In this document: positions 1 through 64,000 of the stretch, in pieces
How the letters are laid out: every line of letters begins with the position of its first letter
Position numbering within the stretch: the first letter of the stretch is position 1
NCBI GenBank assembly: GCA_049511995.1
Contig: JBEKXO010000009.1
Location: 2,333 to 66,332 of the forward strand
Direction of reading: 5' to 3'
Source of the DNA: Terriglobales bacterium
GTDB lineage: Bacteria; Acidobacteriota; Terriglobia; Terriglobales; Acidobacteriaceae
Length of the DNA stretch: 64,000 nucleotides
Notes under the pieces: model-generated
Databases searched by the model: none
Told to the model about the DNA's origin: nothing
What the model saw: only the letters and a program-made list of their open reading frames with translations
Translations under genes and position numbers: made by a program

Positions 1-180
1 GGCTTCCGGTCCGATCGCTGCGGCGGCAAAAATCCACTCCTTCAAAACGAGGTAGACGAGAGTGATGCATTGTCGAATTGAAAACGCCCCCATCTCGATG
101 TTGAATAGAGCAAGCGCGATTGCGGGTCCAAGAATCCCACAAATGCCCGCTCCAATGAGGGCTGATTTCAAAGTTCTCAT
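1..180 (-). CDS. hypothetical membrane protein, N-terminal fragment (gene runs off the left edge)
   Basis: Reverse-strand ATG at 180-178 is preceded by AAGGAA. The frame stays open to base 1 (MRTLKSALIGAGICGILGPAIALALFNIEMGAFSIRQC...) and is hydrophobic. It is absent from the ORF track because there is no stop in the window. The SD spacing is short. Confidence 0.4.
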   Translation of the reverse strand, partial: MRTLKSALIGAGICGILGPAIALALFNIEMGAFSIRQCITLVYLVLKEWIFAAAAIGPEA

Positions 181-235
181 TTCCTTAGATTATGGAGCAA
201 AGTTTAGGTTTGCCAGCCAAACTGTTGTAACCAGG

Positions 236-366
236 TGTGGCTGTTGAAAAAGGAACCAAAGCAGTAATTTCAGCGAATTTTAGCGTCCACGGCAAACGAA
301 CATTCAATAAGTTACGTATGAATTTTGTTCTTGAAATTCCCTGAAGAGAGTTTTTCAACAGCCACA
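236..366. repeat. 15-16 bp perfect inverted repeat enclosing a 99-nt AT-rich spacer (MITE-like or hairpin element)
   Basis: GTGGCTGTTGAAAAA at 237-251 is the exact reverse complement of TTTTTCAACAGCCAC at 351-365. The spacer is visibly AT-rich compared with its surroundings. Confidence 0.7.
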
Positions 367-480
367 GGCGATTACACTCATTGGGAATTGTCCGCGTGAA
401 AGTGCCGCGGGAAACGTGGTGGGTTCGGAAGTTCGAACGAGCAGGCGGGGCGACGTCGGGGAAGCGCTGAGTTTGACCTC

Positions 481-585
481 GGCGGCTAAAGCCGAGCTTT
501 AGATGAAGGAGTCACCGCAGCGCTGAAGCGCTGCGCCACCCAAAAGCAGAGGCAAAAACTGTGCCACCCAAAAGCAGAGGCGAAA
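481..585 (+). repeat. REP-like composite repeat, copy 1
   Basis: It contains GGCGGCTAAAGCC, the palindromic hairpin GCAGCGC-TGAA-GCGCTGC, and a tandem 19-mer GCCACCCAAAAGCAGAGGC at 535-553 and 563-581. The 30-mer at 516-545 is identical to 1991-2020. Confidence 0.8.
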
Positions 586-610
586 CCCGGTCTCTCGTCG
601 CGGCCCTCTT

Positions 611-1267
611 CTACTTCGCGGTCACCAGCGAATGCGTGATCGCATGCACTGAAAGCGCGATGCGGTTCTGCACTCCTACTTTGCGCATCAATTTGGCTAC
701 GTGAGCTTTTACGGTGCGTTCTTCTATGCCCAAAGCGGAGCCGATTTCTTTGTTCGAGCGGCCGGCTACCAGCATCTCAAGTACTTCTTTCTCGCGGTCG
801 GTGAAGGTGATGCGGCCGGCGGGGAAGATGCGACCGGGAGAAGCGCTTACGCGTTCGATGAAAGTGGAGAGGACGCGGCGCGGGGCCCAGACGGAGCCTT
901 GATTCACGATGCGCAGAGCCTGGATGAATTCGGCTGGTGAGGCGGCTTCATCGACGTAGCCTTTGGCGCCGGCGGCGATGGCTTTGAGGACGCTTTCATC
1001 GTCCATGCCGGAGCCGGTTACGATGATACGCAGATCGGGGCGAACGGCCTTCATGCTGGCCATAATGTCGTAGAGGTTCTGACCGCCGCGATTGCCGAGG
1101 AGGACGAGGTCGATGTTGGGCAACTGGCTAAGGTCGGCCAGCGAGGCGGAAACCAGTTCGAGATCAGGTTCGGTATCGAAGAGGGCCCGGAATCCGACAA
1201 AGCGCAGTGGATCGCTCTCCACTACGGCGACACGTATCAGCGGCTTTCTGGCGACGGCAGCTTTCAT
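611..1267 (-). CDS. LuxR/NarL-family regulator with a degenerate (pseudo-)receiver domain
   Basis: The C-terminus is a LuxR HTH (TDREKEVLEMLVAGRSNKEIGSALGIEERTVKAHVAKLMRKVGV). The N-terminus has a receiver-like fold, but the expected phospho-acceptor position reads DLVLLG (Gly where Asp is expected). Confidence 0.85.
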   Translation of the reverse strand: MKAAVARKPLIRVAVVESDPLRFVGFRALFDTEPDLELVSASLADLSQLPNIDLVLLGNRGGQNLYDIMASMKAVRPDLRIIVTGSGMDDESVLKAIAAGAKGYVDEAASPAEFIQALRIVNQGSVWAPRRVLSTFIERVSASPGRIFPAGRITFTDREKEVLEMLVAGRSNKEIGSALGIEERTVKAHVAKLMRKVGVQNRIALSVHAITHSLVTAK

Positions 1268-1413
1268 CAGTTTGCCTGTTTCCCTGTTAGGATTGCATCC
1301 TGTTCAAGATTGCCTGAAGCGGCACGGAATTGAAACGATTGCTATGCGATACAAATTACGGGGGTAACCCCTAAAGTTTGGCCACAGATGGGCATTGGAG
1401 GAGGGTTTGGCAA

Positions 1414-1911
1414 GTGAAACGAATATGTAGACAGCGATGTTGGGCGGGGATTCTGGCGGTGGGCATGGTGGGAGCGGGGCTGGCTTGGGCGCAGACTGAG
1501 GCATCGGCGCAGACCGTGGCCCAGACTGGGGAGCAGTCGTCGGCGCCAGCCACATCGACCTATCAGCCGAAGTTTCCTGGCGATCCGGCGCGCTCGGATT
1601 CAGAGGCGCAGGCACTTGGCTACATGCGAGTGGTGCTGCGGGCGCAGCGCGAATATAAAAAGCGTCACGATAAGTACGCGCCTTCGCTGGAGGCGTTGGC
1701 GGGGACGGGATCGTTCACCAAACGAATGGCGCACAGTACGGACCGCGGAGATTACACGGCCAGCTTTCGGACGCACGAGGATGGTTATATTTTCACCATG
1801 ACGCCCAACCACATGGACAGCGAGCATCGGTCGTTTTATGCAGAAGAAGATGCGGTTATTCACGCGGACGATCAGAAGCCGGCGGATATGAGCTCGCCGA
1901 AGATCAGGTGA
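1414..1911 (+). CDS. hypothetical secreted protein
   Basis: This is ORF 1378..1911. The likely start is GTG 1414, about 9 nt after GGAGGAGG. It has a signal-like N-terminus (ILAVGMVGAGLAWAQTEA). I recognise no family. Confidence 0.6.
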   Translation: MKRICRQRCWAGILAVGMVGAGLAWAQTEASAQTVAQTGEQSSAPATSTYQPKFPGDPARSDSEAQALGYMRVVLRAQREYKKRHDKYAPSLEALAGTGSFTKRMAHSTDRGDYTASFRTHEDGYIFTMTPNHMDSEHRSFYAEEDAVIHADDQKPADMSSPKIR

Positions 1912-1958
1912 GTCGTACAGATTGCTTAGAATTGCTCGCCCGCGGGAGGCTCCCTCAG

Positions 1959-2020
1959 CGGCTAAAGCCAGTGCCATAACAACGGCTAATCGCAGCGCTG
2001 AAGCGCTGCGCCACCCAAAA
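1959..2020 (+). repeat. REP-like composite repeat, copy 2
   Basis: GCGGCTAAAGCC is followed by CGCAGCGCTGAAGCGCTGCGCCACCCAAAA at 1991-2020. That 30-mer is identical to 516-545 and in the same orientation. Confidence 0.8.
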
Positions 2021-2059
2021 TCAACTGCGTTTGCCAAATGAGTTGAAAGACGCGAAGCA

Positions 2060-4456
2060 TTATTCAGGGCCAGTGATTTTTGGATTAGAGCTGGTTTCGT
2101 CGGAATGCTTGTCCTCTCCGTCGGTGCGGTCGGATGCCTCAGATTCAACCGTGTGAACCTGGTCGGCGATGCGGCGGGCGGGCAAGGGGCCGGCGTCGGC
2201 ATTGCGGCGCAATTCCCTGACAATGTCTGCATGGCCGGCTGCGGCATAGTCGTTTTCGAGGCGTGTGAGAGCTTCGGCGAGAATGTCATGGTGATGGAGG
2301 TTTTCGAGGCCGGGCTCGCGGGTGATATTCAGCCACAGGCGATGCAGCAGTTCGACGTCTTCATTCTTCATGGTGGGCGTGTGCGGGCCTATGCGGAAGG
2401 TGTCGACGTTGCCATTGGGCTGCACGATCTGAAGCAGGAACTGGCGCTTCGGTTCGGGGATGGCTTCCCACGCGCTGCCGAGGTTGAAGGCCTGCTCGGC
2501 GGTGGTCATTTTGCTGGAGACGCCGGAGACAACCGCTGACGACTCGAGATTGTGCGCGGTCTGGGCGATGGCTGACCAGGGATCGCGGGCCGGAACGACC
2601 AAGAGAGAAATCTTCTTGCCGAAGCTTTCGGCTACCGAGACGGCGCGGGTGAAGAGCGTCTGCTCGTAATCGCTGAAGACCTGCTCGGTGGAGAGTCCGT
2701 AGGCAGCGGTGCCGAACTGGCTGATGCGGGCGCTCATGACTACGACATCCTGCGCCCGCGTATCGATGCGATCGAGCGCCCACTTAAGGTGATTCAGCGT
2801 GTTGTAGTCGCGGACGGGAACCAGCACGTTGTTGGTGCGGATTCCGACGGTTTCGCGCTGCACGCTTTCTGCCTGCTGCAGTTGGAACTGCTCTTTCATT
2901 TGCGCCGCGCTGTGCGCGTGTTTGCGGCGATTCACTTTCTCGGAGAAGGTGAAGATGGCGAAAAAGATGATGGAGAAAATGATTCCGCTTACTGTGGCCA
3001 CCGACTTGGTGAAGAGATTGACGATGGCGGTCGAGAGCAGCACCATGCCGACCGAGGCCAGTCCGATGGGAATTTCGACGCCGAAGATATGAAGGTTGGG
3101 CGGAACCTTCCAATTGCGCTCGCCTTTATAGCGATAGCGTAAAACCAGCATCGAGATAGTTTTGAAGACGAAGCTCCAGACCACGCCGAAAGCGTAGGCC
3201 TCGCCGAGGGTGTAGATGTTGCCCCAGCTGACGATGATGGTGAAGAGTTGCAATCCGACAATGAGGTTGATGATGCGATAGGTGGTGCCGTAGCGCTTGT
3301 GCGGGCGGCGGAACCAGTCGGCGAGTACGCCATCTTCGCTGACGCGATTGAGGACGCCGTTGGAGCCGACGATGGCGGTGTTGACGGCGCCGGAAAGGAT
3401 GAGGAATCCGACGACGACGACGAAGGCACGGAAGGCGAGGCGCACGACTTCGGGGCCGACCATGTACATGGCCAAGCCGGCGATGAGGTTGTCGCTGTAT
3501 ACCTTCACGCGGACGTCGTCGGGGATGAGCATGACCGCGAGCAACGAGACGAGCCCGGTGAAGACGAAGCTGTAAACGCCGATAACGATGGCGGTGCGTT
3601 TCAGGTTTTTCAGCTTGGGGTGCGCCAGTTCGCGATAGACCTGGGCGAGCGATTCTTCACCGCTCATGGCGAGGACCGAGTGACCGAAGCCGATGATCAG
3701 CCCGAGGATGCCGAACATGTGCGGCAGCTTGCTGTGCTTCCAGAAGCCGAGCGATTCTTCGCTGTAGTGAATGTTGGCGAGAGTCGGGAAGGGCGGCAGG
3801 TGGCCGCCGACTTTGAGCAGCGTGAATAACGACCAGCCGATCAGCATGACGACCATGACGGTCGTGATCTGCATGACCCAGAGCGCCTTTTCGCTGGACT
3901 CTTCGATGCCTTTGATGTTCTCCCACCAAAAATAGAGAGTGACGGCAACGGCGAACACGACGGCCGTGAAGTTGACGCCGACCTGCGGCGTGCCGCCGAA
4001 GAGACGATGAACGGCGGAGGGAATCCAGCCGTGGGCGTCGGCGATGGCGATGGTGTCGTTGATCAGGCCGGCGATGTACTGTCCCGCGGAAACTCCGGAG
4101 ACGGGGCCGGTCAGGATGTAATCGAACATCAGGGCGGAGACGCTGAGCTTGGCGAGGGTGCCTCCGAGAGCTTCTTTGACGACGCGGTAGACGCCGCCGC
4201 GCACGAACATCGAGCAGCTCTCGACATAGACGGCGCGGACGGCGAACGCGAACAGCATCACGCCCAGAACAAACCAGGGGGCGCTTTTGCCGATGGCTTG
4301 TTCGGCGATGCCTCCGGCGTAGAAAGCGGAAGAGCCAAGATCATTGAGAATGACGGCGGCGGCTCGCCAGTAGGAGATAAAGGTGAGCATGACCGAGGTT
4401 GCGACTACAATCCGAACCCGGTTATTGCCGGTTGGAGCGTTGGAGGTCGATGACAT
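2060..4456 (-). CDS. APC-superfamily amino-acid/polyamine permease with a long cytoplasmic C-terminal domain
   Basis: The 798-aa ORF has about 12 hydrophobic segments in its first 500 or so residues. These are followed by a soluble tail of about 280 aa that looks USP-like. Confidence 0.8.
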   Translation of the reverse strand: MSSTSNAPTGNNRVRIVVATSVMLTFISYWRAAAVILNDLGSSAFYAGGIAEQAIGKSAPWFVLGVMLFAFAVRAVYVESCSMFVRGGVYRVVKEALGGTLAKLSVSALMFDYILTGPVSGVSAGQYIAGLINDTIAIADAHGWIPSAVHRLFGGTPQVGVNFTAVVFAVAVTLYFWWENIKGIEESSEKALWVMQITTVMVVMLIGWSLFTLLKVGGHLPPFPTLANIHYSEESLGFWKHSKLPHMFGILGLIIGFGHSVLAMSGEESLAQVYRELAHPKLKNLKRTAIVIGVYSFVFTGLVSLLAVMLIPDDVRVKVYSDNLIAGLAMYMVGPEVVRLAFRAFVVVVGFLILSGAVNTAIVGSNGVLNRVSEDGVLADWFRRPHKRYGTTYRIINLIVGLQLFTIIVSWGNIYTLGEAYAFGVVWSFVFKTISMLVLRYRYKGERNWKVPPNLHIFGVEIPIGLASVGMVLLSTAIVNLFTKSVATVSGIIFSIIFFAIFTFSEKVNRRKHAHSAAQMKEQFQLQQAESVQRETVGIRTNNVLVPVRDYNTLNHLKWALDRIDTRAQDVVVMSARISQFGTAAYGLSTEQVFSDYEQTLFTRAVSVAESFGKKISLLVVPARDPWSAIAQTAHNLESSAVVSGVSSKMTTAEQAFNLGSAWEAIPEPKRQFLLQIVQPNGNVDTFRIGPHTPTMKNEDVELLHRLWLNITREPGLENLHHHDILAEALTRLENDYAAAGHADIVRELRRNADAGPLPARRIADQVHTVESEASDRTDGEDKHSDETSSNPKITGPE

Positions 4457-4468
4457 GCGGCGCGCGCC

Positions 4469-4609
4469 CTAGTGGCTGTTCTCGTCCTTCCTGTCCAACA
4501 TGGTTCCGACATCTTCGATGCCGGTGAGCACGAGCACAATCGCGGAGCCGATCCATCCGGCGACAAACATGAATTCCAAAATTTTTATCAGTAAGACGGT
4601 GATACTCAT
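4469..4609 (-). CDS. small single-TM protein immediately upstream of the permease
   Basis: An internal ATG at 4609 within ORF 4469..4726 gives 46 aa (MSITVLLIKILEFMFVAGWIGSAIVLVLTGIEDV...). The stop lies 12 nt before the permease start. The longer ORF would collide with the divergent lnt start. The RBS is weak. Confidence 0.35.
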   Translation of the reverse strand: MSITVLLIKILEFMFVAGWIGSAIVLVLTGIEDVGTMLDRKDENSH

Positions 4610-4718
4610 GACACCGTATGGTATCTGATCGGCGGGGAAAAGGGCGCGAGATTTATTGAAGTTTACGATCGTATCTCGCGGCCCCATTTGTTTGCTATTT
4701 CGTTTGCTATGCTGAGGC

Positions 4719-6431
4719 GTGCTCAAAATCCACCGAAGGGCTTGGGGACTGACGCTGGTTTCGGCGGTCTTACAGGTTGTGATTTTTCCGCTGCCGAATC
4801 TCTATTGGTTCTCGTGGGTTGCGGTTGCGCCGTTGCTGGTCGCGATCTTGCAGGCGCGCGCGCCTGAGCCTGAGACTCTGCAATTACAGCTCGATGGGGA
4901 GCAGCATTTGCAGCCCGCCACGCTGTTGCAGGGATTCATCCTGGGATATGTGTGCGGAATGTTTTGGTTTGCCGGAACCTGCTATTGGATCTTTGACACC
5001 ATGCACCGCTATGGCGAAATGCCGATTCCGGCCGCTGCAGTGGCACTGATTTTGTTTTGCATGTATGTCGGGCTATATCACGGATTGTTCGGGCTGCTGC
5101 TGGCTTTGGTTGCCCGATCGACCGGCAGCGCAGCGAAGGTCGGTTCTCCGATCACGTCAATCCGGCGGGCGCTTGCGGCCGCTCCTTTTCTTTGGGTCGC
5201 GGTAGAGCTGGCACGGACACGGATTACGGCGTTTCCCTGGGAGCTTCTGGGCTATTCGCAGACGGCGAATTTTTCCCTTACGCGGATTGCGACGCTCGTC
5301 GGTGTTTACGGTCTGTCGTTTGAAATCATGCTCGTCAATAGTGTTTTCGCGGCTGCATTCGTGGTGGCGAAGGAGCAGCGCAAGAGTTTGCTGACGGCGG
5401 CTTCCGTGGCAGCGGCAATTTTGCAGGCGGGCCAACTGCTGGCGCCCGCTCCGCTGGCGACCGATCGCAGCGCGCTGCTGGTGCAGCCGAATATTCCGAT
5501 TCTGCAAGGCGCGGCCTGGACCAGAGATTATTTTCTGAACACGCTGCGCGAGTTAACTGATGTCAGCTTGCATCCCTTTGGAGGAAAATCCGCTGATGAA
5601 AAGAAAGCCCGGCACTTCGATTTGATGGTGTGGCCGGAGTCGCCGTCGCCGTTTTACACGAACGATCCGCTGTTCCGCGATGCAGTAAGCGGGCTAGCGC
5701 GACAATCGGGGAACTGGGTGGTGGCGGGATCGATCGGAATCAATCCTGCAATGAATAGTGGCAGCGGGAATTCGCAGATTTTCAACTCGGCGGCGCTGGT
5801 CAGTCCGCAGGGAGAGTGGGTGGGGCGGTATGACAAAGTGCATCTTGTGCCCTTTGGAGAATATTTGCCATTTCCCCAATTGTTCGCGTTTGCCGGAGGC
5901 CTGACGAAGGAAGTGGGCGAATTTCAGCACGGTGCTTCGCATGCGCCGCTGGATGCGGGCGGCGAGCGGCTCGCGATATTTATCTGCTATGAATCGATTT
6001 TCCCCGATGAAATACGGCAGGGGCCGCTGCAGGGCGCGCAAGTGCTGGTGAATATTTCGAATGACGGATGGTACGGCGACAGCGGGGCGTGGAAGCAGCA
6101 CTTGCAGCAGACGGAAATGCGGGCCATCGAGAACGACCGGTGGCTGCTGGCGGCCACGAATACGGGAATGACGGCGTCGATCGATCCTTATGGACGGATT
6201 GTGGCGGCGACTCCGCGCAAGGTGCGCACGGCGCTCGCCGCGCCTTATGCGCTGCGGTCGGGAACCACGTTTTACACGCGGCATGGAGATTGGTTCGCGT
6301 TTCTGTGTGCGATAATTTCAGTGGGCGCGGTGGTACTCAGTCGATGGTCGCCGGTCGCTAGTCGTTGGCAAGGACTCGCGAACGACCGACGGCGAACGAC
6401 CAACGACGTTGCGAGAAAGCATCCTGAGTGA
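4719..6431 (+). CDS. lnt: apolipoprotein N-acyltransferase
   Basis: A polytopic N-terminal half is followed by a CN-hydrolase domain (VWPESPSPF, KVHLVPFGEYLP, FICYESIFPDE). The last 25 or so codons run through a heptamer repeat array. Confidence 0.9.
   Translation: MLKIHRRAWGLTLVSAVLQVVIFPLPNLYWFSWVAVAPLLVAILQARAPEPETLQLQLDGEQHLQPATLLQGFILGYVCGMFWFAGTCYWIFDTMHRYGEMPIPAAAVALILFCMYVGLYHGLFGLLLALVARSTGSAAKVGSPITSIRRALAAAPFLWVAVELARTRITAFPWELLGYSQTANFSLTRIATLVGVYGLSFEIMLVNSVFAAAFVVAKEQRKSLLTAASVAAAILQAGQLLAPAPLATDRSALLVQPNIPILQGAAWTRDYFLNTLRELTDVSLHPFGGKSADEKKARHFDLMVWPESPSPFYTNDPLFRDAVSGLARQSGNWVVAGSIGINPAMNSGSGNSQIFNSAALVSPQGEWVGRYDKVHLVPFGEYLPFPQLFAFAGGLTKEVGEFQHGASHAPLDAGGERLAIFICYESIFPDEIRQGPLQGAQVLVNISNDGWYGDSGAWKQHLQQTEMRAIENDRWLLAATNTGMTASIDPYGRIVAATPRKVRTALAAPYALRSGTTFYTRHGDWFAFLCAIISVGAVVLSRWSPVASRWQGLANDRRRTTNDVARKHPE
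6339..6408. repeat. heptamer tandem array pair (GTCGNNN / NNNCGAC type), inverted
   Basis: AGTCGAT GGTCGCC GGTCGCT AGTCGTT is followed by AACGACC GACGGCG AACGACC AACGACG. The array lies inside the 3' end of lnt. Confidence 0.75.
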
Positions 6432-6437
6432 TAAGCA

Positions 6438-7542
6438 ATGTTAGATGAACTCGAACAGCAGTACAGCTCTCTGAAGACCAAGGTCCACGACCTGCGGGAG
6501 TATCTTTGACGCGGGTAAACTGCGCCAGCAGTTTGCGGAAATAGAAAAGCAGGCTTCGGACCCGAATCTGTGGTCGAATCCGGAAAAATCTCAGCAGGTA
6601 ATGCGCGAACGGAAACGGCTGGAGAGCTTGTTGTCGCTCGAAGGCGATCTGGCGCGCCGGACCGACGACATCGCCACTTATTTTGATCTCGCTGGCGAAG
6701 GCGAGAACGTTGCGGCTGATTTGCAGCGCGACCTCGAATCTTTGCGCGAGTTGGTGGACCGCGTCGAAACCGAGACGCTGCTTTCGGGCGAGACCGACGC
6801 GCTGAACGCGATCGTGACCATTCATCCGGGCGCAGGGGGAACCGAGTCGCAAGACTGGGCCGAGATGCTCTTGCGTATGTATCTGCGCTGGGCGGAGCGG
6901 CAGGGTTTCAAAACCGAAATGTACGACTATCAGCCGGGTGAAGAAGCGGGAATCAAGTCGGCGACTTTTTCGGTGATTGGGCAATATGCGTTTGGTTATT
7001 TGACGAGCGAGATCGGCGTTCATCGGCTGGTGCGGATTTCGCCTTTCGATCAGGCGAAGCGGCGACATACTTCGTTTGCCAGCGTCTATGTTTCTCCCGA
7101 GATTGACGACAGCATCGAGGTCAACATCAAGCCCGACGATATTCGCATTGATACTTATCGTTCGAGTGGCAAGGGTGGACAGCACGTCAATACGACGGAT
7201 TCGGCGGTGCGGATCACGCACATTCCGACGGGATTGGTCGCAGCGTGCCAGAACGAGCGCTCGCAGCATAAGAACAAAGATAAGGCGATGAGCATGCTGC
7301 GCTCGAAGCTCTATGAATACGAGTTGGAGAAAAAGCGCGAGGTCACGAAGAAGATTGAAGATTCGAAACTGGACATTGATTTCGGATCGCAGATTCGTTC
7401 GTATGTGCTGCAACCTTATCGCATGATCAAAGACCATCGTACGAAGCTGGAGATTGGCGATGTTGACCGAGTGATTGATGGCGATTTGCTGCCGCTGATG
7501 CGGGCGTATTTGCGAATGCGGCGCGGCGAGAAGAAAAGCTAG
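6438..7542 (+). CDS. prfB: peptide chain release factor 2, requires a +1 programmed frameshift (join 6438..6506, 6508..7542)
   Basis: ATG 6438 opens a 23-codon ORF that ends in CTT TGA C (6504-6510). The +1 frame continues without a stop into ORF 6601..7542. That ORF carries SPF (RISPFD) and GGQ (SGKGGQHVN). Confidence 0.93.
6495..6510 (+). promoter_or_regulatory. prfB: prfB +1 ribosomal frameshift site with an internal SD-like element
   Basis: The sequence is CGGGAG TAT CTT TGA C. The SD-like GGGAG sits 3 nt before the CUU slippery codon, followed by in-frame UGA and then C. This is the canonical arrangement. Confidence 0.9.
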
Positions 7543-7574
7543 CTGTCAGCCATCAGCTATCAGCCGTCAGTAAG
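7542..7574 (+). repeat. heptamer tandem array (NNTCAGC type)
   Basis: TGTCAGC CATCAGC TATCAGC CGTCAGT lies directly after the prfB stop. Confidence 0.7.
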
Positions 7575-7607
7575 AACCTCGGAGAGATCGCGGGGCGAAC
7601 ACTCTTC

Positions 7608-8261
7608 ATGTTGACGAGAACGAGCAAGAGGAAGTCGTTGAGGCCGCCGGTGCTTGGACCGCGTTTGCAGCGAGCTTTTCGCTATGCTGCCGAGAAACAT
7701 GCCGGGCAGACGCGGAAGCAAACGGCGGTGCCTTATCTTTCGCACCTGATGGCGGCAGCGTCGCTGGTGCTGGAGGCGGGCGGGGATGAAGATATGGCGA
7801 TTGCGGCGCTGCTGCATGATGTAGTCGAGGATTGCGGCGGGATGCCGAGGCTGCGGGAAATCCGCAAGCAGTTTGGTCCGCGAGTGGCGAAGATCGTGGA
7901 GGGCTGCACGGATTCGTTTGGCGAGCCGAAGGCGGAGTGGGTCGAGCGCAAGAAAGATTATTTGCGCGAAGTGGCGCACGCCGATACGGAGACGCGGCTG
8001 GTGTCGGCGTCGGACAAACTGCATAACGTTCGCACGATTCTCGCCGATTACCGGCGGGACGGCGAGGCCATCTGGGCGCGGTTCTCGGGAAAGAAGGAAG
8101 GCACGCTCTGGTACTATCGCGCCTTGAGCGACGAATATCAGCGGCGGGGAACGAACCGCATTACGCGCGAGCTTGAGCTTGCGGTCGCGGAGTTGGAAGC
8201 GCTGGTGGGTAAATCGAAAAAAGTTCGCAAAGAAAAACGCCGCGCTGATTTGAGGAAATAA
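7608..8261 (+). CDS. HD-domain protein, SpoT/Mesh1-like hydrolase domain only (possible small alarmone hydrolase)
   Basis: YLSHLMAAASLVLEAGGDEDMAIAALLHDVVEDCG matches the RelA/SpoT hydrolase HD signature (H...HD..ED). There is no synthetase domain. Confidence 0.7.
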   Translation: MLTRTSKRKSLRPPVLGPRLQRAFRYAAEKHAGQTRKQTAVPYLSHLMAAASLVLEAGGDEDMAIAALLHDVVEDCGGMPRLREIRKQFGPRVAKIVEGCTDSFGEPKAEWVERKKDYLREVAHADTETRLVSASDKLHNVRTILADYRRDGEAIWARFSGKKEGTLWYYRALSDEYQRRGTNRITRELELAVAELEALVGKSKKVRKEKRRADLRK

Positions 8262-8264
8262 ACC

Positions 8265-9536
8265 ATGCCGCGAATGCTTGATCTGATCCGCAATTCGCAA
8301 GTGCCGGTGAATCTGATGCAATCGGCGGCGCGCGGTTCTCTCTCCGTTCCACCGGGGGAGATGATCGAGATCCTGGTCTATCTGGCGCTGCATCACAAAT
8401 TGTTTGGCGAGCAGGCGCGAATGACGCTGGCAGGATGGGATGAAAAAACCAGTATCGCTGCAGCGGCCGATCCCGCGACCAGCGCCGAGGTGCTGGGATA
8501 TTTTGCTTCGGTGGGGAACCTGAGAACTTGCCTGCTGCCCGCATTGGCGGAGAATCCGTCGGTGACCGAAGAGTTGCTCGACGGATTGTCCTCGTCGGGG
8601 TCGCGCTCGGTGGTGGAAATTTTATTAGCGAGCGAGAGAGTGATGAGTTCTACGCGGCTGCTGCGGGCTCTGCAGGCGAATCCTGTCTTGCGTCCGAATG
8701 AGATTGCCGAGATGGAGAAAAAGTTGGCCGAGCGGGAGACCGACGCGGCGGACGATGAGGATGTTCCGGAAATCGAAGTGCCGAACGCAGAGATCGAGAG
8801 CGCGGTCACAAAATACTTAGACGGAAATGCGAAAGAGTTGGCAGCGGAAACGGGTAAGCCGTTTCAGGCGATTGGCATCACGTACGCAGAACTGAATGGT
8901 GATGAGGACGAAGCAGTCGAACCGACGGAGGTCGCTGCGACGGTCAGTGTTGCGACGAGCGGCGTTGCGATGAGCGGCGCAGCGACAAGTTCTGCGCCTG
9001 CCAGCGGCGCGTCGAGCCCTGCAAGCGCGGACGCCGCCCACCGTGCGGCGGCGAACGCAACCGCTGCCGCTAAGGCTGCCAAGGCGAAGAAGCGGCCTGC
9101 CCTCGGCGAAGAAAAGCGCGACAGCACATTGCAGAAGATTGCCAAGCTCGACATCAAGGGGCGTATCGCGCTGGCGATGCGCGGTAACAAAGAGGATCGG
9201 ACGATTCTGATCCGCGATTCGACGAAGCTGGTGGCGCTGGCCGTGCTGGAGTCCCCGAAGATTACCGACGCGGAAGTGGAAAAAATTGCTTTGCAGAAAA
9301 ATGTATTGGAGTCGGTGTTGCGGGCGATTCCGATGAAACGCAAGTTCGCGAAAAATTACAACATCATGCGCAATATCGTATATAACCCGCGCTCACCGCT
9401 CGATACTTCGCTCGGCTTGATGAAGATGCTGCTGACTCGAGACTTGAAGAACCTATCGGAAAATAAAGAGGTATCGGAGACGATTCGCAAGATGGCGACG
9501 CGCATGTTTAAGCAGAAGCTGGAGAAGAAAGACTAG
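8265..9536 (+). CDS. hypothetical protein with helical-repeat-like ends and an Ala/Ser-rich low-complexity linker
   Basis: The 423-aa ORF starts 3 nt after the HD gene stop. Its central stretch reads ...AATVSVATSGVAMSGAATSSAPASGASSPASADAA.... I recognise no family. Confidence 0.65.
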   Translation: MPRMLDLIRNSQVPVNLMQSAARGSLSVPPGEMIEILVYLALHHKLFGEQARMTLAGWDEKTSIAAAADPATSAEVLGYFASVGNLRTCLLPALAENPSVTEELLDGLSSSGSRSVVEILLASERVMSSTRLLRALQANPVLRPNEIAEMEKKLAERETDAADDEDVPEIEVPNAEIESAVTKYLDGNAKELAAETGKPFQAIGITYAELNGDEDEAVEPTEVAATVSVATSGVAMSGAATSSAPASGASSPASADAAHRAAANATAAAKAAKAKKRPALGEEKRDSTLQKIAKLDIKGRIALAMRGNKEDRTILIRDSTKLVALAVLESPKITDAEVEKIALQKNVLESVLRAIPMKRKFAKNYNIMRNIVYNPRSPLDTSLGLMKMLLTRDLKNLSENKEVSETIRKMATRMFKQKLEKKD

Positions 9537-9565
9537 TACCCAGTAACCAGTAGCCAGTACCCAGT
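9536..9565 (+). repeat. heptamer tandem array (GTANCCA type)
   Basis: GTACCCA GTAACCA GTAGCCA GTACCCA starts at the stop codon of the preceding gene. Confidence 0.7.
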
Positions 9566-9604
9566 TTTCCGTCTTAGACTCCAGCGAATCGAAGAGAAAC
9601 TAAC

Positions 9605-10021
9605 TTGAAACAGTCTGATCCTATCTACGATTTGTTGTCACGGGCGAAGACGATTGCCGTTGTGGGATTGTCGGAGAGCCCTATGCGGGCTAGCCACGGG
9701 GTTTCTGCTTATATGCAGTCAGTGGGCTATAAGATCATCCCGATAAATCCGCAAATCACGGAAGCGCTGGGCGAGAAGGCATATCCGTCGCTGATAGATG
9801 TGCCACCCGAAGTCGCGCGGAAGGTTGACCTGGTCGATGTGTTTCGCCGGCCGGAGTTTGTCGATGAGATTGTGAACCAGGCGATTCAGTTGAAGATTCC
9901 GGCAATCTGGCTGCAAGAAGGCGTGATCAACGAGCGCGCGGCGGAGAAGGCGCGAAAAGCGGGAATGTTTGTAGTGATGGACCGATGTGTTTTGAAGGAA
10001 CACCGGGCGCGATTCGGGTAA
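9605..10021 (+). CDS. CoA-binding domain protein (YccU-like)
   Basis: KTIAVVGLSESPMRASHGVSAYMQSVGYKIIPINP is typical of the CoA_binding_2 family. The start is TTG. Confidence 0.8.
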   Translation: MKQSDPIYDLLSRAKTIAVVGLSESPMRASHGVSAYMQSVGYKIIPINPQITEALGEKAYPSLIDVPPEVARKVDLVDVFRRPEFVDEIVNQAIQLKIPAIWLQEGVINERAAEKARKAGMFVVMDRCVLKEHRARFG

Positions 10022-10056
10022 CTAAATCCCGATCACCAGCCGGGCGCCGCGCTTTA

Positions 10057-11343
10057 TTATTGAACTTCTGTTCCACGCGGTGCCACCAAAATTACAGTGG
10101 CGTCGTCGCGCAACCCGCAACCGTTCGTAAATTTCCTTACATCGGCAAGCAAGCTATCCACGGTGACATCCGGTGACTGCATCTGGGAGAACAGGCGCTC
10201 GGCGCCGTATTCTTCGCCAGAGTCGGCTTCTGCTTCGGTGATTCCGTCCGAATAAAACGCGATCCGCGAATGCTCGCCGAGCTGTACTTCGGCCTCCGAA
10301 AATTTACTGACTGAAATTCCGAGGGGCAAGCCGTGCTCGTGATCGATCCAGCGGTGGCCGGAAGGTTCGACGAGCAACGGAGCGAGATGACCGGCATTCG
10401 CGATGCGGAGAATGCGGCTCGACGGGTCGAGTTCTGCGTACACCATGGTGACAAAGCGGCCGCTGGGAAAATCTTCGATCATCATGTTGTTGAGACGGGT
10501 GAGAACCTCAGCCGGGCCCGATCCAGTTTGCGCAAGTGAACGCAACATGCCGCGCGTGGCGGACATGAGCAATGCCGCGGCGGTGCCTTTGCCGGAGACA
10601 TCGGCGAGGACGAGACCCCAGCGTCCGTCGGCGAGGGGAATGAAGTCATACCAGTCTCCTCCGACAGAGCCGGCGGGGACTGATAGCCCGGAGACGCGAA
10701 ATCCTGGAATCAGTGGAGAGCTGCGGGGCAAAAGGGCCTGCTGAATGGAGCGAGCTTCTTCGGCTTCGCGGCTCATGCGCTCGCGCTGTGCGCGCTCATC
10801 GCCAAAGCGCCGCGCGTTATGCACCGCGACGGCGACGTGATCGCACAATGCTTGCAGCAGGCGCAGTTGATCAGGGCAGAAAGCATCAAGCTCGCAATGA
10901 GAAGCGGTGAAGACTCCGACGAGATCGCCTTCGCGTTGGAGTGGGATGGCGACTTCGGAGCGCGTATCGGGCTCGCAAGCCGTGTAGTAAGGGTCGCGAC
11001 TGACGTCGGGGGCGTAGTGCATTTTTCCAGTGGCCGCGACGTGCCCGACCATTCCGGCGCCTTTCTTGAGGCGATGGCCCTTGCCGTAAAGGCTGCAGCC
11101 TCGAACCCCGGCCAGCACGAAGTCGGGTTCGTCGCGATCGCGAAGATAGAGATTGATTTCGACGCAGCCGAGCGACTCGGCGACCTCATCGACGATGCGC
11201 GGAACGAGTTCTTCGATGTCGAGAGTCGAGGTGATGCGTTGTGCGAATTTCTGCAGGCGGACGAGTTCGGTGATCCTGAGCGCGGACGTTTCGGGCAAAG
11301 GCTGGCTGGAGAAGCCGAAATCCATGAGCGGGGCGGTGGACAC
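10057..11343 (-). CDS. GAF-domain sensor fused to a PP2C/SpoIIE-type serine phosphatase
   Basis: An N-terminal GAF-like region is followed by a C-terminal SpoIIE signature (GGDWYDF, VLADVSGKG, FYSDGITEA, DDATVILV). Confidence 0.85.
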   Translation of the reverse strand: MSTAPLMDFGFSSQPLPETSALRITELVRLQKFAQRITSTLDIEELVPRIVDEVAESLGCVEINLYLRDRDEPDFVLAGVRGCSLYGKGHRLKKGAGMVGHVAATGKMHYAPDVSRDPYYTACEPDTRSEVAIPLQREGDLVGVFTASHCELDAFCPDQLRLLQALCDHVAVAVHNARRFGDERAQRERMSREAEEARSIQQALLPRSSPLIPGFRVSGLSVPAGSVGGDWYDFIPLADGRWGLVLADVSGKGTAAALLMSATRGMLRSLAQTGSGPAEVLTRLNNMMIEDFPSGRFVTMVYAELDPSSRILRIANAGHLAPLLVEPSGHRWIDHEHGLPLGISVSKFSEAEVQLGEHSRIAFYSDGITEAEADSGEEYGAERLFSQMQSPDVTVDSLLADVRKFTNGCGLRDDATVILVAPRGTEVQ

Positions 11344-11401
11344 GATAAAACCCTCCTGCCGGTCGATTGCAACTGTTGTATTAGATCGGAAAAATCAGAT
11401 T

Positions 11402-12790
11402 TCAGATTCTCTTTTTGTGGGGCTTTTCTTCTGTTTTTGAGGGCGGGTTTGCGGGATTATGTGATGCTGGCTGCTTCAGCTTTTTGATCTCTTCGAGGCG
11501 CTCGCGGATACGCTTTTCCACTCCTTCATTCGTGGGGCGATAGTAGACGCGGTTGCGCAGACTGTCGGGCAGGCACTGCATGTCGGCGACCTTGGTTTCA
11601 GTGTCGTGCGCATATTGATAATTCTTGCCGTAGCCGAGGCCCTTCATCAGGCTCGTGGGAGCATTGCGCAGGTGCAGGGGGACGGACTCGGCGGCGGTTT
11701 GCTCTACGTCCTGAAGAACGGCGGCGTAAGCGGTGTAGAGCGCGTTCGATTTCGGCGCGATTGAAAGATAGACGACGGCTTGCGCGAGGGCAAGATTGCC
11801 TTCGGGCATGCCGATGAAATCGACGGCGTCGCGGGCCGCCATGCACAGGGCGAGCGCATTCGGTTCGGCTAGGCCGATATCTTCGACGGCCATTCGGACT
11901 ACACGGCGGGCGATGTAGAGCGGATCTTCTCCAGCTTCTAACATGCGGGCGAGCCAGTAGAGGGCAGCGTCGGGATCGCTGTTGCGCACCGATTTGTGCA
12001 AAGCGGAGATGATGTTGTAGTGCTCTTCTCCAGCTTTGTCGTAGAGTAGAACCCTCTTCTGTAGAGCCTCTCGGATGATTTCATCGGAAAGTTCATTCAT
12101 GCTGGCCTGTTGCGCGAGCGAGGCGGCTACCTCAACGACGTTGTAGGCGCTGCGGGCATCGCCGCTGGAATATGAGGCGATTTTTCGCAGCGCGTCGTCG
12201 GAGGATTCGATGTGCATCTCGCCCAGGCCTCGCTCGCTATCATTGAGCGCGCGACGCAGCAGCGTAACGATTTCATCTTCGGTCAACGGCTTGAGCACGT
12301 AGACACGGCAGCGCGAGAGTAGTGCGGAGTTGATTTCGAAGGAAGGATTTTCGGTGGTCGCGCCGATGAGGCGAATGCTCCCTTTTTCTACGTGGGGCAG
12401 GAAGGCATCCTGCTGCGCTTTGTTGAAGCGGTGAATTTCGTCGACGAAGACGATGGTGCGCGTGCCGTATTGGCGGGCACGGTCGGCATCGCTCATGACC
12501 TGCTTGATTTCCTTGATGCCGGCGAGAACGGCGGAAAACTCGATGAAGTCGGCCTTGGTGATGCGGGCGATGATCTTGGCGAGGGTCGTTTTGCCGGTGC
12601 CGGGAGGGCCCCAGAAAATCATCGAGGTGGGATCGTCGCGCTCGATCTGCACGCGCAGCGGCTTGCCGGGGCCGACAAGGTGTTCCTGCCCGACGAATTC
12701 GTCGAGAGAGCGGGGGCGCATGCGGTCAGCGAGTGGACGGGCGCCTGGCGTGCTGAATTCTTCCGGCGGTGTGGGTGCAAACAAATTCAT
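11402..12790 (-). CDS. rarA: replication-associated recombination protein A (AAA+ ATPase)
   Basis: Walker A is GPPGTGKTT and Walker B is [11 protein letters not shown]. The C-terminus is MgsA-like ([24 protein letters not shown]). Confidence 0.92.
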
Positions 12791-12799
12791 AAGATCATT

Positions 12800-12884
12800 T
12801 CACCACGGAGGCACGGAGACACGGAGAAAAACGGATTAAGAAACACGTTCTTGTTTTCTCTGTGTCTCCGTGCCTCTGTGGTGA
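12800..12884. repeat. 31-bp inverted repeat hairpin built from CACGGAG octamers
   Basis: TCACCACGGAGGCACGGAGACACGGAGAAAA (12800-12830) faces TTTTCTCTGTGTCTCCGTGCCTCTGTGGTGA (12854-12884). The two positions that differ pair as G-U on the plus strand. The loop is 23 nt. Confidence 0.85.
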
Positions 12885-13717
12885 AAACCGTTTCGCGCGG
12901 CTTCGTACAGTACGATGCTGGCTGCGATTCCAGCGTTTAGCGATTCGACTTGTGTGGCTTGTGGAATCACCAACGTCTCGTTCATCTCGCGCATTAGTTC
13001 GCGGGGCAGGCCGGCTCCTTCGTTGCCGATGAAGATCGCGAGCGGCAGCGTCCATGAAATTTGCGGCAGCGGAGTTCCTTGATGCGAGGAGGTCGCGATC
13101 AATCGGACTCCGCGCGCCCGGAGCAACGCAATCAGTTCAGTGGATGGGATCTGTAGAAACGGCATGCGGAAGATCGAACCCGCCGATCCGCGCAGTACTT
13201 TTGAGTTATAGGGGCTGACGGTTCCTTCAGTGAGAAAAACTCCGGCGGCTCCGAAGGCTTCGGCGGAGCGCAGGATTGTGCCCAGGTTGCCGGGATCTTG
13301 CAGGCCTGCGGCCACCACCAACGGGCCGGTGCTAGCGCGGTCGAGTAAATCAGCGGTGGAGAAGGTGCGCAGTTTGACTAGGGCTGCTACGCCTTGAGGT
13401 GTATCGCTCGGCACGATGGATTGAAAGAGCGCATTCGGCAGAACGAGAGTTTCGGCCCGCGCGCTGATCTGGGGCAGCAGTTTTTCGGCCAGAGGGCGCG
13501 CCGCTTCGCTGAAGAATATGGTGTCCAGATCCATGCCGCTGCGCAAGGCTTCTTCGAGCAACTTGACGCCTTCGATGGCACATTCACCTTGCGGCGTGAG
13601 CGCGGCGCGGCGGAATGCCATGCGCAAATCTTTGAGCCGCTGATTGTGCCGGCCGGTGACGGGACGCAGGCGGTCGGCTCTACTGAGAGTTCGCGTGGCT
13701 TTCGGCCCCTGCTTCAT
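12836..13717 (-). CDS. TrmH/SpoU-family RNA 2'-O-methyltransferase
   Basis: SpoU methylase motifs are present (GLQDPGNLGTILRSAEAFG, IFIGNEGAGL, IPQATQVESLNAGIAASIVLYE). The C-terminal tail HHRGTETQRKQ is encoded by the octamer hairpin. Confidence 0.85.
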   Translation of the reverse strand: MKQGPKATRTLSRADRLRPVTGRHNQRLKDLRMAFRRAALTPQGECAIEGVKLLEEALRSGMDLDTIFFSEAARPLAEKLLPQISARAETLVLPNALFQSIVPSDTPQGVAALVKLRTFSTADLLDRASTGPLVVAAGLQDPGNLGTILRSAEAFGAAGVFLTEGTVSPYNSKVLRGSAGSIFRMPFLQIPSTELIALLRARGVRLIATSSHQGTPLPQISWTLPLAIFIGNEGAGLPRELMREMNETLVIPQATQVESLNAGIAASIVLYEAARNGFHHRGTETQRKQERVS

Positions 13718-13997
13718 CGGTTGGTACCTAGATCAGGATAAGGGTCTCGAGTCGGATTGCGAAAACCGCTAACCACCAAGAACGCGAAGGTCCACGAAGC
13801 AGATCCTTGAAGAACGAAGGCCTCCGCGATACCCGGTTCCAGTCCTTGGACGGCAGCGAGACTCGCCGAGTCGAACATGTGCTCGGACTTCGGCCAAGGC
13901 TTGTTGTATGGTACATTTCATTGTTTATACCGACAACGTTGATTGCGGCGAAGGGTATGCCGACCAAACTGAAGCTGTGCGTCGGGAGGGGAAAAGA

Positions 13998-14636
13998 GTG
14001 CGCGCGGAAATCTTGAAGATTCATGCCGATACGCCCGAAGCTTCGCTGATTAGATATGCCGCCGAGCAGATTCAGGCCGGGCAGGTGCTGGGCATGCCGA
14101 CGGACACGTTTTATGGACTGGCCGCCGATCCGTTTAATCTGCGCGCGGTGGAGCGCGTGTATGAAATCAAGTCGCGTCTGCGGCACAAGCCGCTGTCGCT
14201 GCTGATCGAGAATGTGGATCAGGCGGAGGAGTTTGCGCGTCCTTTGCCGGATGATTTTCATCTGCTGGCGCGGCGTTTCTGGCCGGGACCGCTGACCATG
14301 ATTGTGCCGGCGGCTTCGCATCTGCCACTGAAGGTCACCGCCAATACGGGGAACGTGGCGCTGCGGGTGCCGGCATCGGAGATTCCGCTGGCGGTGGTGC
14401 GGGCGGCGAAGATTCCGATCACCGCGACCTCGGCTAACCTGAGCGGCGCGGCGGAATGCACGACCGCGGAGCAGGTGCGCGATCAGTTGGAAAATCGCAT
14501 CTCGCTGATCGTGGACGGGGGGAAATCTCCGCGGACGATGTCGTCGACGATCGTGCACTTCCGAGAAGATGGTACGTGGCAGATTCTGCGCGAGGGGGCG
14601 ATTCCCGCTAAGGATATTGTCGAGGCGTTGTCGTAA
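13998..14636 (+). CDS. tsaC: L-threonylcarbamoyladenylate synthase (YrdC/Sua5 family)
   Basis: The YrdC motif is GMPTDTFYGLAADPFN...SLLI. The likely start is GTG 13998, after GGGAGG, rather than the ORF-track start at 13908. Confidence 0.85.
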   Translation: MRAEILKIHADTPEASLIRYAAEQIQAGQVLGMPTDTFYGLAADPFNLRAVERVYEIKSRLRHKPLSLLIENVDQAEEFARPLPDDFHLLARRFWPGPLTMIVPAASHLPLKVTANTGNVALRVPASEIPLAVVRAAKIPITATSANLSGAAECTTAEQVRDQLENRISLIVDGGKSPRTMSSTIVHFREDGTWQILREGAIPAKDIVEALS

Positions 14637-14637
14637 G

Positions 14638-14702
14638 GCAGCATTCAGCTCTCAGCACTCAGCATTCAGCACTCAGGAAAACCGGCTGAGTGCTAAGCGC
14701 TG
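14638..14702. repeat. heptamer array (NNTCAGC) with a short inverted partner, likely the tsaC terminator
   Basis: ATTCAGC TCTCAGC ACTCAGC ATTCAGC ACTCAGG is followed, after GAAAACCGG, by CTGAGTGCTAAGCGCTG. Confidence 0.7.
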
Positions 14703-14742
14703 GCGGCTGCACCCCTGAAGCACTTGGAAACCTGAGTTCACA

Positions 14743-15375
14743 TTGAAGATGGCCGAAGATCTCACTCCTTCTGCTCCCCAAAAATCTTACCGAGTCCGCG
14801 CCGGGCTGCTTTTGTTGCTGGCGGTGCTGGGAGCGCTGCTTTTATTTTTCGGGATTACCGGGTCGAGAATTGTGCGAGCCTCCGCCGAAGCTCCATCGAA
14901 GAAAGCGGATGTCATTGTTGTTTTCGGAGCGGCGGAATATTCGGGGCGTCCTTCGCCGGTGTATCGGGCGCGGCTGGATCATGGCTACGAGTTGTTTGAG
15001 AAGGGTATGGCGCCGGTGGTGATCACGACGGGCGGCGCGGCGCAGGATCCGGAGTTTAGCGAGGGCGGGGTGGGGCGTGATTATCTTTTGCGGCGTGGCG
15101 TTCCCGAACAATCGCTGATCGCAGAGACGCAGGGCTCCGATACAGCGCAGTCGGCCGCGCGCGTCGCAAATATTATGCGCGTGAATGGCATGCGTAGTTG
15201 CATTGCGGTGAGTGATGTTTATCACGTTTTCCGCATACGCGAACTGCTTGAGCATGATGGTGTGCAAGTGGAAGTGGCGCCAAGGCCTGAGTCGCGTCCG
15301 CGGCATCTGTTTGACCGGCTTGTTGCGGTAATGCGCGAGGCTGCGAGTTATCTGGTGTGGAAGGCGGGACTGTAG
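14743..15375 (+). CDS. YdcF/DUF218 family protein
   Basis: An N-terminal TM is followed by ADVIVVFGAAEYSGRPSPVYRARLDHG...ITTGG, which is typical of DUF218/ElyC-like proteins. Confidence 0.75.
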   Translation: MKMAEDLTPSAPQKSYRVRAGLLLLLAVLGALLLFFGITGSRIVRASAEAPSKKADVIVVFGAAEYSGRPSPVYRARLDHGYELFEKGMAPVVITTGGAAQDPEFSEGGVGRDYLLRRGVPEQSLIAETQGSDTAQSAARVANIMRVNGMRSCIAVSDVYHVFRIRELLEHDGVQVEVAPRPESRPRHLFDRLVAVMREAASYLVWKAGL

Positions 15376-15379
15376 TGAG

Positions 15380-15499
15380 GCAGCACTCAGCAGTCAGCAC
15401 TCAGCAATCAGGACTCGGCAATCAGGACTGAGTCAAGGTGACTGAATGCTGACTGCTGACTGCTGACTGCTGAATGCTGAATGCTGAATGCTGAATGCT
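15380..15499. repeat. largest inverted pair of heptamer arrays (NNTCAGC x7-8 facing GCTGANN x8-9), between convergent genes
   Basis: The left arm at 15380-15434 reads ACTCAGC AGTCAGC ACTCAGC AATCAGG ACTCGGC AATCAGG. The right arm at 15439-15499 reads GCTGACT x3 and GCTGAAT x4. Confidence 0.85.
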
Positions 15500-15503
15500 C
15501 TCC

Positions 15504-16028
15504 TTACCATCCCATCTTCTCGCGTAGGGCAGTTACGTGCGCTACGTGATGGCGTCCGTGCCAGGAGTAGAGGGCCAGATTTTTTTCCAGCGACATTGGA
15601 CCCAGATCGGGATGGCGGAAGGTGCGCTTCCAATCCGTGTCGGTGAATTTGCGCAGCATGAGCATCCAGCGCTGGTGCAGGGAATCGAGCAAGGCCAGCG
15701 AGACTTCGACGGGAGCTTGCCTGGCTTCGGGCAACTCGGCCCAGAGATTTTCCATGTAAGGCTTGATGGTCGGGTCGTCTTCGGTGAGCGCCAGTTTGCA
15801 GCGGATGTAGGAGTTCATATGGCTGTCAGGAACGTGATGGGCCAATTGGCGCAGCGTCCAGCCGCCATCGCGATAGGGAGTATTCAGCTGTTCGTCTGAG
15901 AGTCCGCTTAGCGCGGCACGCAAGCGGGCGGGAGTCTGCTCGATATTGGCGAGGCATTCCTGCTTTTGTTCGGCGGTCAGAGGCCCCGAGTAAGAAAACT
16001 TTCCGATGGGATAACGCGGGTCAGACAT
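15504..16028 (-). CDS. DinB/YfiT-family metal-dependent thiol transferase-like protein
   Basis: The protein is close, by eye and along its whole length, to my recollection of B. subtilis YfiT (TPYRDGGWTLRQLAHHVPDSHMNSYIRCKL...WHGRHHVAHV). Confidence 0.85.
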   Translation of the reverse strand: MSDPRYPIGKFSYSGPLTAEQKQECLANIEQTPARLRAALSGLSDEQLNTPYRDGGWTLRQLAHHVPDSHMNSYIRCKLALTEDDPTIKPYMENLWAELPEARQAPVEVSLALLDSLHQRWMLMLRKFTDTDWKRTFRHPDLGPMSLEKNLALYSWHGRHHVAHVTALREKMGW

Positions 16029-16142
16029 GAATGTCCTCCGCAGGGGTAGATGATTTCGGCGTGAGACGAGGTGCAGAAAAAGAAAAGAGAGGAGGGTGCC
16101 CGCGAGCCGCGAGCTAAATCTGATGTTTGAAAACGCCAGAGA

Positions 16143-16829
16143 CTATCTCACCATGGCGAGAATGCGGACGGGAGCTTCGCCCGGTCTCTTGTCTTTCGCA
16201 GGGGCGACAATGACAAGTGAACCGGTCTCGGGCAGCGAGGTGAAGCGGGCGGTTCCTTCGACCACATAGTTGCCATGCAGGGCGAGTTGAGTCGCTAACG
16301 TGTGGTCGGAGGAAAAACTCACAGGCGTTTCGACCGCAAACCCGATGGTGTCGCGAGCCTCGATAAGAAATAGAGCGGCATCGCGGGCAATCGGCAGCGG
16401 CGCTATTGGCGGAGCGAGGTGATCGCTGGTCGCATGATCGCGCGCATCAGCGCGGCGGATGGCGACGATCGCTCCTTGTGGAATCATGCCGTGCCTGGCC
16501 TCCCAGGTGGCGATATCGTCGAGGGAGATCTGCGACGTATTATCCGCGACCGTCTTCAGATCCATCACCACAAGCGGAGCGACGAGGCGTTCGGGCGGAA
16601 TCTGACCCGCGGTCCAGGTGCCGGGAATGATTGCGGCAGGAGCGATGATGCGGGTTCTGGATTCCTTGGGTTCAGCTGATGCGGCACGCCTGATCGTCGC
16701 ATTCTGTCCATCGGTCAGGTCGACTACGTGGGAGTAGCGATCCTGCTGTGTCGTGCCGGGGCGCCGGTCCGCGAATAACAGAATGGCGAGCACGAGCGCG
16801 TAGGCGATGATGAAACTGCGAATCCGCAT
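16143..16829 (-). CDS. putative cyclase/formamidase-fold family protein with an N-terminal anchor (tentative)
   Basis: The 228-aa ORF has an N-terminal hydrophobic segment. It resembles cyclase-family proteins overall, but I do not see the HxGTHxD metal motif. Confidence 0.45.
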   Translation of the reverse strand: MRIRSFIIAYALVLAILLFADRRPGTTQQDRYSHVVDLTDGQNATIRRAASAEPKESRTRIIAPAAIIPGTWTAGQIPPERLVAPLVVMDLKTVADNTSQISLDDIATWEARHGMIPQGAIVAIRRADARDHATSDHLAPPIAPLPIARDAALFLIEARDTIGFAVETPVSFSSDHTLATQLALHGNYVVEGTARFTSLPETGSLVIVAPAKDKRPGEAPVRILAMVR

Positions 16830-17136
16830 TCCAATCCTTGGCAGGAAGTTAATAAGAGTGAAATCCTGCTTTTATTGTTGCCTGTGGATGCCCAGAATTC
16901 AATTGCCGGTTGTACATGCCCCGTGGGGGTGCGGTGAGACTTTGCCATCCAAACATCGGCGGCATAAGGGTTTTGACGGAAAAACTTTCGTTTTCGCTTG
17001 CGATTACGTCAATAACGGCTGCAGGTTACAATACAGTTAACTCGTCATAATTGATTTGTCTCAGCGGCTTCCGGGGTCGTTCGCCGTTGCTGGTAACTTT
17101 CAGCTTGCGTCCCATGCCTGCTGTGAAAACTGAGGA

Positions 17137-19128
17137 TTGATGTTCGGCCGCGAAGAAAAAGTTTCCGCCCTACGGCTCACCGGCGTGCAGTATGTCGTGC
17201 TGTTTATTTTTTTGCTTCTAGCTTATGGACTGTGGCGTCTGCAGGTGATGCACAGCGATGAGTACGCTTTGCTGGCGGAGAAGAACCGGGTTCGCAATGT
17301 ACCGATTCTGGCGCCGCGTGGAAAGATACTCGACCGCGAAGGGCGCGTAATCGTCGATAACTATCCTTCGTTTTCCGCGCTACTGTTGCGCGACTCCACG
17401 CGCGATCTGAATGCGGACGCGGACGCGATTGCCAAAGGGCTGCACTTGAATCCCGATGAAGTGCGGCTGCGCGTGCGACGCTTCGCTTCGATGCCGCAGT
17501 ACCAGCCGATCATCCTCAAAGAAGACATCACTCCTGATGAACTGGCGTTCATCGAGGCGCACAAGAACGAACTGCCCGAACTTGAAACCATCATGGCGCA
17601 CCGGCGCCTTTATCCGCGCAATGGTTTTATGGCGCACCTGATTGGCTACGTGGGCGAGGTCACCGAAGACATGCTTAACCAGCCGCAGTTCGAACTCTAC
17701 ACGCCGGGCGACGTGGTGGGAGTGAGCGGAGTGGAAAAGCAATACAACAACATTCTGATGGGCAAGAACGGTTCGCGGCGTGCGCTGGTGAATAGCCACG
17801 GAAGGGAAGTGGGTCGGCTCGACGAAACTCCGGCGGAGCCGGGCAAGCAGCTCAAGCTGACAGTGGATCTCGATTTGCAGATTGCGGCCGAACAGGCGCT
17901 CGAGGGCAAGAACGGCGCAGTGGTCGCGATGAATCCGCGCAACGGCGAGATACTGGCGATGGTGAGCCGGCCAACCTTCGATCCCAACGATTTTGCAGTA
18001 AAGATTTCGCGGGACGAGTGGAGCAAGCTGGTCGACGATCCTGATCATCCGCTACTGAACAAGGCCATTCAAGCGCAATTGGCGCCTGGGTCGGTGTTCA
18101 AGATCATCATGGCGACGGCCGGTTTGCAGGAAGGAGTTGCGCAAACATTGCAGGTGAATTGCGCGGGCGGCGCTATTTTCTATGGCCGCTATTTCAAGTG
18201 CTGGGTGCTCTCCGAGCATCGCGTGCACGGGCCAGTCGAGATCAGCAAAGCGATTTATCAGTCTTGCGACGTTTTCTTTTATACGCTGGCCGAGAAGCTG
18301 GGCATCGATCGCATCGCCAAGTACGCGACTGCGTTTGGCCTCGGACAGAAGACGGGCATCGATCTGCCGCAGGAGGTCAGCGGGGTGATGCCTTCGGAAG
18401 AATGGAAGATTCGCAACTTCAAACAGAAGTGGTACGCGGGTGAAACCATTTCGGTTGGCATTGGGCAAGGGGCGGTTGCGACCACTCCGATTCAGTTGGC
18501 GCGGGCCATTGGCGCGATTGCCAATGGAGGAGTATTGCAGCGTCCGCACGTCATCAATCCTACGGACTTGCCGGCAAATGTCGTGCCGACCGGCACTTCG
18601 ACTGGTGAAACTCGTGTGCCTATCGATCCCAAGAATTGGGAGCTGATCACCGACGCGATGGCGAATGTGGTTTCGCCCATCGGAACCGCAAACAGCGCGC
18701 ATCTGCAGGGCATCGATTTCGCCGGCAAGACGGGCAGCGCGCAGACCATCAGCAACATGGCCAAAGCCCGTGTTGCGAACGGGAAGACGAAATTCAAAGA
18801 TAATGGATGGTTCGCTGGAGTCGAACCGCGCCGCGATCCCGAGATCGTTGTCTGCGCACTGCTCGAAGAAGGCGAGCACGGATATCTTGCGGCGCGCGTC
18901 GCTTCGCAGGTGATTAAGGCCTACGTCGAAAAACAGCGGCGCCAGCCGACCAAGGTAGCTGGCTCAAGCAGCGGCAAGGTGGAGATTGGCGCGGTATGGA
19001 CGGATTCTGCCGGTGATAGCGATGGAGGCGAGAGCGCTGACGGAAACCATTTGCACGCGGGACGCTTTCTCGTTGATGTGGCGCATAAGCGAGTGCCGCT
19101 GGCGGCGGCCGCGCCGGGTATACACTGA
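17137..19128 (+). CDS. mrdA: penicillin-binding protein 2 (elongasome transpeptidase)
   Basis: An N-terminal TM and PBP dimerisation region are followed by the transpeptidase motifs SVFK, SCD (the SxN position) and KTGSAQ. Confidence 0.9.
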   Translation: MMFGREEKVSALRLTGVQYVVLFIFLLLAYGLWRLQVMHSDEYALLAEKNRVRNVPILAPRGKILDREGRVIVDNYPSFSALLLRDSTRDLNADADAIAKGLHLNPDEVRLRVRRFASMPQYQPIILKEDITPDELAFIEAHKNELPELETIMAHRRLYPRNGFMAHLIGYVGEVTEDMLNQPQFELYTPGDVVGVSGVEKQYNNILMGKNGSRRALVNSHGREVGRLDETPAEPGKQLKLTVDLDLQIAAEQALEGKNGAVVAMNPRNGEILAMVSRPTFDPNDFAVKISRDEWSKLVDDPDHPLLNKAIQAQLAPGSVFKIIMATAGLQEGVAQTLQVNCAGGAIFYGRYFKCWVLSEHRVHGPVEISKAIYQSCDVFFYTLAEKLGIDRIAKYATAFGLGQKTGIDLPQEVSGVMPSEEWKIRNFKQKWYAGETISVGIGQGAVATTPIQLARAIGAIANGGVLQRPHVINPTDLPANVVPTGTSTGETRVPIDPKNWELITDAMANVVSPIGTANSAHLQGIDFAGKTGSAQTISNMAKARVANGKTKFKDNGWFAGVEPRRDPEIVVCALLEEGEHGYLAARVASQVIKAYVEKQRRQPTKVAGSSSGKVEIGAVWTDSAGDSDGGESADGNHLHAGRFLVDVAHKRVPLAAAAPGIH

Positions 19129-19165
19129 ACATGGCGACTTTGCGAGAGCCTGAATAGGCGAACTT

Positions 19166-19702
19166 GTGGCCTTTATGGCGGACAAGGATCCGTTTTTGCG
19201 GTATGGCGTTACCGCCTTCTATCACTTCACAGATAGGCGAAACCTGCCGGCGATTCAGGAGCACGGAGGACTTTATTCGCTTGCGAAACTCCGGGAGAGA
19301 AAGATCGACGTACCAGCGCCGGGAGGCAACGATTGGAGTCATCAAGCGGACGAGCGAGTGGGTCTCGATAGGTACGTGCATCTGTGTTTTCGCGCAAACC
19401 ACCCTATGCTTTTTCGGGCCATGCAGGACGCTAGGATTGCCGTGCCGATTTATCTTGAAATTCATCCCGACGTGATCAGGGTGGATGGGGTGATGTATAC
19501 GGACGACGTATCGAACAAAGCAGGCGTTGAAATTCGCACTCTAGATCGAGCGCGACAAACGGTGGACTTCGAGGTGTTATACACCCGGACGAACTGGAAA
19601 GACCCGGAGATCCAACGACGGTTGCAGCAGGTCGAAAAGTGCGAACTGCTGATCCCAGATCACATCCCCTTGGATCTAATAAGGAATTTTCCTCATGGCT
19701 GA
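19166..19702 (+). CDS. DarT-like (DUF4433-type) ADP-ribosyltransferase, putative toxin
   Basis: Motifs resemble my recollection of Thermus DarT. FYHFTDRRNLPAIQEHGGL compares with YHITHIDNL..IL..G.L. RYVHLCFRANHPML compares with DYVPFYF..RSPML. VMYTDD compares with FVFTD. EKCELLIPDHIP compares with the catalytic QAEFLV. The start is GTG 19166 or ATG 19175. Confidence 0.65.
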   Translation: MAFMADKDPFLRYGVTAFYHFTDRRNLPAIQEHGGLYSLAKLRERKIDVPAPGGNDWSHQADERVGLDRYVHLCFRANHPMLFRAMQDARIAVPIYLEIHPDVIRVDGVMYTDDVSNKAGVEIRTLDRARQTVDFEVLYTRTNWKDPEIQRRLQQVEKCELLIPDHIPLDLIRNFPHG

Positions 19703-20402
19703 AAGACCAATCTTCATCCCGGCACCCGATTCGTCTGAATTGGTTAAAGAGTTATCGATGCGGCTTGTTTGGAGTTCTGGTTTTGCACCGATTCAGAAAA
19801 AAAAGAATGTCGTTGCACTTCACGCCGCAGCTGCAAAGGCGGGATACGCCCCGCTTTTAGAAGTCTCAACCAAATCGGAAGAAAAAATTGGGCAGCGCCT
19901 GAGCGCCTTCAGCTTAAGAGTGCACAGCGACCGATTTGGGAAAATAGCTCTTGAGGCGGCTTTCCAAGGCAGCAAGGTATTCGAGCATGGCGGTCCGTAC
20001 ACGGATCTTTACACCGTTGAGGACGTCAGGGATGCCAAGCGGGACCCACGTCTAAAGGAGTCTGGCGCTCTCAGGGGATTCGAGTTCGAGAATCTGCGAT
20101 TCCCGCTTGAGCCGAAGACCGCGTTCTACGACTGGCTGTACATTGGCGCATTGTATGAGCACCGCGAATGGCTTAGAACTCATATTTTCCACTATGCGGG
20201 ATTCACCGATATCGAATTTAACCCAGAGAAGTCGATCAATTGCCAGGCCCGTTCGTGCGCATTGCTGGTGACGCTGATGAAGAAACAATGGCTTGATGAG
20301 GCTGTCGGTTCGCCAGAGGCTTTCATCGAATTGCTATCGAGGCGGGACTATCGGCCGAGTCACACTTACGCATCGCCCCAGACAGCGATGTTTCGATCCT
20401 GA
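19695..20402 (+). CDS. unknown 235-aa partner of the DarT-like gene (candidate antitoxin or reversal enzyme)
   Basis: ATG 19695 overlaps the upstream stop by 8 nt (ATGGCTGA). AAGGAA lies 8 nt upstream. I can see no macrodomain, NADAR or ARH motif. Notable strings are GFAPIQKKKNVVALHAAA, STKSEEKIGQRLSAF, FYDWLYIGALYEH and FTDIEFNPEKSINCQA. Confidence 0.7.
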   Translation: MAERPIFIPAPDSSELVKELSMRLVWSSGFAPIQKKKNVVALHAAAAKAGYAPLLEVSTKSEEKIGQRLSAFSLRVHSDRFGKIALEAAFQGSKVFEHGGPYTDLYTVEDVRDAKRDPRLKESGALRGFEFENLRFPLEPKTAFYDWLYIGALYEHREWLRTHIFHYAGFTDIEFNPEKSINCQARSCALLVTLMKKQWLDEAVGSPEAFIELLSRRDYRPSHTYASPQTAMFRS

Positions 20403-20440
20403 GCATTCTGGTCCGCTCGAATGATACGTTTAGATCAGTA

Positions 20441-21907
20441 ATGAAGGCCGCTGCCAAACTGGCTCTGGACGGTGCTATTGGGCGCGGGGCAACTTATGCC
20501 GACGCGCGAATAGTTGCGATCCGCAACCGCTCGCTGACCACTAAGAATGGGCGCGTGGGCCATGCCTCGGAGTCGGAGTCGCTCGGGGTCGGCCTGCGCG
20601 TGATCGCCGATGGGGCTTGGGGATTTGCGGCCTCGGCTGACTTGAGCCGCGCCTCGGTGGAGGCAGCGGCGGCGCGGGCGGTGGAGATTGCACGCGCTTC
20701 GGCGCGGGTGAAGCGCGAGAATGTTCGGCTGGCTCCCGAACCGGCGGCGGTGGCGGAGTGGACTACGCCTTATAAGATCGATCCGTTTACTACTTCGGTC
20801 GAGCAGAATCTCGATCTGCTGCTGAAAGTCGATGAGGAGATGCGCGCAGTCGCCGGCGTCACGCTGGCTGAAACGGGCATGAACTTTCAGCGCGAAGAGT
20901 CATGGTTTCTTTCGTCTGAAGGCGCGGACATTCATCAGACAAAATATTCGACGGGCGCGGGCTATACGGCGTATGCGTTTGCCGGGTCCGAGATACAGAA
21001 GCGGTCATATCCGAATTCGTTTGGCGGGCAATGGCAGAATCGCGGCTACGAATTGATCGAAGAGATGCGGTTGCTCGAGAACGCTCGCCGCGTCGGGGAA
21101 GAAGCGGTTGCGCTGCATCATGCGGAGCAATGTCCGGAAGGTACGGCGACAATCATTCTGGATGGATCGCAACTGGGATTGCAGATTCATGAATCGATAG
21201 GGCATCCGATTGAGCTTGATCGCGTGCTGGGGATGGAAGCAAATTTTGCCGGGACGTCGTTTCTTACGCTCGAAAAGCTGGGCCATCTGCGCTATGGAAG
21301 CGAACTGGTGAATGTCGTGGCCGACGCGCGGCAGGAACATGGGCCGGGGCTGGGGACGTTCGCTTATGACGACGAGGGAGTGGCGGCGCAGTCGACTCCG
21401 ATTATTACGAATGGACGCTTCAGCGGATATCTGAGTTCGCGCGAGACGGCGCACACGATTGGCGCCATGCGCTCTGGCGGAACGCTGCGCGCGGAGGGAT
21501 GGAATCGGCTGCCCATGATTCGCATGACCAACGTCAGCATTTTGCCGGGGGAAAAGCGGCTGAGTTTCGAACAGATGATTGCTTCGACCGACGATGGCAT
21601 TTATATGGAGACCAACAAGTCATGGTCGATTGATGACAAGCGCTACAACTTTCAGTTTGGCTGCGAGATCGCTTGGGAGATCAAGCACGGCAAGCGCGTG
21701 CGTATGCTGAAGAATCCTTCGTACTCCGGCATTACGACGGAATTTTGGAATTCTATGGACGCAATCTGCTCGCGCGAGGAGTGGACGCTCTGGGGCACGC
21801 CGAATTGCGGCAAGGGGCAGCCGCAGCAGGTTGTGGGCACGGGGCACGGCGCTAGCCCGGCGCGCTTTCGGAATATTCGCGTCGGGTCGGCGTACAAGGG
21901 AAGCTAG
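20441..21907 (+). CDS. tldD: TldD-family metalloprotease
   Basis: It carries the HExxxH-like TldD signature (LQIHESIGHPIELD) and a C-terminal GxC...G pattern. It is paired with pmbA downstream. Confidence 0.88.
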   Translation: MKAAAKLALDGAIGRGATYADARIVAIRNRSLTTKNGRVGHASESESLGVGLRVIADGAWGFAASADLSRASVEAAAARAVEIARASARVKRENVRLAPEPAAVAEWTTPYKIDPFTTSVEQNLDLLLKVDEEMRAVAGVTLAETGMNFQREESWFLSSEGADIHQTKYSTGAGYTAYAFAGSEIQKRSYPNSFGGQWQNRGYELIEEMRLLENARRVGEEAVALHHAEQCPEGTATIILDGSQLGLQIHESIGHPIELDRVLGMEANFAGTSFLTLEKLGHLRYGSELVNVVADARQEHGPGLGTFAYDDEGVAAQSTPIITNGRFSGYLSSRETAHTIGAMRSGGTLRAEGWNRLPMIRMTNVSILPGEKRLSFEQMIASTDDGIYMETNKSWSIDDKRYNFQFGCEIAWEIKHGKRVRMLKNPSYSGITTEFWNSMDAICSREEWTLWGTPNCGKGQPQQVVGTGHGASPARFRNIRVGSAYKGS

Positions 21908-21950
21908 TTCAGAAGATGTTCACCGCCGAGACGCCGAGGAAAACAAAAAA

Positions 21951-23369
21951 ATGCTTGCGCAGGAAAAAGCCGCCGACATTTTTCACCGGATTCGCCGGCT
22001 TTCGTCCGCCGACGAGGTCGAAGCTATTTTCACCGGCTCCCGCTTTGCATTGACTCGTTTTGCCAATAACACCATTCATCAGAATGTTGAGGAAGAGAAT
22101 TCGGTGGTTTCGATCCGCACGAATTTTGGAGGGCGGACGGCGCGGTCGACGGCGAATCAGTTTGACGATGAGAGTTTGCGGCGGGCAGTAGCGGCTTCGG
22201 AGAGCCTGGCTCGCGTGCAGGAGCCCGATCCTGATTTGCTGCCCATGCCTACTCGCGAAGAAGCGGATTTTTGCGATCCGGTCGAAAAAGCAGCGGACAG
22301 GAGTGTCCGCTCCACACTTGCTTCGCGATTTTTTGAGGAGACTGCGGCCGTTACTCCGGCGGACCGGGCCGAGGTGGTGCAGGGTATCGTGGCCGTTGCT
22401 GACCGGCATGATTCAACTACCGCAGGCATTTATTCGACTTCAGAGTCGCGCGAAGGAATCTTCAACTCGCGCGGTCTGGCGCGCTGGCATCCGCAGACGC
22501 TGGCGGAGATTTCTGTCACCATGCTGGCCAGCGATTCGTCAGGCTGGCAAAAATTAAATTCTCCCGATGTGCGGACTCTCGACGGGGTGCGATTGGCAGA
22601 GACAGCGGCACAAAAGGCAGTGGATTCGGCGCATCCGCGGGAGATTGCGCCGGGGAAGTACACGGTCATTCTCGAACCGGCCGCGGTTCTCGATATTGTG
22701 GGATTTATGTTTTGGGATTACAGCGGCGTGGCGATTCTGGATCAACGTTCATTTTTGAATGACCGGATCGGGACGCAATTGTTTGGCGAAAACATCGATA
22801 TCTGTGACGACGTCGAGCATCCCTTGCAGGCGGGTTCTCGGTTCGATGGCGAAGGCATGCGGCGGCAACGGGTGCCGCTGGTTGAGAACGGAGTGGTGAA
22901 GCGCGTGGTCTATGCGCGCGCCACCGCGAAGAAGATGAAAAAATCGGAGTATGCCGGGAAGGTGGGACCGATCGAAGTCACCGGCCATGGATTTCCTCTG
23001 CCGAATGAAATGGGCGAGATGCCGATGAATATTGTCTTCGGTGCGGCGGAAAAGCCGCAGACCGTTGATCAAATGATCGCCTCCACCGAGCGCGGCGTGC
23101 TGATCACGCGGCTGTGGTACATACGCGAGGTCGATCCTTACGAGAAGATCGTGACTGGGATGACACGCGACGGAACGTTTCTGGTGGAGAATGGCAAGGT
23201 GCAGTGCGGCTTGCGAAACTTCCGCTTCAACGAAAGCCTGATTGCGATGCTGTCGAAGGTCGAAGCGATGAGTGTTCCGGTGCGCGCGTGTGGAGAGGAA
23301 TCGTTCGACATGGTGGTTCCTGGGATGAAGGTGCGGGAGTTCAATTTTACTGAGGGAACGAAGTTTTGA
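21951..23369 (+). CDS. pmbA: PmbA/TldE-family protein
   Basis: Family-typical length and C-terminal region (GVLITRLWYIREVDPY..., TRDGTFLVENGKV). I chose ATG 21951 instead of the track start 21831, which overlaps tldD by 77 nt. Confidence 0.85.
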   Translation: MLAQEKAADIFHRIRRLSSADEVEAIFTGSRFALTRFANNTIHQNVEEENSVVSIRTNFGGRTARSTANQFDDESLRRAVAASESLARVQEPDPDLLPMPTREEADFCDPVEKAADRSVRSTLASRFFEETAAVTPADRAEVVQGIVAVADRHDSTTAGIYSTSESREGIFNSRGLARWHPQTLAEISVTMLASDSSGWQKLNSPDVRTLDGVRLAETAAQKAVDSAHPREIAPGKYTVILEPAAVLDIVGFMFWDYSGVAILDQRSFLNDRIGTQLFGENIDICDDVEHPLQAGSRFDGEGMRRQRVPLVENGVVKRVVYARATAKKMKKSEYAGKVGPIEVTGHGFPLPNEMGEMPMNIVFGAAEKPQTVDQMIASTERGVLITRLWYIREVDPYEKIVTGMTRDGTFLVENGKVQCGLRNFRFNESLIAMLSKVEAMSVPVRACGEESFDMVVPGMKVREFNFTEGTKF

Positions 23370-23440
23370 GCATTCAGCGCTCAGCGGTCAGCATTCAGCA
23401 CTCAGCGATCAGTAATCAGCAATCAGTGATCAGTAATCCG
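23369..23440 (+). repeat. heptamer tandem array (NNTCAGC x10)
   Basis: ATTCAGC GCTCAGC GGTCAGC ATTCAGC ACTCAGC GATCAGT AATCAGC AATCAGT GATCAGT follows directly after the pmbA stop. Confidence 0.85.
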
Positions 23441-23450
23441 TATTACGTAT

Positions 23451-23819
23451 TCAGTTCCCCTGCCGATCGGATTCCACCTTTTTGATTAGGCCTGCCAACA
23501 TTTTCTTGACCTCAATCGTGGAGCTATCCAGTTTCCTGTATTCTTCGTCGCTGAGAAAGCCAAGATCTTTGGCGAAAGGAAATGGTATTCGAGTTCGCTC
23601 GCCGATCCGGCGGCAATATGTAAAAATCGTTGGAGTTCGGCATTGCTACGTTTCCCGCAGCCCTCTGCGATATTGGCGGCGATTCGATGCCGAACACCTG
23701 CGGATCTGACTCGTGAGACCGTAGACTTCCTGTTTAGGAAATTCCGCGGTGTCGCGATAGCTGGCCAGGGTGAGTGCGTGTGCCTTCTCCCAAAGCGTTA
23801 GGTCACGAAAACTCTTCAT
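23451..23819 (-). pseudogene. four-helix-bundle protein (23S rRNA intervening-sequence protein family) disrupted by two compensating frameshifts
   Basis: Frame A reads MKSFRDLTLWEKAHALTLASYRDTAEFPKQEVYGLTSQIRRCSAS and then hits TAG at 23648-23646. The family core IAANIAEGCGKRSNAELQRFLHIAAGSASELEYHFL lies in the +1 frame (23683-23576). The C-terminus AKDLGFLSDEEYRKLDSSTIEVKKMLAGLIKKVESDRQGN* is back in frame A. Confidence 0.8.
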
Positions 23820-23857
23820 GTCGATCTCCAATGGACTGCGACGAGAACCCGACGTGG

Positions 23858-23890
23858 CTGAATGCTGAGTGCTGACAGCTGAATGCTAGC
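23858..23890 (-). repeat. heptamer array in inverted orientation (GCTGANN)
   Basis: GCTGAAT GCTGAGT GCTGACA GCTGAAT GCT is the reverse-complement type of the array at 23369-23440. Confidence 0.8.
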
Positions 23891-24094
23891 CGCTAGGAGC
23901 TCCGCTTGGTGTGATGGCCCTCACAGTGGCCCGCTACGCCCCTAAGTCCCTGTACTACCGGCACTTCGCCGCCTTTGTTCCATGACTTCCGTAACTTTGC
24001 GTCGCTGGTGCGGGGGTGTAATCTCGCTCTGAAATGTGCACATACTCAAGGGGAGTTGTGCAGGGCAGAAACCGGAAGGAAGGTCATCCGAAAC

Positions 24095-24481
24095 GTGTCT
24101 GAATCCGCCAAGGGAACCGTTACTGAGGTCGGCAAGAATCGAAAAGGTTATGCGGACGTGCAAGGCGCGCCTCGCTTTCCCATCAAACTGCCGGTGGCAT
24201 TGAAGTCGGCAAACAATCAGGCTGGGGTGCCGGGCCAGGGAATGGCGGGAGAGACGGTGGAGACGGAGAACATTTCCGCCAACGGAGTGCTGTTCCGTAT
24301 GGACGCCGATGTACCTGTTGGTTCGCCTGTGGATTTTACGATTTCACTTCCGGCTGATGTTGTGGGCGCGGAAGCCGATGTACAAGTGGACTGTCGCGGG
24401 CGAGTGGTGCGCAGTTTTGACGACGGTGGGCGGCGGGGCGTTGGCGTGGTCATCGACGAATACCGTTTTGAGCGCAGGTAG
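24095..24481 (+). CDS. PilZ-like domain protein
   Basis: This is ORF 23975..24481. The likely start is GTG 24095, about 12 nt after GGAAGGAAGG. The motifs are PRFPIK...ENISANGVLF (the D/NxSxxG half is clear, the RxxxR half is degenerate). Confidence 0.5.
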   Translation: MSESAKGTVTEVGKNRKGYADVQGAPRFPIKLPVALKSANNQAGVPGQGMAGETVETENISANGVLFRMDADVPVGSPVDFTISLPADVVGAEADVQVDCRGRVVRSFDDGGRRGVGVVIDEYRFERR

Positions 24482-24578
24482 TTGGACCCTGTAGTTGTTC
24501 AAGAGGTGTGGCTCGCTGCGGCCTCGGTTTGGCGTGGCAGGCAGCAGGACGCGACGGTAGGGCGCGAAAAGAGGACGG

Positions 24579-25421
24579 ATGGGTAGCAGTTCGGTCAACA
24601 CGACGGCCAACACCTCGACCAGCACTTCGGTCGCTATTGAGCCAGGCGAAGGCCTGCTGCTTGATGACGGCAAGGGTACGATCCGCGTGATTGTAGCGGA
24701 TACACAGGCCATCTTTCGCGCCGGACTGCGCAAGATTTTTGCGCTCGAGGACGACATACGCGTGGTCGGACAGGCCGAGAGCCTCGATCAGTCGGTCGCA
24801 GCCATCCAAACATTTTCCGCCGACATTGTGATTTTCGAGGCGGCTCTTACGCCGAATCCAGCCGATGCGGTTTCTGATCTTCTGCGTCAGAGTGCGGGGT
24901 GTCGCGTTGTGGTCGTGTTGCAGGAACCAGACCAGGAGATGACGCTCGACTTATTCCGGCGGGGCGCACATGGAATCGTGTCACGCGAAATTGAGCCGGA
25001 GGTGTTGGTCGATTGCCTGCGAAAGGTCGCCCAAGGCGAACCCTGGCTCGAGAGCCGGGCCGTGAGTTGGGTGATGCAGGCGTATCGTACACAGGGCTTG
25101 CGTCCGTCGGGGTCGCGTCCCAAAGTTTCGCTCACTCCCAAAGAGTCGCTCATCGTTTCCTGCGTCACGCAGGGGATGAAAAACAAAGAGATTGCTCTGC
25201 GCGTGGGCACCACCGAACAGGTGGTCAAGAATTATCTCCGTAAGGTGTATGACAAGCTGGGCGTCGCAGACCGTCTGGAGTTGGCGCTCTATTGTTTGAA
25301 TCACCGTGTAGTCGAGGGGATGGCCCAGGCGAAGCCTGGCCAACCGAGCAATGGTCACGCTACCGCCGCGCCCGAAACGCCTGCCGCTGCCGCCGCTGCT
25401 GCGTCCGGATCCCGTTCCTAA
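24579..25421 (+). CDS. LuxR-family regulator with a degenerate receiver (Glu at the phospho-acceptor position) and an Ala-rich tail
   Basis: The HTH is TPKESLIVSCVTQGMKNKEIALRVGTTEQVVKNYLRKVYDKLGV. The receiver-like segment reads IRVIVADTQ...ADIVIFEAAL. Confidence 0.8.
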   Translation: MGSSSVNTTANTSTSTSVAIEPGEGLLLDDGKGTIRVIVADTQAIFRAGLRKIFALEDDIRVVGQAESLDQSVAAIQTFSADIVIFEAALTPNPADAVSDLLRQSAGCRVVVVLQEPDQEMTLDLFRRGAHGIVSREIEPEVLVDCLRKVAQGEPWLESRAVSWVMQAYRTQGLRPSGSRPKVSLTPKESLIVSCVTQGMKNKEIALRVGTTEQVVKNYLRKVYDKLGVADRLELALYCLNHRVVEGMAQAKPGQPSNGHATAAPETPAAAAAAASGSRS

Positions 25422-25554
25422 GAATTTCCTCTTAAATGTCTCCACGCACGGCCCATGACAGGATGCGAGTGGCAATTTGTCATTCATTGGCGCAGAATGA
25501 GTGGGTCGTCGAGTCGTCTGGGGCCCATTTTGAGATCAAAAGAGGAGCGTTCCA

Positions 25555-25854
25555 GTGAAATCAAACCGATTGGTAATTGCGACATTGATGTGTGGCTGCC
25601 TGGCTCTTTCTTCACTCTCTTTCGCTGCCGATGGAGCGGCCACCTACAAAGGTAAGTGTGCGATGTGTCACGGAGCGGAAGGCCAAGGCAAGGTTGGTCC
25701 CGCACTCAAGGGAACCAGCCTCAGCTCTGATCAGATCGTAGCGGTTCTCACCACCGGCGATGAAAGCAAGAAGGCGCCGCACAAGAAACCGCTAAGCGGT
25801 CTTTCTGCTGATGATGCGAAATCTGTAGCCGACTACGTCAAGAGCTTGAAATAG
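25555..25854 (+). CDS. small class I c-type cytochrome
   Basis: It has a signal peptide and a single CAMCH haem-binding motif. The start is GTG after AGAGGAG. Confidence 0.85.
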   Translation: MKSNRLVIATLMCGCLALSSLSFAADGAATYKGKCAMCHGAEGQGKVGPALKGTSLSSDQIVAVLTTGDESKKAPHKKPLSGLSADDAKSVADYVKSLK

Positions 25855-25874
25855 GTTGATTGCGATTCGAAACG

Positions 25875-25898
25875 GCGTCCCGGCGATCGCCGGGGCGC
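25875..25898 (+). terminator. GC-rich hairpin after the cytochrome c gene
   Basis: GCGTCCCGGCGA/TCGCCGGGGCGC forms a stem of about 10-12 bp with one G-U pair. The T-tract (TT) is weak. Confidence 0.5.
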
Positions 25899-26078
25899 TT
25901 CCAGATTGAGCCCGCCTGAGGATTACTTCGCGACTTGAGCGATGGTGAAGGAGTCCGCTCTAGTACAATGCTCTGTCGCGGAGGAATGCCGGCCAAGCCG
26001 TACTACGGCCAAACGAATTCGCGCTGATTTTTCCTATTCCTCGCCCGCCAAGGGCAAAGCAAGAAAAGAGGCGAAAAG

Positions 26079-26561
26079 ATGAGAGGCGACGCAAAAGTTA
26101 TTGCCATTCTGAATGAAGTGCTTAAGGCCGAGCTCACCGCGATCAACCAATATTTTCTTCACGCCGAAATGTGCGAGAACTGGGGCTACCAGCGGATGGC
26201 CAAGCAGATTCGGAAAGAATCGATCGAGGAGATGCAGCATGCCGAGATCCTGATGGAGCGCATCCTCTACCTCGATGGCGCTCCCAATATGTCTGACTAT
26301 TTCAAGATCAATATCGGGCAAACCGTGAAAGCGCAATTGGAAAACGATCTGGAACTCGAATACACGGCGGTGAAGCGCCTGAACGAGGGCATCAAGGCGA
26401 GCGTGGCCAGCGGCGATAACGGATCGCGCGAGTTGCTGGAGAAGATACTGCTGGACGAAGAACATCATATCGATTGGTTGGAAGGACAGCTGCACGCAAT
26501 CAAAGAGATGACCTACGAGAACTATCTCGCGCAGCAGTTGTATAAGCCCGAGGAGAGCTAG
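26079..26561 (+). CDS. bfr: bacterioferritin
   Basis: MRGDAKVIAILNEVLKAELTAINQYFLHAEMCENWGY...EEHHIDWLE is the canonical Bfr sequence, including the haem-ligand Met region and the di-iron ligands. Confidence 0.93.
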   Translation: MRGDAKVIAILNEVLKAELTAINQYFLHAEMCENWGYQRMAKQIRKESIEEMQHAEILMERILYLDGAPNMSDYFKINIGQTVKAQLENDLELEYTAVKRLNEGIKASVASGDNGSRELLEKILLDEEHHIDWLEGQLHAIKEMTYENYLAQQLYKPEES

Positions 26562-26745
26562 AGGCGGAAGAACGGCGACGGTGAGACCGTCTCAGACAAT
26601 ACCCGATCAGCACTCGACAACTAAATCAGCCGGGGGCAGACTTCGAAGTAGCCGCAGGATCGTGCTGTGGTTGAAGTCCGGCCGTTCGGCGGGAGCCGGG
26701 GTGTGTACAATATCGACAGGAATTTCTAGAGAGTAAGCGGCAGAC

Positions 26746-26835
26746 GGAGAGATGGCCGAGTGGCTGAAGGCGCACGCTTGGAAAGCGTGTTTAGGGGAAA
26801 CTCTAACGTGGGTTCGAATCCCACTCTCTCCGCCA
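26746..26835 (+). tRNA. tRNA-Ser (anticodon GGA), CCA encoded
   Basis: GGAGAGA pairs with TCTCTCC as the acceptor stem. The anticodon stem is CACGC/GCGTG with loop TTGGAAA. There is a long variable arm (TTTAGGGGAAACTCTAAC), a T-arm GTGGG-TTCGAAT-CCCAC, discriminator G and CCA. Confidence 0.93.
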
Positions 26836-26912
26836 TCGCAGCCAAACATGCGGGTTCCGCGAGCCTGTTACTATTTTTGAGCGGTTCCTGTTACTAAAAT
26901 CGTGAGATTACG

Positions 26913-27407
26913 ATGATGACCAACGCAATCCCAACGCAAAATGCGGCCAATCAGCCGTCCGCGGCAAATGGACTGGCAATAGTTCGGGTGACCATCGGTG
27001 CGATGTTGGTGTGGGTTTTCTTCGAAAACCTGGGGAAGGGTCTCTACACTCCTGGGGGCTACGCTGGCCTGATTAACTATTACATCAAATCGAGTCACTC
27101 GCCGGCTGCGTGGAAGGCGGTGATGGCTTTGGCGGCGAGTCACGCTGCGATGGCCGCTCCTATGCAGGCGGCGACCGAGATCGGTCTCGGGATCGTGCTC
27201 GTCATCGGATTGCTGACGCGTCCGGCCGCGTTTATAGCATTTCTGTATCTGGGTAGCCTTTGGGTGTCGGAGTGGGGCACGGCGTGGATCTGGGAGTTGC
27301 TGGTTCCGGTGATGGCAGCGCTGGGGGTCGCGGTGGGACGAGCCGGTCGAACGTGGGGTGTCGACGCTTTGCTGGCGCGGCGCTGGCCATCGTCTCCATG
27401 GTGGTGA
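26913..27407 (+). CDS. DoxX/DoxD-like membrane protein
   Basis: The 164-aa protein has four hydrophobic segments and a DoxX-like N-terminus (LAIVRVTIGAMLVWVFFENL). Confidence 0.6.
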   Translation: MMTNAIPTQNAANQPSAANGLAIVRVTIGAMLVWVFFENLGKGLYTPGGYAGLINYYIKSSHSPAAWKAVMALAASHAAMAAPMQAATEIGLGIVLVIGLLTRPAAFIAFLYLGSLWVSEWGTAWIWELLVPVMAALGVAVGRAGRTWGVDALLARRWPSSPWW

Positions 27408-27422
27408 CTTGAGCGTGTTGAC

Positions 27423-28160
27423 TTGAACCCTGTGACCCCGAGCGAAGATCGCGTGCGAGTTTCGGTCGTCATTCCCACGCACAATGAAGCGCAATCCATC
27501 GGGCACGTCTTAGCCGACCTCCCGGCCAATATTGTTAGTGAAGTCCTGGTTGTCGATAGCAATTCGACCGACGGGACTCCCGAGATCGCTGCAAAGATGG
27601 GAGCCCGCGTTCTCCGTGAACCCCGCCGCGGATACGGCCGAGCTTGTTTGACCGGACTCGCAAGTGCGAGTGCTCCTGATGTGGTCGTCTTCCTCGACGG
27701 CGACTATAGCGATCGACCGGCTGAGCTGCCGCTTCTTTTGGCTCCCATCATCGAGGGCCGTGCCGACATCACGCTGGGCTCGCGCCTGGGAAAGCGTAGC
27801 GCTCGTGGGGCATTGCCTTGGCATCAGGCGTTTGGTAACCGCCTGGCGGCTTTCCTGATCAGGCTTTTGTATGGTCTGAGGATAAGCGATCTTGGACCGT
27901 TCCGCGCCGCGCGAGCCGATGTCCTGCGCCGGCTTGAGCTGCAGGAGACGACTTATGGCTGGGCGGTTGAAATAATTCTGAAGGGTACGCTCGGGGGATT
28001 CCGCATCGTTGAAGTACCGGTGAGTTATTATCCGCGCATTGGAAAATCGAAGATTAGCGGCACACTGAGGGGCACAGTCGGAGCGGCGTGGTTCATCCTA
28101 TCGCTGATCGTGCGATATTATTTTCGGCATCGAAGGGCCGGAGTACCACGGCCCGCGTGA
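27423..28160 (+). CDS. family 2 glycosyltransferase (polyprenyl-phosphate sugar synthase-like)
   Basis: VSVVIPTHNEAQSI...VVDSNSTDGT...FLDGDYS shows the GT-A DxD pattern. There is a C-terminal TM. Confidence 0.85.
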   Translation: MNPVTPSEDRVRVSVVIPTHNEAQSIGHVLADLPANIVSEVLVVDSNSTDGTPEIAAKMGARVLREPRRGYGRACLTGLASASAPDVVVFLDGDYSDRPAELPLLLAPIIEGRADITLGSRLGKRSARGALPWHQAFGNRLAAFLIRLLYGLRISDLGPFRAARADVLRRLELQETTYGWAVEIILKGTLGGFRIVEVPVSYYPRIGKSKISGTLRGTVGAAWFILSLIVRYYFRHRRAGVPRPA

Positions 28161-28182
28161 GTTTTGGCACGGCAATCTGCCT

Positions 28183-28926
28183 ATGGGATCTTTTGGCAAA
28201 CATACAGTCCATTCGGCGAACGGGAGTCGCACGCTGGTTGTTATGGCAAAAGCCCCCAGGCCAGGCAAGGTGAAGACGCGTTTAACGCAGAGCCTTCGAG
28301 TCGAAGCAGTCACCGAACTCTATCGCTGTTTGCTGAATGACACATTGGATCTGGCGCGATCTTTGAGCGCATTGTCAGGCGCCGTGGAAGTTAGCATTAT
28401 GTGTCCAGCTTCGGATGTCGAGGAGCTAACGCGATTGACCCAGCGTGTCGTCGGTGTGGTGGCGCAGAATGGGGAGGGCCTCGCGGCAGGGCTGACCTCG
28501 GTGTTTGCACACTTCGCGGCTTCCGGCCAGCAACGCGTGGTTGCTTTCAACAGCGATAGCCCGCATCTGCCGGCTTCGGTTCTTGGGAGCGCGTTCGAGG
28601 CACTCGACCGGCACGACGTGGTGGTTGGACCGACACACGATGGCGGCTATTACCTGGTCGGGGCGAAGGCCGCCCATCCAGCGCTTTTCGACGGGGACGG
28701 CATGGGCACGAAGAGCGCGCTTGAGGCCCTGCTGGCGCGCGCTCGCGGGCTGCAACTTTCCGTTGGCTTCACGGAGCCCTTCTACGACATCGACGTGGAG
28801 GACGACTTAACCCGGCTTGCCGCGGAACTGCGGCTCGTTCCGGCGAGGGCGCCACGAACGGCGGCGTGGTTGGCGGAGTGGCAGCAAGCGGTCGCGCAGA
28901 TGCGGCCGAGCGCCGGAGATTTGTGA
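28183..28926 (+). CDS. DUF2064 / TIGR04282-type nucleotidyl- or glycosyl-transferase-like protein
   Basis: The N-terminal signature is LVVMAKAPRPGKVKTRL. The protein also contains DGGYYLVG. Confidence 0.8.
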   Translation: MGSFGKHTVHSANGSRTLVVMAKAPRPGKVKTRLTQSLRVEAVTELYRCLLNDTLDLARSLSALSGAVEVSIMCPASDVEELTRLTQRVVGVVAQNGEGLAAGLTSVFAHFAASGQQRVVAFNSDSPHLPASVLGSAFEALDRHDVVVGPTHDGGYYLVGAKAAHPALFDGDGMGTKSALEALLARARGLQLSVGFTEPFYDIDVEDDLTRLAAELRLVPARAPRTAAWLAEWQQAVAQMRPSAGDL

Positions 28927-30203
28927 AGCTCACGCCATCCCGCAGAGTGTATGCCTTCGGCGTCGTCATGCTCGTGGCGCTGACGATCTGCTCACGTCAG
29001 CTAAGCGGGCGGGGTGGGCCGCCGTTCCTCATTTTGCTTGGGATTGCTGGCATTGCATATCTCTTCGCCATCCGTGAGTTCTTCTCGACTCCGGAATTTC
29101 CGCGCCGTGTGTTTTTCTGCGGGCTTGCATTGGCTGCTCTGTGGCATCTTCCATTTTTGCTGACGCCGCCCGGCCTGGATGATGACATTCATCGATATGT
29201 TTGGGATGGCCGCGTGCAACGGCTCGGCTATAACCCTTATGTTGTCGTTCCGAGCGATCCTGCCCTGGCGTGGTTGCATACACCCGAGACCCGCACGCTG
29301 AACAACCCGGACTTACCGAGCCCATATCCAGCGGGCGCGGAGCTTTTCTTTCGCGCCGTAACCGCGATTCATGAGTCTGTCTTTGCGTTGAAGGTGGCAT
29401 TTGTAATTTGCGATTTCGTGATCGTTCTCGTTTTGCTTGATATCTTGCGTAGCAGTCGGCAAGGAGCGCACTGGGTTCTGGCTTATGCATGGAACCCGCT
29501 GCTGGCGACAGAAGTGGCCTGGAGCGGTCACATTGATATTGTCGGCGTGTTGCTGCTGTTGTTGTCTTTCGCCGCGCTCGGACGGCGCTGGCGTGCGCTT
29601 GCTGCTCTGGCATTCGGGCTGGCCGTTGCAGTGAAATTGCTTCCGATTGTGTTGCTGCCACTTTACTGGAAGCGAGTTCGTATACGGGATGGGGTGCTGG
29701 CGGCCGCTGTGGTCGCGCTCATGTACATACCCTTCTTAAATCACGGTCGGATTCCGATCGGTTCGCTCGCCACTTATGTGCGGAGTTTCCGCTTTAACGA
29801 TCCGGTGTTTGCAACGATCGAGCGAGTGACGGCTCCGCAGTTTGCCGCCGTCCTGGCAGTGCTAGTCGGTTTTCTTATCGCACTCTGGCTGAGAAGAAAG
29901 TCCGCGGCATGGTCGCCGGATGCATTTGCTTGGCCGATGGCGGCATCGCTTTTATGTGCGCCGGTCGTATATCCGTGGTACCTGCTCTGGCTGCTGCCGT
30001 TCGTGCGGTCGGCCTCGACGACGCCGATCATCATCTGGACCGTCAGCATCATCCCAACCTATTACGTGTGGTATCTGCGCACTCTGCATCGTCCGTGGAT
30101 CGTTCCCGGCTGGATCATGCTGCTGGAATACGGATGTGTGGCAATTGCTGGTGCAATGATCGGGTTTCGACGACGTGCGGTTACCCCGGGTGCACCGGGC
30201 TAG
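28923..30203 (+). CDS. polytopic membrane protein, DUF2029/GT-C-like glycosyltransferase
   Basis: GTG 28923 overlaps the upstream stop (GTGA). There are about 10 TM segments and an early DDDIHRYVWDG loop typical of GT-C/PMT-like mannosyltransferases. Confidence 0.7.
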   Translation: MKLTPSRRVYAFGVVMLVALTICSRQLSGRGGPPFLILLGIAGIAYLFAIREFFSTPEFPRRVFFCGLALAALWHLPFLLTPPGLDDDIHRYVWDGRVQRLGYNPYVVVPSDPALAWLHTPETRTLNNPDLPSPYPAGAELFFRAVTAIHESVFALKVAFVICDFVIVLVLLDILRSSRQGAHWVLAYAWNPLLATEVAWSGHIDIVGVLLLLLSFAALGRRWRALAALAFGLAVAVKLLPIVLLPLYWKRVRIRDGVLAAAVVALMYIPFLNHGRIPIGSLATYVRSFRFNDPVFATIERVTAPQFAAVLAVLVGFLIALWLRRKSAAWSPDAFAWPMAASLLCAPVVYPWYLLWLLPFVRSASTTPIIIWTVSIIPTYYVWYLRTLHRPWIVPGWIMLLEYGCVAIAGAMIGFRRRAVTPGAPG

Positions 30204-30296
30204 GCGTCCCTTGCGTCTCTCGCGATTCCTGCATCCGGAAGCCTTGGCTCGTCATCCTAACTCAACATCCGTTCAATTCACCGAGGAGCAACCTCC

Positions 30297-31034
30297 ATGA
30301 CAAAAGTGAGTCGTACAACGATCATCCGTTTTCTGGCGTTTGGGGTAGTGGCCCTTGCTGCAACCGCGTGGGCGCAGAATCGTCCGCCCATTCTCGATAA
30401 GATCGCCAAAACATATGGTCTCGATTCCTACGGGCAAGTCGAGGCGATCCGTTATACATGGAACGGGGAAATCACCGGACTTTTCAAAGCTGCTCACGCG
30501 TGGGAGTGGGAGCCCAAGACCGGCAAGGTTTCCTTTGCGGGAACGGACAAAGACGGCAAGCCGGTGAAGGTCACTTACATGCGGTCCGAGCTCAGCAGCC
30601 AGCCCGACAATGTGAAAAATCAAATCGAACCGGCTTTCGTCAACGATAACTATTGGCTTCTCTTCCCGCTACACGCTTACTGGGACACTAGCGCCACCGT
30701 GACCGATGAGGGCATGCAAAAAGTACCCTCAGGTAAGGGGACTGCCGAGAAGGTCGTGGTGAAGTATGCCCCGGAGGTCGGTGGTTACACTCCCGGCGAT
30801 ACCTGGGAACTCTACGTCGGCAAAGACGACCGGGTCGAGTATCTCGTCTTCCACCACGGCGGGGACAAGAAGCCGAGCGTCGTCACTGCGACCTGGACAG
30901 GGTACAAAAAGGCCGGCCCACTGCAGATCTCGACCGAGCACCGCGGCAGCGCCGATGGCAAGCCGCTGCACATCTCCATTTCTAACCTGGCAGTAAAAGT
31001 GACGGGCTCAGACAAATGGATCGACGCGAAATAG
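30297..31034 (+). CDS. hypothetical secreted protein
   Basis: It has a signal peptide (FLAFGVVALAATAWAQ). I recognise no family. Confidence 0.65.
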   Translation: MTKVSRTTIIRFLAFGVVALAATAWAQNRPPILDKIAKTYGLDSYGQVEAIRYTWNGEITGLFKAAHAWEWEPKTGKVSFAGTDKDGKPVKVTYMRSELSSQPDNVKNQIEPAFVNDNYWLLFPLHAYWDTSATVTDEGMQKVPSGKGTAEKVVVKYAPEVGGYTPGDTWELYVGKDDRVEYLVFHHGGDKKPSVVTATWTGYKKAGPLQISTEHRGSADGKPLHISISNLAVKVTGSDKWIDAK

Positions 31035-31157
31035 ACGGACGCGCAAACAGACAGCGGATTGGCTGATTTCGAGAATTGATTTGGTTATTCACGAGTCAGC
31101 CTCTCTCGCAACCAATTCCGTATGGGTTCGATAAGCATACTGGAGGGAGGACGCCGC

Positions 31158-31679
31158 ATGAGAGGGATTGCTTATTTGCTGGTTGCAGTTACAGCGGTGG
31201 CCGGCGTTATCGTCAGTTCGGCCCGCGCGTCTGGACATGCCGATGAAGCGGCCGCCCCGCTCTTCGGAATCAAAATTCCGCCCGGATACCGCGACTGGAA
31301 GCTAATCTCTGTTGCCCACGAAGAAGGCAACCTCAACGATTTGCGCGCCATTCTGGGCAACGACGTAGCGATCGAGGCCTACCGGAAAGGGAAGCTTCCC
31401 TTCCCCGACGGCACAATCATCGCCCGGCTAGCGTGGAGTTACGTTCCATCTGAGGAAAACGACAAAGTCTTTGGCCGTGCCCAATCTTTCGTGGCCGGGT
31501 CCGCCACGAACGTTCAGTTTATGGTCAAGGACTCAATAAAATATGCTGCGACGGGTGGCTGGGGGTTTGCTCAATTCAAAGACGGCAAACCTGCTGATGA
31601 GGCGCTGCTCAAAACCTGCTTCCCCTGTCACGTGCCTGTCAAAGCTCGCGACTTTGTCTTCACTCGTTACGCACCTTAA
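31158..31679 (+). CDS. cytochrome P460 family protein
   Basis: The start ATG 31158 follows GGAGGGAGG. A signal peptide is followed by PPGYRDWKLISV, PFPDGTIIA, GGWGFAQF and a C-terminal CFPCH haem motif followed by DFVFTRY. Confidence 0.8.
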   Translation: MRGIAYLLVAVTAVAGVIVSSARASGHADEAAAPLFGIKIPPGYRDWKLISVAHEEGNLNDLRAILGNDVAIEAYRKGKLPFPDGTIIARLAWSYVPSEENDKVFGRAQSFVAGSATNVQFMVKDSIKYAATGGWGFAQFKDGKPADEALLKTCFPCHVPVKARDFVFTRYAP

Positions 31680-31698
31680 TACCGACAGCATTAGATCT

Positions 31699-32355
31699 CT
31701 ACGCGGGGATCAGCAGCATAAAGGCAGCGGTGACGATGAGCGCCACGGCCCAGATCACGTCCAAATTCACCCAGGTTTTTCGCAGTATGTCGAGCCCCAG
31801 CTTTTCATAGACCAGGAACGCGATCAGCCCGGTGACGAGAAGATAACCGAGCGTATGGACAAGCAAGGCGACTGGCGCGGTCGAGGGTTTGGCAAAACCG
31901 AACGCGTGGAGATGGCGAGCAGAATCGCCGGCCGTCGCGTGGAGCGCTGACATTTTCAGCAAGATGGGCAGCAGCATGAAGCCGGCGCCGTGAGCGGACG
32001 CCATCAGGAAGGACCAAATAGCCAGATCGCGAAAACCGATTTGCATTCCGCCCCAACGTGGATGGCTCTTCCGGATTAGCCTTTGAAGACCAAAGGCAAG
32101 AAGAACGCCAGCGGCGGCTATCTTGACGTATAGCAAGGGCAACACTGCCCCGGCAATCAAGGCTGCGGCCACTACGAGTCCAATCGATACAAAATGTCCT
32201 ACAGCAATCGGCACGAGCGCTTGCCATACCGCGGAGGCGCTCTTTTTCTGCATTCCAAGAGCGACAGCAAAAAGCCATCCCATCCCTGGATTGACGCCGT
32301 GGTAGGCCCCGAGCAGAAACAATGCGGCCCAGGGCCAGAGCGGAAAATGGCTCAT
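31699..32355 (-). CDS. polytopic membrane protein of unknown function (weak NicO/RcnA-like H-x3-PG motif)
   Basis: The 218-aa protein has about 6 TM segments. It contains YHGVNPGMGW and ASAHGAGF. Its start overlaps the stop of the upstream SBP56 gene (ATGA). Confidence 0.7.
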   Translation of the reverse strand: MSHFPLWPWAALFLLGAYHGVNPGMGWLFAVALGMQKKSASAVWQALVPIAVGHFVSIGLVVAAALIAGAVLPLLYVKIAAAGVLLAFGLQRLIRKSHPRWGGMQIGFRDLAIWSFLMASAHGAGFMLLPILLKMSALHATAGDSARHLHAFGFAKPSTAPVALLVHTLGYLLVTGLIAFLVYEKLGLDILRKTWVNLDVIWAVALIVTAAFMLLIPA

Positions 32356-33746
32356 GAGTAGCAGTAAGAATCGGACGAGGCGTCGCCACCCTCCAGACGG
32401 ACTTGATGGCCGCGCAGATCGCCGAATTCAAGAAAGAATTTCGGGTCGATCTCCATGCCGCCCTCGGGCTTGGCATCGAGCTTTACCATCCAGCTCTCAA
32501 TTCCGTCGGGATAGAACTGCGCGTCCCACGGTGCATAAAGGGAGTTGGTGAAATAGACGCGACGTCCATCGCGGCTCACCTCCACCATCTGCGGGCCGCC
32601 GTTGAGAGGGGCGCTGGGATTCTTCGGATGTCCAGCGCGGCGCACGATACCACCCAGATGCACGGAACCTGTCTTTTTGGGATGGAAAGGGTCGGACACG
32701 TCGTATTGCAGAAATTCACCGGTTCCCCAGCAGGAAATGTAAAGGAAGCGGTCGTCGAGTGACAGATTGATGTCCGTGATGAGTGGCGGCACGGCCTTGA
32801 ATCCCTTGAGCAACGGCGGCAGCTTTTCGGGATCGGCGGCCTCGGCGGGAATATCGATCACCTTGGTCACGCCCCATTTGCCATTGTCACGATGCCAAAC
32901 CCAAATGGAAGCGGACAAATCTTTCAGCGATACCACCACGCCAAGAAATCCGTAGGCGCGGCTCGGATCGTGTGCCGGGCGAAGTTCGAGAGCCATCTGG
33001 TACTCGGAGCCCAAATCCAATGTCTGAAGGTGACGGCGCTTTCGCAGATCCCACACATGCAGCGAGTGGCCGTAGCCGCCCTTCAAAAGAATTTCTGGGT
33101 TCACGCCGTTTTCCACCATGTTGGGCGTCCCCCACTCGCTACTGATCATGGTGTCAAAGCCCAAATGCCACCAGAAGTCGTACGCCAGAAATTGCGGCCC
33201 GCGGTCGATTTCCCATTTCCCCAGAATCTCAAAGCTATCCGGATCCATGACGAAAATTCCGCCCGGGCCCTCTCCCGTTGTTGAGCCAAGCGCGCTGCAG
33301 AAAATTCCCTCAGGACCACAGTGCACGGTATGAGGCCGGCTATAGCCTGCACGTTCAGCGAGGACGCTCGGTTCAATCACCTTGACGATTTTCGGATTTC
33401 GCGGATCGGGTTTCGTATCAATGATATGGATTCGCGAAGACTTGATGCCCGGCACGATCAAATAGCGCCGCTCCGTATGCGGATGTGGCATGTATGGGCA
33501 GAGGCAAGCGCTGCAGGCATTCCAACCGAAGTGGTGCAATTCGTCGCCGGGGTTGGGCATGTCCACGCGCCCGACCAGTCCACCGTAAGTCGTGGACGCC
33601 GGGTCCACGTCGACGACACCAAGGGCGTCGGGACGGCCGTTGTCTCCCGCGTTGAGCATGGCCACAAATGCCAGTTTTTCAGGGGGCGCCTTCATCGCCA
33701 TTCTCGGTGACGGGTAAAAGGTCGGGTCAGGCTTCCAAAGTTCCAC
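32352..33746 (-). CDS. selenium-binding protein (SBP56) family / methanethiol-oxidase-like, no signal peptide
   Basis: The full-length beta-propeller resembles SBP56 (PDPTFYPSPRMAMKAPPEKLAFVAMLN, HHFGWNACSAC, HTVHCGPEG). The RBS is GAGGAGA. Confidence 0.85.
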   Translation of the reverse strand: MELWKPDPTFYPSPRMAMKAPPEKLAFVAMLNAGDNGRPDALGVVDVDPASTTYGGLVGRVDMPNPGDELHHFGWNACSACLCPYMPHPHTERRYLIVPGIKSSRIHIIDTKPDPRNPKIVKVIEPSVLAERAGYSRPHTVHCGPEGIFCSALGSTTGEGPGGIFVMDPDSFEILGKWEIDRGPQFLAYDFWWHLGFDTMISSEWGTPNMVENGVNPEILLKGGYGHSLHVWDLRKRRHLQTLDLGSEYQMALELRPAHDPSRAYGFLGVVVSLKDLSASIWVWHRDNGKWGVTKVIDIPAEAADPEKLPPLLKGFKAVPPLITDINLSLDDRFLYISCWGTGEFLQYDVSDPFHPKKTGSVHLGGIVRRAGHPKNPSAPLNGGPQMVEVSRDGRRVYFTNSLYAPWDAQFYPDGIESWMVKLDAKPEGGMEIDPKFFLEFGDLRGHQVRLEGGDASSDSYCYS

Positions 33747-33768
33747 GGTTGTCTCCTCTGCTGAAAAT

Positions 33769-33859
33769 TGGTCGTTGATCGTCGGTCGTTAGTGGTCGGT
33801 CGTTAGGCAACCATCGCCCGGTCGACGCGTTTTTGCCAACGACTAACGACCATCGACTA
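33769..33859. repeat. inverted pair of heptamer arrays (GTCGT / ACGAC type)
   Basis: TGGTCGT TGATCGT CGGTCGT TAGTGGT CGGTCGT TAGG faces CCAACGA CTAACGA CCATCGA CTA. The right arm contains the transglutaminase gene stop. Confidence 0.8.
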
Positions 33860-34972
33860 TTTCGTGATCTCGGCATACGTGAATTCGCGCGTCCAATCGG
33901 CAGACTGTTTGCCGTCCACTTCGACGTAGATTTTCACGAGCGAATTCACCGGCCCATCATTCTGCGGCGGCTGCATGATCAGGTCGCGCCCCATCGACCA
34001 GGTTACGCGTCTCTCATCGAGGTTCCCGAAGTAATAGTCAACTTTGCTTGGATCGAGACCCTTGTAACCGGTTGCGGTTGTCAACTCGACGAGCTTTTTA
34101 TTTTTATCTGTGACTGGGAACTCTTTGCCATAGATATTCGCGAGCGAAACGTCGAGCGGCAGCCAGCCGTAGTTAGGCGCGAAGAACTGGATCCAGCAGT
34201 GATAGCTTCCGTCGATTTGGATGCCATTCAAGGTGGGCTTTAGAAGCGAACCGTAGACCATGCGGGTGGGAATACCAGCCGCCATGGACAGCGATGCAAA
34301 AAGCGAATGAAAATCGGTGCAGTTCCCGGTTTTTGTCCTGAGGCAATATTCCGTGCTGCCCACCGAGGACGCCTTCAGGTGGTCGGGATCCTTCACCCAG
34401 TAATCCACGTTTTCGAGCGTCCAGTTGTAGATCTTTCGAGCGGCGAGAATGGGGTTGGTTTCCCCGCCGACGAGCGAAGCGGAAAGCGTCTTTATCTGAT
34501 CGTTGACGATGACGTGGCTCGAAGGTTGCAGATACGCGAAGAGCGCAGCGCGTTCCTGATCCGTCAGCGGACGCGTCCTGGCTGGGTCAATGTCGTTGCG
34601 CGTCTCAGTGCGCGTCAGTCCAAACGATTCGCGGATCGTGATCGGGCCTTCGGCGGGGGCGTTGACCTCCGCATATCCTACGCGATTTCCCCAATCGTCC
34701 CGGTAATAGTGGACTGGAAAATCGGCGGCGACGCTGAATTCACGAATCACAGACACGGCGTCTTCCTGCGGAACGCTGAACCACATGCGCACCGTCTTGG
34801 CCCCCTTCGGCACTTGCACTTTGAATTCATTTCTTACCTGGAACGACGCCTGCTTTGGTTGCGTCGGCTTGGAGACATCGCCACCAAACGCGCGGACGGC
34901 GATTCCTATCGCAAGGCTGGCCGCCACGAAGCTCAAAAAGATGGGCTTGATTCGAATCGGCTGAGAATGCAT
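33857..34972 (-). CDS. secreted transglutaminase-like cysteine protease-fold protein
   Basis: The core motif is TGNCTDFHSLFASLSMAAGIPTRMVYG, with downstream H and D. There is a signal peptide. The preferred start is ATG 34972 after GAAGGAAG (the track start is 35002). Confidence 0.85.
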   Translation of the reverse strand: MHSQPIRIKPIFLSFVAASLAIGIAVRAFGGDVSKPTQPKQASFQVRNEFKVQVPKGAKTVRMWFSVPQEDAVSVIREFSVAADFPVHYYRDDWGNRVGYAEVNAPAEGPITIRESFGLTRTETRNDIDPARTRPLTDQERAALFAYLQPSSHVIVNDQIKTLSASLVGGETNPILAARKIYNWTLENVDYWVKDPDHLKASSVGSTEYCLRTKTGNCTDFHSLFASLSMAAGIPTRMVYGSLLKPTLNGIQIDGSYHCWIQFFAPNYGWLPLDVSLANIYGKEFPVTDKNKKLVELTTATGYKGLDPSKVDYYFGNLDERRVTWSMGRDLIMQPPQNDGPVNSLVKIYVEVDGKQSADWTREFTYAEITK

Positions 34973-34983
34973 GGCTTCCTTCT

Positions 34984-35175
34984 TTATGCAGAGAGGGTGC
35001 ACGAATGACGAGTAGTGTTGGAAAAGGGATTAGCGCAACGACCGAGCGGCGTGAAGTCTACGTCAAGTGAAGCCGCGATTGCAACGGATAAGCATGCGGG
35101 TCCAGGTAGCAGGGGTAGATCGTTATAGCCCATGGCGGCGGGCGTCGTCAAGATCGCAATCGGATTGTCCCCCAC
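34984..35175 (-). CDS. possible small Cys-containing ORF between the radical SAM and transglutaminase genes (speculative)
   Basis: The 63-codon ORF fills the gap exactly. It lies 13 nt after the rSAM stop and its stop is 11 nt before the TGase ATG. It has a GTG start without a clear SD. Three Cys are present (PACLS, GRCAN, HSCTL). Confidence 0.25.
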   Translation of the reverse strand: MGDNPIAILTTPAAMGYNDLPLLPGPACLSVAIAASLDVDFTPLGRCANPFSNTTRHSCTLSA

Positions 35176-35188
35176 TACGCTTCACGAG

Positions 35189-36250
35189 TCAAACACGCCT
35201 GGCAATGACTACGGTGGTGCAGGAACTGCTCAGCTTGGGCAGATCACGCGTGGCGGCCATGCGGATATCGAGCTTAGGGCGTTGCCCACGAACGATCGGA
35301 CAATAGCAATCAGGCTCTAGCAGTGCGCCCTGGAGGCGTCGACGTCCGGCACAGCCACCATGGCATGAGTCGCGGAATTCGCAGGGCCGGCAGGCGTCGG
35401 GAAGCGTGCGGGCTCGGTCGAACGGGGCGGAGTCTAGAATGTCGAGCCCCATCGAGATTAAATCCGACAATGGCTCGCCTGCTCCTGGCCAATAAACGCA
35501 AGGCTGTGTGGTGGCGCGCGGCGTAACCCTCACGGTGCTTACTCCGCATCCTCCCGGGAGCCGCTGGAGGCCTGCCATCGCTCGAACCAACGGCTCGCCG
35601 ATGGCGATCACGTCCGTCTCCGCAAAGAGACGCTGGAATCCTTCCCAATATTCTTCATAGGACAACGCGTAAATGTCAGATCGCACCGCCTGGTAGACGT
35701 TTATGCGCAGGGGAGCGTCAAACTTTTTGGCGACGCGCGCGACCTCGGCCAGACGCAGGTAGTTCGACTTCATCATGACCGCGATGATAGTCACGGGCAC
35801 GCCGAGGGTCATGCAACGTTCCGCCTGCTGGTGAATCAGCGCCCAGTTGCCGGGCCCGCGCTGTGCATCCTGCTCGGCTTCGGTCGGATAATCGAGAGAA
35901 AACTCAATGTCGTGAAAGGCGTGCAGTTCATCGTCCTCCAAAACCGCAACGCTGTGGCCGTTGGAAGTAATGGTGAGTTTGACCGGTTGCGTTCGCAGGT
36001 AGCCGAGTATCGCCTTAAAGTCTGGATGCATGCCATTCTCGCCCGTGCCCAAATTCACCGAGCGGATAGGCAGCCGATCCATGACGCGCTTCACCTGATC
36101 AAGAGAGAGGCGATCGGTGCGGGCTGGATCGCGGTAGCAGAAAGCGCAGGAGAGGTTACATTCGTTGGTGAGTCCGAGCCCAAGTGAAATCGTGGCGCCA
36201 GGCGCGGTCGTCGACAAGGGGATGGAGGATGACTTAGCGATGTCCTTCAT
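35189..36250 (-). CDS. radical SAM enzyme with a C-terminal SPASM domain
   Basis: The CxxxCxxC cluster is CNLSCAFC. The SPASM signature CRPCEFRDSCHGGC matches CX2CX5CX3C, with flanking Cys. The preferred start is ATG 36250 (MKDIAKSS). Confidence 0.85.
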   Translation of the reverse strand: MKDIAKSSSIPLSTTAPGATISLGLGLTNECNLSCAFCYRDPARTDRLSLDQVKRVMDRLPIRSVNLGTGENGMHPDFKAILGYLRTQPVKLTITSNGHSVAVLEDDELHAFHDIEFSLDYPTEAEQDAQRGPGNWALIHQQAERCMTLGVPVTIIAVMMKSNYLRLAEVARVAKKFDAPLRINVYQAVRSDIYALSYEEYWEGFQRLFAETDVIAIGEPLVRAMAGLQRLPGGCGVSTVRVTPRATTQPCVYWPGAGEPLSDLISMGLDILDSAPFDRARTLPDACRPCEFRDSCHGGCAGRRRLQGALLEPDCYCPIVRGQRPKLDIRMAATRDLPKLSSSCTTVVIARRV

Positions 36251-36279
36251 TGGAAATATTCTCCATCCACCACCAACCA

Positions 36280-37077
36280 TCACGCCAAACGCGCGATGCA
36301 TTGTGTGTAGCGTGCGATCGCCGCATACTCCGGCCGCGTGCCAAGTTTGCGCTCCAACTCAAAAATCCGCTCGTACTCCGAGATCCGCGAGATTTGCGAA
36401 GGCAGGTAATCCGCCACGCCCCGCACGCCCCGCTCGGCAATCACCGCCAGCGACGCAGCGTTCAGCATGGCTTGCAGGCTAGCTAGCGTAAACAGTCTCA
36501 CCCGCCCTCCGTATAAAGAGTCCTGTCCCCACTCAGCGGTGAGATTATTTTCCGCAGCCGCTAAATCACCCAGTTGTATCGCGGCCTTCAATACTTCGCC
36601 GGCCCGGTTCCGCACAAGGATCGACAATATCGCTGAGGCATCCCGCAAGGCGCGAGCCGCGCCGCACAACACAGCAATCGGGTCGTCGAGAAATTCCAAT
36701 ACGTTGTGGCAAAGAATTAGATCGAACGATGCCGAGGGAAACAAGCCCGTCAACTGAGAAGCATCTCCATGTTGCAGCACAACATTCCCAGCAACTCCTG
36801 CTTCCTGCGCCTTGCGTTTCGCTATATCCAGCATCGCCGGAGACGAATCGAAGAGCGTAACCTGCATGCCAAGAAGTGCCAGGCGGACCCCCAAGGCTCC
36901 GGTGCCGCACCCGAGATCCAGCGCACACAACGCCCTCCCGGCCTGCGACCGAGGAAGAAAATCCTCCAAATTCGCGAAAGCCAAGTCGGTGCGCAGTCGG
37001 CCCTCGGGTGTCTCAAGATAGGCGGCATATTTCTTCGCTTCGCGCTGGAATCGTTCGTCGACGGTCATGGTAGTCAT
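36280..37077 (-). CDS. class I SAM-dependent methyltransferase
   Basis: Motif I is LDLGCGTGALGVRLA, followed by FDSSPAML and VLQHGDA. Confidence 0.85.
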   Translation of the reverse strand: MTTMTVDERFQREAKKYAAYLETPEGRLRTDLAFANLEDFLPRSQAGRALCALDLGCGTGALGVRLALLGMQVTLFDSSPAMLDIAKRKAQEAGVAGNVVLQHGDASQLTGLFPSASFDLILCHNVLEFLDDPIAVLCGAARALRDASAILSILVRNRAGEVLKAAIQLGDLAAAENNLTAEWGQDSLYGGRVRLFTLASLQAMLNAASLAVIAERGVRGVADYLPSQISRISEYERIFELERKLGTRPEYAAIARYTQCIARLA

Positions 37078-37111
37078 TTTTATCCGACACCCATTCTTAT
37101 GGGGGACTCAT

Positions 37112-38884
37112 TTAAGCGACACTTAAGCGCAGCCTTTCCCCCATCCAGTCACTGGCAAGAACTAATGCGTAGATTAAGAGGATAAGGGTGGTCAAGCGAG
37201 AGTAGAAACCGAGTTGGACGTTATTGTAGATTACCTGCCCCAATCCGCCCCCGCCAACCAAACCTAAAATGGTTGACGCCCGCAGATTGGTCTCCCACCG
37301 CAGAACGGTGTAGCTGCTCAGCAGAGGCCGTGCTTGCGGCCAGATCGCCCACAGCAACACCTGGAGAGGATTAGCCCCTAGGGAACGCAATGCCTCAACG
37401 GGACGAATTGGCACCTCCTCCATCGTTTCTGCATACAGTTTGCCCAGCACGCCAGTCGTGTGGAGTCCAAGAGCAATCGTGCCGGCGAAAGGCCCGATGC
37501 CCACAGCCAGGATGCAGATCAGAACCCAAACCAATTCAGGGATCGAGCGCAGGATATTAAGCACTAACCGCGCAATCCAAAACAGGAGCCACCGCAGTAC
37601 TCGATCAACAATCCTATGCCCCCCGGGAGAATCACCGCGCACCAGAATGAGTGTGGACGTCGCCGGCACGGCCAATATGACTGCGAACGCCATGCCGATC
37701 ACGGTGCCCATCAACGAGATGGCGATCGTTTGCAGGAGAGGAATTCCAAGGCTGCCTATGAAAGCCCAGCTTACGTCGATGGGCAACATGCGGCGAACAA
37801 AGTCGGTCAGTCGGCTGGCAACTCCGGCTTGAATCAGCGCTTCGGGCGTGAAACCCGCGAGCGCAAAACTAGCTACCATCAGGGAAAAAGCTGCCATCCA
37901 GGCGACGAGCCTGCGAGATTTGCCTGTCAATATTCGGAGAGGCGATTTGGGTTCCGGTCTGATTTCGCTCGCACTCATTGCCCTGCTGACGGAGCGAGCG
38001 CGCAAGTAGCGGCTGGCCACGTCGGTGAGGATCAGCAACACGATGAAAACGAGGAGCAGAGTCAGCACCTGGCCGTATTCGAACAGTCTCATGGAAACGC
38101 TGATTTCATAGCCGATGCCGCCCGCCCCCACGAATCCAAGAACTGCTGCCGCCCGCACGCAGCACTCAAACGAATAGAGCGTGTAGGCCGTCAGATGCGG
38201 CAGGGCCTGCGGCCACACACCGCGAAGAAAAATCTGCATGCGCGTAGCACCGGTAGACTGGAGCGCCTCGAGCGGTTGCGGATCAACGTGTTCGAAGACG
38301 TCGGCGTAGACGCGACCAAGCACTCCGCTATAGGCCACTGCAAGAGCGAGCGTTCCGGGAAGGGACCCGAGTCCCACCGCTGCCACAAAGAGCAAAGCCC
38401 AGACCAGATCGGGTACGGCCCGCAAGAAACCCAATATTGTCCGCGCTAACCGGCTTGCCATCCAGCCGATCCGGTATGCGAAGCGATCGTCGGCAGCCAC
38501 CAAGACTCCGCGGTTCCACAAGGTGCCGGTGGCCAAAACTCCCAGCGGGAGAGCGACTATAAGGGAGAGAAGTGTGCCCGCGACCGCAGTGGCCATGGTT
38601 TGAGCCGCTGCGCGCAGCACAATACGGAGAAATTCGGGCGACAGATCGGGCGGAAAGAGCTGCCGCACAAGATTCCAGATTGCGGTCGCCGTGGCAGGTC
38701 GCAGCAAGAGTTCGGGACGCACATCGGCAAACCGCCAGGAGAAACCCAGCAATGCAATCGCCGCAAGGAGGGACAATATGCCGCGCGGCGTCATCAGCGG
38801 GTAATGGCGTGCCGGGATACTATCGAGCGCAGCGGAATTTGTATTGGAAGTTGTCGCCATCGTGATCGCCAGGTGATTTGCCAT
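37112..38884 (-). CDS. phnE: phosphonate/phosphite ABC transporter permease, fused double PhnE
   Basis: The 590-aa protein has two tandem PhnE-like halves, each with an EA-x-x-x-GA loop (EALQSTGATRMQ and EALRSLGANPLQ). Confidence 0.8.
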   Translation of the reverse strand: MANHLAITMATTSNTNSAALDSIPARHYPLMTPRGILSLLAAIALLGFSWRFADVRPELLLRPATATAIWNLVRQLFPPDLSPEFLRIVLRAAAQTMATAVAGTLLSLIVALPLGVLATGTLWNRGVLVAADDRFAYRIGWMASRLARTILGFLRAVPDLVWALLFVAAVGLGSLPGTLALAVAYSGVLGRVYADVFEHVDPQPLEALQSTGATRMQIFLRGVWPQALPHLTAYTLYSFECCVRAAAVLGFVGAGGIGYEISVSMRLFEYGQVLTLLLVFIVLLILTDVASRYLRARSVSRAMSASEIRPEPKSPLRILTGKSRRLVAWMAAFSLMVASFALAGFTPEALIQAGVASRLTDFVRRMLPIDVSWAFIGSLGIPLLQTIAISLMGTVIGMAFAVILAVPATSTLILVRGDSPGGHRIVDRVLRWLLFWIARLVLNILRSIPELVWVLICILAVGIGPFAGTIALGLHTTGVLGKLYAETMEEVPIRPVEALRSLGANPLQVLLWAIWPQARPLLSSYTVLRWETNLRASTILGLVGGGGLGQVIYNNVQLGFYSRLTTLILLIYALVLASDWMGERLRLSVA

Positions 38885-39635
38885 CTCTCGCGTACAGGCG
38901 GTTCAGAAGGTCGCCCTGCACCTCGGATTGAGGCACATCAAACGACAACCCGCCTGCGCGCAGCCCCACCACGCGCGGAAAGTATCGCGTTGCCAGATCT
39001 ACTTTGTGGACCGCCATGACCAACGTTTTCCGCCCGTCTCGCGCCAGTCCGGCGAGCAGCGAAGTCATCGTTTCCGCCAACTCTGGATCGAGCGAGGCCG
39101 TAGGCTCATCCGCCAAGATGACGTCGGGTGATTGCATCAGCACACGCGCCGCTGCCAGACGCTGTTGTTGGCCGCCGGAAAGTTCATCGGCGCGGGCTGC
39201 GCGTTTGTCTGCCAGACCAACCAGTTCGAGGGCGTGCAGTGCGAGTTCCGAGTCAGCCTTGGTAGGCCGAAAGATGCCGCGCAGTGTGCTCAAGAGAGAC
39301 ATTCGTCCGAGCGCCCCGCAAAGTGTATTCTCGAGCGCCGTCAGTGAAGGAACGAGGTTGTGCTGCTGATAAATCGTACCCACTCGCCGGCGCATGGCTC
39401 TTATTCCGCTGCCGGTTAGCGAAGCAGTATCGCGCCCGTCAAAGAACAACGCGCCGGCAGTCGGCCTCAACGTGCCATTCAGCAATCGAAACAGCGTCGA
39501 CTTGCCCGCTCCAGACTGACCAAGCAGGGCGATCTGCTCTCCCGGACGCACCTGTAGCGTGACCCCGTCGAGCGCCTGCACCTTCTCGCGGCGTTGCACA
39601 AAGAACTTGCTGACGCTGTTAAGCGAATAGATCAC
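38820..39635 (-). CDS. phnC: phosphonate ABC transporter ATP-binding protein
   Basis: Walker A is GQSGAGKST, the signature is LSGGQQQR and Walker B is ILADEP. It is flanked by phnD and phnE. Confidence 0.85.
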   Translation of the reverse strand: MIYSLNSVSKFFVQRREKVQALDGVTLQVRPGEQIALLGQSGAGKSTLFRLLNGTLRPTAGALFFDGRDTASLTGSGIRAMRRRVGTIYQQHNLVPSLTALENTLCGALGRMSLLSTLRGIFRPTKADSELALHALELVGLADKRAARADELSGGQQQRLAAARVLMQSPDVILADEPTASLDPELAETMTSLLAGLARDGRKTLVMAVHKVDLATRYFPRVVGLRAGGLSFDVPQSEVQGDLLNRLYARDGKSPGDHDGDNFQYKFRCAR

Positions 39636-40525
39636 TTCAGAAGCCCTTCGTCCTGGGCCGCCTGTCGCAGCCTGTTGTAACTGGAATTATCGGCGCGCAT
39701 GTATTTGGTCGCATTAAGCAGGTCAAGGAGGACCTTCTGTTCTGGGTTCGATGCATCGAGCTTCAGCAAAGCATCGCCAAAACTTTGACTTAGCTTCGGA
39801 TCAAGCCCTTTGCGCGCGGCCCAGACATAGTCGAAGAACGAGGGGGTAGTGTAAAAGACCTTCACTCGTTCCGGCGTGATTTTCCCCGACTTCATCATGT
39901 TGCCGTAAACCAGTTCATCCATCGCACCGGCATCCACTTTGCCGTTGGCGACCGCCAGTGCGGTTGCGTCATGGCCGCCGGTGTAGAGAGCCTTGGCAAT
40001 CACATCTTGATCGACATTAGCTGCCCGCATGTAATACGCCGGCATGAGATGTCCGGAGGTTGAATTCACGTCGCCGAAAGCAAACGAGTGTCCCTTCAGA
40101 TCGGCCAGCGTATTGATACCTGATTTCGGTTGAGTGATGAAGATGCTGTGAAAGTTCTGGTCGCGCTCGCGCTGTACAAGCGGAAGTACGCCGGCGCGCC
40201 GCGAAGCTTGTACGAAGGTAAAGCCGCCGAGATATGCGATATCCACCCTGTCATTGGCGATCGCCTCCACCACCGCCGCATAGTTTGTGGGAACCACGAG
40301 TTCGATTCGAGAGCCAGTCTCTTTCTCGAGATATTTCACCAGAGGCTGGCTGTCACGCACGACCTTTCCAGGGTCAGTGGAAGGGATCATGGCGAGCCGG
40401 AGGGTTTGCTCGGGTCTACCACCGCGGCCACCTGAGCAGCCGACCGTGACCAGCAACAGAATTACAAAGACTGCGAACGCTTTCTTCTGCATCGTTAGCC
40501 TCCAAGATTCTGCGTGAGAAGCCAC
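39632..40525 (-). CDS. phnD: phosphate/phosphite/phosphonate ABC substrate-binding protein
   Basis: A lipoprotein-like signal (VGCSGG) is followed by PhnD family features (LRLAMIPS, DIAYLGGFTFV, GHDATALAVANGKVDAG). Confidence 0.8.
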   Translation of the reverse strand: MASHAESWRLTMQKKAFAVFVILLLVTVGCSGGRGGRPEQTLRLAMIPSTDPGKVVRDSQPLVKYLEKETGSRIELVVPTNYAAVVEAIANDRVDIAYLGGFTFVQASRRAGVLPLVQRERDQNFHSIFITQPKSGINTLADLKGHSFAFGDVNSTSGHLMPAYYMRAANVDQDVIAKALYTGGHDATALAVANGKVDAGAMDELVYGNMMKSGKITPERVKVFYTTPSFFDYVWAARKGLDPKLSQSFGDALLKLDASNPEQKVLLDLLNATKYMRADNSSYNRLRQAAQDEGLLK

Positions 40526-40657
40526 AGCTTTGGCCCAAAGGATTCGTCAATCACGATGAAAAGTCTGGCAGAAGCCGCCTGCGATTGACAGTCTGGCGCT
40601 TGCGACTTGAGCAGGATAGCATTTGGCCCGCAGCAACCGGAGCACGCATCGGTGGGG

Positions 40658-41629
40658 TTATCGCTGTGAGCTAGTTTCGCGAAAGAAACGCCAAATTTCG
40701 GCGCTGGCATTGGGGCCTTTAGGGTCTCCATGGGCGCTGGGATGCGCAGAGCCGGACCATGCGTGGCCGAGGCCTTCGATCAACCATTTTTCCATCAGCA
40801 AGCGGTCGTCGGCTTCTACGTAAATGTATCTCTTGTAAGCATAGGTGTCCGGTCCTTTATCGGAGACACTGCCCTCGACCACTTTCTCCGCCAGAGCGAA
40901 TCCGGTCTCTTGATGCTCGGCGGCGAGTAGAGCATTGGTTTTGCTCCACTGGATGATCGCTTGATCGGAGTTGACCGGGGTTACGCGAGTGTCCGCAGTA
41001 CCGTGAAAAACAATGACCGGCATGCGTCGCCTGTCCTTGCGGGCTAGACCGGTGCGCATGGCTTCGAAGGCCAGCTCTCCTTGACGTACAGGATCCGGGC
41101 CGCCGTGCTTCATCGCGGCCATCCCTTCGGAGAGATTCGAGGCGGCTTTGTATTCGGTTCCGGAGCATACTGCAACGGCGGCGAAAACATCTGGGTAGGT
41201 CGCGGCCATGATGGCGGCCATCGCACCCCCGGCCGAGATTCCGGCAACATAAATCCGCTCTCGATCGACGTTGTGGTTGGAGCAAACCTCGTCAATCACT
41301 GCGGCAAGAATCGCAGGTTCGCCTGTGCCGCGCATCTGGTGTTGGGGATGAAACCATCGCCAACACTTCATCAGATTGGCCAAGCGCGACTGTTCGGGAT
41401 AGACCACCAGGAAGTGGTTGGCATTGGCGACTTCGTTCATGCCGGAAATATCGGCCATTTCCTTTGCATCAAGGGTGCAACCGTGCAGCAGCATGACGAG
41501 AGGCCGAGGGCGTTTCTCTTCTGGAGTTTCGGAGAGCGTTTCAGGCACCCAGAGCTTGAAATGGCGCGAGCCGCCGGCCGCGCGCGCGGTGCCGCTGAGC
41601 CATTCACCATTCGATTCGTTTTGCGCCAT
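40658..41629 (-). CDS. PHB-depolymerase-family esterase (LpqC/COG3509-like), no signal peptide
   Basis: It contains PLVMLLHGCT, VVYPEQS, CWRWF, RGTGEPA, the nucleophile elbow VAGISAGGAMAA and YPDVFAAVAVCSG. Confidence 0.8.
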   Translation of the reverse strand: MAQNESNGEWLSGTARAAGGSRHFKLWVPETLSETPEEKRPRPLVMLLHGCTLDAKEMADISGMNEVANANHFLVVYPEQSRLANLMKCWRWFHPQHQMRGTGEPAILAAVIDEVCSNHNVDRERIYVAGISAGGAMAAIMAATYPDVFAAVAVCSGTEYKAASNLSEGMAAMKHGGPDPVRQGELAFEAMRTGLARKDRRRMPVIVFHGTADTRVTPVNSDQAIIQWSKTNALLAAEHQETGFALAEKVVEGSVSDKGPDTYAYKRYIYVEADDRLLMEKWLIEGLGHAWSGSAHPSAHGDPKGPNASAEIWRFFRETSSQR

Positions 41630-41634
41630 GGCTC

Positions 41635-42561
41635 TCAAGAACGCGGACGACTGGCCAGTTCACAGATGAGATCGGCGATCGTCGCGGCTGGGCGCTCACC
41701 CAATACGATGGTGTAATGCGTTGTGCCGGGAAATTTCCGGTCCTCGATATGAGGCAGGTAGGTGCGGAATTGCGCTGCGAGGGCATCGGGAAAAAGTGGT
41801 GGCTGGCCGGGGACGAAACCGCTCTCGGCGCGGAGCAATATAGTGGGCACACGAATACCTTTCAGGCGTTCGGTGATTGCGTCCGGCTGAAATGCTTCGC
41901 GCAGATCGGCAAGCACTCCCGCCTCGGACGCTTTGGGCTGCACCGGTGAATCACCGCCGACTTCATAATCCAGAAAAGCTTCGATCCATGGATTCCACTC
42001 TCCGGCGGGGAAATGCGGCTGGCTTCGCCAGAAATCGCGGTAGGCCTGGCGGGAGGGATAGGTTTGACGCAGTTGAGTGATGCGCAGCGCAAGGGCGGCC
42101 GCGACGCCTTGTCCGGAAGCATCGCCGGTGGGCGTGTTTGGCACAAGGCCGCCATCGATTAAGACGAGACCAGAGACGAGGCTCGGTTCCTGCGCGGCGA
42201 GTGCGGTCGCCACGAAGGCGCCCATGGAATGACCAATGACGATACTTGGGCCAAGTCCCATGGCGCGCATCGCTGCGGCAACATCGCGCGCGTGTTGGAC
42301 AAAACCGTAAGGACCTTCGGGTTTGCCGGAATCGCCGCGGCCTCTCAGGTCGAGCCCAAAGAACGCGCATCGGCCGGCTAGGCGCTCGGCGATGCCGACG
42401 AAGTTCATGTGCGACGCGGTCAGGCCGTGCAACGCAACTACGGGAGCGCCGCGGCCGGGCCAGAAACCGAATGCGAGTTCCACGCCATCGCCTGACACGC
42501 GGCCCTGGGCTGGGCGGGTGACTCGCAGACCATTCTTCAAAGGCACATTCTCGGGAGTCAT
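41635..42561 (-). CDS. alpha/beta-fold hydrolase
   Basis: It contains VVALHGLTASHMNF, DLRGRGDS and the nucleophile elbow GHSMGAF. Confidence 0.85.
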   Translation of the reverse strand: MTPENVPLKNGLRVTRPAQGRVSGDGVELAFGFWPGRGAPVVALHGLTASHMNFVGIAERLAGRCAFFGLDLRGRGDSGKPEGPYGFVQHARDVAAAMRAMGLGPSIVIGHSMGAFVATALAAQEPSLVSGLVLIDGGLVPNTPTGDASGQGVAAALALRITQLRQTYPSRQAYRDFWRSQPHFPAGEWNPWIEAFLDYEVGGDSPVQPKASEAGVLADLREAFQPDAITERLKGIRVPTILLRAESGFVPGQPPLFPDALAAQFRTYLPHIEDRKFPGTTHYTIVLGERPAATIADLICELASRPRS

Positions 42562-42605
42562 AGCCTTAAATTCTAGTTGACTGCATGCTAGTTAACTGCT
42601 GGCAG

Positions 42606-45600
42606 CTAGAAATTTACCTTCAACGCGAACTGAATCACCCGCGGCCCGGTGCTGGGCTCCAGTATCTGTCCGAACGAGGGTGATGCGATGACGTTATCTG
42701 GATTTTGGAAGGACACATTATTGAATGCGTTGAAGAATTCCGACCGGAATTCAACCTTCGCCCTCTCAGTGACGGGAAAGAACTTTACCACCGAGATATC
42801 CACATTTTTTTGATTCGGGCCGCGCAGAATGTTGCGCCCGGTGTTGCCAAAACCACCCGCGGCATCGGCAGTTGCCGACGCGAAACACGCCGTGTTGAAG
42901 TACATATCTAACCGCGACCGCACGCTGCCACCTTCCGTCGGATTGCATCCCGGAACATAGTTGGCACGCGCCTGTATAAAAGCGGTGTCATTGGTCAGCA
43001 CCGAAAAGGGTGTGCCACTTTGTAGTTGGATGACGCTGGATAACTCCCATCCATTAACTGCCTGCTTCGCGAAACCGGATGTTCCCTTGTAGAACTTCGG
43101 CAGATCGTAAATGCCGCTGAACACAAAGCGGTGGCGCCGATCGAAATCAGAACTGGCATAGTTATTCAACATGCCAGGCGCCTGGTTTCCCGGCACCACC
43201 GTGACGTCGCTGGTTCCCGTGGGGTCGCCCGAATAATCGTCAAAAGAATGGCTCCACGTGTAAGACGCAAGGAATTGCAGGCCGTAAGAGAAGCGTTTCT
43301 TGATACTTGCTTGCAGAGAGTTATAGCTCGAATCGGATGAACTCTGCATGACATGGAGACCGAAGCCCTGCACCGCGAGCGCAGACAGCCCCGGGGAATA
43401 GACTCCAGCAGGCCCGAGCGCTGTTTGAGCGACGGCCTGATTCAGGTCAACGAGCCGGTACAACTTGCGCCCCGCAGAGCCCACATAACTAAGATTTAAC
43501 ATCCAGTTATTCGCGAACTCGTTCTCAATTCCAAAGCCGTACTGCTGAATGTACGGTGTCCGAAAGTCGTGAAGATCAGGGTAGATTCCGTTGGCGGAAA
43601 CGTCCTGAACGGTCAACGGGAAGACAGCGCTCGCAGCTCGCGGCAGGAACGCGGGAGGGCCCCCAAAGGGAAACACCGAGGCGTTGTTGAATAGCAGTGG
43701 AAACTGGTCGGGCTGGGGAACTTGAACAAATGGAGTTGAGATCGGGGTCAAGAACGCCTGTGCCAACGTGTAGTAGGGAAAGTCCAAGATTTGATTGTTG
43801 AGCAGCCGGGAATTTGCCCGATCATAGTAAACGCCGTAACCGCCCCGTATTACGAGACGGTTGTCGGAGCGCGGCTGCCAGGCAAACCCGATTCGCGGTG
43901 CAAAGTTGTTCTTGTCAGGTGAGACGAGGGATGATCGCACCAGTGGCACTCCCGGCAAAGGATTGGTTGCGTTGGCGGCCTGCACGAATCCGCCCGTAAC
44001 CACCGCCCCGAGGCCGGGAACCTGAACCGTAGTCACGCGATCCGGGTCAAATCCAACGAAGCGTCCCTTCGATTCAGTGAACGGGCTGAAGTAATCGTAG
44101 CGGACACCGAGGGTGAGCGTTAACCGGTTCGTCACCCGCCAGTCGTCATTCACAAAGCCGTTCACATCGTGGGCCAGAACATCGCGGTTGTTTACTCCAG
44201 AGCCCATGATCGTCAGCCCGGCGGTGCCGGCGACTGCTCCCAGGAAATCGGCGAATGGATTTCCCGAAAATCCGAGAAAGAACATCTGGCCGCGAGTATA
44301 GAGGTTGAAAGTCTCGTTCAATTCGTGATGCTTATATTCGCCTCCGAACTTCAGACTGTGACGTCCCTTCTGCCAGCTCAACGTGTCATTTGCTGCATAG
44401 GTTTTCTCGACGCCAGTGTTATCCGCGAAGGGGCTCGCTCCCAGGTCGAACTCGTTGGCCACCGAGATCTCTGGCATGCCCGCGAACAAATTGCCAAGCG
44501 GTGAGCTGATACCCAACTGGGCCGCCGTGAATGGCTCCTGCGGCTGGGAACCAGTAGTGATAAAACCGAACCCAAAGTGCAGATTATTCACAATCCGCTG
44601 GGTGACAAGATACGTGTCGTCTACGGACAGTACCCTTTGATTGAGATTGGCGGTGCCGCCAAAACCAGGAACGGGGAGGGCGTTCGTCAGTCCGAACAAA
44701 TTGAACAGGGCCTGCGTAGCGGGATTGTTCGCGCCAAAGAATTTTGCGGACAGGCGGTTCTTGCTCGACAACTGGAAGTCCAGATTCCCATTGAGCTGGT
44801 CTTCCCGGAACTTGGAAATGCCTACGACGGGAGCGTTACAGAAGCCCTTAACCGGAACACAGTTGCTTGGTGCCGAGGGGATCACCAATTGTCCATTTGG
44901 CAACGTAGCCATCAGCAGAAAATCCGCCATTTGGTTATTGGCCTGAAGACATCCCAAATTCGGCGAAGTTGCGCAGAATGCCACTCCGTAAGATTGCGCC
45001 AAGTTGTCCAACGTTTGCTCGGAGCGGTCGTTCGTGAGGATACTGGGAACCACTACAGTGCCGACAGAGTTTAGCAGCGAGGTGCCGTTCCGTTCCCGGC
45101 TACCCTGATAGGAGACGAAAAAGAATACCCGGTCTTTCACCAGGGGTCCGCCCAGTGTGCCGCCAAACTGGTTGCGCTGGTATTGCGGTCGCGGCACTGC
45201 TGAACGGTTCAAAAAGTAGTTATTGGCGTTGAGATCTGTGTTGCGAAGAAATTCGTAGGCGTTGCCGTGAATGCTGTTGGTCCCTGACTTCGTGACCGCG
45301 GCCACAACTCCGCCGGCCACGCGCCCCTGGGAGGCGTCATATTGGCTGGTCTGGACGATAAATTCCTGTAGAGAATCGGTGGCTGGCACGGCCAGATTGG
45401 GGGTCGAGCCCGTGCCAATGGAGTTCGCGTCCGTACCATTGATGATCACCGAGTTCGAAGTCGAGCGCATCCCGTCCACATAGATTGGCGCCGCACCGCG
45501 TCCCAGCTCCGCCGAATTTTGCACTGGACCCGAGGTTCCGGGAGTCAGAGTTAGCAGTTGCTGGAAGTTTCTGGTCGGTAACGGCAGTTGTCGGATTTGT

Positions 45601-46025
45601 TCCTCGTTGATGACCGTGCCCTGAGCCGGACTTTCGGTATCCAACAGCGGCGTTTCTGCCGCAACTTCGACCACGGCTTTTTGTGAAGCAACGGTGAGAG
45701 GCAAATCGAGGCTGGTGGTCTGCGTGATTTGCACGACGACGTCCTCCGCCGTAGCCTTGCTGAATCCGGCCTTTTCGGCTTCCACACGGTACGTTCCCGG
45801 AGGCAGCAGGGAAAAGGCGTAATGCCCGCTCGCGTCGCTGGTCGTGGTGCGTTCGACTCCCGCCGAACTGGTGAGAGTGATCTTTGCTCCAGCGACGACG
45901 GCGCCGCTGGCATCCTTCACCACTCCCGCGATCTGTCCGGTCGTGGGAGACTGCGCCGAAACGAGAGTGGCCAAGAAGAAAAAACCTGCCCACGTGAACA
46001 GTGAAATAGCCTTCCGCAGTTGCAT
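42606..46025 (-). CDS. TonB-dependent receptor with an N-terminal carboxypeptidase-regulatory-like domain
   Basis: The start ATG 46025 follows AAGGAGAAGG. A signal peptide is followed by GVVKDASGAVVAGAKITLT...GHYAFSLLPPGTYRV and then a plug and a large barrel ending ...FALKVNF. The 110-aa Arg/His-rich extension in the ORF track is rejected. Confidence 0.9.
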   Translation of the reverse strand: MQLRKAISLFTWAGFFFLATLVSAQSPTTGQIAGVVKDASGAVVAGAKITLTSSAGVERTTTSDASGHYAFSLLPPGTYRVEAEKAGFSKATAEDVVVQITQTTSLDLPLTVASQKAVVEVAAETPLLDTESPAQGTVINEEQIRQLPLPTRNFQQLLTLTPGTSGPVQNSAELGRGAAPIYVDGMRSTSNSVIINGTDANSIGTGSTPNLAVPATDSLQEFIVQTSQYDASQGRVAGGVVAAVTKSGTNSIHGNAYEFLRNTDLNANNYFLNRSAVPRPQYQRNQFGGTLGGPLVKDRVFFFVSYQGSRERNGTSLLNSVGTVVVPSILTNDRSEQTLDNLAQSYGVAFCATSPNLGCLQANNQMADFLLMATLPNGQLVIPSAPSNCVPVKGFCNAPVVGISKFREDQLNGNLDFQLSSKNRLSAKFFGANNPATQALFNLFGLTNALPVPGFGGTANLNQRVLSVDDTYLVTQRIVNNLHFGFGFITTGSQPQEPFTAAQLGISSPLGNLFAGMPEISVANEFDLGASPFADNTGVEKTYAANDTLSWQKGRHSLKFGGEYKHHELNETFNLYTRGQMFFLGFSGNPFADFLGAVAGTAGLTIMGSGVNNRDVLAHDVNGFVNDDWRVTNRLTLTLGVRYDYFSPFTESKGRFVGFDPDRVTTVQVPGLGAVVTGGFVQAANATNPLPGVPLVRSSLVSPDKNNFAPRIGFAWQPRSDNRLVIRGGYGVYYDRANSRLLNNQILDFPYYTLAQAFLTPISTPFVQVPQPDQFPLLFNNASVFPFGGPPAFLPRAASAVFPLTVQDVSANGIYPDLHDFRTPYIQQYGFGIENEFANNWMLNLSYVGSAGRKLYRLVDLNQAVAQTALGPAGVYSPGLSALAVQGFGLHVMQSSSDSSYNSLQASIKKRFSYGLQFLASYTWSHSFDDYSGDPTGTSDVTVVPGNQAPGMLNNYASSDFDRRHRFVFSGIYDLPKFYKGTSGFAKQAVNGWELSSVIQLQSGTPFSVLTNDTAFIQARANYVPGCNPTEGGSVRSRLDMYFNTACFASATADAAGGFGNTGRNILRGPNQKNVDISVVKFFPVTERAKVEFRSEFFNAFNNVSFQNPDNVIASPSFGQILEPSTGPRVIQFALKVNF

Positions 46026-46048
46026 ACCCTTCTCCTTATGTTTCGTCG

Positions 46049-46675
46049 CTAACTTCGTCGACGCGATACCACGCGTCCTCCGGTGTAGAGAAGAACGAGT
46101 TGATCGATGGCCTCGTCGTCGCTCATGCCTAAATGGCGTTTTGCTCCAAACAATTCTTCCGCGAGGAAGTAAGTGAAAAAATGCAAGTAAATGGTCGTGT
46201 AGGCGAGCGCGGGATCGAGGCCGGGGGGAAATGCGACCTTGGACCCGCGAATTACCGCGTTCGCATAGGTGCGAAGTCCACCCGCAATTTCGCGAAAGCT
46301 GTGAATGAAGTGCTTGTGCCGGAACTCCACCACATCGATGTACATGAGGCGCCAATAGTCGAGGTTTTCGGAGACCACGCGCCCGATCGCTTTCGCCAAT
46401 TTTCGCAGTGAATCGGGATCGAGCGATGCCATCAGGGGGATCAGTTCCTTTTGGCGAATGGCTTCCATCTTTCGGCCCTGGTCGTGAACCAGGTCGATGA
46501 AGATGTCTTCTTTCGTGTCGTAGTAGATATAAAGCTTGCCCATGGAAACCCCGGCCTTTTTGGCGATTTCGCGAACGGTAGTGCCGTGGAACCCTTTTCG
46601 AGTAAAGAGGTATAGAGCTGCCCGCTCGATCTTGAGCTTGTTCTTTTCGATGGTTCCATGGAGCAGCTTGGGCAT
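46049..46675 (-). CDS. TetR-family transcriptional regulator
   Basis: The N-terminal HTH is IERAALYLFTRKGFHGTTVREIAKKAGVSMGKLYIYY. Its stop lies 23 nt before the TonB receptor start. Confidence 0.9.
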   Translation of the reverse strand: MPKLLHGTIEKNKLKIERAALYLFTRKGFHGTTVREIAKKAGVSMGKLYIYYDTKEDIFIDLVHDQGRKMEAIRQKELIPLMASLDPDSLRKLAKAIGRVVSENLDYWRLMYIDVVEFRHKHFIHSFREIAGGLRTYANAVIRGSKVAFPPGLDPALAYTTIYLHFFTYFLAEELFGAKRHLGMSDDEAIDQLVLLYTGGRVVSRRRS

Positions 46676-46727
46676 TTATTTCGCCATCGATTTATTTCGC
46701 CGTCGAGCGCCGGGTATGATATGTCAA

Positions 46728-46741
46728 AGCGAGCGCTCGCT
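46728..46741. promoter_or_regulatory. perfect 14-bp palindrome in the divergent TetR/bdhA intergenic region (candidate operator)
   Basis: The palindrome is AGCGAGC|GCTCGCT. It is flanked by direct repeats GGTAT(GAT/C)ATGTCAA at 46713-46727 and 46779-46791. Confidence 0.45.
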
Positions 46742-46840
46742 CTTTATAAACGGCCATACAGCTTTTACTCCGGTTCGAGGTATCATGTCAAGAAACTTTT
46801 CCAGGGGCGCAATTTAGGGCGCTAGACGAGGAGGCCTTCT

Positions 46841-47614
46841 GTGAAGGGAAAAGTGGCGGTTGTGACTGGCGCTGCCAGCGGGATCGGGTACGCGATTGCA
46901 AAATCTTTCGCACTGGCCGGCGCGAACTGCGTAATCGCTGACATCGATCCCGGTTCAGGGGAACGCGCCCGTGTGGAACTTGAAGCGGTGGGTCCGGCAT
47001 GCGCCTTTGTCGCGACCAATGTTTCCGATGCAGGGGAAGTTCGCCGGTTGATGGAAGCGGCGGTGGAGAAATTCGGCCGCCTCGACATTCTCGTCAACAA
47101 CGCCGGTCTCCAGTATGTAGCTCCTGTTATCGACTTCCCGGAGGAGCGCTGGGACTATCTTATCGGCGTGATCCTGACTGGAACTTTTCTCTGTTGCAAG
47201 TACGCGTTGCCCCACATGATCCGGCAAAAATGGGGCCGCGTGGTGAATATCGCATCGCTGCACGGCAAGGTGGGGTCTCCGTTTAAAGCCGCTTATGTTT
47301 CTGCGAAACACGGCGTGCTAGGTTTGACCAAAGTTGTGGCGCTTGAAGTGGCCGAACATAACATCACGTCAAACGCGATTTGTCCGGGGTATGTGCGCAC
47401 TCCACTGGTGGAGAAACAAATTCAAGAACAGGCTCGCCGCCATGGGATTTCTCCTGAGGACGTGGTGCGAAAAATCATGACCGAGCCGGCGGCCATACGG
47501 AGGCTCCTTGAGCCGGAGGAAGTTGCAGCCCTGGCTCGCTATCTTTGTTCCGACGAAGCGGCGGGGATCACCGGGGCGGCGCTGGACATCGACCTGGGAT
47601 GGACGGCGCGTTAG
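46841..47614 (+). CDS. bdhA: 3-hydroxybutyrate dehydrogenase (SDR family)
   Basis: The start GTG follows AGGAGG. It contains KGKVAVVTGAASGIG and YVSAKHG. NAICPGYVRTPLVEKQI and the terminal GWTAR closely match my recollection of Pseudomonas BdhA. Confidence 0.8.
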   Translation: MKGKVAVVTGAASGIGYAIAKSFALAGANCVIADIDPGSGERARVELEAVGPACAFVATNVSDAGEVRRLMEAAVEKFGRLDILVNNAGLQYVAPVIDFPEERWDYLIGVILTGTFLCCKYALPHMIRQKWGRVVNIASLHGKVGSPFKAAYVSAKHGVLGLTKVVALEVAEHNITSNAICPGYVRTPLVEKQIQEQARRHGISPEDVVRKIMTEPAAIRRLLEPEEVAALARYLCSDEAAGITGAALDIDLGWTAR

Positions 47615-47630
47615 CCAGGAACACTGTCGT

Positions 47631-48272
47631 TCAGGGCGTGGCTTTTGCGTCGAAAGTTTTGATCACATCCAAAATCATTCGAACGACTGCCTCGTCACCG
47701 ATCGTGGTATTGATCATGGTGTGATAAATGGCGCGATCGGGCCATTCGACGTGGAAATATTTTTGGACAAAATCGCCTCGCTCCCGATCCACGGTGTCAA
47801 CGAGCTGATCCGCTTCCGCTATACTCTTGCCTCGAGCCAACAGACGGCGGACTTTATCTTCTCGCGGAGCATAGAGAAATACACGCAACGTGTCCGTTCG
47901 GCTCTTGAGAAATTGCTGCGACCCCCTACCGACAATGACGGAGTTCCCAGTCTTCGCCGCGTGCTGAACGACCTGTTCGGTGAACTTCAAAATGCATTCG
48001 CTATCGACCAGCTTAAGCTTGTGGGCATTGAGGCTGCCCTCATAACTTCCGCGCAAAAACGATTTGAAGAGCCGGTAATAAAGGGGATCGGTTTTTTCTT
48101 CGCGACCCTCGACGACTGACTTGGGACAGTCAGCCAGTCGCGCGATCTCCTCGGTCAGCAGCTGATCCCAAAGCTTCCAGCCGAGCCGCTTGGCAAGCAG
48201 TTGAGAGATTTCGCCTCCACCACTTCCGTACTCGCGTTCAATGGTTACGATTTTAATCATCTGGGTTGACAT
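47631..48272 (-). CDS. cytidylate-kinase-like family protein
   Basis: It contains IVTIEREYGSGGGEISQLLAKRLGW, with a P-loop-like GSGG. Confidence 0.75.
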   Translation of the reverse strand: MSTQMIKIVTIEREYGSGGGEISQLLAKRLGWKLWDQLLTEEIARLADCPKSVVEGREEKTDPLYYRLFKSFLRGSYEGSLNAHKLKLVDSECILKFTEQVVQHAAKTGNSVIVGRGSQQFLKSRTDTLRVFLYAPREDKVRRLLARGKSIAEADQLVDTVDRERGDFVQKYFHVEWPDRAIYHTMINTTIGDEAVVRMILDVIKTFDAKATP

Positions 48273-48281
48273 AAAATTCGA

Positions 48282-49172
48282 TCAGACGTGCACGGCGAGC
48301 ACGGGACACGGCCCCAACTGCAGCACACGATAGGTGGTCGATCCGAATACAGCCAGGTCCAAAGCGCCGCGGCCGCGCACGGCCATCGCCACCATGTCGA
48401 TCTGCGCCTCCGTGGCCAGCCGAATAATTTCGCGGTAAGGTTTTCCAACGCGCACCGCCGTCTTTATGTTAAGCGTCTCGCGTTGTTTCGGCGGGATCAG
48501 TTTATTCAGTTGCTCCGACGCCTTCGCGACGCATCGTTCCATCTTGTCCGGACTCGAAACGTCCTCCAACACATGCAGTAAGGTGAGTTCGGCATTATAT
48601 TCGGCCGTTGCAGAGAGAGCGTAGTTGAGCGCGCGCGCTGAATTTTCCGAGAAATCGGTACAGAAAAGAATACGGTTCAAGTGGTGGACATGACCCGGCT
48701 CTTTGTCTTCGGCCGCCGAGTCGGGTGTCGGTTTACAGATAGCCAAGACCGGGCAGGAGGTTCTCCGCATCACGCGGTCGGTAACGGACCCGATGACCAG
48801 ACGGTCATAGCCCCGCCGGCCGTGTGTTCCCATAACGATGAGTTCCGCTTTTTGCTTTTCGGCGAACGTCAAAATACAGTCCGGAGCTGCGCCGTCGTGT
48901 ACCACGAGCTCTGGGTGAATATGAGGATGGGAATGTTTCTTCACGAAGTCCGATAGTAGCTCTTTTCCACCCTCGCAAAGCGTCCGGCGGAACTCGGCGT
49001 AGTCTCCCGCGGTGGCAGCATAGTCAGCATAAGGGTATCGCGATAACTCCGCCACATGCAGGGCCACGAGCCTGGAGCGATAATGCTCGGCCAGTGACAG
49101 CGCATGGCGGTAAGCCCGGACCGAGAACTCCGAGAAATCGATGGGACAAAGAATGAGCTTGAATTCCAGCAT
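48282..49172 (-). CDS. tandem universal stress protein (two UspA domains)
   Basis: There are two repeats of ILCPIDFSE...GTHGRRG / ILFCTDFSE...AVRGRGA. Confidence 0.85.
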   Translation of the reverse strand: MLEFKLILCPIDFSEFSVRAYRHALSLAEHYRSRLVALHVAELSRYPYADYAATAGDYAEFRRTLCEGGKELLSDFVKKHSHPHIHPELVVHDGAAPDCILTFAEKQKAELIVMGTHGRRGYDRLVIGSVTDRVMRRTSCPVLAICKPTPDSAAEDKEPGHVHHLNRILFCTDFSENSARALNYALSATAEYNAELTLLHVLEDVSSPDKMERCVAKASEQLNKLIPPKQRETLNIKTAVRVGKPYREIIRLATEAQIDMVAMAVRGRGALDLAVFGSTTYRVLQLGPCPVLAVHV

Positions 49173-49204
49173 GAGTGCGTCTCACCACTTACATTCGATG
49201 ATAC

Positions 49205-50800
49205 TCATTCCGCTACGTGTGCCCCACCACCGCCGGGATCGTTCTTCTTCAGAAAAAAAGACAGGAAAAACATGATCCCCGCGCCTACGCAAAGAACCAT
49301 AAAAGTATCGATGTACGCCAGGCTCGCGGCCTGCGCTTGCAGGGATTGGTAGATTCTGGCATATGCCGTTATCTGCGCCTCGTGTTTGCCCACGCCTGAA
49401 ATCGCAAGTTGGCGACTCAGGCCAGCCGCGGCATTGGCAAAATTTGGATTGTCGACCCTGGCTTTTTCCACCAGCCTCAGTTGATGGAACTGTGAGCGGC
49501 GCGCAATCAAGGTGGTGACCAAGGACGTTCCCACGCTGCTTCCCATGTTGCGCATGAAGTTGACGATGCCGGCGACAGCGTTGTTCTTCTCCGGCGCAAT
49601 TCCGATGTAAGCGACGAGAGTAATCGGCACAAATAGAAATCCCAGACCGATCACTTGCGCGATGCGCAGCCACGTGGCAGCACTGAAGCTGATCAGCAAG
49701 TCGATTCGCTTCGTAGAATAGAACATGGCAATCGACAATGAAAGCCATCCGAAGCCGATCAGGCGGCGCGCCTGGATCTTCGTTGTCAGCTGGCCCATGA
49801 TCGGCATTTCGATCAACAGAACCAGGCCTCCCGCCGAAAGAGCAAGCCCCGCCAGTTGAGAGGTGTACCCCAATAGCGTCTGGAGGAACTGCGGCATGAG
49901 GACGAGGCTGCTGAACAATAAGATTCCCAGCGTGAACATCATCAGACTCGAGCTGGCGAAGTTAAAGCTCTTGAACATGCGGACGTCGATGATCGGCGCC
50001 TTTTGATACCACTCCCAGATCACCAGCGAAATCAGGCATACGGTCGAAGTTACGATCAAAGTCGTGATGAAGCGCGAGCCGAACCAGTCATCTTCCTGGC
50101 CCTTATCCAGCAGCACCTGCAACGCGCCGACTCCGAGCGCGAGCAGAGCGATTCCGATGTAATCCAGCTTGACGCCGGCCGACCTGAGCCGCGCTAAGTA
50201 GGGAGGATCTTCGACAAAGCGCCGCACCAGGAACCAGGTCGCCACTCCGACTGGCAGATTGATGAAAAAAATCCATCGCCAGGAATAGTTGAAGGTGATC
50301 CAGCCGCCGAGGGTCGGCCCGATCGTGGGCGCCATGATCGCGGTGATGCCATACAGCGCAAATGCTAAGCCGCGTTGTTGGGGCGGAAATGTGTCGGCCA
50401 GAATGGCCTGTGCCATGGGTTGCAACCCGCCGCCTCCGAAGCCTTGCAGCACCCGGAATAACAGTAGGAATCCCAGGGTCGGCGCGATGCCGCAAAGTAA
50501 CGAACTTAAAGTAAAGATGCCCAGACACGACATGAAAAAGCGCTTCCGCCCCAGGGCGCCTGCGAGCCAGCCGCTGATCGGCAGGATGATGGCATTCGAC
50601 ACCAGGTACGAAGTCAACACCCACGTACTTTGGTCGTTGCTCGCGCCCAGATTCCCAGCCATATACGGCAGGGCAACGTTGGCAATGCTGGTGTCGAGGA
50701 CCTCCATGAAGGCTGCGAGCGCTACAACGACAGCAATCAGCCAAGGGTTGTACTTGGGCCGCCAAACTTCCTGATCGAGGGTGAGGGCTGCGGTGCTCAT
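49205..50800 (-). CDS. emrB: DHA2-family MFS efflux permease (EmrB/QacA type, 14 TM)
   Basis: The N-terminus reads LIAVVVALAAFMEVLDTSIANVALPYMAGNLGAS. The protein is 531 aa and is adjacent to HlyD and TolC genes. Confidence 0.88.
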   Translation of the reverse strand: MSTAALTLDQEVWRPKYNPWLIAVVVALAAFMEVLDTSIANVALPYMAGNLGASNDQSTWVLTSYLVSNAIILPISGWLAGALGRKRFFMSCLGIFTLSSLLCGIAPTLGFLLLFRVLQGFGGGGLQPMAQAILADTFPPQQRGLAFALYGITAIMAPTIGPTLGGWITFNYSWRWIFFINLPVGVATWFLVRRFVEDPPYLARLRSAGVKLDYIGIALLALGVGALQVLLDKGQEDDWFGSRFITTLIVTSTVCLISLVIWEWYQKAPIIDVRMFKSFNFASSSLMMFTLGILLFSSLVLMPQFLQTLLGYTSQLAGLALSAGGLVLLIEMPIMGQLTTKIQARRLIGFGWLSLSIAMFYSTKRIDLLISFSAATWLRIAQVIGLGFLFVPITLVAYIGIAPEKNNAVAGIVNFMRNMGSSVGTSLVTTLIARRSQFHQLRLVEKARVDNPNFANAAAGLSRQLAISGVGKHEAQITAYARIYQSLQAQAASLAYIDTFMVLCVGAGIMFFLSFFLKKNDPGGGGAHVAE

Positions 50801-50853
50801 TTTGCCGTCGGCATTGGGACTAAACTCATCGAGCGGAATTCACTGAACGAAAC

Positions 50854-52134
50854 TTATTGCAGGTAGACGTCCGGCACCACGTTCATGCCTGGTCGAAGCC
50901 GGCGATCCTTGTTCTCCCCCGGATCGAGAACGATCTTCACCGGAATCCTCTGGACAATTTTTACGTAGTTTCCGGTGGCGTTCTCGGGCGGAAGTAAACT
51001 GAACAGCGGGCCCGTGGCGCCGGCAATGCTGTCCACGTGGCCTTTCAAAGTCCGGCCGCTCGAATCGACGTGGATTTCCGCTTTCTGTCCGACTCGCATG
51101 CGCTTCAGCTGGGTTTCTTTGAAATTGGCGGTGACCCACACCTCGTCAAGCGGTACAACCGTGAGGAGTTGCTGCCCGTTGGCGACATTCATCCCGACAA
51201 CCACCGTCTTAGTCACTTCACCGGTGACGGGGGCAACGATTTTCGTGTATCCGAGATTCAGTTGGGCTTGCTCGAGAAGTGCGCGCTTCTCCTGGACGTC
51301 GGCAATCGCAGCACGCACGCGGGCCTGGGTCGACGATACTTGCTGGGGGCCGGTCTCCGCGGACTTGTAGTTGGCGTCGGCTTGCGCAACGCGGCTGCGG
51401 GTCTGTTGCACGAATTGTTGCGCGGCCGACTCACTGGCGCGAGCTGCTGCGACCGTCGCGGTGCTGGCTTTAGCCGCTGCCAGGGCTTGATCGTAGATTT
51501 GCTGCGATACTTCGCGCTTGTCGACCAGCAACTTGTAACGGTGAAGATCGTCTTGCGCTTTCACATCATTTGCCTCGGCCGCCTCTACTTGCGAATGAGC
51601 CGCGGTGAGTTGCTTCTCAGCGGCGGCGACTGCGGCTTTGGCGTCTTCGATGCCAGACGCAGTGAATCTCAATTGGCTCGAAGTGTTCACCGAAGTAATC
51701 GGAACGGTGATGTTCAGCGATTTGGCGGTCTCTTCGGCATTGGCGAGATTGGCTTGTGCTTGCGCAACCGCGACTTCGTAGTCTTTCGGGTCGATCTCAA
51801 CCAGCACCGTGCCCTTTTCCACCCACTGGTTGTCGTCGACGTTGACTTTCACCACGTAGCCTGAAACGCGCGCACTCACGGGGGAGAGGTGAACATCCGC
51901 CTGGGCGTCGTCGGTCGATTCGTAGCTGTTCAACCAACGCCACAAGAATAGGCCGCCGACAACCACCACGGCGATGACGGCCAGAATCACGACGTTTCTG
52001 CGGAGCTTCGAGCTGCGGCGCACAGGCGGCGAATAGGGCCGACTCGCCAGGGGAGATGCATCGACCGCAGATGGACCGACAGGAGATTCTTTACCCGGCT
52101 CGGGCGCCGACTGCGGTGGATTTTCTTCCGCCAT
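50854..52134 (-). CDS. emrA: HlyD/EmrA-family membrane fusion protein
   Basis: It has a single N-terminal TM, a long coiled-coil (AQANLANAE...QVEAAEAN) and lipoyl/beta-barrel segments. Confidence 0.85.
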   Translation of the reverse strand: MAEENPPQSAPEPGKESPVGPSAVDASPLASRPYSPPVRRSSKLRRNVVILAVIAVVVVGGLFLWRWLNSYESTDDAQADVHLSPVSARVSGYVVKVNVDDNQWVEKGTVLVEIDPKDYEVAVAQAQANLANAEETAKSLNITVPITSVNTSSQLRFTASGIEDAKAAVAAAEKQLTAAHSQVEAAEANDVKAQDDLHRYKLLVDKREVSQQIYDQALAAAKASTATVAAARASESAAQQFVQQTRSRVAQADANYKSAETGPQQVSSTQARVRAAIADVQEKRALLEQAQLNLGYTKIVAPVTGEVTKTVVVGMNVANGQQLLTVVPLDEVWVTANFKETQLKRMRVGQKAEIHVDSSGRTLKGHVDSIAGATGPLFSLLPPENATGNYVKIVQRIPVKIVLDPGENKDRRLRPGMNVVPDVYLQ

Positions 52135-52136
52135 GT

Positions 52137-53588
52137 TTATCTTCCTTTGAAGTATTCTTTGACGCCGTCCTCAGCGGTGCCGAGGGCGCGAACCAGGGAA
52201 ATTTTCGCGTAATTATAGCTGTAGAGACTGGAGATGTACTGCTCGTGCGCGCTCGCAACCAACTCTTGCGATTGCACTACTTCCACGGTATCGGTGACCC
52301 CCGCGCTGAAGCGATCGCGCGACTGGGTAAGCGTCTGTTCCGCCAAATCAATATTGCTGCGCGCCACATTCACTTGCTGCGCCGACGACTGCAGGTTGAG
52401 TAATGCCGCGCGTACGTCGGAATCGATTTGCGCACGCAGATTGTCCAAGCGCTCGCGGCTCTGCTCAAGTTTTGCGTCGGCCTGCAAAACATCACCGTGT
52501 ACGCTGCCACCCTGGAAAATCGGAATCGTCAGCGTGCCGCGCACGTCGGCTACGGGCGTTGCCGTGGAGGGATGCGAGCCTCCCAGCCCGTAATCGCCGT
52601 TCACCGAAAGCGACGGGAGATAGCCGGCGAGCGCGGCCTTGCGGGAAAATTCCGCTGCGCGCATGTCGGCGGCCGCCGCCTGATAATCGGAACGCGAAGC
52701 GTAAGCGCGCTTCAAGGCCTCATCGACAGTAATGTCTTCGATCGGCTGGTAGGGCGACTTGTCGGTGAATTCGAATTGCTGGCCGGGAGCCAATCCGATG
52801 ACACGCGCTACGGTCAGCTTCTGGATGGCGAAGTTGTTTTTAGCCTGAATCAACTGTTGCTGCCGGGTTTGGAGTTCGACTTTGGCCCGTAGGCCGTCGA
52901 TGTCTGGTGAGGTGCCGGCATTGATCTGGTCGGCTGCCTGATCGTAGACCGCCTGCGCCGTATTGACCTGTGCTTCCGCCGTTTCAATGCGGGCTTCATC
53001 GGCGATGGCCTGCAAATAGGTATAGCCGACGGCGAGCACGACCAGATCGCGGGCGTCCCGGAAGGTGTAGGCGGCCGATTTCAAATTCTGGTTCGCCGCT
53101 CGGGTCGCGTTGATTGATTTCCAATCGAACAGAGATTGGGTCAAGTTGGCGCGCGCGTCAAAAAAAGAAAACGGGCCAACGGAGGGAGATATGTGGAAGA
53201 GGCTGGCCAGACCGGCGAAGCCGAGCTCATCGATATTGACCTTCGACTCCCCTACGTAAGGCGTTGCCGTTACATGCGGCAGGAGGGCGCTCAACTCTTC
53301 CCAGCGCTGTCCCCGCGCAGAGCGAATGTCCGCGCTCGAAAGCAGCAATCCCAGATTTTGTTTCAATCCGCGGTCGATAGCGTCCCGCAAGGAAAGCGGC
53401 AGAACTCCCGGAACGAGTTTTGCGGGTACGCTGCCTGCGAACGAACTCACTGCGCCGGTGCCAGGAATGGCTTGGCCCGGAGTGCTCGGACCGGGTGTCG
53501 TCTCGGTTTGCGCGAGGGATGCAGCCGTATTACAAATCAAGACTCCGGCCAACAGCAAAACGCGGCGGCATGTATACCTGAGCCTCAC
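52137..53588 (-). CDS. TolC-family outer membrane efflux protein
   Basis: It has a signal peptide and two tandem OEP repeats. Its stop lies 2 nt before the emrA start. Confidence 0.85.
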   Translation of the reverse strand: MRLRYTCRRVLLLAGVLICNTAASLAQTETTPGPSTPGQAIPGTGAVSSFAGSVPAKLVPGVLPLSLRDAIDRGLKQNLGLLLSSADIRSARGQRWEELSALLPHVTATPYVGESKVNIDELGFAGLASLFHISPSVGPFSFFDARANLTQSLFDWKSINATRAANQNLKSAAYTFRDARDLVVLAVGYTYLQAIADEARIETAEAQVNTAQAVYDQAADQINAGTSPDIDGLRAKVELQTRQQQLIQAKNNFAIQKLTVARVIGLAPGQQFEFTDKSPYQPIEDITVDEALKRAYASRSDYQAAAADMRAAEFSRKAALAGYLPSLSVNGDYGLGGSHPSTATPVADVRGTLTIPIFQGGSVHGDVLQADAKLEQSRERLDNLRAQIDSDVRAALLNLQSSAQQVNVARSNIDLAEQTLTQSRDRFSAGVTDTVEVVQSQELVASAHEQYISSLYSYNYAKISLVRALGTAEDGVKEYFKGR

Positions 53589-53852
53589 TCGAGCCTCCTT
53601 GCCTCAAATTTTCGTGGCGGCGTGCTAAGGGGCAATATCCTAGACCGCGCGGCTACTTCTCGCAAGGGACCTCCGATCTGCCGATGAGAGGTTCGACGTT
53701 GCAGCGCGGCAGGAGATTCAAACTAATAAACTCGAGCCGTTAGAGCATGTGGAAATGTTGATCGCCCTTGGCCAAGTGGCGGGCGAGGATGTGGTGTTGG
53801 CGCGTCCGCAGCGACGAGTTTTTTCCGGTTGGCGCGGAAAACGCTCGTGCCC

Positions 53853-56495
53853 TTAGCCGGCGCAGGTTTCGAGGGACCGCGCGATCACCAGCGTGATGTC
53901 ATCCTGCTGTTCGCAACCACCGCAGAATTGCTGAACGGCTGTAATCACCGCCTGGAGAAGTTGGTCCAGTGGAAGGTGAGAATGGCTCGCCATGACATCC
54001 ACCAAACGGGACTCGCCGAATTCTTCGCCATCGTTATTCGCTGCTTCGGTGACGCCGTCGGTGTAGAGCACCAGCGTGTCGCCAGACGCGAGTTTCACTT
54101 CAGCAATCTCGCACTGCCAATTTTCAAACAATCCCATCACGGTGCAAGTGGATGACAACCGTTCAACCGTTGATGCCGCTGGAACCTGATTCTGTGAACT
54201 TCCGCACGCACGAAACAAAAGCGCTGGAAGATGTCCGCAATTGGCGTAGCGAAGCCTGCCGGTGGAGTCGTCGTAATCGGCAAACAATAATGTGGCGTAA
54301 CTGGCGTCGCCGGAACTTTCATAGAACAGGCGGTTCACCGAGCTGAGCAGCCGAGGCAGGTCGTCGACCGCCATCGCATACTGACTGCGCAAGTTGGCTT
54401 GCAGGTTGGCCATCAGCAGGGCTCCGGAAAAGCCCTTGCCGGCAATATCGGCGAGCACAAAGCCAACTCGCCCCGGAGCGAGTTCCAGAAAGTCGTAATA
54501 ATCTCCGCCGACCTGTCTTGCCTGGATGCAGCGACCCGCGTACTCCATGGTGCGCAGCGAAGGGAACTTCTGCGGGAAAAGCCTGGCTTGCACCTGCCGT
54601 GCCATCTCTAGTTCATGAATAGAGCGGCGTTCTGCCTCCAATCGCTCGGCGATCTGCTCGGTCAGCCAGATGCCTTCGAGAGCGACGCCCGCCTGGCTCG
54701 CGACCGACGCCAGTAGCCGCCGGTCTTCGCGGGAATAAGGCTCGTCCGAGAGTCGCGCACCCAAGGCCAACAGTCCCGCGAGCTTATTTTCACGGCCGGG
54801 CATGGGCACGAGACACTCAGGCTGCAGGGGGGCAAAGGCCCGGAGCGATGCCGCCAGTTCGGGAGCCATAATCGATTCAGGCGGCGGAACTTCCCACGGC
54901 TGCCCGCGTCCCGCCAAGTCGAGCAGCAACGGCAAGTCAGCGGGGATCGCTTGTGGCTCGGGCAGCCCATCCGTCGCTAATGCCCGCAACTTGCCATTAC
55001 CCAAGCTTTGGTACATCACCATGGCTTGCGGATGAAGCGCCTGCTTGATCTCCTCCTCCAGCAGCGTGGCCAGTTCATGCCGGGTAGTGGCTGTTCGCGT
55101 TTTTTCCGCGAGATTTTCGAGAATCAATCTGGCATCGTACGAGCTTCGAAAAAATGCTCGATCGATTCGCTTGTTGACTCGCTCGCCGACTACGATTCCA
55201 ACCCACAGCACGAGTGATCCAAGCCCGAAAGCTGGAATCACGGCCACTTGGGGATGAGTCGAAATTTGCTTCGAGAACGTACGCACCAAAACCAGAACGA
55301 GAGTAATGGTCGCGATAACGCCGAGGATGTGCACTCCCCACTGCACCATGAGAAAGCGAGCGCTGCGCTTGAGGAGGACCGGAATCTCGAGCACGCGATG
55401 TTTCACGACGGCATAGGCAAACGACAAGGGAAAAAGCCACAACACAAAGGTCACAGTCGCGCCCAGCCAAAGACCTATGTGAAATCCGAAAAAGTCACCG
55501 GCTGCCAAAGCCAGCGTCGCGGGAATCACGCCGACTAGCGTTCCCCAAAGAATTACGCGAATCTTGCGCCGCGCCTCCGAAGAATCGACGGTGGCCGCGT
55601 TCCATGTCAAAGAAACAAAGCCCAAGACAACCAGCCCGTAATTGAAGATCAATATCGAGATGTGCGCATACTTATCCCGTAGCCATCCGAAACCTGGGAT
55701 TGGAGTGGGATCGGTGCCACCCGACGCTGGCATTAGCAACGCGATGCACAGAGGCAGCGCCAAAAATATTGCCACGGCCACCGCGAGCCACTTGAGCCAT
55801 GGAAGACGCCGGTCCAATGGGGAGCGCGTCGGAAAGACTGCGAAAAAGAAAAAAAACAACGGCGCGGCCATGTTGTCAAAGATTGCGCGGTAGGCGATGG
55901 CGAACGGCCTGACCGACTCGGGCACGCCGAGGAACGCGTTATCGAAGGCCGGAATGGCGATAAAGCCGCCAAACATAAAAGCTACCAGCCAGGCATTTGG
56001 GTCCTCCAGGCGAAGGAACAAAACGGCCAAACCGACGGTGAGAAAAGTGAAAGGATATACGCGGAGTACGCCCTGACCGATGTGGGTCGCTACGCCCGCT
56101 TCGGCCGGGGCTGACCCGCTTGCGCGAAACGTAGCGTGCATTTCTATCGGGACTGAAACACCGGGGCGCTGGATGGTTAGATCGACACTGTCCCCTGGCT
56201 TATGCTGAAGCCAGATACGAACCAGGGCGTCTTCTCTTTTCAGCGGCTCGCCGTTGATGCGGACGATGCGATCGCCCGCCTTCAGGCCAGCTCGTTCAGC
56301 GGGGCTGCCGGGAATCACGCTCCGCACCAACTGGGAATGATCCCCAGGGGTGTACTTATTGTCGAAGCCCAACTCCACCGCGACCGGTTGCTCGCCGTAG
56401 AGTGTCCAAAGGGCGCTGTAAAAGATGGTGCAGGCGGCAAAGAGTATCGCCAACGTTGCCAGCAGCGGCTTTTGAAATGGTCGAAACCCTTGCAT
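53853..56495 (-). CDS. PDZ / polytopic membrane / GAF / PP2C (SpoIIE) multidomain sensor phosphatase
   Basis: The N-terminal PDZ is GSPAERAGLKAGDRIVRINGEPL. About 8 TM segments and a GAF-like region follow. The SpoIIE motifs are GGDYYDF, VLADIAGKG, LYTDGVTEA and QDDITLV. Confidence 0.85.
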   Translation of the reverse strand: MQGFRPFQKPLLATLAILFAACTIFYSALWTLYGEQPVAVELGFDNKYTPGDHSQLVRSVIPGSPAERAGLKAGDRIVRINGEPLKREDALVRIWLQHKPGDSVDLTIQRPGVSVPIEMHATFRASGSAPAEAGVATHIGQGVLRVYPFTFLTVGLAVLFLRLEDPNAWLVAFMFGGFIAIPAFDNAFLGVPESVRPFAIAYRAIFDNMAAPLFFFFFAVFPTRSPLDRRLPWLKWLAVAVAIFLALPLCIALLMPASGGTDPTPIPGFGWLRDKYAHISILIFNYGLVVLGFVSLTWNAATVDSSEARRKIRVILWGTLVGVIPATLALAAGDFFGFHIGLWLGATVTFVLWLFPLSFAYAVVKHRVLEIPVLLKRSARFLMVQWGVHILGVIATITLVLVLVRTFSKQISTHPQVAVIPAFGLGSLVLWVGIVVGERVNKRIDRAFFRSSYDARLILENLAEKTRTATTRHELATLLEEEIKQALHPQAMVMYQSLGNGKLRALATDGLPEPQAIPADLPLLLDLAGRGQPWEVPPPESIMAPELAASLRAFAPLQPECLVPMPGRENKLAGLLALGARLSDEPYSREDRRLLASVASQAGVALEGIWLTEQIAERLEAERRSIHELEMARQVQARLFPQKFPSLRTMEYAGRCIQARQVGGDYYDFLELAPGRVGFVLADIAGKGFSGALLMANLQANLRSQYAMAVDDLPRLLSSVNRLFYESSGDASYATLLFADYDDSTGRLRYANCGHLPALLFRACGSSQNQVPAASTVERLSSTCTVMGLFENWQCEIAEVKLASGDTLVLYTDGVTEAANNDGEEFGESRLVDVMASHSHLPLDQLLQAVITAVQQFCGGCEQQDDITLVIARSLETCAG

Positions 56496-56670
56496 GCTTC
56501 CCTGCGATCGATGCTAGAGAGTGTTCCGAGTGAATCGTATGCCGGGTTTGGGGTGGGGTCAAGAAAGGCACTCTGGGAACTTATGAATGTTTTTGGCGGT
56601 AGTGAGTCTGGGGCAGATCGGTACTAGTTATTGGAGGCAATACCGGAAGCCGACCCAATAGTGCCAACGA

Positions 56671-57234
56671 CTAATCATGGTGCGGACGAAACACCAGATC
56701 AAACCACGGCTTCCATGTTTTGCCGCCGTCGGTGGACGTAACTGCTGTTTCGCGAACGTTACCATTCTCGGGCTTCCAGGTGCCGCGCACCAGAACGCCT
56801 TTGGCGTGATCCTCGCCACTCATGATCATCGTGGCATGATCAATTCTTCCTTCGATTAAGAGTAATTCTCCGCGATTCGTTACCCAACTCTGGTGCCAAG
56901 TGTTTCGTGTAGCGTCGTAGATAGTGAAACTCTGCCCTTTGTGTCCGTCGGCGCCTTGATAGTCCTCGTGCAATACGCAGCCTTCCAGGATGAGATCGAC
57001 TTTTGCGCGGGCGACCATTTTTGAGTTGGAGGAGTTCGAACTGCTCGCACTATCGACATCGAACACGTCCCAATCCCCCGCCCAGAAATCGAACTCGCGG
57101 TAAGCGGCGGAGCTACAGGGAACTCGTGTCTTAGAATCAGCCGATGCCAAGCTGGTTCTGGCCATATGTGTTGCGGCGAGAAGAGTAATTACGAAGACAA
57201 TTACGGACTGGAACGATCGAGCGATCGAATTCAT
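56671..57234 (-). CDS. hypothetical secreted protein
   Basis: The preferred start is ATG 57234 (MNSIARSFQSVIVFVITLLAATH...). The motif is FDFWAGDWDVF...GCVLHEDY...WHQSWV. The family is not identified. Confidence 0.6.
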   Translation of the reverse strand: MNSIARSFQSVIVFVITLLAATHMARTSLASADSKTRVPCSSAAYREFDFWAGDWDVFDVDSASSSNSSNSKMVARAKVDLILEGCVLHEDYQGADGHKGQSFTIYDATRNTWHQSWVTNRGELLLIEGRIDHATMIMSGEDHAKGVLVRGTWKPENGNVRETAVTSTDGGKTWKPWFDLVFRPHHD

Positions 57235-57281
57235 TTTGAGTTCTCTTCCTTGGGCGCAATCACAAGCGAGGGTAGCGGGTC

Positions 57282-57560
57282 TCAACTCGGATGTTGCGAT
57301 CGGTTGCCTACCGCTACAACTTCTTCGGGTGGACCATAACCCCGACCGTGAGCCTGACCCGAGACTGCATATGTCTTCAATTCATCCCATCGCCATCGAC
57401 TGGAGATGGGTGGACTTCCGCAGGAACAATATAACGTGCAGTCTTCAGAGAATCCGGCGAGCGGAAGCAGATACGATCCGTTCGGATAGGGGCTGAAACC
57501 AATCAGATAACGAGTGCGGCAGTTTGGGCACTCGATGCAATGGCGAACGCGGTGTGTCAT
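57282..57560 (-). CDS. small Cys-rich protein, N-terminal zinc-ribbon-like CxxCxxC
   Basis: The 92-aa protein begins MTHRVRHCIECPNCRTRYLIGF...CTLYCSCG. Confidence 0.45.
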   Translation of the reverse strand: MTHRVRHCIECPNCRTRYLIGFSPYPNGSYLLPLAGFSEDCTLYCSCGSPPISSRWRWDELKTYAVSGQAHGRGYGPPEEVVAVGNRSQHPS

Positions 57561-57706
57561 GGCGCAGATTAGTCAGAGTTATTGTGGTAATCCGTCTTGG
57601 TTTGGAATTCCCGAGTTATTGCTCGCCGAAGAAAACAATGAGGGTACGAGGACCGTCGTACCCTCGATCAGTCGGGTTTCAGCGAGATCCTTGCCGGCTG
57701 TTTTGG

Positions 57707-59020
57707 TTATTTTGATCCGCTCGCACCTGGGGCAAAGCGGCTGAACGGCAATTGGCTTTGGTTATTTGCCGAGCGGAGTTTCTGTGAACTACCTTGCGCG
57801 CGCGCCCTTGATCGAACTGCCTCAACATTGCTGCCGGACACGGGAACGGCCAAGAAGGCGACGGTCTCGCCAGTCACAGAATCGGAGGCGTAGCCGACGA
57901 TCTCTCCGCTGTCGTTGATGTCATTCGCCAGCAGAAGATATAGGGATGAATCGGGCTGAATAAGGGAATTCAGATCTGTATTTAAACCGTCCTGATAGAG
58001 GAAGGCTCGCGCGTTGCCACCAAACGTAAATGACTGGCCGACCACCTGTCCTTTTATGTTCACGCCCCAAGCCCAGTCGTTGCCGTCGCCAGAAAGCGGC
58101 GCGATCTGTTGAATGCCCCGCGCTTGTGTCCACATAAAGGCGACTGGGTTGAGGGCATCGTCCTGGGTGTTGGGCAGGTTGCCGAATCCGACCACTTCGC
58201 TTCGGTTGTTGATTGCGGTAGGGGTGTTCCAGGCTACGCCTCCGTCAAAGTTGCCGAGGTTGATCGGAGTGCCGTTTTGCCAAAGCACAGCGTGTTGGGC
58301 GCTCGCTCCACCGACCGCATTCGAACAAAGACCGGAAATGCCGACGACTTGGCCCTTGTCATTGATTGCCGTAGCTGCCGAATCTGGATCGGGAGACAGC
58401 GGAGGCAATTGTCTCATCTGGCCCAATTCCGGCCCCCAGATGATGGCCTCAAACTGGAGTACTTGCGGTGGATTGCAGCTCGAATCGTGCACGCCATTTT
58501 CCGCCCACCCGACGACCTGGTTGTGGTTATTGACCGCGGACGCGTAACTGTCTAGGCCGCCGGGCAACGGAGGAAGCGCGGTCATGACGCCGTCCTGCCA
58601 CACGAACCCGTAACAGATATAGCCGTCGGGGCCAAAGAAATTGGCCAAGGCACAGCTCCATGCTTCACCCAATACATTCATTTCGGCTGTTTCGGCTATT
58701 CCGGCAATTTCACCCCTGTCATTCTTATTTGGCCAACCGACGGCGCTGTTTGGGCCGCCGAGGGTGCCGAGATCGAGCGGAACTCCGACCCAGAGTTCGG
58801 CGTGCTCGGTGGTCGAAGTGGGATAGGCGTCGCCAGCGATCCAGCCGACATTGTTGATACTGGCGGCCGCAGCGCTGGGTCCGCCGAGAGGCGAGCCGAG
58901 ATTGAACACGTAATACTGCGGCGGCTGATTTTTCTGCTGAGCCTGGGCAAACTGGAGTGAGATCACGAGGGCGGCGAAGATGGCGATTGCGGTGGAATGC
59001 GTCGATATCCTGGGGTGCAT
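57707..59020 (-). CDS. secreted HAF-family repeat protein
   Basis: It has a signal peptide (AIFAALVISLQFAQAQ) and repeated I-N-(N/D)-x-G-(Q/E)-(V/I)-V-G units (INNVGWIAG, NDRGEIAG, VNNHNQVVG, INDKGQVVG, INNRSEVVG, VNIKGQVVG, INDSGEIVG). Confidence 0.8.
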   Translation of the reverse strand: MHPRISTHSTAIAIFAALVISLQFAQAQQKNQPPQYYVFNLGSPLGGPSAAAASINNVGWIAGDAYPTSTTEHAELWVGVPLDLGTLGGPNSAVGWPNKNDRGEIAGIAETAEMNVLGEAWSCALANFFGPDGYICYGFVWQDGVMTALPPLPGGLDSYASAVNNHNQVVGWAENGVHDSSCNPPQVLQFEAIIWGPELGQMRQLPPLSPDPDSAATAINDKGQVVGISGLCSNAVGGASAQHAVLWQNGTPINLGNFDGGVAWNTPTAINNRSEVVGFGNLPNTQDDALNPVAFMWTQARGIQQIAPLSGDGNDWAWGVNIKGQVVGQSFTFGGNARAFLYQDGLNTDLNSLIQPDSSLYLLLANDINDSGEIVGYASDSVTGETVAFLAVPVSGSNVEAVRSRARAQGSSQKLRSANNQSQLPFSRFAPGASGSK

Positions 59021-59149
59021 GTTGCCTCCTGGTTGTTGGTCTAGGCCGAACGGAATTGCCAATCTGGAATTTCATTTTTTCTGCCTAGGTTTCTGCTCAG
59101 CGCAGACCGCGCAAGCAGTCCGACCATAGCGAAATGGATGCGCGCGCGT

Positions 59150-59245
59150 TGGACGTTTGCGGACGCCGAACGCGGAGGCTGGACGTTTGCGGACCTCGAT
59201 TTCAGAATCGGCTACCAGCCTGGGATGGCGGTCCGAAAACGTCTA
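59150..59245. promoter_or_regulatory. three copies of a 15-bp motif upstream of the ada/alkA-like gene (two direct, one inverted)
   Basis: TGGACGTTTGCGGAC occurs at 59150-59164 and 59180-59194 (both perfect). GTCCGAAAACGTCTA at 59231-59245 matches the reverse complement at 13 of 15 positions. Confidence 0.5.
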
Positions 59246-59313
59246 CTATCTGGAGCAGGGTCGACTATCATAAGTGGGCAGCGATTTGACGTTGGGCGAT
59301 CGGGACGGCGGCT

Positions 59314-60843
59314 ATGAATCTGGATTGGCAGATATGCTCGCGAGCGAGGTTATCGCGCGACGCGCGATTCGACGGTAAGTTTTTTATCGCCGTGCTCAGC
59401 ACCAGGATTTACTGTCGTCCAATTTGTCCGGCGCGTACTTGCAACGAGAGGAATGTCCGTTATTATGCAAGCGCCGCTGCGGCGGCCGAGGCAGGATTTC
59501 GTCCCTGTTTACGATGCCGGCCCGAGAGTTCACCGGGAACTCCAGCGTGGCTCGGAACTTCGAACACTGTTTCGCGGGCCTTGCGCCTGATCGGCGAGAG
59601 TGGGCTCGAGGACGGTGGAATCGAGGCTCTTGCCGAACGCCTGGGAGTTGGCGCGCGGCATCTTCGCCGCCTGTTCCTGAAACATTTAGGCGCGACGCCG
59701 ATTGCGGTAGCTCATACGCGGCGGCTGCACTTTGCGAAAAAGCTTATCGACGAGACGAGTCTGCCCATGAATCAAATCGCGCTCGCCTCCGGCTTCGGCT
59801 GCGTGCGCCGATTTAACGCCGGCATCCGTAAGTTCTATCACCGGACTCCGACGCAAATCCGGCGGCTGGCGCGGCGGAAGGAGATCTATTCAGAAAACCA
59901 ATACGTCTTTCATCTTAACTTCCGGCCTCCTTATCACTGGGAGGGCATGCTGGCATTTCTCGCGGCGCGCGCCACGGCTGGGGTTGAATTAGTAGAGGGG
60001 GACAGCTATCGCCGCACCATTTCCTGGAATGGCCGCCACGGCTTTTTTGAGGTTTCACCTGATCTGGGGCGCGACGCGCTGGTGGCGAGAATTGAGTTCA
60101 GCGATCCGCACTCGCTATTTTTCATTATTGAGCGTATCCGCGCGATGTTCGACTTGAACGCGGATTGGGCCAGCATTGTGCAGAATCTGAAGACAGATGT
60201 GGTTTTCGCCAGCGCGGTCGAAGCCGACCCGGGGCTGCGCGTTCCGGGATGCTGGAACGGTTTCGAACTCGCGACGCGAGCGATCCTCGGGCAGCAGATC
60301 ACTGTCAAGGGAGCGACTGCTCTCGCTGGACGGATGGTCGTCAGTTTCGGGAAGCCGTTCTCTGCGGCGCCAGGCCTCACCCATCTTTTCCCGCAACCTG
60401 ACGTGCTCGCCGACGCGAAGCTTACGAGCATCGGGCTGCCCGCGGCGCGGGCCGAAACCATTCGATTGCTCGCCCGCGCGGTTTGCGATGGGCGTGTCAG
60501 CTTTGAGGGGGTGGTGGACTCCGATGCTTTCCTGGATCGACTATGCGAGATTCCCGGAATTGGGAAGTGGACGGCTCAGTACGTCGCCATGCGAGCACTC
60601 GGGGAGACTGACGCATTTCCATCCGGTGATCTTGTATTACTGCGCGCGATGGGGCTAACGAATTCCCGCGAACTTGACCACCGGGCAGAACCGTGGCGCC
60701 CATGGAGAGCCTACGCAGCGATGTATCTATGGAGGATTGCCAACCAATCCGTACGCGGTGGAAATAAAGTGGCATCGTCCTATCCTCAGAAGGCGGCGAT
60801 CGAAGATTTGCTTGACCCGCCGCATGTCTCCATGGTTCTTTAA
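59314..60843 (+). CDS. Ada-type Zn methylphosphotriester sensor / AraC HTH / AlkA DNA-3-methyladenine glycosylase II fusion
   Basis: The Ada Zn motif is FFIAVLSTRIYCRPICPAR...CLRC. The AraC HTH is LAERLGVGARHLRRLF...NQIALASGFGCVRRFN. The HhH-GPD region is LCEIPGIGKWTAQYVAMRALGETDAFPSGD. Confidence 0.85.
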   Translation: MNLDWQICSRARLSRDARFDGKFFIAVLSTRIYCRPICPARTCNERNVRYYASAAAAAEAGFRPCLRCRPESSPGTPAWLGTSNTVSRALRLIGESGLEDGGIEALAERLGVGARHLRRLFLKHLGATPIAVAHTRRLHFAKKLIDETSLPMNQIALASGFGCVRRFNAGIRKFYHRTPTQIRRLARRKEIYSENQYVFHLNFRPPYHWEGMLAFLAARATAGVELVEGDSYRRTISWNGRHGFFEVSPDLGRDALVARIEFSDPHSLFFIIERIRAMFDLNADWASIVQNLKTDVVFASAVEADPGLRVPGCWNGFELATRAILGQQITVKGATALAGRMVVSFGKPFSAAPGLTHLFPQPDVLADAKLTSIGLPAARAETIRLLARAVCDGRVSFEGVVDSDAFLDRLCEIPGIGKWTAQYVAMRALGETDAFPSGDLVLLRAMGLTNSRELDHRAEPWRPWRAYAAMYLWRIANQSVRGGNKVASSYPQKAAIEDLLDPPHVSMVL

Positions 60844-60952
60844 TCGGGCCAAATCCAGTACCTTGATGGAAACCTCGGCTCCAACCGCCTTTGGCTTGGT
60901 TGAAGAAGGGATTATCATTAATATTCCCTTTATGAAAGGACAGTATTAATAG

Positions 60953-62191
60953 ATGGTGACGCGAGAAACCCCGCCCACACATGACCTAGGCTCATTGCGC
61001 ATTCACGATGGACAGCGCAAGGGCGGCAAAGCGGGGAAAGTTATCGCCATTTTCTTTGGGCTGGTGATCATCCTCGCTGGCGTTGGGGCCAGCGTTTATG
61101 CACTATTGGAAGGGAAACCAACCGTAGAAGTGGTCACCGCGAGAAAAGCCGTCGGGCCGGCAAGCCGTGAGGCGTTACTCAACGCGACCGGATATGTTAC
61201 TCCGCGGCAGCGCGCGACCATTGCCGCCAAAATCACAGGCCGGGTGACCAGGGTTTTCTTCGATGAAGGTACGCAAGTGCATCAGGGGCAATTGCTGGCC
61301 ACACTTGACGATGCCGATGTCCAGAGAGCTTTGGCTTCGGCCAAAGCGGATCGCGACTCAGCCAAAGCCGCGATCGCCGACTACGAAGTTCAGCAAAAGA
61401 ATGCTCGCATTTTGCTCTACCGCACCGAGCAGCTTCAAAAAGCGGGCGTTGAGCCGCAGGAACAGTTGGATAATGCGCGGACCTCTGTGGAAAGTCTGCA
61501 AGCCAAGATTGATCTGGCGAAAGCCCAGGCGGCAGCGTCTGAGTCTCGAATCCAAGAGGCGCAGCAGGCGGTTGACAATTGCACGATCCGCGCGCCGTTT
61601 GATGGCATTGTCGTTTCCAAGGACGCGCAGGTCGGCGAGATGGTCTCTCCGATCTCCGCCGGCGGGGGATTCACGCGCACAGGCATCGCTACCATTGTGA
61701 ATATGAGCTCCAACGAAATCGAGGTCGACGTGAATGAGGCTTACATCACGCGAGTGAAGCCCGGCCAGCAGGTGAATGCGATTCTCGATGCCTATCCTGA
61801 GTGGGAGATTCCCAGTCGTGTGCGCACGATTATTCCCAGCGCCGACCGCCAAAAGGCTACGGTAAAAGTGCGCGTTTCATTCTTGAAACTGGACCCACGC
61901 ATATTGCCAGACATGGGAATTAAGGTGACGTTTCTCGGCGATGAACCACCCAGCAAGGAGATCGCAGCGACGCCCGCGATTCTGGTACCTCAGAGCGCGG
62001 TGCACGACGATAATGGCAAGAAGGTTGTTTTCCTGGTGAGGGATGATAAAGCCGAGAGGCGCGCGGTTACTCCCGGCGGAAATCGCGGTACCGATACTGA
62101 GATCATGGCGGGATTAGCGGTTGGCGATGCCGTGATTGTGGGTGCGCCAGCAAATCTGCATGATGGCGAGAGAGTGCGGATCAAAAAATAA
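60953..62191 (+). CDS. efflux periplasmic adaptor (MacA/HlyD_D23-like)
   Basis: It has an N-terminal TM, a coiled-coil hairpin and a beta-barrel (IRAPFDGIVV). It precedes an ABC ATPase and permease. Confidence 0.85.
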   Translation: MVTRETPPTHDLGSLRIHDGQRKGGKAGKVIAIFFGLVIILAGVGASVYALLEGKPTVEVVTARKAVGPASREALLNATGYVTPRQRATIAAKITGRVTRVFFDEGTQVHQGQLLATLDDADVQRALASAKADRDSAKAAIADYEVQQKNARILLYRTEQLQKAGVEPQEQLDNARTSVESLQAKIDLAKAQAAASESRIQEAQQAVDNCTIRAPFDGIVVSKDAQVGEMVSPISAGGGFTRTGIATIVNMSSNEIEVDVNEAYITRVKPGQQVNAILDAYPEWEIPSRVRTIIPSADRQKATVKVRVSFLKLDPRILPDMGIKVTFLGDEPPSKEIAATPAILVPQSAVHDDNGKKVVFLVRDDKAERRAVTPGGNRGTDTEIMAGLAVGDAVIVGAPANLHDGERVRIKK

Positions 62192-62217
62192 TGGGCAGCA
62201 ATTAGAGGAGCAATCGT

Positions 62218-62958
62218 ATGGTGCAAGTCGATGGCGCTAGGACGACCAACAGCCAGATTCAGGTGCGCGGGTTGGATAAGACCTATCGTCGCGGAGGTGA
62301 AGAGATCCACGTATTACAAGGGCTGAATCTGGATGTGGAGAAGGGTGACTTCGTCGCTTTCATGGGACCAAGCGGCTCGGGCAAGACCACACTGTTGAAT
62401 CTGCTCGGAGGACTCGACGTCCCCACGCGTGGAAGCATCATTGTGGCCGGCGACGAGATCACGCACATGTCGGCCAGCAAACTGACCTCATGGCGGGCGA
62501 GGCATGTCGGCTTCATATTTCAGATGTATAACCTCATCCCCGTGCTGACGGCGTTTCAGAATGTAGAGCTGCCGCTGCTCTTAACCAGCCTTTCCAAGGC
62601 AGAGCGCCGCAAGCACGTGGAGACGGCGCTCGGAATTGTCGGATTAGCGGAGCGGATGAACCACTATCCGCGCCAACTCTCCGGAGGACAGGAGCAGCGC
62701 GTTGCCATTGCCCGCGCGATTGTTGCCGATCCTACGTTTTTGCTGTGCGACGAACCGACGGGTGATCTCGACCGCAAAAGCGCGGATGAAATCATGGACC
62801 TGATTCAGCGTCTGGTGAAGGAGTACACCAAGACTGTGCTCATGGTGACGCACGATCCACTGGTTGCAAAGCGCGCCGATCTTACGCTGCACCTTGAGAA
62901 AGGCGTGCTCGTCGAGGCCGGCGAATCGCACGAAGTTCCTGCCGGAGGCGCCGCATGA
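62218..62958 (+). CDS. ABC transporter ATP-binding protein (MacB/LolD type)
   Basis: Walker A is GPSGSGKTT, the signature is LSGGQEQRV and Walker B is [11 protein letters not shown]. Confidence 0.9.
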
Positions 62959-64000
62959 AATTCCGTGGGCTGATTTTTGCCAATCTCTTTCGCAAGAAGC
63001 TTCGGCTGATCCTCACGGTCGGATCGTTTGCGGTGGCGCTGTTTCTTTTTGCCTTTCTTGCCGTGGTGCGAGGTGCTTTTAACCGCGGCGCGGACATCGC
63101 GGGTGCGGATCGGCTGGTCACGATCAATCGTGTCTCCATCATTAACCCGCTGCCGTTGGCCTACCGCGACAAGATTCAACGCATCCCGGGCGTCAAGTAC
63201 GTTACGCACAACAATTGGTTCGGTGGCGTTTATCAGGAGGAGAAAAACTTTTTTCCTCAGTTCGTGATCGATGTCGAGAATCAGCGCCAGGTCATGTCTG
63301 AACTGGCGGTTCCCGATGACCAGTGGCAGAACTTTGTAAAAGACCGCCAGGGTGCGATTGCCGGCGCGAAAACCGCGCAGCGCTTCGGCTGGAAAGTCGG
63401 TGACCGCATTCCCGTCAAGAATGCTGGCTATGGCAACACTGGCACGTGGGAATTCAATCTCGATGGCATCTATCACAGTCAGCACGCGGGCGGCGACGAG
63501 AGCCAGTTTTGGTTTCAATGGGATTACTTCGAAGAGCGTGTGCCGGAGACGTTCAAGGGCAACGTCGGATGGTACGTCGTAAGACTCAACAGCCCCGATG
63601 ACGCCGTGAGGGTCGCAAAGGCAATTGACGACATGGCGGCCAACTCTTCCTTCGAAACGAAAACAGAGACGGAATCCGAGTTCGCCGCCAGTTGGGTCAA
63701 GCAATTTGGAAACATCCAATTTCTCATCCTGACCATCGGCAGCGTCGTATTTTTCACACTGCTCCTAGTGACTGGCAATACGATGGCGATTTCGGTGCGC
63801 GAACGTGCCGGCGAACTGGCTGTTCTCAAGGCGATCGGTTACAGCGATCGCTGGGTTCTTTTCTTTGTGCTGGCCGAATCTCTTATCATTGCGGCGGTTG
63901 GTGGTCTTCTCGGCCTCGGGCTCGCGTTACTGGCAATCCCGGCTCTGGGCGCGGCTTTGAATGGATTGCTTCCCACACTTCTCTTGTCTCCTGAAATTCT
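62955..64000 (+). CDS. ABC transporter permease, FtsX/MacB-like, 3'-truncated by the window edge
   Basis: ATG 62955 overlaps the upstream stop (ATGA). I translated the frame by hand to base 64000 without a stop ([30 protein letters not shown]...NTMAISVRERAGELAVLKAIGY). It is absent from the ORF track because there is no stop. Confidence 0.85.
   Translation, partial: MKFRGLIFANLFRKKLRLILTVGSFAVALFLFAFLAVVRGAFNRGADIAGADRLVTINRVSIINPLPLAYRDKIQRIPGVKYVTHNNWFGGVYQEEKNFFPQFVIDVENQRQVMSELAVPDDQWQNFVKDRQGAIAGAKTAQRFGWKVGDRIPVKNAGYGNTGTWEFNLDGIYHSQHAGGDESQFWFQWDYFEERVPETFKGNVGWYVVRLNSPDDAVRVAKAIDDMAANSSFETKTETESEFAASWVKQFGNIQFLILTIGSVVFFTLLLVTGNTMAISVRERAGELAVLKAIGYSDRWVLFFVLAESLIIAAVGGLLGLGLALLAIPALGAALNGLLPTLLLSPEI

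Follow-up and report, generated by a model that had tools for sequence, protein, structure and literature searches.

The two genes analysed here very probably form an intact DarT–NADAR toxin–antitoxin module of the DarTG1 type, carried in the genome of a member of the Terriglobales (Acidobacteriota). The locus lies within a stretch of 64,000 nucleotides (contig JBEKXO010000009.1, assembly GCA_049511995.1), which, at its full length, is referred to as the window. Both open reading frames are intact and co-directional, and they are found where the initial annotation had placed them (Table 1). As judged from sequence comparisons and a modelled fold, gene 1 is a DarT-family ADP-ribosyltransferase in which the catalytic Glu and the NAD-binding HFT motif are present. 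Gene 2, again by sequence comparison, is a DarT1-associated NADAR (BC4488-type, with a catalytic Asp) that has all of its catalytic residues. Both family matches are far beyond chance (E = 2.8e-22 to Pfam PF14487 and 6.8e-84 to PF22397, respectively), with homologues numbering from hundreds to thousands. The toxin-then-antitoxin order that had been proposed for the pair is thus confirmed as DarT followed by NADAR.

Table 1. Features of the darT–NADAR locus (positions within the window)
Feature	Position	Strand	Remarks
darT (gene 1)	19175..19702	+	175 aa; 178 aa if started at the GTG at 19166; short NADAR-linked "window-type" subclade
Shine-Dalgarno-like AAGGAA for the NADAR gene	19681..19686	+	Inside darT, at its 3′ end, with 8 nt separating it from the ATG; direct sequence reading, function inferred
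8-nt darT/NADAR overlap ATGGCTGA	19695..19702	+	From the NADAR start codon to the darT stop codon
DarT1-associated NADAR (DarG1) antitoxin (gene 2)	19695..20402	+	235 aa; predicted guanine-ADP-ribose glycohydrolase

For gene 1, the ATG at 19175 is more likely to be the initiation codon than the GTG at 19166, since every homologue starts at a matching "MA..DPF" and the identical NCBI protein has 175 aa; the residue numbers given below are those of this version. The motifs that the initial annotation had quoted as hallmarks of DarT/DUF4433 are all present, namely YHFT (residues 16–19), YVHLCF (67–72), PML (77–79), YTDD (108–111) and ELLIP (157–161). The overlap ATGGCTGA and the AAGGAA element that precedes gene 2 were also found as described, and such an overlap implies translational coupling of darT and the NADAR gene.

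The DarG antitoxin of DarTG2 systems consists of a macrodomain (PF01661) with a catalytic Lys and a C-terminal domain that binds DarT. The initial annotation had seen in gene 2 neither a macrodomain nor ARH or NADAR signatures. The first part of this statement holds, as there are no matches to the Macro, ARH or generic NADAR models of Pfam at E<=1, but the last part does not, as gene 2 matches PF22397 with 281 bits (cutoff, 27 bits), its residues 2–213 covering positions 1–211 of the 212 in the profile. This family, formerly DUF6977, is named "DarT1-associated NADAR antitoxin". Consistently, residues 1–215 match the sequence of the crystallised Geobacter lovleyi NADAR (8BAT) at E = 3.2e-55, the NADAR linked to DarT1 in E. 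coli is 49% identical to gene 2, and identity to the NADARs proven to be active on guanine-ADPr is 47–50%. An alignment of 15 sequences, including that of G. lovleyi, shows that E87, K94, K115, D172 (within TDIEFNP) and E174 of gene 2 are invariant. In the NADAR of E. coli C7, mutagenesis has shown that E88, K95 and D171 are required for the hydrolysis of guanine-ADP-ribose and that K115 is required for rescue from DarT1 (Schuller et al. 2023, PMC11543638). The DarT1-type NADARs form a divergent clade in which the Asp of TDIEFNP takes the place of the canonical Glu of YbiA. The divergence of this clade accounts for the NADAR having been missed at first. NCBI, too, still labels gene 2 a "hypothetical protein", and the NCBIfam and PADLOC models yielded no match to it either.

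Gene 1 matches PF14487 (DarT/DUF4433) over residues 19–173 with 79.8 bits, well above the gathering cutoff of 22.5 bits, and the DarT model of PADLOC at 2.3e-12. It scores 34.7 bits against the NCBIfam equivalog NF048013 (toxin_DarT), which is below the curated cutoff of 150. An AlphaFold2 model built with 22 homologues reached a mean pLDDT of 90.1 and a pTM of 0.86. When this model was compared with the PDB using Foldseek, ranks 1–8 were all occupied by DarT2 or DarT1 structures (TM 0.56–0.68). These were the only ones to reach E<=1e-3, and those that came next (pertussis toxin and Tpt1) had a TM below 0.4. The DarT2 enzymes of M. tuberculosis and Thermus (TM 0.66–0.68) were slightly ahead of E. 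coli C7 DarT1 (TM 0.65), so that gene 1 is about equally near both. Its identity to E. coli C7 DarT1 is 19%. A phmmer search of gene 1 among the PDB sequences found no DarT; it took the fold search and hhalign to show the relationship. With hhalign, gene 1 aligned with the E. coli C7 DarT1 clade with a probability of 98% (E = 2.5e-13), and the family profile of gene 1 reaches PDB 8BAQ at E = 8e-4.

The residues of the active site were compared through HMMER and hhalign alignments with C7 DarT1. In these, H17, F18 and T19 of gene 1 correspond to the residues with the same numbers in the C7 enzyme, M78 to M71, K155 to Q150 and E157 to the catalytic E152. Conservation was assessed in 78 DarT ORF matches, drawn from 80 related loci plus the window, with H17/F18/T19 and E157 covered in 70–71 of them. 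All of these residues, and M78, are kept wherever covered, the exceptions being one Tyr at H17 and three Leu at M78. The intact H-Y-E triad proposed in the initial annotation stands only in its outer positions, as H17 and E157 are conserved and the middle position lacks the Tyr; from the alignment, the middle residue is putatively Cys71 or one of its neighbours.

Other residues of C7 DarT1 have no counterpart at the aligned positions. R52, D54, M71 and N104 of the C7 enzyme have been shown to be essential by mutagenesis. In the sequence alignment, R52, D54 and N104 fall opposite E60, V62 and V112 of gene 1, and K74 and Y75 opposite R81 and A82. Hence, neither the R52/D54 relay, nor the N104 that coordinates the base, nor the K74/Y75 pair that contacts guanine is conserved by position. 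The subclade of gene 1 has, on the other hand, its own invariant residues (S55, D59, H69, R87 and N114). The basic residue found at 61 or 62 could, together with the invariant D59, replace R52/D54, and N114, which is two residues away from the position aligned with N104, is a possible stand-in for the latter.

DarTs linked to NADARs fall into two sharply separate sequence types. The C7 type, of about 200–210 aa, is found in E. coli, Vibrio, Bacillus mycoides, Lactococcus (pIL105) and Acinetobacter, whereas the type to which gene 1 belongs (the window type, of about 173–176 aa) is found in Acidobacteriota, Rhizobiales, Xanthomonas, Marinobacter and Christensenellaceae. HMM scores are about 124–325 bits within a type, as against 14–42 bits between types. 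In the protein collection searched, the window type comprises at least 664 clusters at 90% identity, compared with 89 for the C7 type, and 218 clusters at 50% identity (E<=1e-30). Its hallmarks are HFTDRRN, PGGNxWSxxAD, HPM, DVSNK and EKxE. Among them, PGGNxWS is an insertion in the NAD-binding loop, and DVSNK is the loop that reads TNAAS in the C7 type. The partner NADARs are split only mildly according to the type of toxin, with identities of 49–66% within and 44–55% between the two groups. The G. lovleyi NADAR groups with the partners of C7-type toxins; on the basis of this grouping and of the identical E152 numbering used in PMC11543638, the G. lovleyi toxin is probably of the C7 type. Both experimentally characterised DarT1 enzymes thus appear to be of the C7 type. 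Among the DarT-associated NADARs of Schuller et al. (PMC11543638) is one from Sinorhizobium fredii, and these authors show that non-cognate NADARs rescue cells from C7 DarT1; going by the affiliation of this species to the Rhizobiales, its toxin may be of the window type. The window-type subclade, delimited here independently of the DarT1/DarT2 phylogeny of LeRoux et al. (2022), is common and abundant in soil bacteria, and no experimentally studied member of it was identified.

The two genes stay together in different phyla, and as a unit they move from one genomic context to another. When one genome per species was scanned, at least 574 loci proved to encode relatives of gene 2, and linkage was examined in the closest 80. 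Co-occurrence with DarT genes, which the initial annotation had suggested as a check, was observed in 69 of these 80, where an intact darT of the gene 1 type lies directly upstream of the NADAR gene; the 69 are spread over Acidobacteriota, several classes of Pseudomonadota, Bacteroidota, Planctomycetota, Spirochaetota and Bacillota. Most of the 80 loci have the identical 8-nt overlap (end of darT at locus position 4008, start of the NADAR gene at locus position 4001), which is also seen in loci L082–L084. The remaining 11 all have an intact NADAR gene, but their toxin gene carries a frameshift, is truncated, survives only as its final 16 codons or is missing. Some of the frameshifts in the toxin may be errors in the assembly of metagenomic genomes. 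That the toxin is lost repeatedly and the antitoxin kept is the pattern of decay expected of a toxin–antitoxin pair.

Regarding mobility, the PBP or TldD genes that flank the pair in the window are absent from all 80 related loci, among which no empty site was found. Relatives with 80–82% identity adjoin toxin–antitoxin genes of the HicB, RHH and PhdYeFM families, and conjugative plasmids from Rhizobiales and Xanthomonas carry the pair too, annotated there as a "DarT ... family protein" followed by a "hypothetical protein". A homologous module on a Deinococcus plasmid adjoins BREX and HsdR-N genes. No homologue of either protein was found in the phage genomes of INPHARED. In the window itself, the cassette follows a gene for a PBP2-type transpeptidase and precedes a TldD/PmbA pair, all on the same strand and separated from it by gaps of 37–46 nt. 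Its GC content is 0.50–0.54, as against 0.57–0.63 in the flanks. A search around the cassette for direct or inverted repeats that would mark an insertion returned only short matches at chance level, and scans for sigma-70 promoters and intrinsic terminators around the pair found no consensus. The neighbourhood in the window is of the housekeeping kind, with no defence genes nearby, no defence island and no prophage or integrase island.

If the pair works like the DarTG1 systems studied in E. coli C7 and G. lovleyi, DarT would transfer ADP-ribose from NAD+ to the N2 of guanine in single-stranded DNA, which would block replication (PMC11543638, PMC11125620, PMC11825919). The co-translated NADAR would continuously hydrolyse the guanine-ADPr linkage, thereby keeping the cell viable. 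Were this balance disturbed, for instance by phage infection, ADP-ribosylation would build up on DNA, including that of the phage, and the infection would be aborted. In this scheme, specificity for guanine is taken from the antitoxin and not from the toxin, because gene 1 does not keep the base-contact and relay residues of the C7 enzyme in the positions aligned with them. Guanine-ADPr is removed by every NADAR tested to date, and thymidine-ADPr by none (PMC11125620). Similarly, given the housekeeping neighbourhood and the lack of promoter or terminator consensus, a role in defence is, for this locus, an extrapolation.

Other readings of the locus were considered. The initial annotation had proposed that gene 2 is an undescribed partner of DarT, neither macrodomain nor NADAR; the NCBI label, the silence of the NCBIfam and PADLOC models and the lack of macrodomain or ARH matches would speak for it. 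The full-length match to PF22397, the match to 8BAT, the retention of the catalytic residues and the 49% identity to the E. coli NADAR place gene 2, however, in the already described family of DarT1-associated NADARs, and the proposal is almost certainly wrong. That the locus is a decaying and non-functional remnant is highly improbable as well: although decay of the toxin is common among the relatives (about 11 of the 80 loci), both ORFs of the window are full length, align end to end with their homologues and keep all the invariant residues and the 8-nt overlap. Somewhat more weight must be given to the idea that, instead of defending against phages, the pair serves as a chromosomal regulator of growth and replication or is a selfish addiction cassette. 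The model here is the DarTG of M. tuberculosis, by which replication and transcription are tuned, and physiological roles of DarTG are documented (PMC12170906). A lone cassette, set among same-strand housekeeping genes at short distances, with no promoter or terminator consensus, no defence genes nearby and no phage-borne homologue of either protein, would fit such a role. By contrast, phage defence has been demonstrated for E. coli DarTG1, according to work cited in PMC11543638 and PMC11825919, and the Deinococcus plasmid module adjoins BREX and HsdR-N genes. Regulation and defence are, moreover, mutually compatible. We regard a purely regulatory or selfish function as rather unlikely.

A further possibility concerns the chemistry of the toxin. 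DarTs of the window type might modify another base, another sequence context or another nucleic acid, with a co-diverged NADAR that reverses the product. The low identity to C7 DarT1, the low HMM scores between types, the lack of positional conservation of the C7 contact and relay residues, the PGGNxWS insertion in the NAD loop, the slight lead of DarT2 over DarT1 in the Foldseek ranking and the mild split of the NADARs by type of toxin are all in line with this idea, as is the fact that cytidine-ADPr is also removed by some NADARs (PMC12945103). A paper on cytidine ADP-ribosylation (Toxins 2026) was set aside, as it deals with toxins of the pierisin family and not with DarT. Against a change of chemistry, the NADAR of the window has every residue that the hydrolysis of guanine-ADPr requires, the clade-specific Asp and K115 among them, and is close in sequence to NADARs proven on this substrate; thymidine-ADPr is not removed by any of the tested enzymes; and N114, as well as D59 with the basic residue at 61 or 62, could replace N104 and R52/D54. 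We consequently find a different chemistry unlikely. The related proposal that the window type is a functionally distinct third type of DarT, with a proton relay, a base-recognition loop and possibly a preference for target base or sequence that differ from those of DarT2 as well as of the C7 and G. lovleyi DarT1, is in our opinion similarly doubtful.

Under the preferred reading, that of a DarTG1-type module, the antitoxin is already known, and nothing is unusual except the toxin, whose branch of the family is common but biochemically unstudied. Of the two types of NADAR-linked DarT, only one has been the subject of biochemical work (E. coli C7 and, probably, G. lovleyi). The window-type subclade could, therefore, serve specialists to test how specificity for guanine arises on very different active-site loops. 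Additionally, since NCBI labels the antitoxins as hypothetical proteins and the models of NCBIfam and PADLOC v2 miss them, DarT–NADAR systems of this type will be under-counted in defence censuses of soil phyla.

The closest known relatives are the DarTG1 toxin–antitoxin and phage-defence systems described in E. coli C7 and Geobacter lovleyi (PMC11543638, Schuller et al. 2023, and LeRoux et al. 2022 as cited there), which likewise consist of two genes with the toxin first. Their antitoxin is also a single-domain NADAR of PF22397, 47–50% identical to gene 2 and with the same catalytic residues (E, K, K115 and D-x-E), and their toxin has the DarT fold with the HFT motif, the catalytic Met and the catalytic Glu. 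In DarT1, the middle residue of the triad is Ser63, which, as in gene 1, is not a Tyr. These modules are similarly mobile, being found on chromosomes and plasmids. They differ from the pair in the window in the length of the toxin (about 207 aa, as against about 175 aa in gene 1, which lacks the C-terminal extension) and in the spacing of the genes, which in E. coli are 3 nt apart instead of overlapping by 8 nt; the host of the window is, moreover, an acidobacterium.

The DarTG2 systems (DarT2–DarG, of Thermus, M. tuberculosis and EPEC) share with gene 1 the fold of the toxin (TM 0.66–0.68 to 7YK3 and 7OMY) and the catalytic Glu, as well as the logic of a reversible ADP-ribosylation of DNA. 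Unlike gene 2, their antitoxin is a macrodomain protein, and the Tyr in the middle position of their H-Y-E triad is missing from gene 1. Hydrolases of the NADAR superfamily also counter toxins that ADP-ribosylate DNA in two other settings, the YarT–YbiA pairs of myxobacteria, in which an ART toxin is associated with a YbiA-type NADAR (PMC11125620), and the orphan NADARs of phages (AdfN; PMC11825919). Gene 2 differs from both, as it falls within the DarT1-linked clade, outside those of YbiA and of the phages (His), and its toxin partner is a DarT.

The DarT toxins encoded beside PF22397 NADAR genes (the DarT1-associated NADAR antitoxin family) fall into two sharply distinct sequence types, one resembling E. 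coli C7 DarT1 (found at loci L085 and L087–L090) and the other resembling the toxin of the window (also found at L046, L063 and L077). C7-type toxins are approximately 205 aa long, whereas those of the window type have approximately 175 aa and, in both types, the toxins score 124–325 bits against the HMM of their own type versus 14–42 bits against that of the other. The NADAR proteins co-diverge only mildly with the type of DarT, and the G. lovleyi NADAR clusters with those that partner C7-type toxins.

Intact NADAR genes are recurrently found with a decayed darT among the relatives of the window pair. The toxin gene is frameshifted in L013, L021, L047 and L050 and truncated or fused in L002 and L030; L001 and L016 retain only its final 16 codons, and L026, L037 and L055 lack it. 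Errors in MAG assembly may account for some of the frameshifts.

A truncated darT is also found in L054, a Salinispira sp. MAG locus, as a 133-aa ORF that matches DarT only over its N-terminal ~110 residues. It lies ahead of an 897-aa ORF that joins a NADAR-DarT1 domain and an N6_N4 DNA methyltransferase domain in one reading frame; this ORF could be a true fusion or an assembly artefact.

The protein identical to the window NADAR is labelled by NCBI “hypothetical protein ABSG02_02225 [Terriglobales bacterium]”, and no model in NCBIfam release 20 or PADLOC-DB v2 matches this NADAR. Consequently, such DarT–NADAR systems will be missed or scored as incomplete with these resources.

Features of the window and of related loci
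Feature	Locus	Coordinates
NADAR antitoxin gene	window	19695-20402
First TldD/PmbA-family gene	window	20441-21907
Second TldD/PmbA-family gene	window	21831-23369
PF08713 and PhdYeFM genes	L082	4271-6705
PF08713 and PhdYeFM genes	L083	575-3009
Truncated darT and NADAR–methyltransferase ORF	L054	3640-6694
darT–NADAR locus	L091, NZ_CP026518.1	40818–44453

The genes surrounding the pair vary. In an 80%-identity relative (L082 and L083), genes for a PF08713 “DNA_alkylation” repair protein and a PhdYeFM antitoxin lie directly upstream of darT and on its strand; that a DNA-repair protein adjoins a toxin that modifies DNA may not be mere chance. On a plasmid of Deinococcus sp. NW-56 (L091), an IS3 transposase separates darT from its NADAR, which is followed by genes for an HsdR-N-domain protein and the BREX pglZ. 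This context is a defence island, unlike that of the window, where the two paralogous metallopeptidase genes that follow are the usual TldD/PmbA pair. With its listed TTG start, the second of these ORFs overlaps the first by 77 nt, and its true start is probably a downstream ATG, near the methionine of “MLAQEK”.

Follow-up and report, generated by a model that had tools for sequence, protein, structure and literature searches.

The closest described systems to the locus reported here are the DarTG1 toxin-antitoxin (TA) pairs, in which a DarT1 toxin is accompanied by a NADAR antitoxin. The structure of this antitoxin family, its catalytic residues, its guanine-N2-ADP-ribose substrate and its role in antitoxicity and phage defence were published in 2023-2024; experiments published in 2023 demonstrated both its guanine-ADPr (G-ADPr) hydrolase activity and its function as an antitoxin (PMC11543638). 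The crystal structure 8BAT is that of the NADAR of Geobacter/Trichlorobacter lovleyi (Schuller et al. 2023, Mol Cell, PMC11543638). DarG1 NADARs of E. coli C7, T. lovleyi and S. fredii hydrolyse G-ADPr and act on neither T-ADPr nor C-ADPr, and all three proteins relieve DarT toxicity in cells. Mutagenesis of the E. coli C7 NADAR revealed that E88, K95 and D171 are required for G-ADPr hydrolysis, that K115 is essential for rescue from toxicity and dispensable for catalysis, and that E173 is dispensable (PMC11543638). An N-terminal extension is the hallmark of DarT1-associated NADARs and was proposed to form a basic groove that binds single-stranded DNA (Schuller et al., PMC11543638). In E. coli, such DarT systems protect against phage through modification of the viral DNA. 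Published DarT1 members share 35-40% identity among themselves.

Herein, we analysed a 64,000-nt stretch of a Terriglobales contig, called the window below, which carries a gene pair of this kind. The genes concerned were as follows.

17137-19128, + strand: penicillin-binding-protein-2-like gene (translation read by eye)
19175..19702, + strand: DarT-family DNA ADP-ribosyltransferase gene of a short clade, 175 aa (Pfam PF14487, PADLOC, AF2/Foldseek)
19695..19702, + strand: 8-nt overlap ATGGCTGA, with the NADAR start codon inside the end of darT (sequence)
19695..20402, + strand: NADAR antitoxin gene of the DarG1 type, PF22397, 235 aa (Pfam, 8BAT, AF2 model, conservation)
20441-23369, + strand: tldD/pmbA-like genes (translations read by eye)

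According to the results below, we estimate a probability of roughly 0.88 that the two central genes form a DarT-NADAR (DarTG1-type) TA or anti-phage module, in which the NADAR would be a glycohydrolase antitoxin that reverses the DNA ADP-ribosylation by DarT.

The ORF at 19695..20402 (+) encodes 235 aa followed by a stop codon, and it is clearly a real gene judging from the large number of its homologues. A word-indexed search returned more than 7,700 of them at E<=1e-5, and an exhaustive HMMER scan that covered 1.84 billion cluster representatives gave 1,391 clusters (50% identity) at E<=1e-3, of which 335 reached E<=1e-30. The protein matched the Pfam family PF22397, "DarT1-associated NADAR antitoxin", with E=6.8e-84 and a score of 281 bits (cut-off 27); this was a full-length match, covering positions 1-211 of the 212 in the profile. 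A phmmer search of the PDB returned one entry, 8BAT (E=3.2e-55, residues 1-215), whose sequence is about 47-50% identical to the window protein. The AF2 model (mean pLDDT 82.8, pTM 0.82) was superposed by Foldseek on 8BAT with TM 0.86/0.92, an rmsd of 1.8 Å and 46% identity. It contained the N-terminal beta1-beta2-alpha1 extension (approximately residues 2-48), with strands at 2-9 and 17-24 and a helix at 32-48, and the basic motif Q34-K35-K36-K37 sat in that helix.

The window protein thus belongs to a family that is already known, has a crystal structure and has been characterised biochemically. The original prediction, made from the letters alone, had called the protein an orphan fold and a potentially new enzyme; the Pfam and 8BAT matches contradict the former, and the family's hydrolase activity and antitoxin role, published in 2023 (PMC11543638), contradict the latter. 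The source of the orphan appearance lies in annotation. The identical 235-aa protein is in the databases under the name "hypothetical protein", from a MAG of Terriglobales (Acidobacteriota), with the JGI label DUF6977, and NCBI gives the same name, "hypothetical protein", to the window NADAR and to all 29 plasmid copies. NCBIfam and PADLOC scans of the protein yielded nothing useful, the family being present only in Pfam. Since NCBI names the proteins "hypothetical" and NCBIfam has no model, the family looks orphan, though Pfam has one.

A macrodomain antitoxin of the DarG2 kind was considered and rejected, as no Pfam macrodomain matched at E<=1 and the fold was that of the 8BAT NADAR. The other roles that had been suggested for the protein, an NAD+/ADPr sensor or a pure DNA-binding immunity factor, were set aside as well, an enzyme being much more probable in view of the 8BAT fold and the invariant catalytic residues described below.

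For the conservation analysis, the window protein was aligned with the sequence of 8BAT and with 38 diverse representatives of the clusters, 40 members in all, at 39-68% identity. Invariant in all of them were R4, P5, G29, Q34, L55, S58, G66 and E87, together with K94, Y145, D172, I173, N176, Q184 and A189, and K115 was conserved in at least 90%. The residues E88, K95, D171 and K115 of the E. coli C7 NADAR correspond to E87, K94, D172 and K115 of the window protein; this mapping is a column equivalence through members that carry the published numbering, not through the E. coli C7 sequence itself. Members with E88, K95, K115, D171 and E173 at the E. coli C7 positions, such as a 229-aa metagenomic representative (P0294), fell in the same alignment columns. 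E87, K94 and D172 are therefore the probable catalytic residues of the window NADAR, as judged from alignment.

The five strings on which the original prediction was built were all found in the translation, at residues 29-46, 56-74, 99-106, 144-160 and 170-189. They had been described as conserved-looking, and they do coincide with conserved columns of the 40-member alignment. They had also been read as catalytic or ligand-binding motifs, and this agrees with the positions of two of them: the first, GFAPIQKKKNVVALHAAA, forms the basic helix within the N-terminal extension, whose QKKK motif lies in the proposed single-stranded DNA groove, and the fifth (FTDIEFNP...) includes the catalytic aspartate D172. 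The stretch LEAAFQGSKVFE (residues 86-97), which had been overlooked, carries two of the three catalytic residues, E87 and K94. Of the functions proposed at that stage, an (ADP-ribosyl)-DNA glycohydrolase that partners an ADP-ribosyltransferase (ART) toxin is best supported, by the PF22397 and 8BAT matches and by the retention of the putative catalytic residues, and these same residues and fold favour an enzyme over the sensor and the DNA-binding factor.

The conservation pattern also bears on whether the NADAR might neutralise its toxin mainly by binding it, as in type II systems, with hydrolysis secondary or lost. Such sequestration would fit the behaviour of the E. coli C7 NADAR, in which K115 is needed for rescue and not for catalysis and the K95R variant is active yet fails to rescue (PMC11543638), and the 8-nt overlap of the two genes favours stoichiometric co-production. 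But catalytic residues that are invariant across the family argue for selection on enzyme activity, and non-cognate NADARs rescue cells from DarT1, so that rescue is independent of specific binding to the cognate toxin. We regard sequestration as very unlikely, and the glycohydrolase antitoxin remains the preferred reading.

The upstream gene starts at ATG 19175, with an alternative GTG start at 19166, and ends with the TGA at 19700-19702, so that its last bases overlap the NADAR start codon. The 8-nt overlap suggests that translation of the two reading frames would be coupled. Linkage was assessed in the best 80 related loci from a scan of one genome per GTDB species. In 75 of these 80, a DarT gene immediately preceded the NADAR gene on the same strand, and 64 of the 80 had the ATGnnTGA junction. 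Linkage to ART genes, on which the original prediction depended, is thus borne out among the homologues, and the profile search led to PF22397 rather than to an unrelated housekeeping family. The partner of the window DarT is a NADAR, which is what defines DarTG1 operationally.

In five loci (L001, L019, L033, L047 and L068), the NADAR was intact and no DarT was detected upstream; one of them, L001, is the closest GTDB relative, at 80% identity. Eight others (L018, L027, L036, L061, L066, L069, L072 and L074) had frameshifted or truncated DarT ORFs. These loci may hold orphan antitoxins or decaying toxin genes.

The same linkage decides against a housekeeping N-glycosidase of the YbiA type, that is, a riboflavin-intermediate or motility-associated NADAR that happens to lie beside DarT. 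The fold is distantly YbiA-like, and E. coli YbiA (2B3W) was the second Foldseek match of the model. However, that match was weak (E=0.46, TM 0.37/0.47), the general NADAR/YbiA Pfam model gave no match at E<=1, and DarT linkage in 75 of the 80 best loci, with overlapping reading frames, is difficult to ascribe to chance. We give this reading almost no weight: it is effectively refuted by the linkage counts and by the specific match to PF22397.

The toxin was then compared with characterised DarT proteins. It matched the Pfam DarT family PF14487 with E=2.8e-22 and the PADLOC DarT model with 2.3e-12, and NCBI annotates a protein identical to it as a DarT family protein. The AF2 model had a pLDDT of 89, and at E<1e-4 Foldseek returned DarT structures only, with the model slightly nearer to DarT2 (TMq 0.60-0.68) than to DarT1 (0.59). 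By sequence, the relationship was distant: phmmer with the window toxin alone found no DarT in the PDB, and a profile of its clade reached DarT1 8BAQ only at E=1e-3. The window toxin shared 19% identity with E. coli C7 DarT1 and 24% with a DarT1 from a plasmid, which in turn has 42% identity to the E. coli C7 protein. The window DarT therefore does not cluster in sequence with the characterised DarT1 proteins (19-24% versus the 35-40% found among them).

Two DarT types were distinguished beside PF22397 NADARs. The short clade, about 173-175 aa in length, includes the window toxin and is abundant in Acidobacteriota and rhizobia, and the long type, about 208 aa, occurs on plasmids and shares 32-48% identity with E. 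coli C7 DarT1. Profiles of the two aligned in hhalign with a probability of 96% and an identity of 21%. The relevant residues of the window DarT are H17-F18-T19, the loop P49-G-G-N52-D-W-S55-H-Q-A-D59, M78, S113-N114-K115 and E154-K-C-E157. Across the short clade, H17-F18-T19, M78 (equivalent to M71), the S-N114-K motif and the catalytic E157 (equivalent to E152) are kept; N114 is a plausible equivalent of N104, although the alignments disagree by two residues. The residues R52 and D54, essential in DarT1, aligned to variable columns of the short clade in sequence and profile alignments and have no conserved counterparts there. Where DarT1 has the NDxxRxD loop that bears R52 and D54, the short clade has an invariant PAPGGN-x-W-S-x-x-x-D segment.

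The NADARs in turn fell into two subgroups that co-varied with the toxin type: identity to the window NADAR was 51-82% for those beside short toxins and 40-49% for those beside long toxins. The T. lovleyi NADAR was nearest to the long-toxin partners, as judged from its closest plasmid relatives; no copy of the S. fredii NADAR was found in the plasmid collection. The junctions of long-type loci were inspected in the eight plasmid loci that were fetched, seven of which had a short intergenic gap and one an overlap of a single base.

These differences could mean that the pair shares fold and family with DarTG1 but not its chemistry, the target being a different base or atom, RNA, or a specific sequence context. 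The low identity of the toxin to canonical DarT1s, the model's slight proximity to DarT2, the replacement of the NAD-binding/proton-relay loop by the invariant PAPGGN segment without conserved R52 and D54 equivalents, and the co-variation of the two NADAR subgroups with toxin type would all be in line with this. Against it, the window NADAR retains all of the experimentally defined active-site residues, every NADAR subfamily tested hydrolyses G-ADPr, with the DarG1 types acting on neither T-ADPr nor C-ADPr, and the toxin itself retains H17-F18-T19, M78, the likely N104 equivalent and the catalytic glutamate. We consider a different chemistry improbable, if less so than sequestration.

Somewhat more plausible, though still unlikely in our judgement, is that the DarT-NADAR pair represents a distinct subfamily, characterised by a short toxin, the PAPGGNxWSxxxD loop, the 8-nt overlap and its own NADAR subgroup, whose toxin may differ from canonical DarT1 in catalytic arrangement and possibly in acceptor or sequence preference. 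If so, it would in effect be a third DarT type under the "DarTG1" label. Our literature searches found no experimental work on the short DarT clade and no paper separating the short and long NADAR-linked types, and, apart from an unrelated ARH-like DarG3 that is accompanied by a helicase, they brought up no DarT3 or DarG3 system. NADAR-linked DarTs thus comprise two very different clades, and only the long one is represented among the characterised proteins that were placed. The short clade would be a sensible test of whether base specificity and mechanism are uniform under the "DarT1" label, and it is this partner clade, together with the annotation gap, that holds the remaining interest of the locus.

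Taking the DarTG1-type module as the preferred reading, the following mechanism is proposed. The upstream DarT would transfer ADP-ribose from NAD+ onto a DNA base and thereby block replication. As DarG1 NADARs act on G-ADPr and not on the thymine or cytosine adducts, guanine-N2-ADPr on single-stranded DNA is the most likely substrate, and the modified position would most likely be the N2 amino group of guanine. We infer this guanine specificity of the window DarT from the antitoxin, since the toxin has just 19% identity to its E. coli C7 counterpart and, in sequence and profile alignments, no conserved equivalents of R52 and D54. The NADAR, predicted to be a glycohydrolase whose single domain has an extended YbiA-like fold, would cut the bond between ribose and guanine and restore the DNA. 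E87 and D172 would orient the distal ribose, K94 would hold the diphosphate, and K115 and the basic N-terminal extension with its QKKK helix would engage the DNA, the toxin or both. By analogy with the E. coli systems, the pair may serve in phage defence.

The genomic setting of the pair was further examined. It lies 46 bp downstream of the penicillin-binding-protein-2-like gene (counted from ATG 19175) and 38 bp upstream of the tldD/pmbA-like genes, and the flanking genes are all on the + strand. Scanning around the pair revealed no sigma-70-type promoter, whichever strand was read, nor any + strand terminator. The G+C content of the pair was 52-53% (GC3 58-60%), compared with 57-60% (GC3 64-69%) for the flanks, which is 5-7 points lower, and in the synteny comparison none of the 80 best related loci shared the flanking genes of the window. 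This suggests that the pair was recently inserted, and it may be transcribed by read-through from the upstream cell-wall gene. Farther downstream, a 61-aa ORF (MEIDMKSFRDLTLWEKAHALT...) at 23646-23831 on the - strand resembled, by eye, the N-terminal region of four-helix-bundle proteins of the 23S rRNA intervening-sequence type, and it may be a truncated remnant.

NADAR copies were found on 29 plasmids from many phyla. The low G+C content, the lack of shared flanks and the plasmid copies all fit a horizontally mobile TA or defence module. Among the plasmids, the Lactococcus lactis plasmid pIL105 (L087) and an Acinetobacter lwoffii plasmid (L084), which are small or mobilisable, carry DarT-NADAR pairs of the long type, and that of A. 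lwoffii adjoins a RelE/ParE TA pair. In every RefSeq record inspected, the NADAR was named "hypothetical protein".

It had also been proposed to check whether homologues are fused to ART, macrodomain or nuclease domains. Fusions to an ART do exist, as PF22397 members were found with an N-terminal DarT, and others were fused to DUF4365, HEPN_AbiU2 or DUF5655, whereas no macrodomain or named nuclease domain was present in the 12 long NADAR homologues scanned. Two larger fusions carry the PF22397 NADAR at the C-terminus: an 897-aa protein with an N6/N4 DNA methyltransferase in a Salinispira sp. MAG (L072:4001-6691), where the upstream DarT is truncated, and an 860-aa protein with a UvrD-type helicase in a Sedimentisphaerales MAG (L073:2684-5263), with a DarT upstream. 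The latter is reminiscent of the recently reported helicase-containing DarHTG systems.

Among known systems, YbiA, the stand-alone bacterial NADARs and the NADAR of phage T4 (gp30.3) share with the window protein the core fold of the superfamily and the G-ADPr hydrolase chemistry in vitro. Unlike it, they have neither the basic N-terminal beta-beta-alpha extension nor a linkage to DarT, and neither YbiA nor the phage protein protects cells from DarT1 in vivo. The DarTG2 systems of Thermus and M. tuberculosis, which pair DarT2 with a macrodomain DarG, are likewise TA pairs that write and erase ADP-ribose on the bases of single-stranded DNA, and the window toxin, which has a DarT fold, found its top Foldseek matches among DarT2 structures. 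The antitoxins differ, however: DarG2 is a macrodomain protein that removes thymine-N3-ADPr, whereas the window antitoxin is a NADAR without a macrodomain, and NADARs cannot hydrolyse thymine-N3-ADPr.

Nearer to the window are the DarTG1 systems. E. coli C7 DarTG1, for which the DarT1 structures 8BAQ, 8BAR and 8BAS are available, has the same gene order, with nadar after darT, and an antitoxin of the same family, and all four mutagenised residues E88, K95, K115 and D171 are conserved in the window as E87, K94, K115 and D172. Its toxin is more distant: the window DarT is 19% identical to it, about 30 residues shorter and without recognisable R52 and D54, and F72 of E. coli C7 DarT1 is replaced by L79 in the window toxin and by E in most members of the short clade. 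The T. lovleyi NADAR (8BAT), to judge by its plasmid relatives, belongs to the subgroup that accompanies long toxins (about 208 aa, canonical DarT1), whereas the window NADAR belongs to that of the short toxins (about 175 aa). The two antitoxins have several features in common: both are single-domain proteins (about 234 aa for T. lovleyi) with 47-50% identity over the full length, and they share the extended YbiA-like fold, the catalytic residues and the position directly downstream of DarT.

Follow-up and report, generated by a model that had tools for sequence, protein, structure and literature searches.

The repeat-flanked gene between a PmbA/TldE-type metallopeptidase gene and a PilZ-domain gene, located in the 64,000-nt stretch of Terriglobales DNA analyzed here (the window), is probably a decaying copy of a repeat-armed cassette, a non-rRNA counterpart of the intervening sequences (IVSs) of 23S rRNA that bear an open reading frame (ORF). 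Comparison with related genomes revealed that the gene and its two arms form one heritable unit residing in the short intervals that separate host genes, in some cases within operons, and that this unit is passed on largely vertically and is found or missing as a whole. Inversion between the arms can occur, a new locus is occasionally occupied by a cassette that matches in protein clade and in arm type, and decay proceeds via frameshift and internal deletion. The ORF-bearing rRNA IVSs and the dispersed heptamer repeats, each long unexplained, would then be two faces of one thing in this genus, and the role of the S23p-type protein, the tolerance of an insert inside an operon, and the origin of the heptamer arrays have now become testable.

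Layout of the locus and condition of its gene

The locus comprises the following features, given as positions in the window.

21954-23369, plus strand: PmbA/TldE-type metallopeptidase gene, the upstream host gene (Pfam PF19289/PF19290/PF01523)
23369-23442, no strand: left arm, ten tandem NNTCAGC heptamers, the last ones NNTCAGT (Tandem Repeats Finder and direct reading)
23431-23450, minus strand: predicted small hairpin GUAAU-ACGG-AUUAC (MFE fold only)
23451-23819, minus strand: PF05635/TIGR02436 four-helix-bundle gene, a pseudogene as assembled (three-frame translation, Pfam)
23820-23856, minus strand: leader of 37 nt from the 5' arm to the ATG (read from the sequence), with the ribosome-binding site GGAGA at 23829-23825
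23857-23887, no strand: right arm, 4.4 GCTGANN heptamers, reverse complement of the left array (Tandem Repeats Finder and inverted match)
23934-23955, plus strand: CTACGCCCCTAAGTCCCTGTAC, a conserved box lying upstream of the PilZ-domain gene (pattern search)

The left array, whose first base is also the final base of the PmbA stop codon (TGA, 23367-23369), consists of the units AGCATTC, AGCGCTC, AGCGGTC, AGCATTC, AGCACTC, AGCGATC, AGTAATC, AGCAATC, AGTGATC and AGTAATC, which Tandem Repeats Finder reported in two rows (23369-23433 and 23408-23442). Relative to the cassette gene, which lies antisense to both neighbours, this array is the 3' arm, and the right array (GCTGAAT, GCTGAGT, GCTGACA, GCTGAAT and GCT) is the 5' arm. 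The two are mutually reverse-complementary over a 31-nt ungapped match with a score of 21; among 3000 random intervals taken from this genome with matching geometry, two scored at least 14. The predicted small hairpin lies immediately past the stop codon of the cassette gene and overlaps the array end, and the leader at 23820-23856 leaves no space within the loop for a promoter. On the right side, the CTACGCCCCTAAGTCCCTGTAC box marks the host boundary in all congeners retaining this gene order; the pattern search placed it at this position in 13 of 17 genomes, and a variant is readable in G001 and G003. The neighbouring ORFs are TldD, PmbA, the PilZ gene and a LuxR-type regulator, the PmbA/TldE-type gene having orthologues in 32 of 41 relatives. 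Rfam gave no rRNA or other family match over 21500-25000, and the cassette site lies between the PmbA stop codon and the PilZ-domain gene, not in a 23S rRNA helix.

Structurally, the PF05635/TIGR02436 family is defined by a four-helix bundle and a pentameric toroid, and we know of no activity for PF05635. When read through, the window gene (ATG at 23819-23817, stop codon at 23453-23451, 369 nt on the minus strand) matched PF05635 with an E-value of 7e-34 and 116.6 bits (cut-off 33.8). Comparison with its intact orthologue in G022 revealed, in the sequence as assembled, an extra base close to 23683/23684 and the loss of one base from the T-run at 23575-23577 (approximately 23576), about 36 codons being out of frame between these two compensating frameshifts, which may be true mutations or errors of the assembly. 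A premature TAG (23648-23646) ends the frame after 58 codons from the ATG, and a search of the genome reported the gene as two pieces with a TAG. The 61-aa ORF listed for the cassette gene starts at an upstream TTG. The preliminary description of an open 122-codon gene bracketed by ten NNTCAGC units and an inverted GCTGANN array was thus correct as to the arrays (23369-23442 and 23857-23887) but not as to the gene, the assembled frame of which is broken.

Four of the seven PF05635 copies in this genome are intact. The sister copy C176 scored 124 bits against TIGR02436 (cut-off 24) and matched PDB 2GSC (XCC0516), at the level of sequence only, with an E-value of 4e-25. The dN/dS values of intact copies (0.05-0.08, about 0.07) indicated strong purifying selection. 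These values imply that the protein does something selected, which a purely passive picture of "insulated junk" cannot explain, and the earlier characterization of the gene as selfish-looking has to be qualified to that extent. By a rough count, approximately one quarter to one third of all loci are fragments or contain stops, and the cassette here, together with most of its orthologues at the PmbA-PilZ site, is dying. With regard to annotation, frameshifted "four helix bundle" genes are common, and the presence of a heptamer hairpin may point to a cassette that has died.

The gene and its arms as a single heritable unit

All seven PF05635 loci of this genome (G000) are flanked by short-repeat arrays, the arms being clearly inverted at five, inverted but degenerate at one (C7), and direct 8-mer arrays at one (C107). 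Among 41 related Terriglobales genomes, inverted arms were present at 85 of 95 PF05635 copies (89%), as compared with 2 of 3000 random control intervals (0.07%), and 23 of 31 further copies, mostly fragmentary, were also armed. Likewise armed were 69 of the 79 closest homologues in species-representative genomes, including those of Desulfobaccales, Planctomycetota, Verrucomicrobiota, Chloroflexota and Nevskia soli (DSM 19509). Our literature search yielded no publication in which PF05635 genes outside rRNA are reported to have repeat arms. The packaging consists of a median arm of 34 nt, a leader of approximately 35 nt and almost no trailer, and the 5' arm end precedes the start of the Pfam match by a median of 50 nt (85 cassettes). 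GxxExxY genes (PF13366) are packaged likewise, with 8-mer arms, and constitute a sister cassette.

That a small gene merely happens to lie between two ordinary terminator-like hairpins has next to no chance of being the explanation. The genome does contain about 600 period-7 arrays, and some ordinary genes (ybaB at C253, for example) are flanked on both sides by entire hairpins. At the window locus, however, either side contributes only one of the two arms of one split hairpin, PF05635 genes predominate among the genome's loops of 180-520 nt, along with one GxxExxY gene, and the random-interval control, with its expectation of 0.07% against the 89% observed, refuted chance. Longer "loops" of 600-1200 nt between arrays of the same type contain ordinary genes (L25, S2 and others), and represent just neighbouring hairpins.

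The orthologous site between PmbA and the PilZ-domain gene was compared in 16 congeners. Arrays and gene occurred together in five of them, one being flipped, and arrays with a gene remnant in two; in G024 the loop still contains 5' sequence of the gene (z about 20), and the remnant in G015 is weak (z 4.6). Of the other nine congeners, one shows a hairpin lacking the gene, another the relic of an arm, and seven neither arrays nor gene; a gene without arrays was found in none of the 16. The 47-nt loop of G021 showed no significant gene remnant (z about 0), and G021 was thus counted solely as a gene-less hairpin. The cassettes of relatives at this site are intact, flipped, frameshifted or internally deleted. 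As the PmbA tree is star-shaped, a single gain followed by many losses is not separable here from several gains. The link proposed at the outset between this gene family and the heptamer hairpins was supported by these results: other copies of the family are systematically array-flanked, arrays and gene co-occur at the orthologous site, and neither copies generally devoid of arrays nor a lack of correlation was encountered.

Filled and empty sites at other loci extended this picture. At the junction of the translationally coupled nuoD and nuoE, the stop/start overlap is pristine (TAATG/TGATG) in G007 and G009, 10 genomes carry a cassette of approximately 430 nt, three carry a gene-less hairpin with the same arms as the cassette, and G000 retains a 12-nt footprint corresponding to the first arm unit; the order of these states was taken from the pristine overlap in the two genomes, not from a rooted tree. 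The cassette sits among ordinary genes, even within such a coupled pair, and the genus provides, as a natural series, sites in the pristine, filled, hairpin-only and footprint state. Similarly, the site C62 of G000 is a 17-nt spacer, and a full cassette is found there in G021 and G022. No target-site duplication was detected at two clean filled/empty junctions, one empty site keeps a single arm-like unit, no recombinase or transposase was found in or beside the cassettes, and no cassette movement was seen among near-identical genomes.

These sites also bear on the idea that the hairpins came first, as older and independent elements (terminators or MITE-like), with the gene inserted later into their loops, which we consider rather unlikely. 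In its favour, gene-less hairpins exceed cassettes by about 116 to 7 in G000; in G005 the loop of a CACAGAGA-type hairpin encloses one of the ATTTGTAA type, and G001 has the outer hairpin only; a ATCGGGTG-armed cassette is enclosed by an outer inverted repeat, which is retained in G000 with no cassette inside; and four G000 sites orthologous to relatives' cassettes carry hairpins of a different unit type, which are not explained by simple decay. Hairpin or palindrome centres can also receive inserts. On the other hand, no naked gene was found inside a pre-existing outer arm, the gene always being accompanied by the arm type of its own clade; the pristine sites (TAATG at nuoD-nuoE and 17 nt at C62) lack a hairpin where relatives have the whole cassette; and the remnants show that the gene was lost from within the arms. 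For some sites at least, gene-less hairpins can be explained by the decay of cassettes. The initial proposal that the hairpins host, or are generated by, insertion of the gene thus survives in the sense of a single unit of arms and gene that leaves hairpins behind as it decays, and insertion into a pre-existing hairpin is less favoured.

Flips, in which the interior aligned reversed between colinear flanks with breakpoints within the arms, were found at three loci (G005 versus G022 at the window site; L074 versus L001 and L071 versus L074; L049 versus L043). Such breakpoints, together with a gene that has no promoter of its own, so that orientation should decide expression, are what might be expected if the arms were recombination sites turning the gene on and off by phase variation. 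This invertible switch nevertheless appears highly improbable, given that no invertase gene is nearby and that the flips were seen only between species, with interiors about 18% diverged; a divergence of this degree fits rare homologous recombination between 30-nt inverted repeats.

In predicted RNA folds of either strand, both MFE and centroid, the 0.5-kb unit as a whole was closed by its paired arms (z -3.7 and -4.8). At the PmbA-PilZ site the arms changed in concert, from TCAGC/GCTGA to TTAGC/GCTAA in G016 and G012, and the arms are still complementary despite saturated synonymous sites (dS 1.3-1.7). Inter-arm mismatches on the sense strand were G:U in 142 cases and A:C in 111 (p 0.059), which does not distinguish an RNA-level stem from DNA-level constraint or arm-to-arm conversion. 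By analogy with the ORF-bearing 23S rRNA IVSs, the arms would form a stem of at least 30 bp in any transcript crossing the cassette, and RNase III would cut this stem and free the cassette RNA, whereby the host message could tolerate the insert; a gene in sense orientation would be expressed by read-through. Between co-directional neighbours, 49 copies are sense and eight antisense, and the antisense orientation, that of the window locus, is the rare one.

Gene-less hairpins and a possible protein-repeat partnership

Alternatively, each PF05635 clade might have a heptamer hairpin family of its own, which it binds or processes across the genome, in which case the PF05635 proteins, and in parallel the GxxExxY/PF13366 proteins, would be putative trans-acting partners of cognate 7-8-nt repeat hairpins with clade-specific recognition. 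The gene-less hairpins would then be the real targets or non-autonomous derivatives spread by the protein, and the gene would sit in one copy of the repeat. Such a partnership, which we put forward only tentatively, is compatible with the cassette explanation.

Several observations are in line with it. Protein clade and repeat unit go together, across phyla too: the clades map onto repeat-unit types with 15 changes, as compared with 34.8 in shuffles (0/200). The C176-like clade keeps an AGT-type core with drift at the other unit positions, and the window-locus clade has AGC-type units. In G000, 93 of the 116 gene-less hairpins (80%) use heptamers of relatives' cassette arms, compared with 3% of random segments. 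The copy number of one array type ranges in a burst-like manner from 0 to 170 among congeners, hairpins are nested in one another's loops as described above, and the protein is under strong purifying selection. Avd, a related protein, has been described as binding nucleic acid and a reverse transcriptase. Moreover, for Ssn an association between a small gene and its cognate dispersed repeat has been published (PMC11893778).

Against these points, the association of clade and unit is largely due to orthology, most protein clades being syntenic; eight clades have members at non-syntenic loci. Array counts were only weakly and non-significantly higher in genomes with the cognate gene (p 0.058 and 0.17), and both G000 and G007 contain many AGAGGT arrays without it, G000 having 79 AGAGGT-type matches. 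Furthermore, the four-helix bundle has, to our knowledge, no catalytic site. If the partnership were real, it would constitute a widespread system of protein plus repeat, similar in kind to REP/RAYT or Ssn/NTS, and would provide a function for a long-orphan protein family and an origin for the dispersed heptamer arrays of cyanobacteria, Xanthomonas, Geobacter and Beggiatoaceae.

Relation to known repeat-associated systems

The IVS of Coxiella burnetii has a 28-bp terminal stem and tandem GACAGAT heptamers upstream of an S23p ORF, which is decaying, and is cleaved by RNase III at the first repeat; ORF-bearing IVSs of 23S rRNA also occur in Leptospira and Brucella, as cited in the same work (PMC4990558). 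The cassette resembles these IVSs in its S23p/PF05635 family protein, in the placement of the ORF in the loop of a long terminal-inverted-repeat stem, in the heptamers of variable unit number upstream of the initiation codon, in the frequent decay of the ORF and in the lack of a mobility gene. It differs from them in lying between protein-coding genes rather than in helix 9, 25 or 45 of 23S rRNA, in having both arms composed wholly of heptamer arrays, and in that most genus copies are intact and under purifying selection. Cutting by RNase III has been shown for the IVS and is presumed for the cassette.

Like the REP/REPIN-RAYT and MITE-IS systems, the cassettes comprise few gene-bearing and many gene-less hairpin copies that share one repeat vocabulary, are intergenic, vary widely in copy number between relatives and show nested insertions. 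Instead of the HUH/DDE transposases of those systems, the cassettes encode a four-helix bundle, with a PD-(D/E)XK GxxExxY protein as the cargo of the sister cassette, and the arms are tandem 7-8-nt arrays differing between cassettes, with no target-site duplication seen. A RAYT is defined by a Y1 HUH transposase in a repeat doublet, whereas the cargo here belongs to PF05635 and that of the sister cassette to PF13366. The Ssn/NTS/SRM system likewise combines a small gene with a cognate short repeat dispersed genome-wide, Ssn being a GIY-YIG nuclease with demonstrated ssDNA cleavage (PMC11893778); the cassette repeats, unlike NTS, are tandem heptamer arrays that form hairpins.

The Avd proteins of diversity-generating retroelements belong to a homologous four-helix-bundle fold family. 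The sister copy gave a weak score of 39 bits against the NCBIfam Avd model NF033474 (cut-off 80), and no reverse transcriptase gene was present among the ORFs listed for 21500-26000, so that the reading of the gene as such an Avd was rejected.

Dispersed heptamer arrays have been described as GGGAATC in Xanthomonas and GGGGAYT in Nostoc (PMC4692102), as heptanucleotide arrays in Geobacter metallireducens (PMC2700814) and as TAACTGA in Beggiatoaceae (PMC4679880), and were interpreted as G-quadruplex or regulatory elements; the passages searched tie no gene family to them. The published arrays are intergenic tandem heptamers like those of the cassette and often form convergent inverted pairs, 70-75 such pairs being reported for Xanthomonas (PMC4692102), and many of their units share with the units described here a CAG/CTG core.

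The gene between PmbA and the PilZ-domain gene

The locus in the window is best read as a dying copy of an IVS-like, repeat-armed cassette, that is, a four-helix-bundle gene (PF05635, TIGR02436) of the family known from 23S rRNA intervening sequences (IVS), lying between inverted short-repeat arrays (arms):

23369-23442: left array, ten heptamers NNTCAGC (direct reading and Tandem Repeats Finder)
23857-23887: right array, about 4.4 heptamers GCTGANN (direct reading and Tandem Repeats Finder)
ATG 23819-23817 to stop 23453-23451, minus strand: PF05635 gene of 369 nt, between the arrays

The left array, whose first base is the final base of the PmbA stop codon, and the right array are reverse complements with a 31-nt ungapped match (score 21), and in predicted RNA folds of both strands they pair and close the entire unit (z of -3.7 and -4.8). 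TldD and PmbA lie upstream; on the downstream side are the PilZ-domain gene and a regulator of LuxR type. The cassette gene, preceded by the ribosome-binding site GGAGA and a leader of just 37 nt, is antisense to both PmbA and the PilZ-domain gene. Of the preliminary description, a 122-codon IVS-family gene nested between inverted heptamer arrays, the bracketing arrays were borne out and the open frame was not. The read-through translation matched PF05635 (E of 7e-34). Three-frame translation, with the intact orthologue from the congener G022 as reference, located one base too many near 23683/23684 and one base short in the T-run 23575-23577, and a premature TAG was found at 23648-23646. As assembled, the gene is a pseudogene, unless the frameshifts are assembly errors.

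The region between the PmbA stop and a conserved box 5' of the PilZ-domain gene was compared in 16 congeners. Arrays and gene were both present in G022, G007, G016, G012 and G005; the gene was intact in G022 and G012 and damaged in G007 and G016, and in G005 the interior was inverted between colinear flanks, with the frame from the annotated ATG shifted by one base according to our reading of the sequence. The arrays accompanied a 5' part of the gene in G024 (z about 20) and a weak remnant in G015 (z of 4.6), in G021 only a hairpin was present, its 47-nt loop free of the gene, G017 had an arm relic, and 7 of the 16 had neither arrays nor gene. A gene without arrays was found in none of the 16; at this site, arrays and gene co-occur. 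In G016 and G012, TTAGC/GCTAA replaces TCAGC/GCTGA in both arms, a concerted compensatory change. Since the PmbA tree came out unresolved, the direction of change at the site could not be read.

A non-coding stretch 5' of the PilZ-domain gene (ctacgcccctaagtccctgtac ... ttccatgacttccgtaactttgc, 23934-24020) is strongly kept among congeners, has no match in Rfam and is a candidate regulatory region or small RNA. In some congeners the spacers contain another kind of repeat, GC-rich and palindromic (ggagacgcggcaagccgcgtctc, with variants), which fills the TldD-PmbA spacer in G007 and G016 and the PmbA-PilZ spacer in G023.

Association of PF05635 genes with arms

The genome under study (G000; 5.02 Mb, 345 contigs), which homologues with names in public records put in Terriglobales (Acidobacteriota) close to Candidatus Sulfotelmatobacter, contains seven PF05635 loci, three of them with broken genes (contigs C1, C9 and C66). 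All seven have short-repeat arrays on both sides within about 30-100 nt, as clear inverted arms at five, with 30/30 identity on C176; those on C7 are degenerate, and C107 has direct 8-mer arrays instead. We further collected 95 copies with flanks from G000 and 40 relatives (24 of the same genus, 16 of the same order), and scored as armed those with an inverted match score of at least 14 between their 220-nt flanks. This score was reached by 85 of the 95 copies, versus 2 of 3000 random 318-nt intervals of G000. The previous suggestion that heptamer hairpins and this gene family are connected is supported. Of additional, mostly fragmentary copies, 23/31 were armed. In species-representative genomes, the same was true of 69 of the 79 homologues closest to the C176 protein, including ones from Desulfobaccales, Planctomycetota, Verrucomicrobiota, Chloroflexota, Binatia and the isolate Nevskia soli. 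The packaging is tight: the median arm is 34 nt, about 50 nt separate the end of the 5' arm from the Pfam match, and about 40 nt lie between that match and the start of the 3' arm. Between co-directional gene pairs, 49 cassettes were sense and 8 antisense, the window copy falling in the rare antisense class. By our rough count, between a quarter and a third of PF05635 loci are fragmentary or stop-bearing.

GxxExxY (PF13366/TIGR04256) genes are packaged likewise, with 8-mer arms (CRCNGAGA, inverted), in 2/2 cases in G000 and 23/27 in the genus, many arrays ending in a conserved TTCACC...GGTGAA:

G000:C241:121-471: GxxExxY nuclease-fold gene (outside the window)
G000:C236:4156-4482: GxxExxY nuclease-fold gene (outside the window)
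L209-L238: loci of GxxExxY nuclease-fold genes

Four tandem copies of about 121 bp adjoin the C236 gene (G000:C236:3728-4150), each comprising its final ~60 nt and a CACGGAGA array, as if the 3' end of the cassette had been repeatedly duplicated. The layout at G000:C107:2483-3580 is unusual: an inverted AGGTTTCA arm is followed by an ORF of 199 aa whose N-terminal part includes a hydrophobic stretch, ten direct TGAAACCT units, the PF05635 gene and four further direct units; relatives sharing the left flank are without the extra gene.

Occupied and empty sites, inversion and selection

At the nuoD|nuoE junction, stop and start codons overlap (TAATG, TGATG) with no repeat in G007 and G009, and ten genomes have a cassette of about 430 nt with ATTTGTAA arms, oriented sense within the operon in both copies checked (L127, L128). 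G005, G017 and G023 have a gene-less hairpin of 90-110 nt with the same arms, G000 retains 12 nt (gaattttgttct) equal to the first arm unit, and G001 has a different element starting with the same ggattttg unit. Contig C62 of G000 has a 17-nt spacer where G021 and G022 have full cassettes, whose right arm reaches into the downstream gene's start codon. No target-site duplication was visible at either site. Of 13 sites in G000 that correspond by orthology to cassette sites of relatives, nine had an array or hairpin lacking the gene (same unit type at five, a different one at four), and the remaining three or four had none. The AGTACCC array at 9535-9565 of the window occupies the position at which G017 carries a PF05635 gene (L056) flanked by direct AGTACCC arrays.

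Comparison by blastn revealed reversed interiors, colinear flanks and breakpoints within the arms at three loci. In a protein tree of 90 copies, clades mapped one-to-one onto repeat-unit types, with 15 unit-type changes versus 34.8 for shuffled labels. The majority of clades were syntenic, indicating vertical inheritance; eight had members at non-syntenic loci with unchanged unit type, so gene and arm type move together. Intact orthologous copies gave dN/dS of 0.05-0.08 with saturated dS (1.3-1.7), indicating strong purifying selection on the protein, and the arms have remained complementary far past neutral expectation.

Across all cassette arms, the heptamers mostly have a YAG core in fixed phase (tCAGc, tCAGt, cCAGt, tTAGc), also present in the published dispersed heptamers TAACTGA (Beggiatoaceae) and MTYCTGA (Geobacter). 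The C176 protein clade keeps an AGT-type core across phyla, whereas the clade of the window locus has AGC.

Known systems and gene-less hairpins

The nearest description is the IVS of Coxiella burnetii, in which a 28-bp terminal stem has the same protein family in its loop, tandem GACAGAT heptamers precede the start codon, RNase III cuts at the first repeat and the ORF is decaying (PMC4990558). Inverted heptamer arrays without an associated gene have been described in Xanthomonas (PMC4692102) and Geobacter (PMC2700814), and Ssn/NTS links a small gene to its own dispersed repeat (PMC11893778); our literature search found no paper that connects repeat arms with PF05635 genes located outside rRNA. 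We infer RNase III processing of the cassette transcript, as well as the way in which cassettes would move and the putative role of the protein.

Period-7 arrays number about 600 in G000. Of its 137 inverted array pairs, 109 enclose loops of 5-80 nt; PF05635 genes predominate in loops of 180-520 nt. Gene-less hairpins were built mainly of heptamers from relatives' cassette arms in 93/116 cases, versus 3% of random segments. One array type varied from 0 to 170 copies across congeners, and in genomes with the cognate gene array copy number was only weakly raised, short of significance. Hairpins were also nested inside other hairpins or palindromes, in their loops or centres. Further gene-less heptamer/8-mer arrays and hairpins in the window lie at:

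15381-15499 (NNTCAGC type, as in the arms of the window cassette)
12804-12880
14640-14676
9535-9565
33770-33859
7541-7570

The 44-nt TldD-PmbA spacer of the window (21908-21950) holds a degenerate single arm (caccgccgagacgccgagga). Congeners differ here, with one CACAGAGA arm in some, nothing in others, a full hairpin in G001, a ATTTGTAA hairpin in G015 and G017, and in G005 a CACAGAGA hairpin enclosing a nested ATTTGTAA hairpin. A recurring element (gggcacggcttcagccgtgcc ... ctagggctttagcccctgaggga) lies in the loop of an AGTACCC hairpin at G000:C39:15865-16046 and adjoins AGCTATC units in the TldD-PmbA spacer of G003 (L026).
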